From: a virus
Taxonomy: Duplodnaviria > Heunggongvirae > Uroviricota > Caudoviricetes
Direction: 5' to 3' (one strand)
IMG/VR virus record: IMGVR_UViG_2698536428_000002
Length of the DNA stretch: 13,798 nucleotides
A program made the translations under genes and the position numbers. Under the pieces are notes generated by a model. It did no database searches and had not been told where the DNA came from. It worked only from the letters and a program-made list of their open reading frames with translations. Shown piece by piece: positions 1 through 13,798 of the stretch. The number at the start of each line of letters is the position of its first letter. Positions within the stretch are counted from its first letter, which is position 1.

Positions 1-2292
1 CTTCGTGAAGACAAACTCCCCGCGGTGGACAATCCCCGCTGGCTCATATTTGCCACCGGTTCCCGTAAATCCCCCGGTCGCGAAATGGAAGTTCGCCGCC
101 GCAGCCTGAATGGCCGTCCCCGTGGAAGCGGATGCGCCACCACCGAAAGCACCACCAATGGCGCTGCCGATACGCCCGACAATCCCCACCATCGCCTGCT
201 TCAGAAAAATCTCTGTCAGCATGGAGAGCACGGAACGGGTGAAACCACGCCAGTTCTGTTCGCTGCCGGTCAGCATCGCTGCCATATTCTGTGCAATACC
301 GTCAAAGGTCTGCGTGGCCGCGCTTTTAACCTGCGAAAAACTGTCCGTCGCACTTTCCGCCCACTCGCCCCAGCCGGACTTCAGACCCGCCATCCAGCTT
401 CCACGAAGCTGCTCCTCCGCAGACCAGGTGTTCTTCAGTGCAGATGTGACCTTCGCCAGCGCATCCGGATTATCACCGTACACGTCACGAAGGCGCTGCT
501 CTTCCGACTCCCGCTGCGCCTGACGGTCGGTGAGGCCGCGGGCTTTTGCGCTGATGGCGGCCTGCTTCGCGCTCTGCTGCTGTTCAAACCGCGCCGCCTG
601 CTGTGCCAGCTCATTCAGCCGTTTCTGGTGTTCAACCTTGTCGCCCAGGTCAGCCAGCTGGCGTTTGTACTCCAACGTCTCTTTCTCATGGGCCAGCAGG
701 GATTTTTCCTGCTCAGATAACTGCCGTTTCGTGGCGGCCTCTTTCAGGACCACATACTGATTTTCCGCTTTCCATAAATCCCGGCGCTGCTGGCTGATTT
801 TTTCATTCGCACCGGCATGCTTTTCCAGCGTCCTGAGCTCGGTTTCAAGCGCCAGCATGGCTGCATGCGCCCGGTCTTCCTGGCGCTCACCGGCAGACAC
901 CTTCACACCGGACGGCTTTTTCTGCGTCGACTCATAATCCTTTTTTGCCGACGCCATCAGCGTGTTGTAATCCGCCTGCAGGATTTTCCCGTCTTTCAGG
1001 GCCTTATTCAGCTCTTCCTGCCGGGCGGTATATTTCTCCAGTGGCGTCAGCAGGCGCTCATACGCCTTCTGCGCCTCTCCGGTATACTTCAGCTGTGACG
1101 ACTCACGCTCAGCCCTGTCCCTTGCCGCCAGTTCACCGGCTTTTTCCATATCCGACTGCAGCGTTGCCGCTGCCAGACCCAGACGGGCATTTTCCCGGTC
1201 ATCCCATGCGCCCTGAAGGTTGGCCCGGAAAGAGGAGGTTTTACCGCGGCGCTGGCTCCGGCTCTGGTACCACTGCCATTTTTTATCCGCCTCATCAAAT
1301 GCCTTCTGCGCACTGGCGAGCATATCCGCTGAGGATTCCGGACGACCGATATCCAGAATGGCATCCCACATCGATTTGAACGCCTTCCCTGTTTTATCTG
1401 CCCAGGTTTCCAGCGTCCCCATGTTCTCTTTCAGGCGGCGGGTCTGCTCATCAAAGCCTTTCGTGGCAGCATCGTTCGCCGCCTGTAAGGCACCGGCCTC
1501 GTCTCCGGAACGCTGCAGCTGTGCAACATACGCAATCTGCTCTGCCGTCACGTTACGGAACTGGCGCGCCATCGCCATCAGTCCCGACGTCGGGTCGGTG
1601 GTCAGTTTTCCGAAAGCCTCTGCAACCTTGTCCACTTCAACACCGGATGCAGACGCAAAACGCGCGACACTCTGGTTAATGGCATCAAACTGTTCACCAC
1701 CACGCACACCGGCATTCACCAGGGCTGCCAGTGACTCTCTCGCCTGGTTAAACGTCAGCCCTGCTGCCTGCCCGGCTCTTGAGAGCGTCAGCATACGATC
1801 GGCAGTCAGTCCGGCCTGATTGCCGGAAAGGACCAGCGTTTTATTAAATTCTGAAAGCGTGGAATCCCCCTGGTACCAGGCGTACGCCAGCGCACCTGTC
1901 GCCACCGCCAGCGAGGTGACCCCGACCATCGGCAGGGTGATCGCACCGGCAAGCCCCCTGAACATGGGGATCATCCCGCCGAAGGAGTCCTTCACCTGAC
2001 CGCCCTGTTGCAGCAGGATCAGCCAGGGATTCTGACCACCGGCAAGCTGCGTGGCGATATCCGTAAACTGTGCGGGCAGGGTTCGCATGGCCGCTTTATA
2101 CTGCCCGACGGAAATCCCTGCTTTTTGTGCGGCCAGCGCCTGACGGTTCAGACTCTGCTCAACGGCACCGGCGGTTTTTCTGGCATCATTCTCCAGTCCT
2201 GAAAAATGACGCCTTACCCGGCTCATCTGCTCATCGAAACGGACAGCATCCAGACTCAGGTCAATAACAAAATCACCAACCGGCTGGGACAT
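1..2292 (-). CDS. H: Tail tape measure protein (lambda gpH-like), 3' end truncated by window start
   Basis: Minus-strand frame is open from the ATG at 2292..2290 to base 1 (764 codons, no stop). It is missing from the ORF track only because it has no in-window stop. Translation starts MSQPVGDFVIDLSLDAVRFDEQMSRVRRHFS and ends at the window edge with RGEFVFTK, both matching lambda gpH as I recall it. SD GGAGG lies 6 nt upstream of the ATG. Start overlaps the T stop at 2273..2275. Confidence 0.9.
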   Translation of the reverse strand, partial: MSQPVGDFVIDLSLDAVRFDEQMSRVRRHFSGLENDARKTAGAVEQSLNRQALAAQKAGISVGQYKAAMRTLPAQFTDIATQLAGGQNPWLILLQQGGQVKDSFGGMIPMFRGLAGAITLPMVGVTSLAVATGALAYAWYQGDSTLSEFNKTLVLSGNQAGLTADRMLTLSRAGQAAGLTFNQARESLAALVNAGVRGGEQFDAINQSVARFASASGVEVDKVAEAFGKLTTDPTSGLMAMARQFRNVTAEQIAYVAQLQRSGDEAGALQAANDAATKGFDEQTRRLKENMGTLETWADKTGKAFKSMWDAILDIGRPESSADMLASAQKAFDEADKKWQWYQSRSQRRGKTSSFRANLQGAWDDRENARLGLAAATLQSDMEKAGELAARDRAERESSQLKYTGEAQKAYERLLTPLEKYTARQEELNKALKDGKILQADYNTLMASAKKDYESTQKKPSGVKVSAGERQEDRAHAAMLALETELRTLEKHAGANEKISQQRRDLWKAENQYVVLKEAATKRQLSEQEKSLLAHEKETLEYKRQLADLGDKVEHQKRLNELAQQAARFEQQQSAKQAAISAKARGLTDRQAQRESEEQRLRDVYGDNPDALAKVTSALKNTWSAEEQLRGSWMAGLKSGWGEWAESATDSFSQVKSAATQTFDGIAQNMAAMLTGSEQNWRGFTRSVLSMLTEIFLKQAMVGIVGRIGSAIGGAFGGGASASTGTAIQAAAANFHFATGGFTGTGGKYEPAGIVHRGEFVFTK

Positions 2293-3144
2293 ATCTCACA
2301 CCTCCGGAAATCCCCGCTGAAGCCATCATTAATGCAACATCATCCTCGCTGACATCCACCACATCTGCAGAAGGTGAAATATCGCCCCCTCCCTCCCCAC
2401 CGAACCGGACGCCTCCGGCAAGTCCTGCCGCTTTCTGCATCAGCATGTCTTCCTCATCCGGCATCTCCGTCTGCGCTTCCTCTCGCCGGGGAGCCAGCAG
2501 ACTGAAATCCGAGGGATGCATATCCGGATCGCAAAAAAACAGGCTGAGTACGGCGTACATCAGCCCGGAAAAATGCATATCCAGTTGGGTATCCTGAAAA
2601 TAATGCGTGCGGTAAAAATGTCGCCAGTCGGCATATTCGGTGGATGTCATCCCGGCAAGCATGGCGCGCCAGTCGGGTCTCCCCATCTCACGCGCCAGTC
2701 TGAGGGCAAAGTTCAGCTCGCCGTCGAAGACTTTCCCGCAGAAAAATCATCATCAGTCAGCGTGTTATTTTTCGCCACTTCAGTAATATCAGTATCCGGA
2801 CGAACAGCTTCGATCATCCCGGACAGGCACAACACCACGTCTTCCGCCCGGGCAATGGCATCGGCAGGCCAGGTGGTGAGCACTTCCTGCTCTATCTTCA
2901 TCACGGCCTCATTCATTGACGTTGACTGCGTTCTCTGTGGATGGTTATGCCACAGGGACATCGCCACCAGAAACGCGCCGGTTCTGACAAGATCTTCCAC
3001 ACTCACCTGCAGGTTGCCGCTGGCTTCAGCCTCTTCTGCCCGCCGTTTCAGCAGGGCAAGATGCTCGATACGCTGCAGCGCAGACAGCTCCGAAAGCGTG
3101 ACAGACACACCGTTATATTCAAATTGTTCTGTTTTCAGAAACAT
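2273..3144 (-). CDS. T: Tail assembly chaperone G-T fusion, made by programmed -1 ribosomal frameshift near 2731..2737
   Basis: The -1 frame after the GGGAAAG heptamer reads GKVFDGELNFALRLAREMGRPDWRAMLAGMTSTEYADW and continues to a stop at 2273..2275. This matches the lambda gpT portion of gpG-T. The track ORF 2273..2686 is the ATG-initiated part of this frame. Confidence 0.85.
2713..3144 (-). CDS. G: Tail assembly chaperone (lambda gpG-like)
   Basis: 143 aa ORF starting MFLKTEQFEYNGVSVTLSELSALQRIEHLALLKRRAEEAEA, closely matching lambda gpG. Sits between V and T/H as in lambda. Slippery heptamer lies 6 codons before its stop. Confidence 0.92.
   Translation of the reverse strand: MFLKTEQFEYNGVSVTLSELSALQRIEHLALLKRRAEEAEASGNLQVSVEDLVRTGAFLVAMSLWHNHPQRTQSTSMNEAVMKIEQEVLTTWPADAIARAEDVVLCLSGMIEAVRPDTDITEVAKNNTLTDDDFSAGKSSTAS
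2731..2737 (-). promoter_or_regulatory. Programmed -1 frameshift slippery heptamer G_GGA_AAG
   Basis: Minus-strand sequence GCG GGA AAG TCT (plus ctttccc at 2731..2737). Same heptamer and same position relative to the G stop as the lambda G/G-T site. Confidence 0.85.
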
Positions 3145-3157
3145 GTATTACCTCCGT

Positions 3158-3910
3158 TTACCCTGCAGCGCCCGCTTCAGTAACGGTGACTTCAGCTACC
3201 GTGGCAAACTGACCATTACCGGAAATCACGGGGATACTCACTTTTCCGGCCTTAATCCCCGTCACAGTGATCACCATATCTTTCACAGCAATGGTTCCCG
3301 TTGACGGATCGGCGGAAACCGCTCTGAACGTCTTGTCGGTTGCACTTTCCGGCTCAAAAGAAACCGTCAGGGTGGTTGTTTTTCCTTTTTCCACGGTACC
3401 GGATGTCGGTGTCACCTTAATTGCAGTGACCGGCGTAATTTTGCTGCGTTCTTCCGCCACGGAAGGTTTGCCCACGTTGGTCACTTTCACCGTGCGGGTG
3501 ATCACTTCTTTCGCCGTCACGGCCTTACCGATACTGCTGACCCAGCCACGAAACACATCCACCGTGCCGTTCGGAAAACGGATTTTATAGGCCCGCACAT
3601 CCCCGCTTTCAAACCAGCCTATAAGCCCTTTCTGACCATCTTCTCCCGGTTTCCAGGCCAGCGTAAAACTGGTATCTCCTGCAGACTTCTGCCCCTGCCC
3701 GGTCGCGGTCCAGTCCGCGTCTTCATCATCCAGGTAGTTATCATCGTAGGGTTCTGCCGTCATCTCGCCCGGCGTCAGATCCTTCACCTTAGCCAGTCGC
3801 TGCCAGTCATCGTCTGACAACGGGTTTGCATAAGCATCACCCTTGCCGTTGTAAACCCACAGAGTGGTACCGGCACCTTTTACCGGCTCCAGGGGATTTG
3901 GTGTTGCCAT
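3158..3910 (-). CDS. V: Major tail tube protein (lambda gpV-like) with C-terminal Ig-like domain
   Basis: 250 aa; [53 protein letters not shown]... is near-identical to lambda gpV over long stretches. The C-terminal ~90 aa resemble the lambda gpV Ig-like extension. Confidence 0.95.
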
Positions 3911-3917
3911 ATCGTCC

Positions 3918-4313
3918 TCACATCTCGTATGTAATGGAATAAGTCAGATCCGCAGAGCTCCATAACGCCATATCGTCATCACGACGATACTCATAGCCCT
4001 GCGTAACCATCGTGGTAATCAGTCCTGCCAGTGCAGGGATCGCAGTCATCGCCGGATAAATCCGGCTTTCCATCCACTGATCGAGCTCCGAATCAGGTAC
4101 CTGTGCCGGTAAAAACACCTCAATATGCAGTGTGGCCCGCCAGGTATCTGCATCCAGCTCTTCACCGGTATACTCTGCATCCGTCAGATAAACCGCGATC
4201 GCAGGAAAATCCTCTTCGTCAAAAACAACGGGGCGACCATCAAACAGCGTCGCCCCGTGTTCATGCTGCTCGAGTGCATCCAGCACTGCGGCACGAATGT
4301 CAGTGTGTTTCAT
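3918..4313 (-). CDS. U: Tail terminator protein (lambda gpU-like)
   Basis: 131 aa; [54 protein letters not shown]... matches lambda gpU throughout. Overlaps the Z stop. Confidence 0.95.
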
Positions 4314-4843
4314 CGTTTTATCGCAATCCTCAGTTGTTGTTTCAGCGCGTATGCCAGTTCTTTAGGCAGGCGTTCACGCCGGATACGGTCAACATTCTCA
4401 TCAAATGCCTGTTTCAGTGGGGCCGCCATCGGGATTTTCACCACATCAATGGGGTAACGGTTTTTCCCGGCCACACGCTGCATGACATGCCAGCGACCAT
4501 TTTTTAATCGCTGAATAAATGCCCGCTGATACCGATGCTGACCGGCTTTAAGTATGCTGTTCGGGCGACGCCCCAGCATCCTGATCCCCAGCTTAATCAC
4601 AGGGAGATCACCGCGGTTAACGATAATTCTGGCATTCGGATTTCTGACCGTCGCCCGTTTCAGTCTGGACCGTTCCTTAACCAGTTTCCGGCGAACCTTT
4701 GTCTCCCGGGCAACCTGTGATGAAGACTGATTAATCGCCGTTGTGGCCACGCGGTTAATGGCCATTGCTGAAGCCGCCGGAATGGCGTTTTTACGAACCC
4801 GGCTCAGATTGTCAATCGCCTGATCAAGCCCTTTTATCGCCAT
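4310..4843 (-). CDS. Z: Tail completion protein (lambda gpZ-like)
   Basis: 177 aa; MAIKGLDQAIDNLSRVRKNAIPAASAMAINRVATTAINQSSSQVARETKVRRKLVKER... with C-terminal NGRWHVMQRVAGKNRYPIDVVKIPMA matches lambda gpZ. Confidence 0.95.
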   Translation of the reverse strand: MAIKGLDQAIDNLSRVRKNAIPAASAMAINRVATTAINQSSSQVARETKVRRKLVKERSRLKRATVRNPNARIIVNRGDLPVIKLGIRMLGRRPNSILKAGQHRYQRAFIQRLKNGRWHVMQRVAGKNRYPIDVVKIPMAAPLKQAFDENVDRIRRERLPKELAYALKQQLRIAIKR

Positions 4844-4858
4844 AATTTCACCCTGCGT

Positions 4859-5212
4859 TTATCGTCGCCGGTTAACTGCGGGTGGTTGACCACGGTTGAG
4901 CCAGAGATAACAGCTGCCCCCGTCATCCGGAGAAACACGATCCACCCAGAATATCTCACCATTAATGGTCAGCGTGTCACCACGCCGCACGGCACGAACC
5001 GTATCCGTCCGCACAAATAATGACGGGCTGCTTCCTTCAATACGGACCCCGCCACCGGCAAACCCCAGCGACTCCGGATCGTCAAAAACCCCCTGAACTT
5101 CGCTGCCACACTGTGCCCCCGAGGTGAACTGCGCACGGATCCCCATCACTTCAACGATCGTACTGTCCACCCCGGCGAGGGCAGCATCAAAGGCATTCTG
5201 AAAATCACGCAT
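4859..5212 (-). CDS. FII: Head-tail joining protein (lambda gpFII-like)
   Basis: 117 aa; ...VRIEGSSPSLFVRTDTVRAVRRGDTLTI...FWVDRVSPDDGGSCYLWLNRGQPPAVNRRR matches the lambda gpFII C-terminus almost residue for residue. Confidence 0.93.
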   Translation of the reverse strand: MRDFQNAFDAALAGVDSTIVEVMGIRAQFTSGAQCGSEVQGVFDDPESLGFAGGGVRIEGSSPSLFVRTDTVRAVRRGDTLTINGEIFWVDRVSPDDGGSCYLWLNRGQPPAVNRRR

Positions 5213-5588
5213 ATTCAGCCGTTCCGTGCTGTATCATGGCCGTTGCCAGTGATGATGGCACCAGAACACGCATACCCCGTAACGCCAGCTCAACGGGACG
5301 ACCTGTCTCCGGGCAATACCCCATTACTTGCAGGCACTTCCGTACCCGGACGGCTTTAACATCATCCGGAGCATCCGTGTTGTTCAACTGCTCACCATCG
5401 TCTGTGTGATTTTGATCAGCCCCGCTCTCATCAGAGTGCATAATGCCCTCCGGGGAAACAGCAAGCTCCTCTTCCCACTCAGACACACGTTGAGCAATAT
5501 CCGCAGCACTCCCCGACATATCCGCCTCGCGCCCCAGCAGGCCAGCCAGTTGACGAAGACGATTCAGATTTTCTTCTTTTGTTGCCAT
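5205..5588 (-). CDS. FI: DNA packaging protein (lambda gpFI-like)
   Basis: Located between E and FII. Sequence MATKEENLNRLRQLAG... shows moderate similarity to lambda gpFI (MTKDELIARLRSLGEQ...). Start placed at the ATG at 5588 because AGGAGG sits 5 nt upstream; the track ORF start at 5636 would run across the E-FI terminator hairpin. Confidence 0.75.
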   Translation of the reverse strand: MATKEENLNRLRQLAGLLGREADMSGSAADIAQRVSEWEEELAVSPEGIMHSDESGADQNHTDDGEQLNNTDAPDDVKAVRVRKCLQVMGYCPETGRPVELALRGMRVLVPSSLATAMIQHGTAEYA

Positions 5589-5602
5589 CTCAGCCTCCTG
5601 TG

Positions 5603-5631
5603 AAAAAAGACACGGGGGCATTTCGCCCCCG
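5603..5631 (-). terminator. Intrinsic terminator-like hairpin between E and FI
   Basis: Minus strand reads CGGGGGC-GAAAT-GCCCCCG: a 7 bp GC stem with 5 nt loop, then TGTC and TTTTTT. It lies immediately after the E stop codon and abuts the FI SD. Confidence 0.45.
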
Positions 5632-5639
5632 CTCACGGA

Positions 5640-6668
5640 TTATTTCACCTGTACCACCACAAACTCATCCGGATCCGGCAGCACCATCAGCGGAGCGGAC
5701 TGCGTCATGGTGAATTCACGGGCCGGATCGCCCACAGTCAGCCAGTGTTTCGGATAACGGGAAGAGGCCACCACACCTTCGGACAACGCCTGCGCATCCT
5801 GAATGGCACCATAGCAACGAATGCCCTCTGCTGCCGTATTCCCCAGGACCAGTGTGCCCTCCGGCAGATAACGTTTTTCGGTACCGTCCTCTGCCACATA
5901 AGACGTTTTCGCCACCACAATGGCCAGATCGCCGTAATACCCCTTGAAGGACACCACCGCCCCCAGGTCTTTCACTGCCGTTTCGAGTTGTGAATTTGAG
6001 CCGCGACGGGTATCCAGTTTTTCGCGGAACAGCTTAAAGCCATTCAGCAGACGCCAGACCGTACCGTCCATAATGGCGATATTCACAAGGCCGCTGGCCT
6101 GATCGCAGTAGAGGTCAATATCATGCGTCGGATCAAACGTATCACGGTCCTGCTCAGACCATTTTTTACCGTCAGCCTGCTCAATGTTATTTCCTTCAGA
6201 GCGCCCGAAATCCACCTCGACAGTATCAAACTGATCCCCTTCCATGGTGTATTTGCCATACAGCACGGCATTCACCGCCTGCATTTCTTCCACCTGGACA
6301 ATGGCGTGCTCTTCCTGTTTGAGGTTATCGGTAATGATACGCAGACGACGGTAGGCCGGGTCATTCAGCTGAGCCGGATCTTCACCAGGAAGGCGCTCAA
6401 CCGCCTGCTGGTAATTAAATTCGTGTTTCGGCTTGACGTAGCCCGGACGTAACACGCGGGTTTCACCACCACGATGACGCAGCACTTTTCCTTCAACAAC
6501 CGGGGAGACATAGGCTGCCACCGGCGTTTTTCCGGTAATTTTGTCCAGCATCACCTCTTCGGTGTGGAAATTCACCGTACGGCGGAAAAACAGCTCCAGA
6601 AACAGCGCACGGAATTTCACTTTTTGTTCGGTATAACCGAGTAACTGGCGGGTCGTAAACAATCCCAT
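5640..6668 (-). CDS. E: Major capsid protein (lambda gpE-like)
   Basis: 342 aa; motifs PGYVKPKHE, QVEEMQAVNAVLYGKYTM, KLDTRRGSNSQLETAVKDLG and PAREFTMTQSAPLMVLPDPDEFV all match lambda gpE. Confidence 0.97.
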   Translation of the reverse strand: MGLFTTRQLLGYTEQKVKFRALFLELFFRRTVNFHTEEVMLDKITGKTPVAAYVSPVVEGKVLRHRGGETRVLRPGYVKPKHEFNYQQAVERLPGEDPAQLNDPAYRRLRIITDNLKQEEHAIVQVEEMQAVNAVLYGKYTMEGDQFDTVEVDFGRSEGNNIEQADGKKWSEQDRDTFDPTHDIDLYCDQASGLVNIAIMDGTVWRLLNGFKLFREKLDTRRGSNSQLETAVKDLGAVVSFKGYYGDLAIVVAKTSYVAEDGTEKRYLPEGTLVLGNTAAEGIRCYGAIQDAQALSEGVVASSRYPKHWLTVGDPAREFTMTQSAPLMVLPDPDEFVVVQVK

Positions 6669-6699
6669 AAATCAGTTCCTTTCATTCAGAAATCAGTCA

Positions 6700-6715
6700 G
6701 GCCACCATGGTGGCC
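6700..6715. repeat. Perfect 16 bp palindrome GGCCACCATGGTGGCC in the D-E intergenic spacer
   Basis: Read directly at 6700..6715, between the D stop at 6726 and the E start at 6668. Could form a hairpin on the late transcript. Confidence 0.4.
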
Positions 6716-6725
6716 TGATAACGTG

Positions 6726-7073
6726 TTACGGCAGAGCCGCGTGACTCAGGGCTGTACCGGCAAAGGCATTTGCCTTTTTGTGTTCATCCACACTGTCAGG
6801 CCAGCGGATTGCCTCCGTCGCAAAGGTCCCCGACTTGTAATAGGTCAGCACCGTCTCTGTGCCTTCAAGCGGCAGTACCAGTATGCCAGCCGCACTACCG
6901 GCTTTCTGTCCATCCCAGACCACCAGTTTCCCGCTGGCTTCATCCAGCATCAGGGGCGTCAGAGCCGGTGTTGCCTGAGAAATCCCGCTGCTGCCTGTGG
7001 CGGTATGAGCCGGATCATTACCGGCAAAAATACGTACTTCCGCACGTTGTTCAGTGATGGTTTTCGTCACCAT
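6726..7073 (-). CDS. D: Head decoration protein (lambda gpD-like)
   Basis: 115 aa; DPAHTATG...TPLMLD...KLVVWDG...YKSGTF...KKANAFAGTA matches lambda gpD. Confidence 0.93.
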   Translation of the reverse strand: MVTKTITEQRAEVRIFAGNDPAHTATGSSGISQATPALTPLMLDEASGKLVVWDGQKAGSAAGILVLPLEGTETVLTYYKSGTFATEAIRWPDSVDEHKKANAFAGTALSHAALP

Positions 7074-7109
7074 TTTGTTAAAACCTCATATTGATGGTCA
7101 GCACTGACT

Positions 7110-7712
7110 TCATGGCATGGCCATGAGCATTTTCACGTCCGCATCACCGTCTGCCGACGTCTGTGACACGCCACCCTGCACGGCTGCCGGTGAATGGTTC
7201 GCCATGATGCGTTCAAACATGGCGGTTGTGGATGCAGAAACCGGTTCTGCTTTATCCGGCGATGAGGACAGAATGTCGCGGGCAGCCTCCACCGTCATTC
7301 CGGGAAACGCCGCCAGTTTTTCAGCCTGCGCCTCAGCCCCTTTTGCCTCATCCAGAGCCATAATCTGATCACGGAGTGAGGGTCCGGCATCCGCCTGCGG
7401 TGAAGCCGCCAGGATCGGGCGGGCTTTTTCCACCGTCATATCCGGCATCGCCGCCAGCGTTGCCGCCAGTTGTTCACGACCTTTAGCTTCTTCACACGCC
7501 ATAATGCGATCGGCTTCACTCTGCGTGGATGCCACCGGCTGCTGTGGTGCTGCCGCGGTCAGAATCGCCCGGGCCTGTTCAACGCTCATGCCCTGTTGTC
7601 CTGCCAGCATCGTGGCAAGGTGTTCACGTCCTTTCGCTTCCTGACACGCCAGGATCCCCATCACTCGCTGGTTCTCCTGCGCGGCAGCTTCCGTTGCAGT
7701 TAATTGCGGCAT
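7110..7712 (-). CDS. Nu3: Scaffolding protein Nu3-like, nested in-frame within the 3' end of C
   Basis: Internal in-frame ATG at 7712..7710 (Met302 of C) preceded by AGGAGG at 4 nt spacing. In lambda, Nu3 is likewise an in-frame internal start within C. Product would begin MPQLTATEAAAQENQRVMGILACQEAKGRE... Confidence 0.7.
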   Translation of the reverse strand: MPQLTATEAAAQENQRVMGILACQEAKGREHLATMLAGQQGMSVEQARAILTAAAPQQPVASTQSEADRIMACEEAKGREQLAATLAAMPDMTVEKARPILAASPQADAGPSLRDQIMALDEAKGAEAQAEKLAAFPGMTVEAARDILSSSPDKAEPVSASTTAMFERIMANHSPAAVQGGVSQTSADGDADVKMLMAMP

Positions 7713-8615
7713 AGTGCCTCCTGTATCATGTGTGTTCAGCGCCGCAGCCATCACGCTGATGGCATCCGACGCATTGATTAATTCATCCGCCAGCCCGGCC
7801 TCAATGCCGGACTGACCTTCAAAAACGGCGGCCTCTGTTCCCGTGACTGCATCAACAGACAGACCGGTATACATCGCCACTTTTTCGGCAAACATCCGGC
7901 GCGCCGCATCAATCCGCTGCTGCATGTCCTGGCGAACCTCTTCCGGCAACGCTTCAAACTGATTGCCATCCACCTTGTGCGCCCCTGAGTAAATCAGCGT
8001 GATATCCACACCGGCCTGCGCCAGATGACCGGCATAGCTGACATGGCTCATCATCACGCCAATGGAGCCGATACGGGATGTCTGGGTAACCAGCCGTCGG
8101 GAGCAGGCCGACGCCAGCAGCATGGCTGCAGAACAGGCCGTGTCATTGCACAGTGCCCAGACCGGCTTCTGCTGACGGAGGCGGTAAATCATGTCAGCAC
8201 AGTCAAACGCACCGGCGGCCTGCCCGCCCGGACTGTCAATGTCCAGCAGTACACCCCGCACCTGGCTATCCGCCATTGCCTGCTGAAGACAGGCGACAAT
8301 GCCGTCATAGCCTGTCATTCCGGAAAATGGCCGCATACCCCCCAGCCGGTGCACCAGCGTGCCTGTGACCGGCAGTACAGCAATACCGTTCACCACCCGG
8401 TAAACACGGGCCGGTCGTTTACCTCCGGCCATGTACTCGTCCGTTTCAGCCAGCATTCCGGGTGCATCAAGCTGTACCTGCTGTTGTGGTACCGAAAGAC
8501 TTGCTGCCCCCATCTCGCGCCCGAGCGCGCAAAAGAAAACCCGCGCATAGGCGGGCTCCAGAAGCAGCGGTTCATTGAATGCTGCTGCAATAATGTGTGA
8601 AAGATTACGTCTCAC
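7110..8615 (-). CDS. C: Capsid assembly protease / minor capsid protein (lambda gpC-like, ClpP/SppA family)
   Basis: 501 aa; N-terminus NEPLLLEPAYARVFFCAL, then NGIAVLPVTGTL, GAFDCADMI, KPVWALCND, SRRLVTQTSRIGSIGVMMSH and GVDITLIYSGAHKVDGN match lambda gpC. The C-terminal third is the scaffold (Nu3) region. Confidence 0.95.
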   Translation of the reverse strand: MRRNLSHIIAAAFNEPLLLEPAYARVFFCALGREMGAASLSVPQQQVQLDAPGMLAETDEYMAGGKRPARVYRVVNGIAVLPVTGTLVHRLGGMRPFSGMTGYDGIVACLQQAMADSQVRGVLLDIDSPGGQAAGAFDCADMIYRLRQQKPVWALCNDTACSAAMLLASACSRRLVTQTSRIGSIGVMMSHVSYAGHLAQAGVDITLIYSGAHKVDGNQFEALPEEVRQDMQQRIDAARRMFAEKVAMYTGLSVDAVTGTEAAVFEGQSGIEAGLADELINASDAISVMAAALNTHDTGGTMPQLTATEAAAQENQRVMGILACQEAKGREHLATMLAGQQGMSVEQARAILTAAAPQQPVASTQSEADRIMACEEAKGREQLAATLAAMPDMTVEKARPILAASPQADAGPSLRDQIMALDEAKGAEAQAEKLAAFPGMTVEAARDILSSSPDKAEPVSASTTAMFERIMANHSPAAVQGGVSQTSADGDADVKMLMAMP

Positions 8616-10197
8616 GTGGTGTTGTCTCCTCTTCCGGCCTGCGACTCTCCGCTATCTGCTGCTGATACGCCTGCGCTATCCACACCGGACGTGAGAGTCC
8701 GGCTTTTTCCCGCTCTGCAGATTCCCTGACCTGCTGGCGGAAAATGTCCTGATAATCCTCGCCCATCAGCGCCAGCTCTTTCTCATACGTGCTCAGTCCG
8801 GAATCAATACGCATCACCGATTCCTGAACCTCCTTGAGCCCGTCAATGGCCATTCTTCCGGCTCCAATCCACTCAGCCCGTGACCAGGCTGATCGCGCCT
8901 GATAAAAATCAAAACGTGCCCGTGGCGGACGAATAATCCCCCGAAGAAGTGCCTCTTCCAGCCAGCAGGAAAACATCTGCGTGGCCAGCCGGGCCGCAAT
9001 AAATTTTCGCCGCCCCATAAAATAGCGCCACGACTCATTGGCGGAGGCGCGGGCACTTGAGTAACTGACCTTCGAGTAATCACGGGACAACTGTTCGTAG
9101 GAAACGCCAAGACCGGCGGCGATATACCGCAGCAGCGCCTGTTCAAGCGCCGAAAATCCATTGTCTGAATCCTGCGCGGTCTGAAGTTTCAGATCATCAC
9201 CGGGGAAAAGGTGCGGAATTTTGACACCGCCCAGCGTCACGCTATTCGTGTCATACCAGGTGGAGAACTTATCCAGAATATTAATAAGCGGATTATCCTT
9301 CTGCCCCTGCGGCGCACCGGCGATATATTCAAAGGCCTTTTCGGTATCAAGGTCACTTTCAATCGTCGCTGCATACATCGCCTTCACTATGGCCGACTGA
9401 AGCTGTGTTGCCTGCAGGGAATCCAGCATCTTCAGCCGTTCCATAACGCTGTAAAACTGATTGGCTCCACGGGTCTGCCCGTCCTCCACCGGCTCGAAAA
9501 TATGCAGCATGGCCGGACGCCCGGTGGGAAGTTCACGCGGGATCCGTTCCCATCGTCCACTCCCGGAGCGAGGAAAATCATCCTCACAGATATGGTACGC
9601 AACGGCACGGCCATATCGATCAACCTCCACACCGGCCCGCAGAAAACGGTTCCCGATACCGTGTCCTGGCGTGTCCACCCGTTTCGGACTCACGGCTTTA
9701 AAACGCGTACGAAACAGTTGCGTGCTCTCCGTATCCCAGACCGGCTGCACAAAGATTTCGCCGTTAAACGCATGAACGCCCACACCTTCACGGATAAATT
9801 CCGTAAACGTGCGTTTCCCTTCCACGTCGATCTCACCAAACATCCCTTCTGCGTATTCTGACCAGGCCGCCTCCACCTCATCGACAAAACTTTTTGCCGC
9901 GGTCTCCCGCATCCCCAGCCAGCGCCAGTTCGGACGGTAGCTAATCAGAAACATATGCCCGACAATGTGATCCTTATGCAGGGCCACCGCATTGGCCGCT
10001 ATTCCGTTATTGCGCACCAGATCATCTGCACGGGCATTCCCCAGACGCAACGCGGGCAGCAGGGCCGCATCGGCACTCTGCGAGGGTGGCAACCACTCTG
10101 CCATTTGCCCGCCAAATCCTGCGCCGCCCCCGTTGTAGCTTAGGCTCTCCCGAAGCGGAACGCCGTTCACATCAATCAGGACAGGCGTTCGTTTCAT
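8605..10197 (-). CDS. B: Portal protein (lambda gpB-like)
   Basis: 530 aa; GGGAGFGGQ, GNARADDLVRNNG, FEPVEDGQTRGAN, LQSAIVKAMYAATIES, LLRYIAAGLGVSYEQLSR and GRMAIDGLKEVQE match lambda gpB. Its ATG overlaps the W stop (ATGA). Confidence 0.97.
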   Translation of the reverse strand: MKRTPVLIDVNGVPLRESLSYNGGGAGFGGQMAEWLPPSQSADAALLPALRLGNARADDLVRNNGIAANAVALHKDHIVGHMFLISYRPNWRWLGMRETAAKSFVDEVEAAWSEYAEGMFGEIDVEGKRTFTEFIREGVGVHAFNGEIFVQPVWDTESTQLFRTRFKAVSPKRVDTPGHGIGNRFLRAGVEVDRYGRAVAYHICEDDFPRSGSGRWERIPRELPTGRPAMLHIFEPVEDGQTRGANQFYSVMERLKMLDSLQATQLQSAIVKAMYAATIESDLDTEKAFEYIAGAPQGQKDNPLINILDKFSTWYDTNSVTLGGVKIPHLFPGDDLKLQTAQDSDNGFSALEQALLRYIAAGLGVSYEQLSRDYSKVSYSSARASANESWRYFMGRRKFIAARLATQMFSCWLEEALLRGIIRPPRARFDFYQARSAWSRAEWIGAGRMAIDGLKEVQESVMRIDSGLSTYEKELALMGEDYQDIFRQQVRESAEREKAGLSRPVWIAQAYQQQIAESRRPEEETTPRET

Positions 10198-10400
10198 AAC
10201 CTCACTCCCAGCGGACGACGGCGACGGCGGGTTGTCCCCAGTACCGACTCCGCATCATTGATCGCCCGGTTAAGCTCATCCAGAGAAGCTGCCGTATATT
10301 CAATTCTGCGACCATCTTTCTGGACAGACACCACCCGTTTACCGGTTAATAAATCAAGGCGCGCCTGACGCAGCGCCTGCAGTTCAGCGACTGTAACCAT
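10194..10400 (-). CDS. W: Head-tail joining / head completion protein (lambda gpW-like)
   Basis: 68 aa; ...LTGKRVVSVQKDGRRIEYTAASLDELNRAI... matches lambda gpW ([22 protein letters not shown]). Start overlaps the 3' end of A. Confidence 0.9.
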   Translation of the reverse strand: MVTVAELQALRQARLDLLTGKRVVSVQKDGRRIEYTAASLDELNRAINDAESVLGTTRRRRRPLGVRL

Positions 10401-12312
10401 TCACTCCTCCGGACAGCTTCGCTGCCAGTTCTTTAAGGGTTGGCCGGGTCGTCTCTTCTTCCCGGGATTTTGCCAGTACAGCCAGATCAAGCTGCCAGCG
10501 TTGCACGGACACACGTAATGCCGCGTAGGCATACACCAGGCAGTCCAGCGCTTCGTTACGCCGCTTTTTGTTATCCCACAGCAGACGCATCTTTCCTTTT
10601 TCCCACTTCTCCACAAGCTCTTCCGCCACCAGTTGCTGCGCCTCTGTCTGCGAAAAAATCTCCGGATCATCAGGAAAACGGATGGCATACGACGTGGCTT
10701 CATCCGCAGGCGTGGGATCGGCTTTCATACGGGCATAGAGAATTTCTTTTGCGGTGTCCGTCCCCACTTCGCACAGATACACGCCCCGCTGATTGCGGGT
10801 TTTTGGCATGGTGATCACCGGCTTGCCATAAACAGATGCACCTTTTACCGGCAGCACCCGGAAAACACCGTGTTTTTTTGACCTCTGATAGACAATTTCG
10901 CCATCGATCCCCCCGGTGTCCCAGCAGACACGGGAAATGGTCATTTCGGTTCCGTCTGCATGGCGGTATTTTTTGTTGATCGCCACATCCACACGTAACA
11001 GCGTCTCTTCCTCATCGGGACGCCCCATAATGATGATTTTATCCACCAGAAAGGCTTCCTCTCCCGGAGCCCATCCCCAGACATACATCTCAAAACGGTT
11101 TCGCTGCGAGTCAATGCCCGCCGTCAGATAAACCACCCGGGCAGGCACCGCCGCCGTGTAACGCACAACCTTATCCATCAGTACCTGGTGATCGAGTTTT
11201 TCGCCCACGGCCTCTTCCCAGGTCTCGCCCAGCGTGGTGTTCACAAATGTTTTCAGGCCGTTGGGATCTTTCAGTGCATCCAGCCAGTCATAGACAATCT
11301 GTACCCAGGTGGTGAACGGACTGTACGCCGTCCAGATATGGAATGTGATGGAGCGCGGCGGCGGAATTTCATTACCCGCAGCGCTGAAAAACGTCAGGCC
11401 GTCACGGGTCCACATGCCCGTGTTTTCACAGATCCACCGCCCGTTGCTCTGGTCAAGATCAGACTGATGGATCACGCAGCCATGATGTTCACAGAGGTAG
11501 AAAACACTTTCTGGACTGTCCTTCTCCCATTTAAGGCCAAAAGGCGTGGACTCATCGCCAAATTTCAGATACTGCGCCTCCCCACAGTGTGGGCAGGGCA
11601 CATAAAAACGCATGAAATGCGCCGACTCGTTGGCCGCTTTTTCGATCTGGCAGGAGCCTTTTATTTTAGGCGTCGAGCCGCGAATGGATTTTGGCCATAC
11701 CGAGCCCTCAATACGCTTATCCCCCAGCAGGGTTGGCGAGCCCTCTTTTTCGACATCCGGCTCGAACGAGGAAAGTTCGTCATAGCAGACCACGTCCACG
11801 GATTTTTCACGGTAGTTTTTTGCTGCCGCACCACCCAGGCACCAGAAGCCCACCCCCGATGAAAAGCGTTTCAGCGTGAGAGTATTGTCACGATGTTTAC
11901 GACCCAGCCACGGGGAAAGATCTTTCAGGCATGGCACGTCCCGAATCGTCGCCTCCACGTGAGACTTCATAAAATCTTCAGCGGCAGAATCCGTGGGCTG
12001 AAAAAGCAGACTGTTTCGGGATTTATGCTCAATAAAATACCCGGCGACTCCCAGCAACATCTTTGTATAGCCAACACGGGCAGATTTAATCAGATTAACA
12101 GTGCGGATCTGATCATTCCCCATACTGTTCATGATGGCGATCTGGAACGGCAGCGTTTTCCATTCGCCGTCACCGTATGAGGATTCTTTCGGCAGATAAT
12201 AATACTGGTCAGCCCATTCAACTGCCGTCATCGGTACAACCCTGACCAGAGGCTGCAGCGCAACCGAAACGGCGGCCACCATATTATTCAGTTGTTGCTC
12301 TGATATATTCAT
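10384..12312 (-). CDS. A: Terminase large subunit (lambda gpA-like)
   Basis: Very high similarity to lambda gpA along the whole length: TAVEWAD..YYLPKES, KSARVGYTKMLLGV (Walker A), NYREKSVDVVCYDEL, GSPTLLGDKRIEGSVWPKSIRGSTPK, TFVNTTLGETWE, WDTGGID, KKRRNEALDC. Start set at the MNISEQQ methionine (12312) by alignment to the lambda N-terminus MNISNSQ; the track ORF begins 19 codons further upstream at 12369. Confidence 0.96.
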   Translation of the reverse strand: MNISEQQLNNMVAAVSVALQPLVRVVPMTAVEWADQYYYLPKESSYGDGEWKTLPFQIAIMNSMGNDQIRTVNLIKSARVGYTKMLLGVAGYFIEHKSRNSLLFQPTDSAAEDFMKSHVEATIRDVPCLKDLSPWLGRKHRDNTLTLKRFSSGVGFWCLGGAAAKNYREKSVDVVCYDELSSFEPDVEKEGSPTLLGDKRIEGSVWPKSIRGSTPKIKGSCQIEKAANESAHFMRFYVPCPHCGEAQYLKFGDESTPFGLKWEKDSPESVFYLCEHHGCVIHQSDLDQSNGRWICENTGMWTRDGLTFFSAAGNEIPPPRSITFHIWTAYSPFTTWVQIVYDWLDALKDPNGLKTFVNTTLGETWEEAVGEKLDHQVLMDKVVRYTAAVPARVVYLTAGIDSQRNRFEMYVWGWAPGEEAFLVDKIIIMGRPDEEETLLRVDVAINKKYRHADGTEMTISRVCWDTGGIDGEIVYQRSKKHGVFRVLPVKGASVYGKPVITMPKTRNQRGVYLCEVGTDTAKEILYARMKADPTPADEATSYAIRFPDDPEIFSQTEAQQLVAEELVEKWEKGKMRLLWDNKKRRNEALDCLVYAYAALRVSVQRWQLDLAVLAKSREEETTRPTLKELAAKLSGGVNGYSR

Positions 12313-12790
12313 CGAGTAAATCCGGTAATTTATCCCCCGCCCGCGCACACTGATTTGCCCCCTTCGCAATAAGGGTTTTCAGATGGTCAAGATGGCGCGG
12401 TGTTAAATCAGGAAACTGTCGCTGCATGGATAACGGAATGGAATCAAGCGTACTGGACAATGCCATCGCCAGTTTGCTGAGGGCGAAAACGCAGAAGTCT
12501 GAATCGATGAGCTTACCTTCGGTTACCTGATTTTTAAGTTTTTGAGCTACAGCCTGTTCTTCTGTCAGTTCAGCTCTGGCCCGAAGCAGCCTTTCCTCCA
12601 GTTCTCCCCCGTCATCAGGTGTTCTCTGATTGTGTTGTCGCCGCTCGCGATCTATCTCCAGTACAGTTTTAACGTCATATAAAACTTCCCTCCCCCGACG
12701 TTCAACAGGAGGAACGCCCCATTTATCAAATGCCTGAACAGAGATACCGATGGAGGAGGCCATATCACTTTTATTCAATAAAAAGGCCAT
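12284..12790 (-). CDS. Nu1: Terminase small subunit (lambda gpNu1-like) with divergent N-terminal DNA-binding domain
   Basis: C-terminal half (FCVFALSKLAMALSSTLDSIPLSMQRQFPDLTPRHLDHLK...LLDEYI) matches lambda Nu1; the N-terminal ~60 aa are only weakly similar. Start chosen at the ATG at 12790 (MAFLLNKSD...) because GGAG sits 5 nt upstream and this leaves the putative cosB repeats outside the ORF. In-frame alternatives at 12808 and 12895 are possible. 3' end overlaps the start of A as in lambda. Confidence 0.82.
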   Translation of the reverse strand: MAFLLNKSDMASSIGISVQAFDKWGVPPVERRGREVLYDVKTVLEIDRERRQHNQRTPDDGGELEERLLRARAELTEEQAVAQKLKNQVTEGKLIDSDFCVFALSKLAMALSSTLDSIPLSMQRQFPDLTPRHLDHLKTLIAKGANQCARAGDKLPDLLDEYIRATTE

Positions 12791-12820
12791 CTCCTCTCCA
12801 TAAGTCATCGATAAAAAGCG

Positions 12821-12968
12821 AAACAACAACCATGTGTTTTTGCAAAACCATTTGATATCATTGATATTTTTCGCATTGACGACATCAAAACACATCGTAA
12901 GGTTGTTGTATTTATTTTATTTTCACCTTACTTATCAATTAGATATACAAAACAATTAAACAACAACC
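12821..12968 (-). repeat. Putative cosB: three copies of GGTTGTTGTTT-like element (two direct, one inverted) flanking an AT-rich IHF-like segment
   Basis: Plus strand has AAACAACAACC at 12821..12831 and 12958..12968, and inverted GGTTGTTG at 12901..12908. AT-rich DNA with TATCAA motifs lies between the two upstream copies. The layout mirrors lambda cosB (R3, I1, R2 inverted, R1) between cosN and Nu1, though the repeat sequence differs from the lambda CGTTTCC-type R sites. Confidence 0.5.
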
Positions 12969-13006
12969 ACCCCCTCAAAAAATCTCATAAATAGTGAAAA
13001 CGCGCG

Positions 13007-13018
13007 AGGTCGCCGCCC
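13007..13018 (-). other. cosN cohesive-end site (12-nt overhang GGGCGGCGACCT)
   Basis: Minus strand reads ...CGGGTCCTTTCCGGCGATCCGGGCCGTTACG|GGGCGGCGACCT|CGCGCGTTTTCACTATTTATGA. This is near-identical to the lambda right end (...CGGGTCCTTTCCGGTGATCCGACAGGTTACG) joined to the lambda left end (GGGCGGCGACCTCGCGGGTTTTCGCTATTTATGA). Confidence 0.85.
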
Positions 13019-13200
13019 CGTAACGGCCCGGATCGCCGGAAAGGACCCGAGAAAATGATAATGATTATCAGTTGCAACAAAATCCAGTTTCTTCCACCAT
13101 CGCACCGGACGAGCGACCATGAGGGGACAACGCCACGCTCCGTTAACGCGGTAAACCCCGGTGTGTATCGTTTTTGATTATCCCCGCACACTCGCGCAGA
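13019..13200 (-). other. Non-coding phage right-end region upstream of cosN (cosQ-containing region by analogy with lambda)
   Basis: No credible ORF. The cos-proximal ~40 bp match the lambda right-end sequence that I can recall; cosQ is inferred to be here by position only. Confidence 0.5.
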
Positions 13201-13385
13201 GGAGTCTCCCGGTAGGGCTGCGGTCTCTGTTCATGTGGGAATACGGCGACGATACTGCGCAAAGACATGCTTCAGAAATACATAAGTAAACTAAAATATT
13301 GTATCTCTGTGGCTAATTACGTAAATTGGTGGCTTGGCCCCTTTAGCCACCGGCAAATCTTCAGCGGATTATCCTTGGCCGGTTT

Positions 13386-13798
13386 TTATCTGAGGCATTG
13401 CTCACGAATGTATAGCTGTGCCCCTTCCAGCTGCTTCTGCATTGTCATCAACCGTTCTCTGAGGATGAAATAATCCCGTTCAGCGGCGTCTGCCAGTCTG
13501 GGGCCGGTTGCATTATCCACGCCGGAGGTGGTGGGGGCTTCACGCACGGAGCCTGGACAGGTGGCGTTGATCCGCAGGCGCTTACGACCAGCGGCAACGT
13601 CAGCGCGAAGAGTTTCATTTTCAGCTCTCGCATCGGCTAATTCCCTCGAGTATTTTGCATCGAGCGCAGCAACATCGCGCTGGCGCACCTGCATATCAGT
13701 AATGGTTGCGTTCGCCAGCTTCAGTTCACTGGCTTTGTTATCGCGCTGCGCTTTGTAGGTAATCGCGTTATCACGGTAATGGTCTGTTGCCATCCACA
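13386..13798 (-). CDS. Rz: Inner-membrane spanin (lambda Rz-like), 5' end truncated by window end
   Basis: Frame is open to the window edge. ...[75 protein letters not shown]...[35 protein letters not shown] matches lambda Rz. The N-terminal transmembrane segment lies outside the window. Confidence 0.92.
13448..13633 (-). CDS. Rz1: Outer-membrane spanin lipoprotein (lambda Rz1-like), embedded in +1 frame within Rz
   Basis: 61 aa; [61 protein letters not shown]. Has a lipobox (VSAC) and proline-rich core, and is near-identical to lambda Rz1 (…[32 protein letters not shown]). Confidence 0.9.

What the first reader, a model, noticed from the sequence alone, without database searches (positions are those of the whole stretch)
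2725..2745. Conserved G/G-T programmed -1 frameshift site with contiguous T frame
GCG GGA AAG TCT holds the lambda-type slippery heptamer G_GGA_AAG six codons before the G stop. The -1 frame continues for about 150 codons with strong gpT similarity and ends 17 nt inside the H start. A simple gene caller would report G and a separate, oddly starting T ORF (track ORF 2273..2686) and miss the fusion.
Basis: partly seen in the sequence, partly recalled or inferred. Interest (0 to 1): 0.35.

Follow-up and report, generated by a model that had tools for sequence, protein, structure and literature searches.

The report
Lambda-type G/GT tail-chaperone frameshift site

Summary
Confirmed and already known. 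On the minus strand, gene G (3144..2713, 143 aa) carries GGGAAAG at 2737..2731 in the register G_GGA_AAG, with five sense codons before its TGA. The -1 frame is open only from 2746. It runs 152 codons from the slip to a stop at 2275..2273, 20 nt into the tape-measure gene H (ATG 2292). The fused 290-aa product passes the curated cut-offs of both the lambda G and lambda T families. It also matches, end to end, a 290-position PHROG profile of the fusion. Phage lambda has the same heptamer, register and distance to the stop, and GT is 68% identical. All 183 related loci examined carry an A_AAG-ending heptamer at the same position. The heptamer alone is no rarer than chance; the evidence lies in its frame and place. 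That ATG has no Shine-Dalgarno sequence and is a Phe codon in five of the six lineages that are not close relatives of this window or lambda. The one loose end is a predicted GC-rich RNA structure starting 8 nt downstream, with suggestive but inconclusive statistics. Interest is low.

The parts
2713..3144 (-). Gene G, tail assembly chaperone (143 aa, zero frame), with stop TGA at 2715..2713
   Evidence: ORF list and translation. Pfam PF06894 at 2e-49. NCBIfam TIGR01674 equivalog, 165 bits against a cut-off of 74.
3151..3155 (-). Shine-Dalgarno GGAGG serving the shared G/GT start codon
   Evidence: Sequence upstream of ATG 3144 is AAACGGAGGTAATAC|ATG.
2731..2737 (-). Slippery heptamer G_GGA_AAG (P-site GGA to GGG, A-site AAG to AAA)
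   Evidence: Register checked. Identical to the lambda site at NC_001416 10109..10115. An A_AAG heptamer sits at the same position in 183 of 183 related loci.
2716..2746 (-). The only stretch where the G frame and the -1 (T) frame are both open, so any productive shift must occur here
   Evidence: -1 frame stop at 2749..2747 and G stop at 2715..2713.
2273..2731 (-). T segment read in the -1 frame from the re-read G at 2731 (152 codons plus stop). The GT coding sequence is join(3144..2731, 2731..2273) and gives 290 aa
   Evidence: Translation. Pfam PF06223. TIGR01715 covers residues 143-252 of the fusion. The T part is 70% identical to the lambda T part.
2273..2686 (-). The 'T' ORF as called by gene finders. 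Its ATG (Met154 of GT) is probably not a real start
   Evidence: No Shine-Dalgarno sequence upstream (GGCGCGTGAG|ATG). The codon is TTC (Phe) in N15, LLS, mEp213, mEp460 and Gifsy-2. Conserved T-frame residues, and the start of the TIGR01715 match, lie upstream of it.
2654..2722 (-). Predicted bipartite GC-rich RNA hairpin beginning 8 nt 3' of the heptamer. Its function is unproven
   Evidence: MFE -38.2 kcal/mol, z = -3.5 against dinucleotide shuffles, with similar results in lambda and N15. Consensus structure of 18 pairs. z = -1.2 to -3.2 against synonymous recoding. Rank 9 of 213 coding windows. 87.8% of cells paired, with weak covariation.
1..2292 (-). Tape-measure gene H (5' part, runs off the window). 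ATG 2292..2290 is preceded by GGAGG
   Evidence: Pfam TMP_2 at 7e-70 and Tape_meas_lam_C at 8e-21. Start context.
3158..3910 (-). Major tail tube gene V, immediately upstream of G
   Evidence: Pfam Phage_TTP_12 at 2e-69 plus Big_2.

Best explanation
This is the ortholog of the phage lambda G/GT programmed -1 ribosomal frameshift, sitting in the tail module of a lambda-like E. coli prophage.

All ribosomes start at ATG 3144. Most read G to its stop and make the 143-aa chaperone. A few per cent are expected to slip back one base when the tRNAs for Gly (GGA) and Lys (AAG) occupy G_GGA_AAG and re-pair with GGG and AAA. Those ribosomes continue in the T frame and make the 290-aa GT fusion. The 'few per cent' is taken from lambda, where the figure is about 4%, or a ratio of about 30:1.

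By analogy with lambda, many copies of G and a few of GT coat the tape-measure protein H. The T domain recruits the tail-tube protein V. Neither protein ends up in the virion.

Shown here: the anatomy, the homology and the conservation of the site. Inferred from lambda: that the slip happens, its rate and the assembly role.
For: - Heptamer register and the narrow two-frame overlap.
- Gene order V-G-T-H, within a complete lambda-like block running Rz, cos, Nu1, A, W, B, C, D, E, FI, FII, Z, U, V, G, T, H.
- Both halves pass curated family cut-offs, and a full-length fusion PHROG matches residues 1-290.
- Lambda has the same heptamer, frame and five codons to the stop, and GT is 68% identical.
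- tblastn of the fusion against phage genomes gives two-piece (two-frame) matches in 39 of the 40 records listed.
- The site is kept in relatives down to 35% identity as GGGAAAG, AAAAAAG or GGAAAAG, with A_AAG invariant in 183 of 183 loci.
- N15, LLS and Gifsy-2 records explicitly annotate the frameshift.
- T-frame residues between the heptamer and ATG 2686 are conserved: VFDGELNFALRLARE here against VFDGELSFALKLARE in lambda.
- Literature on the lambda mechanism, the 30:1 ratio and the dependence on tRNA-Lys modification: PMC5009743, PMC3296357, PMC7618472.
Against: Nothing contradicts it. No expression data exist for this element, so the efficiency is unknown. The heptamer alone is as frequent as chance. 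A run of five T (T_TTT_T, 2746..2742) just upstream could allow a minor alternative P-site slip, which would give ...DDFFCGKVFDG instead of ...DDFSAGKVFDG.
Confidence: 0.94

Rival explanations
1. T is an independent gene translated from its own ATG at 2686, as the RefSeq and GenBank annotations imply, and no frameshift is involved.
For: The ORF 2273..2686 exists and is what PGAP and the PV340551 record annotate.
Against: There is no Shine-Dalgarno sequence before ATG 2686, whereas the G and H starts have GGAGG. The codon is Phe in N15, LLS, mEp213, mEp460 and Gifsy-2. The 15 T-frame codons upstream of it are conserved, and the TIGR01715 match starts upstream of it. Lambda T is known to be made only as the GT fusion (PMC5009743).
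Confidence: 0.03
2. The G/T frame break is a decay mutation or a sequencing error in a defective prophage.
For: Some related contigs do carry indels here: L004 has a 1-nt deletion in the T-run and L003 has a truncated T.
Against: The same two-frame arrangement, with a slippery heptamer at the same position, is present in 183 of 183 loci, in lambda itself and in functional phages. The region matches 3648 of 5426 complete E. coli genomes. Both frames are intact here.
Confidence: 0.01
3. The GT fusion arises from transcriptional slippage by RNA polymerase at the A-run, not from ribosomal slippage.
For: Slippage at homopolymer runs is known in other systems (PMC5009743).
Against: The run is only three A here and at most six in the Stx1 phages, well short of the longer A/T runs I recall being needed for polymerase slippage (my own knowledge). 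The X_XXY_YYZ register is conserved, and only the ribosomal mechanism requires that. In lambda, frameshifting responds to tRNA-Lys thiolation (PMC3296357).
Confidence: 0.01
4. The same ribosomal frameshift occurs, but its rate is set partly by the predicted RNA hairpin at 2654..2722, which starts 8 nt downstream. That would make it a 3' stimulator or modulator, contrary to the published view that phage G/T shifts lack stimulatory signals.
For: - The structure is stable: -38 kcal/mol, z = -3.5, with lambda at -3.7 and N15 at -4.6.
- It is more stable than synonymous recodings in all 12 sequences, z = -1.2 to -3.2.
- The spacer is in the usual 5-9 nt range cited in PMC5009743.
- Four pairs show compensatory changes, for example GC/AU/CG at columns 16:84.
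- Synonymous change is reduced within the lambda/N15/LLS clade.
Against: - The RNAalifold covariation term is about zero.
- The number of covarying pairs is not above shuffles, 220 of 500.
- The region ranks only 9th of 213 coding windows.
- The inner helix is partly broken in the mEp460/Gifsy-2 clade, and no synonymous constraint is seen against mEp460.
- The region encodes the most conserved part of T, which confounds the tests.
- A rate of about 4% is low (my inference: it may need no stimulator).
Confidence: 0.2

Closest known systems
Phage lambda G / GT programmed -1 frameshift (Levin, Hendrix and Casjens 1993; Xu, Hendrix and Duda 2004, 2013, 2014)
   Same: Identical heptamer G_GGA_AAG, identical register, and five sense codons to the G stop. 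Same V-G-T-H gene order, with T overlapping the H start. G is 66% identical, the T part 70% and GT 68%. Both pass the same NCBIfam equivalogs.
   Different: G is 143 aa here against 140 in lambda, with a divergent acidic tail before the site. The two-frame overlap is shorter, 10 codons against 20. T is 4 aa longer at the C-terminus and overlaps H by 20 nt rather than 8. No experimental data exist for this element.
G/T-type frameshift sites of other lambdoid phages (N15 genes 14/15, LLS 11/12, Gifsy-2, mEp460, Stx1/VT1-Sakai)
   Same: Homologous proteins at 35-68% identity, with the shift site at the same aligned position and A_AAG invariant.
   Different: They use G_GAA_AAG (GGAAAAG) or A_AAA_AAG instead of G_GGA_AAG. 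In mEp460 and Gifsy-2 the G stop follows after 2 codons rather than 5.
E. coli dnaX and IS911/IS3-type -1 frameshift signals
   Same: A heptamer ending in A_AAG, decoded by the single tRNA-Lys (UUU). A possible 3' hairpin at a comparable spacing.
   Different: No Shine-Dalgarno-like stimulator within 25 nt upstream. The expected efficiency is a few per cent rather than about 50% (the dnaX figure is from my own knowledge). The 3' structure is unproven.

Membership tests
Lambda-type tail assembly chaperone pair G/GT with conserved -1 frameshift | Two ORFs located between the major tail (tube) gene and the tape-measure gene | tested here: met
   V is at 3158..3910, G at 2713..3144, T at 2273..2731 and H at 1..2292, all on the minus strand.
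Lambda-type tail assembly chaperone pair G/GT with conserved -1 frameshift | The downstream ORF is in the -1 frame relative to the upstream ORF and overlaps its 3' end | tested here: met
   The -1 frame is open from 2746 and the G stop is at 2715..2713, giving a 10-codon overlap.
Lambda-type tail assembly chaperone pair G/GT with conserved -1 frameshift | A slippery heptamer X_XXY_YYZ in the zero-frame register inside the overlap | tested here: met
   G_GGA_AAG at 2737..2731. It is one of only 2 in-frame A_AAG heptamers in 4193 codons.
Lambda-type tail assembly chaperone pair G/GT with conserved -1 frameshift | Sequence membership of both halves in the lambda G and lambda T families | tested here: met
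   PF06894 at 2e-49 and PF06223 at 5e-13. TIGR01674 at 165 bits against 74, and TIGR01715 at 201 bits against 77. phrog_32165 matches the full length.
Lambda-type tail assembly chaperone pair G/GT with conserved -1 frameshift | The site is orthologous to the experimentally mapped lambda site and is conserved among relatives | tested here: met
   Same heptamer, register and distance to the stop as lambda. 183 of 183 loci carry an A_AAG heptamer at the fixed position.
Lambda-type tail assembly chaperone pair G/GT with conserved -1 frameshift | T has no translation start of its own | tested here: met
   No Shine-Dalgarno sequence before ATG 2686. That codon is Phe in five lineages. Conservation extends upstream of it. 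This is sequence inference only.
Lambda-type tail assembly chaperone pair G/GT with conserved -1 frameshift | The fusion protein is actually produced at a few per cent of G | not testable with these tools
   This needs an immunoblot, mass spectrometry, a reporter assay or ribosome profiling. Known for lambda only (PMC5009743, PMC3296357).
Lambda-type tail assembly chaperone pair G/GT with conserved -1 frameshift | G and GT are both required for tail assembly and are absent from mature virions | not testable with these tools
   A genetic and biochemical property, established for lambda (PMC5009743).
Stimulated bacterial -1 frameshift signals (dnaX / IS3 type) | A functional 3' hairpin or pseudoknot 5-9 nt downstream of the heptamer | tested here: inconclusive
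   A stable structure is predicted with an 8-nt spacer. The excess over synonymous recoding is moderate. Covariation is weak. Synonymous constraint is partial.
Stimulated bacterial -1 frameshift signals (dnaX / IS3 type) | A Shine-Dalgarno-like stimulator roughly 10-14 nt upstream of the heptamer | tested here: not met
   The upstream sequence ACGCTGACTGATGATGATTTTTCTGC contains no GGAG, GAGG or AGGA.

The most novel reading that the evidence does not exclude
The GC-rich bipartite hairpin predicted 8 nt downstream of the heptamer (2654..2722, minus strand) is shared with lambda, N15 and LLS. It may be a conserved RNA element that tunes the G:GT ratio. If so, the textbook 'stimulator-free' lambda G/T frameshift would have an overlooked 3' modulator.
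Probability: 0.18. Interest if true: 0.4.

Novelty: already known. Interest (0 to 1): 0.08.

Why it matters
The biology is textbook. The G/GT frameshift sets the roughly 30:1 chaperone ratio that lambda-type tails need to assemble around the tape measure.

The practical value is for annotation. Related sequence is found in 3648 of 5426 complete E. coli genomes. The two near-identical records inspected, a PGAP-annotated RefSeq chromosome and a GenBank phage, list T as a separate N-terminally truncated 137-aa protein instead of the 290-aa GT fusion.

The only open scientific point is whether the downstream RNA structure modulates the shift.

Tried and rejected
- Rfam scan of the whole window at gathering thresholds: no match.
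- Sequence search of the fusion against solved structures (PDB): no hit.
- Bare-heptamer statistics: uninformative, 2 copies against 2.33 expected, so I used in-frame counts instead.
- Genome-contig scan for diverse relatives: it returned mostly lambda-identical, often low-coverage contigs in unrelated taxa, probably lambda DNA contamination, and added little diversity. Diversity came from tblastn against phage records and a second viral-contig scan.
- Xu et al. 2013 (PMC3762263) is not held. Levin et al. 1993 is absent from the library search results. I therefore could not check what they tested downstream of the site and relied on the Atkins 2016 review.
- Sharma et al. 2014 has no searchable text on G_GGA_AAG.
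- Rejected readings: independent T initiation, pseudogene or sequencing error, and transcriptional slippage (see rivals).

Full report
**Observation**

The feature lies on the minus strand. G runs from ATG 3144 to TGA 2715..2713 and encodes 143 aa. GGGAAAG occupies 2737..2731. The zero-frame codons are GCG GGA AAG, so the register is G_GGA_AAG. Five sense codons (TCT TCG ACG GCG AGC) separate AAG from the stop.

The -1 frame has a stop at 2749..2747. The two frames are therefore both open only over 2746..2716, about 10 codons, and the heptamer sits in that stretch.

From the re-read G at 2731 the -1 frame runs 152 codons to TGA 2275..2273. That is 20 nt into H, whose ATG is at 2292..2290. The fusion is 290 aa with the junction ...DDDFSAGK|VFDGELNF....

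The bare heptamer is not significant, with 2 copies against 2.33 expected. In-frame X_XXY_YYZ heptamers are rare, 8 in 4193 codons, and only 2 end in A_AAG. About 0.005-0.02 would be expected by chance in a 10-codon overlap.

**What it is**

The window is a complete lambda-type late block, collinear with lambda. It runs Rz/Rz1, an exact lambda cos sequence (13007..13018), Nu1, A, W, B, C (S49 protease), D, E, FI, FII, Z, U, V, G, T and H.

- The fusion hits Pfam Phage_TAC_2 (residues 1-119, 2e-49) and Phage_tail_T (167-245, 5e-13).
- It hits the NCBIfam equivalogs phage_lambda_G (165 bits, cut-off 74) and phage_lam_T (201 bits, cut-off 77).
- phrog_32165 is a 290-position profile that it matches from residue 1 to 290 (2e-170). 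Some phage annotations therefore already contain this fused protein.
- The TIGR01715 match begins at residue 143, which is 11 residues upstream of the Met encoded by ATG 2686.

**Comparison with lambda and relatives**

Lambda (NC_001416) reads TCT GCG GGA AAG TGT TCG ACG GTG AGC TGA. It has the same heptamer, the same register and five codons to the stop. GT is 68% identical, G 66% and the T part 70%.

tblastn of the fusion against 50,697 phage records found 185 records. In 39 of the 40 records listed the match came in two pieces, that is two frames.

Across lineages down to 35% identity the site stays at the same aligned position:
- GGGAAAG in lambda, the Stx2a phages and E. albertii.
- AAAAAAG in Stx1 and VT1-Sakai.
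- GGAAAAG in N15, LLS, mEp213, mEp460 and Gifsy-2.

In 183 loci that carry the T motif, all have an A_AAG heptamer exactly 39 nt upstream of the Leu codon of LARE: 100 GGGAAAG, 81 GGAAAAG and 2 AAAAAAG. The N15, LLS and Gifsy-2 records annotate the frameshift explicitly.

**Annotation**

The closest phage record (PV340551, 99.8% identical) and the closest E. coli chromosome (strain SCU-106, 99.9% identical, annotated by PGAP) both list G plus a separate 414-nt T, with no join.

That ATG is unlikely to be a real start:
- It has no Shine-Dalgarno sequence (GGCGCGTGAG|ATG), whereas the G and H starts have GGAGG.
- It is a Phe codon in five other lineages.
- The 15 T-frame codons upstream of it are conserved.

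**Mechanism**

The anatomy, homology and conservation are shown here. The slip itself, its rate and the assembly role are inferred by orthology.

In lambda, ribosomes slip -1 on G_GGA_AAG at a low level, giving G:GT of about 30:1. G and the G part of GT bind the tape-measure protein H. The T domain recruits the tail-tube protein V. Neither protein is in the virion (PMC5009743). In lambda about 96% of ribosomes stay in frame, and loss of tRNA-Lys (mnm5s2U34) thiolation raises the shift and lowers phage yield (PMC3296357; PMC7618472).

There is no Shine-Dalgarno-like element upstream of the heptamer here.

**Downstream RNA structure**

The 80 nt after the heptamer fold into a bipartite GC-rich hairpin. 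Its outer stem starts 8 nt after the heptamer, and the structure spans 2722..2654. The free energy is -38.2 kcal/mol, with z = -3.5 against dinucleotide shuffles. Lambda gives z = -3.7 and N15 gives -4.6.

Evidence in favour:
- Against synonymous recodings that keep the T protein, all 12 sequences are more stable than expected, z = -1.2 to -3.2.
- On 20 distinct sequences, 87.8% of cells pair and four pairs show compensatory changes.
- Synonymous change is reduced in this segment within the lambda/N15/LLS clade.

Evidence against:
- The window's segment ranks only 9th of 213 coding windows in this block.
- The count of covarying pairs is not above shuffles, and the RNAalifold covariation term is about zero.
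- No reduction in synonymous change is seen against mEp460.

I rate a functional role at about 0.2.

**Rivals**

Independent T initiation, a pseudogene or sequencing error, and transcriptional slippage are each rejected on the evidence given in the rivals section.

A minor caveat is a run of five T (2746..2742, T_TTT_T) just upstream, inside the overlap. It could allow a low-level P-site-only slip with a different junction. It is absent from lambda.

**Verdict**

This is an ortholog of a textbook recoding site that is found in most E. coli genomes (3648 of 5426), so it is already known. Its value is an annotation correction. Interest is 0.08.

Noticed in passing
window 2654..2722 (-): A predicted stable bipartite hairpin starts 8 nt downstream of the slippery heptamer and is shared with lambda, N15 and LLS. 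It shows a moderate stability excess over synonymous recoding and weak covariation.
   Followed up: partly
window 7734..7817 (-), with ATG 7712..7710 and GGAGG 7718..7722: This is the strongest structure outlier among 213 coding windows (MFE -44.8, z = -5.9 against synonymous recoding). Two hairpins inside the C (S49 protease) ORF lie immediately upstream of an in-frame internal start with a GGAGG Shine-Dalgarno sequence. That start would give a Nu3-like 200-aa scaffold.
   Followed up: partly
window ~7253..7676 (-): The C-terminal (scaffold) part of the C ORF contains three tandem repeats of about 40 aa (…RIMACEEAKGREQLAATLAA.P.MTVE.AR.IL…), seen by eye in the translation.
   Followed up: no
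window 940..946 (-): An in-frame A_AAA_AAG, the most shift-prone type of E. coli heptamer, lies inside the tape-measure gene H. The -1 frame stops after 2 codons, so a slip would only truncate H at about residue 452.
   Followed up: partly
window 2742..2746 (-): A run of five T (T_TTT_T in the zero-frame register) sits inside the G/T overlap, just upstream of the heptamer. It is a possible minor P-site slip site. It is conserved in this sublineage but absent from lambda and L024.
   Followed up: no
window 13007..13018 (-) and 13386..13793 (-) with nested 13448..13633 (-): An exact copy of the lambda 12-nt cohesive-end sequence GGGCGGCGACCT lies upstream of Nu1. The Rz gene (Pfam Phage_lysis, 7.5e-49) carries an embedded out-of-frame Rz1-like ORF with a lipobox (…LVVSAC) and a proline-rich tail.
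   Followed up: partly
loci L086-L103, L105-L107 (genome contigs): Contigs with the same identity to the query as lambda itself, several of them very low-coverage (about 1x where the record title gives coverage), appear in assemblies of unrelated organisms such as Neobacillus, Kitasatospora, Pseudomonas, Leeuwenhoekiella and Bradyrhizobium. They most likely reflect lambda DNA contamination of sequencing libraries.
   Followed up: no
L004 ~1895-1907; L003 T frame: L004 has a 1-nt deletion in the T-run just before the heptamer, which puts G into the third frame, and its T frame is also disrupted. L003 has a truncated T frame. These are decayed prophage copies or assembly errors.
   Followed up: partly
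L001 3959..6531 (PV340551): In the closest phage record the tape-measure gene H is annotated as two overlapping CDS (3959..6394 and 6346..6531), whereas the near-identical E. coli SCU-106 prophage has one 2574-nt H. This is a possible frameshift or sequencing error near the 3' end of H.
   Followed up: no

Follow-up and report, generated by a model that had tools for sequence, protein, structure and literature searches.

The window analysed here, a stretch of DNA 13,798 nt in length, comes from a lambda-like E. coli prophage whose late operon lies wholly on the minus strand. It is 97–98% identical to Escherichia phages of the PhiR12 series. The genes of the operon follow the order Nu1-A-W-B-C/Nu3-D-E-FI-FII-Z-V-T, where V is the tail tube protein (Table 1). 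The gene under study, a homologue of lambda C, overlaps the end of the portal gene by 11 nt at its start and is placed between the portal gene and the decoration and major capsid genes, all on the minus strand, which is the position expected of lambda C. Its 501-amino-acid (aa) product shares 54% identity with lambda C, Met302 falling opposite lambda Met309 in the alignment, and is matched by phrog_53 ('head maturation protease') with an E value of 1.8e-225.

The peptidase S49 domain is the sole domain recognised in the protein: a match to the TIGR00706 SppA domain (NCBIfam) falls under the curated cut-off, and no Pfam or NCBIfam model covers the last 200 residues. Ser162 of the C homologue (in 'ACSAA') aligns with Ser166 of lambda C (in 'NCSAG'), which is reportedly the catalytic serine (Medina et al. 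2010). Automatic and RefSeq annotation names such genes 'S49 family peptidase' and leaves out the nested scaffold gene.

Table 1 Features of the head operon and of the C-homologue gene, in the direction of transcription
Feature	Position in window	Strand	Basis or remark
Rz	13386-13793	-	ORF list and operon order
Nu1-like small terminase	12284-12895	-	ORF list and operon order
A	10384-12369	-	ORF list and operon order
W	10194-10400	-	ORF list and operon order
Portal, lambda B homologue	8605..10197	-	61% identity to lambda B over 521 aa; presumed scaffold partner
Head protease/scaffold, homologue of lambda C and phage 21 gene 5	7110..8615	-	501 aa, GTG start
Peptidase S49 (SppA/ClpP-like) domain, aa 146-293	7737..8180	-	Pfam PF01343, E = 1.6e-35
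Internal Shine–Dalgarno element AGGAGG	7717..7722	-	4 nt upstream of ATG 7712
Nested in-frame scaffold ORF, homologue of lambda Nu3 and phage 21 gene 6	7110..7712	-	starts at Met302 of C
Tri1 unit, aa 314-358: ENQRVMGILACQEAKGREHLATMLAGQQGMSVEQARAILTAAAPQ	7542..7676	-	HMM, 78 bits
Tri2 unit, aa 367-407: EADRIMACEEAKGREQLAATLAAMPDMTVEKARPILAASPQ	7395..7517	-	HMM, 84.5 bits
Tri3 unit, aa 414-454: LRDQIMALDEAKGAEAQAEKLAAFPGMTVEAARDILSSSPD	7254..7376	-	HMM, 80.7 bits
Acidic conserved C-terminal tail, aa 463-501	7113..7229	-	alignments
Decoration protein	6726-7073	-	ORF list and operon order
Major capsid protein, lambda E homologue	5640..6668	-	62% identity; 342 versus 341 aa, one gap; presumed scaffold partner

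The nested scaffold frame and its internal start

The nested ORF would encode a product of 200 aa (computed mass 20.7 kDa, pI 4.7) that is co-terminal with the C homologue. The original prediction, made from the sequence alone, drew attention to an AGGAGG followed by an ATG at 7712, and both are there, 4 nt apart and leading into an open, in-frame ORF of this length. In the frame of C the same AGGAGG also codes for Gly-Gly. The site is conserved across lineages: lambda, phage 21, E. albertii, Trabulsiella, Providencia and the four-copy lineage described below all have a GGAGG, AGGAG or AAGAGGA element just as far ahead of the homologous Met, and the internal Shine–Dalgarno element and ATG are kept in these lineages although the flanking amino acids differ. 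In the phage 21 records a ribosome-binding site is annotated at this site, and the gene 6 coding sequence has the identical extent. These sequence signals and the phage 21 annotation point to a 200-aa scaffold product expressed from a putative internal start.

The profile phrog_8399 ('head scaffolding protein'; 131 positions) matches the nested ORF in three stretches. Taken together with the S49 domain, the identity to lambda C and the place in the operon, this bears out the earlier identification of the gene as a C/Nu3 homologue. As judged from its sequence, the gene belongs to the lambda C/Nu3 family and is of the phage 21 gp5/gp6 type, all of the defining features that a sequence can reveal being present.

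Lambda and the window share a homologous protease, the position of the gene, the signals for an in-frame nested start (a Shine–Dalgarno element at the aligned Met), the core unit of the scaffold and the C-terminal tail. They differ in that lambda has one unit behind a leader of ~50 aa, and they differ in length just as had been proposed: C has 439 aa in lambda and 501 aa here, and the scaffold has 131 aa, counted from lambda Met309, against 200 aa. Lambda Met309 carries the conserved Shine–Dalgarno element, and its 131-aa product has a computed mass of 13.4 kDa, in agreement with the size reported for purified gpNu3. The RefSeq lambda record gives nu3 as 201 aa starting from 5132, which is an older version; the 201-aa and 131-aa versions form separate PHROG families. 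In lambda, the overlap of C and Nu3 has been established genetically (Shaw & Murialdo 1980, as cited in PMC8508860).

Three tandem units in the shared C-terminal region

Three diverged tandem units of 41–45 aa (Tri1, Tri2 and Tri3) lie in the C-terminal third of the 501-aa protein. A DNA repeat search returned a direct-repeat family of 3 × 97 nt (7264-7360, 7405-7501 and 7555-7651), whose copies are 64–70% identical and spaced by 141 and 150 nt. At the protein level, the units were compared by pairwise local BLOSUM62 alignment and the scores set against 2000 shuffles. Unit-versus-unit scores were 73–106 against a shuffle mean of ~21 (SD ~4), corresponding to z = 12.6–19.9, and the maximum among the shuffles was 45. 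The predicted repeat is thus real and beyond chance, and the span given for it (7236..7676, aa 314-460) was accurate; the units occupy aa 314-454. Tandem Repeats Finder, run on the whole window, reported no repeat because the copies are too diverged, and gapless seed-extension and protein-level tests were needed.

The period of ~47 aa first proposed holds from Tri2 to Tri3 (47 aa), whereas from Tri1 to Tri2 it is 50–53 aa, owing to a 3-aa 'GIL' insertion in Tri1 and a longer linker. Similarly, the motif written for the repeat is exact for Tri2 but approximate for Tri1 and Tri3. Lambda C has a single copy, as the prediction had it, and the copy is exactly the sequence quoted there. It scores 87–111 against each of the three units, and Tri1 is the unit closest to it (score 111, z = 20.3). 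The attribution of the greater length of C to the repeat was right as far as the two extra units go, which add ~100 aa, but its arithmetic left out a shrinking leader. The Ser/Thr/Ala/Gln-rich, low-complexity leader is ~50 aa long in lambda and phi80 and ~12 aa long here and in all multi-copy forms, and this reduction partly offsets the gain, so that C exceeds its lambda counterpart by 62 aa rather than by ~100 aa.

For a single Tri2 unit (alignment of 27 units), AF2 predicts a compact three-helix module (pLDDT 86.5, pTM 0.66). For the 200-aa scaffold (alignment of 22 sequences), it gives three helices per unit, with a pLDDT of 74–81 in the units and low values in the linkers and tail, and the model looks like beads on a string; at a whole-scaffold pTM of 0.27, it does not fix how the units are arranged relative to one another. 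The conserved core of lambda-type scaffolds is, in these models, predicted to be a discrete foldable module of ~40 aa. Searching the PDB by sequence, with the 200-aa scaffold as query, yielded no match at E ≤ 1, and a Foldseek search of the PDB with the whole-Nu3 model returned noise only (E ≥ 1.4), as expected from the pTM of that model.

The tail that follows Tri3 starts with a helix-1-like 'FERIMA' and ends with 'LMAMP'; the corresponding lambda tail reads 'LDRLM...LLNTPV'. AF2 places a low-confidence helix in it, at Nu3 residues 161-172.

Precedent, spread and age of the triplication

The nearest deposited phages are those of the PhiR12 series, and the gene is 99.8% identical in nucleotide sequence to that of PhiR12_1. 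It is also 95.3% identical to phage 21 genes 5/6 over the full 1506 nt. GenBank M81255.1 holds gene 5 (1506 nt) and a nested gene 6 (603 nt) with its own ribosome-binding site, as well as three repeat_region features, 'Tri1 box', 'Tri box' and 'Tri3 box', which are marked 'function unknown; putative'. Their positions in the window, 7542-7645 (Tri1), 7395-7505 (Tri) and 7251-7364 (Tri3), coincide with the independently delimited units. From the feature table of M81255, therefore, the triplication is already known, as the phage 21 Tri-box feature annotated since the 1990s, and the novelty implied by the original prediction does not hold. In OL657228.1, the complete phage 21 genome of 2021, the pair is named 'capsid protease/scaffolding protein' and 'scaffolding protein'. 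The 'CII binding site' annotations inside the gene in the same record are simple pattern matches on the opposite strand and find no support here.

Phage 21 genes 5/6 and the window agree in the 501-aa product, the nested 200-aa ORF, the position of the ribosome-binding site and the three repeat boxes, and they differ by a divergence of ~5%. The amino acid identities of the units are 93% for Tri1, 93% for Tri2 and 76% (75.6%) for Tri3, a local patch in which divergence from phage 21 is far higher than elsewhere in the gene (dS 0.79). No discussion of the Tri boxes or of Nu3 domain mapping was found in the full-text literature searched. The phage 21 head-gene sequence reportedly comes from Smith & Feiss (Gene 1993).

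The 603-nt scaffold segment has matches in 1870 of 5426 complete E. coli genomes, 1867 of them at ≥80% coverage and with up to five places per genome, and it is 100% identical to a prophage of E. coli STEC2018-607. Full-length three-unit genes are also present in Shigella flexneri, E. albertii, Trabulsiella guamensis (71% aa identity) and Providencia alcalifaciens (61%), and in Salmonella phage Gifsy-1 (498 aa); phages PhiR12 and ev017 have the three-unit arrangement as well. Annotated long ago and found in roughly one complete E. coli genome in three, the triplicated scaffold module is an ordinary property of phage 21-like head modules.

The original prediction raised the question of how far the triplication extends among homologues. 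A related-locus search with the single protein gave six loci, and cluster representatives were used for the broad survey: 1.84 billion of them were searched with the whole protein, and the best 149 of 31,535 homologues, each representing a 50%-identity cluster of C homologues, were scanned with the unit HMM. A homologue search with the scaffold as query yielded mostly fragments, and copies were counted only where the C terminus was complete. Among the best 149 representatives, 90 have one unit and a single one has three (P0094, 505 aa), and in 58, many of them truncated proteins, no unit was detectable. Phi80 has one unit. On these sequence counts, one copy is the normal, ancestral state, and the triplication marks a single enterobacterial clade.

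A further form has four units. The four-copy gene (538 aa, WP_096934546.1) was located in E. coli STEC309, where the head module around it is intact, and its lineage is present in 104 of the 5426 complete E. coli genomes (~2%). It resembles the window in gene family, head-module context, unit and nested Shine–Dalgarno element with ATG; it differs in having four units, in that units 2–4 are much more alike (138-nt repeat period, 76–78% nucleotide identity), and in being ~45% identical to the scaffold region of the window. At the other end, P0022 is a rare two-copy form with a clean, in-register Tri1/Tri2 hybrid ('...GMSVEQAR' running straight into 'PILAASPQ...'), a junction of the kind that unequal recombination between units leaves behind, and P0013/14, P0017, P0021 and P0093 have partial in-frame deletions. 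Sequence comparison thus shows copy number to shift occasionally, still, by in-register recombination, which appears to have given the two- and four-copy variants. The rare two-copy and partly deleted forms may sit in decaying prophages, and for that reason they are no proof that fewer copies work.

Across 14 three-unit proteins, the mean identity between orthologous units of different genomes is 73% (Tri1), 65% (Tri2) and 59% (Tri3), and paralogous units inside one genome are 48–56% identical. Because orthologous identity exceeds paralogous identity, the triplication predates the divergence of these phages; the alignments show the units as products of an old in-frame tandem duplication that were never homogenised. 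When the window was compared codon by codon with phage 21, a second E. coli prophage, Trabulsiella and Providencia, dN/dS for the units was 0.04–0.48 wherever dS was estimable (for Tri1 versus Providencia dS was saturated and there is no value), similar to 0.07–0.16 for the protease domain. The short linkers, by contrast, fall to 0–50% aa identity at the distance of Trabulsiella and Providencia. Low dN/dS in the units and fast-evolving linkers indicate that all copies are maintained; by these codon-level measures, all three units are under purifying selection and kept as functional modules on freely evolving linkers.

These results also bear on whether the triplication might have arisen recently, come from mis-assembly or be a functionless oddity of a decaying prophage, a reading that we regard as having next to no probability. 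Mis-assembly can yield tandem repeats, and some relatives do carry the internal deletions listed above (P0013, P0017, P0021 and P0093). Such origins are ruled out by the divergence of the DNA copies (just 64–70% identical), by the three units of the viable phages 21, PhiR12, ev017 and Gifsy-1, by the spread of the gene over the 1867 complete E. coli genomes, Trabulsiella and Providencia, and by the purifying selection on all units.

Proposed role of the units

Lambda Nu3 is an internal scaffold that is required for portal incorporation and is removed by C (PMC3224144; PMC12617516), and it interacts with Nu3, C, B and E (PMC3224144). It is very probable that the locus encodes a phage 21-type C/Nu3 pair, in which one frame gives an S49 protease and a nested scaffold with three modules of the Nu3-core type, proposed to be contact units. 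The two products of the frame would be the 501-aa S49 prohead protease and, from the internal Shine–Dalgarno element and ATG, a co-terminal 200-aa scaffold. The C-terminal region that they share would consist of three three-helix modules on short variable linkers, of which the lambda Nu3 core has one. In this view the scaffold makes its protein–protein contacts by way of the module, which would let both the scaffold and the protease with the same tail co-assemble with the major capsid protein and the portal inside the prohead; the protease would afterwards degrade the scaffold. With three modules on flexible linkers, the scaffold would be longer and trivalent, compared with the monovalent one of lambda, and the modules could stand in for lambda's long disordered leader. 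Since the capsid and portal are both colinear with their lambda counterparts (62% and 61% identical), the same T=7 shell would be expected, and any effect would probably fall on avidity, reach or stoichiometry, not on size. No experiment on a binding partner for the Tri unit itself was found in the literature searched.

The units may instead be self-association modules that build the core of the scaffold, with the acidic tail docking on the capsid and the triplication altering scaffold–scaffold networking; we hold this to be possible, though clearly less probable. The tail after Tri3 could then be the actual capsid-binding element, with the units in another role. In herpesvirus and P2-type scaffolds it is the extreme C terminus that binds the capsid, which counts in favour of this alternative, as does the fact that the tail is kept from lambda to phage 21, with residues F166 and M170 nearly invariant. 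The self-association of lambda Nu3 (PMC3224144) and the scaffold role of the C-terminal domain of P2 gpO (PMC7552001) point in the same direction. So does the charge of the units, which are near-neutral to acidic (pI 4.4–6.9), unlike the basic coat-binding helix-turn-helix of P22. However, at the distance of Trabulsiella and Providencia, the tail is much less conserved than the units (33–36% versus 49–82% aa identity). The data cannot separate self-association modules from contact modules for capsid and portal, but they disfavour a third possibility, in which the units act as a spacer, a ruler or a protease substrate and copy number tunes the length from protease to tail.

This third possibility appears improbable. 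That the ~50-aa leader is present in single-copy lambda and phi80 and absent in multi-copy forms suggests some length compensation, and natural copy number does range from 1 to 4, but the total length of the scaffold is not constant (131, ~138, 191–202 and 236 aa). Moreover, the units are confidently predicted as folded modules, and their strong position-specific conservation, with dN/dS well below 1, is at odds with true linkers, which evolve freely.

The scaffolds of P22, phi29 and 80alpha also have a small C-terminal helical module, on an otherwise flexible scaffold, presumed to contact the capsid. The Tri unit differs from their helix-turn-helix in that it is predicted to have three helices and is not basic, and it gave no significant match to a solved structure, the solved coat-binding domains of these three phages included. 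P2 gpO and herpesvirus UL26/UL26.5 are alike in function, in that a scaffold part shared by both products brings the protease in (PMC7552001). For the scaffold part no relationship to them was detected in sequence or fold (PDB, Foldseek), and gpO is not among the Pfam, PHROG or NCBIfam matches of the C homologue. We know of no tandem module repeat in the P2 gpO or herpesvirus protease-scaffolds.

More tentatively, the natural copy-number series, with one unit in lambda and phi80, rarely two, three in phage 21 and Gifsy-1 and four in STEC309, might set the valency of the scaffold, the capsid and portal proteins being colinear throughout. If so, copy number would set the number of scaffold molecules per T=7 prohead or the efficiency of portal and protease recruitment, and the series, in which nature tolerates one to four module copies with essentially the same capsid protein, would be a ready-made system for asking how lambda-type scaffolds touch the shell.

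By itself the triplication matters little, and its residual value is practical. The present analysis adds that one copy is the ancestral state, that the triplication is old and each of its units under purifying selection, that the unit is predicted to fold into three helices, that the nested start is conserved and that a stable four-copy lineage exists; as far as we have found in the literature searched, neither this lineage nor the ancient, position-specific conservation of the units has an earlier description. For annotators, the nested scaffold gene is one that lies hidden behind the 'S49 family peptidase' label.

Copy-number variants of the repeat in relatives

The head protease/scaffold gene, whose C-terminal third carries the three diverged tandem units Tri1, Tri2 and Tri3, also exists in a four-unit version of 538 aa, recorded at two loci, one of them in E. 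coli STEC309 (Table). Units 2–4 of this version have a period of 138 nt and are 76–78% identical to each other, and the head module around the gene is intact. Among 5,426 complete E. coli genomes, 104 carry the four-unit gene. Natural in-frame deletion variants occur among the relatives as well. One of these (P0022) is a precise Tri1/Tri2 hybrid that retains two units; the others (P0013/P0014, P0017, P0021 and P0093) are missing either part of Tri2 or the whole stretch from the end of the protease to Tri2.

Nested start and leader length

The RefSeq lambda record (NC_001416) annotates nu3 as a 201-aa product starting within the protease domain. Met309 of lambda C carries the conserved Shine–Dalgarno sequence and ATG, giving a product of 131 aa and 13.4 kDa; the two versions of lambda nu3 are kept as distinct families in PHROGs (8940 and 8399). 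In the single-unit scaffolds of lambda and phi80, a leader of around 50 aa, rich in Ser, Thr, Ala and Gln, separates the internal Met from the unit, whereas in all multi-unit scaffolds the leader is just 12–14 aa long.

Divergence of Tri3 and the C-terminal tail

In a codon comparison with phage 21, Tri3 displays 75.6% amino acid identity and a dS of 0.79, far above the dS of 0.06–0.17 of the remaining parts of the scaffold gene. By this measure, Tri3 appears to be a small mosaic segment of recombinational origin within the gene. Behind this last unit, the C-terminal tail opens with FERIMA (aa 467–472), which resembles helix 1 of the unit and for which AF2 predicts a helix at low confidence. 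The lambda tail likewise opens, past its single unit, with a helix-1-like sequence (LDRLM). The FERIMA segment may be the leftover of an additional unit copy, or a capping helix.

Coordinates of the scaffold gene features in the window and in related records
Feature	Record and position	Window position	Strand
Head protease/scaffold gene		7110-8615	-
FERIMA segment		7200-7217	
Tri3		7254-7376	-
Leader		7677-7712	
Four-unit gene	L011 (E. coli STEC309, NZ_CP041435.1) 1628-3244		
Four-unit gene	L010 1-1043		
Lambda nu3 (RefSeq)	L003 2333-2938		
CII binding site match (OL657228 annotation)	L002 1851-1864	~7460-7473	opposite
CII binding site match (OL657228 annotation)	L002 2085-2098	~7694-7707	opposite

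Database annotation and fused relatives

Automatic annotation of the matching RefSeq E. coli genomes (H88–H112) labels the head protease/scaffold gene only as "S49 family peptidase", and the nested scaffold gene is left uncalled in RefSeq E. coli genomes; certain phage records apply "head-tail preconnector protein Nu3" to the entire gene. In the phage 21 record (OL657228), matches to the pattern ttgynnnnnnttgy are marked as a "CII binding site" at two places inside the scaffold gene, on the opposite strand; both are probably chance hits. Some relatives appear to be portal–protease fusions, for example P0099 (844 aa), in which the match to C begins at residue 411. The PHROG "portal protein" profile phrog_21 reaches into the S49 and scaffold region.

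What the first reader, a model, noticed from the sequence alone, without database searches (positions are those of the whole stretch)
12790..13060. Intact cos site with lambda-identical cosN but non-lambda cosB repeats and a divergent Nu1 DNA-binding domain
The 12-nt cohesive end and flanking cosN sequence are almost identical to lambda. The three repeats between cosN and Nu1 (GGTTGTTGTTT-type, direct / inverted / direct) are unlike the lambda R sites but sit in the same R3-I1-R2-R1 layout. In parallel, the Nu1 N-terminal region is diverged while its C-terminal half is conserved. Together this suggests a lambdoid phage with its own packaging-initiation specificity, comparable to the lambda versus phage 21 difference. 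An intact cos also means this element is potentially packageable.
Basis: partly seen in the sequence, partly recalled or inferred. Interest (0 to 1): 0.5.

Follow-up and report, generated by a model that had tools for sequence, protein, structure and literature searches.

The report
Lambda-like cos site with N15-type recognition repeats
This is the DNA-packaging start site (cos) of an E. coli lambda-like prophage whose recognition repeats and small-terminase DNA-binding domain are the already described phage N15 / "Monarch" type, so it is real but ordinary.

Summary
On the minus strand the window carries cosQ (GGGTCCT) and a 12-nt cohesive end identical to lambda. Three exact GGTTGTTGT repeats follow in direct/inverted/direct order, then a 168-aa Nu1-family small terminase and a gpA-family large terminase.

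The interpretation, "its own packaging specificity", does not hold. The repeats are the R3 sequence of phage N15 (GAGGTTGTTGTT, bp 48-59, defined by mutation; PMC4669245), at the same distance from the nick. The TerS N-terminal 45 residues are 82% identical to N15 gp1, with an identical recognition helix (GISVQAFDKWGV). Feiss et al. (2015) already described prophages, typified by "Monarch", that combine N15-type R sites and helix with a lambda-like R3-I1-R2-R1 cosB and no rR2. The window meets every one of those features that I could test.

The claim that the Nu1 C-terminal half is conserved is not supported: 44% versus 38% identity to lambda. TerL is phage-21-like (91%).

The same cos occurs in 269 of 5,426 complete E. 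coli genomes.

Comparative evidence for function is strong. GGTTGTTGT sits 77-82 bp from cosQ in distant Gammaproteobacteria. cosB plus the TerS DNA-binding domain swap as one cassette against phage PhiR12.

The one local peculiarity is that R1 lies about 37 bp further from R2 than in lambda or 21.

The parts
13042..13048 (-). cosQ (GGGTCCT), the packaging-termination subsite, at bp -30..-24 from the nick.
   Evidence: Identical to lambda, 21 and N15 at the same distance. Invariant in the alignment of five tripartite-type relatives. The cosQ role comes from the literature (PMC4669245).
13007..13018 (-). cosN cohesive-end sequence GGGCGGCGACCT (bp 1-12), flanked by the conserved CG dinucleotides. 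TerL is predicted to make the staggered nicks here.
   Evidence: Matches lambda and 21 at 12/12; N15 differs at bp 9 and 12. Physical ends were not determined.
12975..12989 (-). I2-equivalent block (bp 30-44, TATGAGATTTTTTGA) between cosN and R3.
   Evidence: Aligns with phage 21's annotated I2 (bp 30-44, TATGAAAATTTTTCA). Conserved across relatives even where cosN differs.
12958..12968 (-). R3: GGTTGTTGTTT (bp 51-61), the predicted critical TerS binding site.
   Evidence: Same sequence as N15 R3, offset by 1 bp (N15 bp 50-60). N15 block mutations of bp 48-53 and 54-59 cut yield about 7-fold and about 100-fold (PMC4669245). The motif lies 77-82 bp from cosQ in relatives from many genera.
12933..12945 (+). 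I1-equivalent IHF-like site (TATCAATTAGATA, one mismatch to WATCAANNNNTTR), bp 74-86, in an 83% A+T spacer.
   Evidence: Same position and orientation as phage 21's annotated I1 (bp 72-86, consensus match at 74-86); lambda's is at 79-91. The consensus match alone is not above chance.
12901..12911 (+). R2: GGTTGTTGTAT, inverted relative to R3 and R1 (bp 108-118).
   Evidence: Same position as phage 21 R2 (bp 107-122). Its core is invariant across five relatives whose spacers diverge.
12845..12857 (-). Additional IHF-like site (TATCAAATGGTTT, one mismatch), bp 162-174, within the extra roughly 37 bp between R2 and R1.
   Evidence: It has no counterpart in lambda or 21. Its function is inferred only.
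12821..12831 (-). R1: GGTTGTTGTTT (bp 188-198), the predicted accessory TerS site.
   Evidence: Conserved in 4 of 5 tripartite relatives. It lies 41 bp upstream of the ATG, much as N15's single R3 lies 39 bp upstream.
12801..12813 (-). IHF-like site (TATCGATGACTTA, one mismatch) between R1 and the TerS start, placed like phage 21's I0 but in the opposite orientation.
   Evidence: Weak evidence.
12284..12790 (-). Small terminase subunit (TerS/Nu1 family), 168 aa, with SD GGAGAGGAG at 12799..12791. Residues 1 to about 55 form the winged-HTH DNA-binding domain with recognition helix GISVQAFDKWGV. The C-terminal third is the presumed TerL-binding part.
   Evidence: Pfam Phage_Nu1, E=4e-21. Residues 1-45 are 82% identical to N15 gp1, 38% to lambda and 22% to 21. 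Annotated 'terminase small subunit' at the same coordinates in the identical RefSeq prophage. The AF2 model gives pLDDT about 80-88 for residues 1-50 with a beta-alpha-alpha-wing-alpha order.
10384..12312 (-). Large terminase subunit (TerL/gpA family), 642 aa, carrying the nuclease that would nick cosN.
   Evidence: Pfam GpA_ATPase and GpA_nuclease. Identity is 91% to phage 21 gp2 (44% in the first 50 aa), 65% to lambda gpA and 66% to N15 gp2.

Best explanation
This is the packaging site (cosQ-cosN-cosB) of an E. coli lambdoid prophage that uses the N15 packaging specificity in the complex, tripartite cosB architecture described for the 'Monarch' prophage group.

Proposed mechanism, by homology to lambda, 21 and N15:
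1. The TerS winged-HTH dimer reads GGTTGTTGT in R3 and in the inverted R2.
2. An IHF-induced bend at I1 brings R3 and R2 together.
3. This anchors the 21-like TerL so that it places staggered nicks 12 nt apart at cosN, producing GGGCGGCGACCT 5' overhangs.
4. R1 is an accessory site.
5. cosQ serves termination at the next cos.

Shown here by sequence: the sites, their positions, their identity to N15 R3 and helix, their conservation, and cassette co-inheritance. Inferred: binding, bending, nicking, and that the prophage is active.
For: 1. R3 at bp 51-61 equals N15 R3, which lies at bp 50-60. N15 R3 was defined by block mutations that reduce yield 7- to 100-fold (PMC4669245).
2. TerS residues 1-45 are 82% identical to N15 gp1 and the recognition helix is identical. 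Pfam Phage_Nu1 matches at E=4e-21.
3. [quoted passage not shown] All were found here. No R-like sequence within 1 mismatch occurs in the TerS gene, whereas N15 has rR2 at bp 250.
4. Comparative footprint. In 28 loci with TerS relatives (34-99% identical; Escherichia to Pseudomonas, Halomonas, Aeromonas), nearly all have an exact GGTTGTTGT on the TerS strand upstream of the gene. Where cosQ is recognisable it lies 77-82 bp away. In five tripartite relatives cosQ, R3 and R2 are conserved while the spacers and even cosN diverge.
5. Cassette behaviour. Phage PhiR12_2 is 96-100% identical on both sides (cosQ/cosN and the TerS C-terminal half). It carries a different R repeat (CATGTCCGG type) and an unrelated TerS N-terminus between window about 12986 and about 12560.
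6. The locus is common and kept intact: 269 of 5,426 complete E. coli genomes hold at least 80% of the 281-bp cos query, and 220 hold at least 80% of the cos-plus-TerS query. The late genes are intact.
Against: - No experiment bears on this element: no virion ends, no binding data.
- I could not read the Monarch sequence itself. The Virology 2015 paper is not held, so identity with Monarch rests on matching its published description.
- No isolated phage in the phage collection carries this cosB (blastn found no match) or a full-length TerS more than 60% identical. The type is therefore known only from prophages.
- R2-R1 spacing is 78 bp centre to centre, against 41-43 bp in lambda and 21, so the higher-order complex may differ.
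- The IHF matches each have one mismatch, and such matches are not enriched over chance in the window as a whole.
- The identical SCU-106 prophage has several pseudogenes in its early region.
Confidence: 0.85

Rival explanations
1. One reading: a new, private packaging specificity, a fourth lambda/21-like class distinct from all described ones.
For: The R sites and the TerS N-terminus are unlike lambda and 21. The cosB DNA has no blastn match in 50,697 phage records. R2-R1 spacing is unusual. TerS differs from N15 gp1 at 8 of the first 45 residues.
Against: The R core and its distance from cosN equal N15 R3, and the recognition helix is identical to N15's. The combination with a tripartite cosB was already published (PMC4669245).
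Confidence: 0.07
2. A relic cos in a defective prophage: the sites are recognisable but the element is no longer induced or packaged, so the feature has no present function.
For: The identical SCU-106 prophage has frameshifted or truncated early-region genes and a Qin/DicB-type early region. No isolated phage with this cos is in the phage collection.
Against: TerS, TerL and all head and tail ORFs in the window are intact. The R boxes and cosQ are conserved across diverged copies while the spacers drift, which indicates selection. The locus is present in about 5% of complete E. coli genomes. A cos can also be used in trans by a co-resident phage of the same specificity.
Confidence: 0.12
3. The repeats are chance, or bind some other factor such as a transcriptional regulator of the late operon, and are unrelated to packaging.
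For: The region is A+T-rich (26-32% G+C), where short repeats are easier to find. No binding data exist.
Against: Shuffles give 0.29 expected matches and 0 of 200 reach the observed count. No promoter- or terminator-like site lies in cosB and there is no Rfam hit. The motif keeps a fixed distance from cosQ across genera and matches the mutationally defined N15 R3.
Confidence: 0.02

Closest known systems
'Monarch' group of N15-like prophages (Feiss et al. 2015, Virology 482:260; described in PMC4669245)
   Same: N15-type R3 and TerS recognition helix. Complex cosB with three R sequences, R2 inverted. An IHF site between R3 and R2. No rR2 in the TerS gene. Known as prophages.
   Different: Nothing demonstrable. 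I could not obtain the Monarch sequence, so the cosN sequence, the R2-R1 spacing and the TerS C-terminus or TerL type could not be compared.
Phage N15 cos / gp1 (Ravinvirus N15)
   Same: R3 sequence GGTTGTTGTTTAAT at bp 50/51. Identical recognition helix, with 82% identity over TerS residues 1-45. Same TerS length (168 aa). Same cosQ.
   Different: N15 has a simple cosB: a single R3 plus a remote rR2 inside gene 1, with the ATG at bp 89. Its cohesive end differs at bp 9 and 12. Its TerS C-terminal part and TerL are lambda-like (82% and 87% to lambda), whereas here they are 44% and 65-66% to lambda/N15, and TerL is 91% identical to phage 21.
Phage lambda cos / Nu1
   Same: Identical 12-nt cohesive end and cosQ. 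Same cosQ-cosN-I2-R3-I1-R2-R1-TerS order. R3 and R2 at nearly the same distances. Same protein families.
   Different: The R core is CGTTTCC rather than GGTTGTTGT. The recognition helix is SIRTIQNWQE rather than ISVQAFDKWG. TerS is 38% and TerL 65% identical. R1 is about 37 bp closer to R2 in lambda.
Phage 21 cos / gp1-gp2
   Same: Identical cohesive end and cosQ. R3, I1 and R2 at the same base positions (50-65, 72-86, 107-122). TerL 91% identical.
   Different: The R core is (CATG)TCGG type. The TerS DNA-binding domain is 22% identical. The first 50 residues of TerL are only 44% identical. R1 is at bp 150-165.
Escherichia phage PhiR12_2 and relatives (PV340549-PV340554)
   Same: cosQ/cosN flank 97-100% identical. 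TerS C-terminal half about 91% identical at the amino-acid level. Same TerL type.
   Different: A different cosB (CATGTCCGG-type repeats) and an unrelated TerS N-terminal domain. This is an alternative specificity cassette in the same backbone.

Membership tests
lambda-like cos site (cosQ-cosN-cosB) | 12-nt cohesive-end sequence related to lambda's, flanked by conserved CG at the nick positions | tested here: met
   GGGCGGCGACCT matches lambda 12/12, with flanks ...TTACG|GGG...CCT|CG. This is sequence only; physical ends were not determined.
lambda-like cos site (cosQ-cosN-cosB) | 7-bp cosQ GGGTCCT about 30 bp upstream of the nick | tested here: met
   Window 13048..13042 = bp -30..-24, identical to lambda, 21 and N15.
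lambda-like cos site (cosQ-cosN-cosB) | cosB immediately followed by Nu1-family TerS and gpA-family TerL genes | tested here: met
   Pfam Phage_Nu1 at E=4e-21; GpA_ATPase and GpA_nuclease; RefSeq annotation.
lambda-like cos site (cosQ-cosN-cosB) | Virion DNA has 12-nt 5' cohesive ends generated at this site | not testable with these tools
   Requires induced virion DNA and end mapping.
N15 packaging specificity | R3 at about bp 48-59 matching GAGGTTGTTGTT | tested here: met
   The window has GTGGTTGTTGTT at bp 49-60 (11/12, shifted by 1 bp). The R3 definition is from PMC4669245.
N15 packaging specificity | TerS recognition helix identical to TerS-N15 | tested here: met
   GISVQAFDKWGV is identical in both proteins; 37/45 identical over residues 1-45.
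N15 packaging specificity | DNA is packaged by N15-specific terminase and not by lambda or 21 terminase | not testable with these tools
   Needs helper-packaging assays like those in PMC4669245.
Monarch-type complex cosB | Three R sequences, with R2 opposite to R3 and R1 | tested here: met
   Exact copies at 12968..12958 (-), 12901-12911 (+) and 12831..12821 (-).
Monarch-type complex cosB | [quoted passage not shown] | tested here: inconclusive
   A one-mismatch consensus match lies at bp 74-86, in the same place and orientation as phage 21's I1. Such matches are not above chance in the window as a whole, and there are no binding data.
Monarch-type complex cosB | No rR2 sequence inside the TerS gene | tested here: met
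   No match within 1 mismatch on either strand of 12284-12790. N15 and MStein-2023a do have ACTACAACC there.
Monarch-type complex cosB | Sequence identity to the published Monarch cos | not testable with these tools
   Feiss et al. 2015 Virology (PMC4461450) is not held, and the figures of PMC4669245 are not held.
N15-type simple cosB | A single R3, no R2/R1/I1, TerS ATG about 40 bp after R3, and a remote rR2 | tested here: not met
   Three R sites are present, the ATG is 178 bp after R3, and there is no rR2.
lambda packaging specificity | R sites with a CGTTTCC core and the Nu1 helix SIRTIQNWQE | tested here: not met
   No CGTTTCC-type repeats. Identity to lambda is 6/20 over bp 41-60. The DNA-binding domain is 38% identical.
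phage 21 packaging specificity | R sites of the annotated 21 type (GTGTCGG / CATGTCGG) and the gp1 helix | tested here: not met
   The 21 R boxes are absent. The DNA-binding domain is 22% identical.
PICI/Rpp-type satellite cos | cos on an island lacking TerL and head-tail genes, read by an Rpp-TerS heterodimer | tested here: not met
   This cos sits in a full late operon: TerS, TerL, portal, protease, decoration protein, capsid and tail genes.

The most novel reading that the evidence does not exclude
The tripartite N15-type cosB may be a distinct architectural variant and not just a lambda-layout copy. R1 is displaced about 37 bp outward, with a second IHF-like site in the extra DNA.

The single-R 'simple' cosB is the widespread state across Gammaproteobacteria. 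It may therefore be the ancestral state, with the tripartite form an enteric elaboration. That is the reverse of the published proposal that N15 arose from a Monarch-like ancestor by an R3 x R1 crossover.

Probability: 0.2. Interest if true: 0.35.

Novelty: new member of a known kind. Interest (0 to 1): 0.2.

Why it matters
It matters little beyond annotation. It assigns a common class of E. coli prophages (about 5% of complete genomes) to the N15/Monarch packaging-specificity group. It also shows that cosB and the TerS DNA-binding domain move together as a recombination cassette between otherwise near-identical 21-like head modules.

This is useful for three things:
- predicting which co-resident prophages or satellites can cross-package one another;
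- choosing helper/cos pairs;
- the evolutionary question of simple versus complex cosB.

It does not open a new mechanism.

Tried and rejected
- **Phage collection, DNA.** Megablast of the cos region matched only the cosQ/cosN part, query 1-173. A more sensitive blastn of cosB alone found nothing. So no isolated phage carries this cosB, but N15's single 11-bp R3 is too short for BLAST to detect.
- **The Monarch paper.** I tried to read Feiss et al. 2015 Virology by DOI and by PMC id. It is not held. Text searches for Monarch and for the repeat string found nothing further.
- **PDB by sequence.** Only marginal hits to the lambda Nu1 DNA-binding domain (1J9I, 6HN7, 7LW0; E 0.2-0.6).
- **Structure prediction.** The single-sequence AlphaFold model was confident only for residues 1-50. 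Foldseek against the PDB gave no hit at E<=0.001. MerR-like proteins (CbpM, BldC, CarH/CarA, NmlR) appeared among the weak hits. This is consistent with a winged-HTH domain but not evidence for one.
- **Other feature types.** The promoter/terminator scan and Rfam found nothing in cosB, which removes the regulatory-RNA and terminator readings.
- **IHF consensus.** The scan is not enriched over shuffles for the window as a whole. Only positional agreement with phage 21's annotated sites supports I1.
- **PICI/satellite cos.** Considered and rejected on gene context.

Full report
**What is there**

The window is part of an E. coli lambdoid prophage. A stretch of 867 bp around the finding is 100% identical to the chromosome of strain SCU-106. 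There it lies between the lysis genes and a complete lambda-type late operon: TerS, TerL, W, portal, protease, decoration protein, capsid, FI and tail genes. All genes run on the minus strand of the window.

Reading the minus strand, with bp 1 as the first base of the cohesive end, the order is:

| Element | Window coordinates | bp from nick | Sequence / note |
|---|---|---|---|
| cosQ | 13048..13042 | -30..-24 | GGGTCCT |
| Cohesive end | 13018..13007 | 1-12 | GGGCGGCGACCT |
| I2-like block | 12989..12975 | 30-44 | conserved |
| R3 | 12968..12958 | 51-61 | GGTTGTTGTTT |
| I1 (IHF-like) | 12945..12933 | 74-86 | one mismatch to consensus |
| R2 | 12911..12901 | 108-118 | inverted GGTTGTTGTAT |
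| Extra IHF-like site | 12857..12845 | 162-174 | one mismatch |
| R1 | 12831..12821 | 188-198 | GGTTGTTGTTT |
| SD and TerS start | 12799..12788 | ATG at 229 | ATG at 12790 |

TerS is 168 aa (12790..12284) and TerL is 642 aa (12312..10384). They belong to Pfam Phage_Nu1 and GpA_ATPase/GpA_nuclease.

**Check of the observation**

- The cohesive end matches lambda 12/12. The 31 bp to its left match 26/31 and bp 13-40 match 24/28. Beyond about bp 40, similarity to lambda disappears.
- The three repeats are exact for the 9-mer. At up to one mismatch to the 11-mer the whole 13.8-kb window has 5 matches, against 0.29 expected, and 0 of 200 shuffles reach 5. From local composition, about 0.0015 further copies of the 9-mer are expected in 220 bp.
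- The direct/inverted/direct order is that of lambda (CGTTTCC at 53, GGAAACG at 114, CGTTTCC at 155) and of phage 21's annotated R boxes.
- R3, the IHF-like site and R2 sit at the same base positions as R3, I1 and R2 of phage 21: 50-65, 72-86 and 107-122.
- R1 is about 37 bp further out than in lambda or 21. The R2-R1 centre distance is 78 bp against 41-43 bp.
- The statement about Nu1 is not borne out. Identity to lambda Nu1 is 38% for residues 1-45 and 44% for residues 96-168.

**What it is**

The repeat is not new. In phage N15, R3 is GAGGTTGTTGTT at bp 48-59. Scrambling bp 48-53 reduced yield about 7-fold and scrambling bp 54-59 about 100-fold (PMC4669245).

- N15 reads ...CATGAGGTTGTTGTTTAATCATT with GGTTGTTGTTT at bp 50-60. 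The window reads ...GGGTGGTTGTTGTTTAATTGTT with it at bp 51-61.
- The window's TerS and N15 gp1 have the same length.
- Their identity is 82% over residues 1-45, with an identical helix GISVQAFDKWGV, but only 22% over residues 46-95 and 44% over residues 96-168.

[quoted passage not shown] The window matches each point, including the absence of any rR2-like sequence in the TerS gene. N15 and the N15-like phage MStein-2023a do have one. I could not read the primary Monarch paper or its sequence. Membership therefore rests on the published description.

**Evidence that the repeats are functional TerS sites**

- *Phylogenetic footprint.* In 28 loci encoding TerS relatives (34-99% identity, from Escherichia, Trabulsiella, Pluralibacter, Erwinia, Aeromonas, Pseudomonas, Halomonas/Vreelandella, Oceanimonas and others), nearly all have an exact GGTTGTTGT on the TerS strand upstream of the gene. 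Wherever a cosQ heptamer is recognisable it lies 77-82 bp upstream of the motif.
- *A known virion-type record.* In Pseudomonas phage F10 the motif starts at base 52 of the linear record.
- *Caveat on bias.* The loci were recruited partly through the peptide VQAFDKWG, so invariance of the helix is selected for. Conservation of the DNA motif is not.
- *Conservation within tripartite relatives.* Among five of them, cosQ, the I2-like block, R3 and R2 are conserved while the spacers diverge and the cohesive-end sequence itself changes. R1 is kept in four of the five.
- *Cassette exchange.* Phage PhiR12_2 is 96-100% identical to the window through cosQ/cosN and again through the TerS C-terminal half. 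Between window about 12986 and about 12560 it carries different repeats (CATGTCCGG type) and an unrelated TerS N-terminus. cosB and the DNA-binding domain are thus inherited as one unit, as expected for a cognate site-protein pair.

**Mosaic structure**

- cosQ/cosN are of the lambda/21 type.
- cosB plus TerS residues 1 to about 62 are of the N15 type.
- The TerS C-terminal part and the first 50 residues of TerL form a third type, shared with the PhiR12 phages.
- The rest of TerL is 91-99% identical to phage 21 gp2.

This fits the known division of labour: the TerS N-terminus reads cosB and the TerS C-terminus holds the TerL N-terminus (PMC4669245).

**Mechanism proposed (inferred by homology)**

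1. A TerS winged-HTH dimer binds R3 and the inverted R2 across an IHF bend at I1.
2. This positions TerL to nick cosN 12 nt apart.
3. R1 is accessory.
4. cosQ is used for termination.

The AF2 model supports a beta-alpha-alpha-wing-alpha N-terminal domain (pLDDT about 80-88). Fold and PDB sequence searches were only weakly consistent with this.

**Distribution and novelty**

- 269 of 5,426 complete E. coli genomes hold at least 80% of the 281-bp cos, and 220 hold at least 80% of cos plus TerS.
- No record in the phage collection has this cosB or a full-length TerS above 60% identity. The type is so far a prophage-only class, as it was in 2015.
- I rate it a new member of a known kind, of low interest.
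- The residual open points are the displaced R1 with its extra IHF-like site, and the direction of evolution between simple and complex cosB.

Noticed in passing
window 10384-12312 (TerL) and 12284-12560 (TerS C-terminal part): TerL is 91% identical to phage 21 gp2 overall (99% over residues 401-642) but only 44% over its first 50 residues. The TerS C-terminal third is 37-44% identical to lambda, 21 and N15, yet about 91% identical to the PhiR12 phages. This suggests a co-varying TerS-C/TerL-N interaction module separate from both the DNA-binding cassette and the rest of TerL.
   Followed up: partly
L035 (E. coli ATCC 25922, NZ_CP117235 1707763-1715918, reverse complement), cos at about 4037-4182: A satellite/PICI-like island beside narP encodes a primase, SSB, major capsid, decoration protein and a 180-aa TerS, but no TerL, portal or tail genes. 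It has a lambda-identical cosQ and cohesive end. Its R-like repeats are changed to GGTTGGTGT/GGTGGTGGT and its TerS helix is VSATAFDKWGV. That is a natural co-variation of helix (SVQ to SAT) and site (GTT to GGT). About 75%-identity blastn matches of this kind appear repeatedly in the E. coli row sample; how many genomes carry this class was not counted.
   Followed up: partly
L009-L034 (28 genome loci), and L039 (Pseudomonas phage F10, bases 1-130): The GGTTGTTGT site paired with the (I/V)SVQAFDKWG helix is spread across Gammaproteobacteria. In most cases it is a single copy 39-65 bp before the TerS ATG and 77-82 bp after cosQ (simple, N15-like cosB). Tripartite forms were seen only in enteric-type loci. 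This raises the possibility that simple cosB is ancestral, the reverse of the published N15-from-Monarch proposal. The sampling was biased by the search peptide.
   Followed up: partly
L036 (E. coli OkiPb01703) about 1443-1707, and L011 (MAG) about 1239-1503: Relatives with the same tripartite N15-type cosB and the same cosQ have a different sequence at the cohesive-end position (for example ...CCGGGGGTCGGTAGACGCGC...). The cosB cassette is therefore combined with more than one cosN type.
   Followed up: no
window 12821-12911: R2 and R1 are embedded in a longer inverted repeat: ATGTGTTTT at 12887-12898 against AAAACACAT at 12829-12840, 12 nt and 92% complementary. The R2-R1 spacer is about 37 bp longer than in lambda or 21 and contains an extra IHF-like site. 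The flanking repeat is not conserved in L036 or L011.
   Followed up: partly
window 12724-12945: Four of the five one-mismatch matches to the IHF consensus WATCAANNNNTTR in the whole 13.8-kb window fall within this 220-bp cos/TerS-start region, although the total count is not above chance.
   Followed up: partly
L038 (PhiR12_2) 293-415, L041 (PhiR5_1), and window 12956-13191: Induced E. coli phages PhiR12 and PhiR5_1 carry further cosB/TerS-DBD cassettes, with CATGTCCGG-type and CATGTC[AG]-type repeats. A short 'hypothetical protein' annotated in the PhiR12_2 cos region, and the mechanical ORFs 12956..13120 and 12985..13191 that span cosN in the window, are probably not genes.
   Followed up: no
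L001 (SCU-106 prophage) 1-19800: The early region of the identical prophage is Qin/DicB-like (ydfA-D, dicB, relBE, hokD) and has several frameshifted or truncated genes. There is also an unannotated gap of about 1 kb after a truncated DUF1327 gene. Inducibility is therefore uncertain.
   Followed up: no
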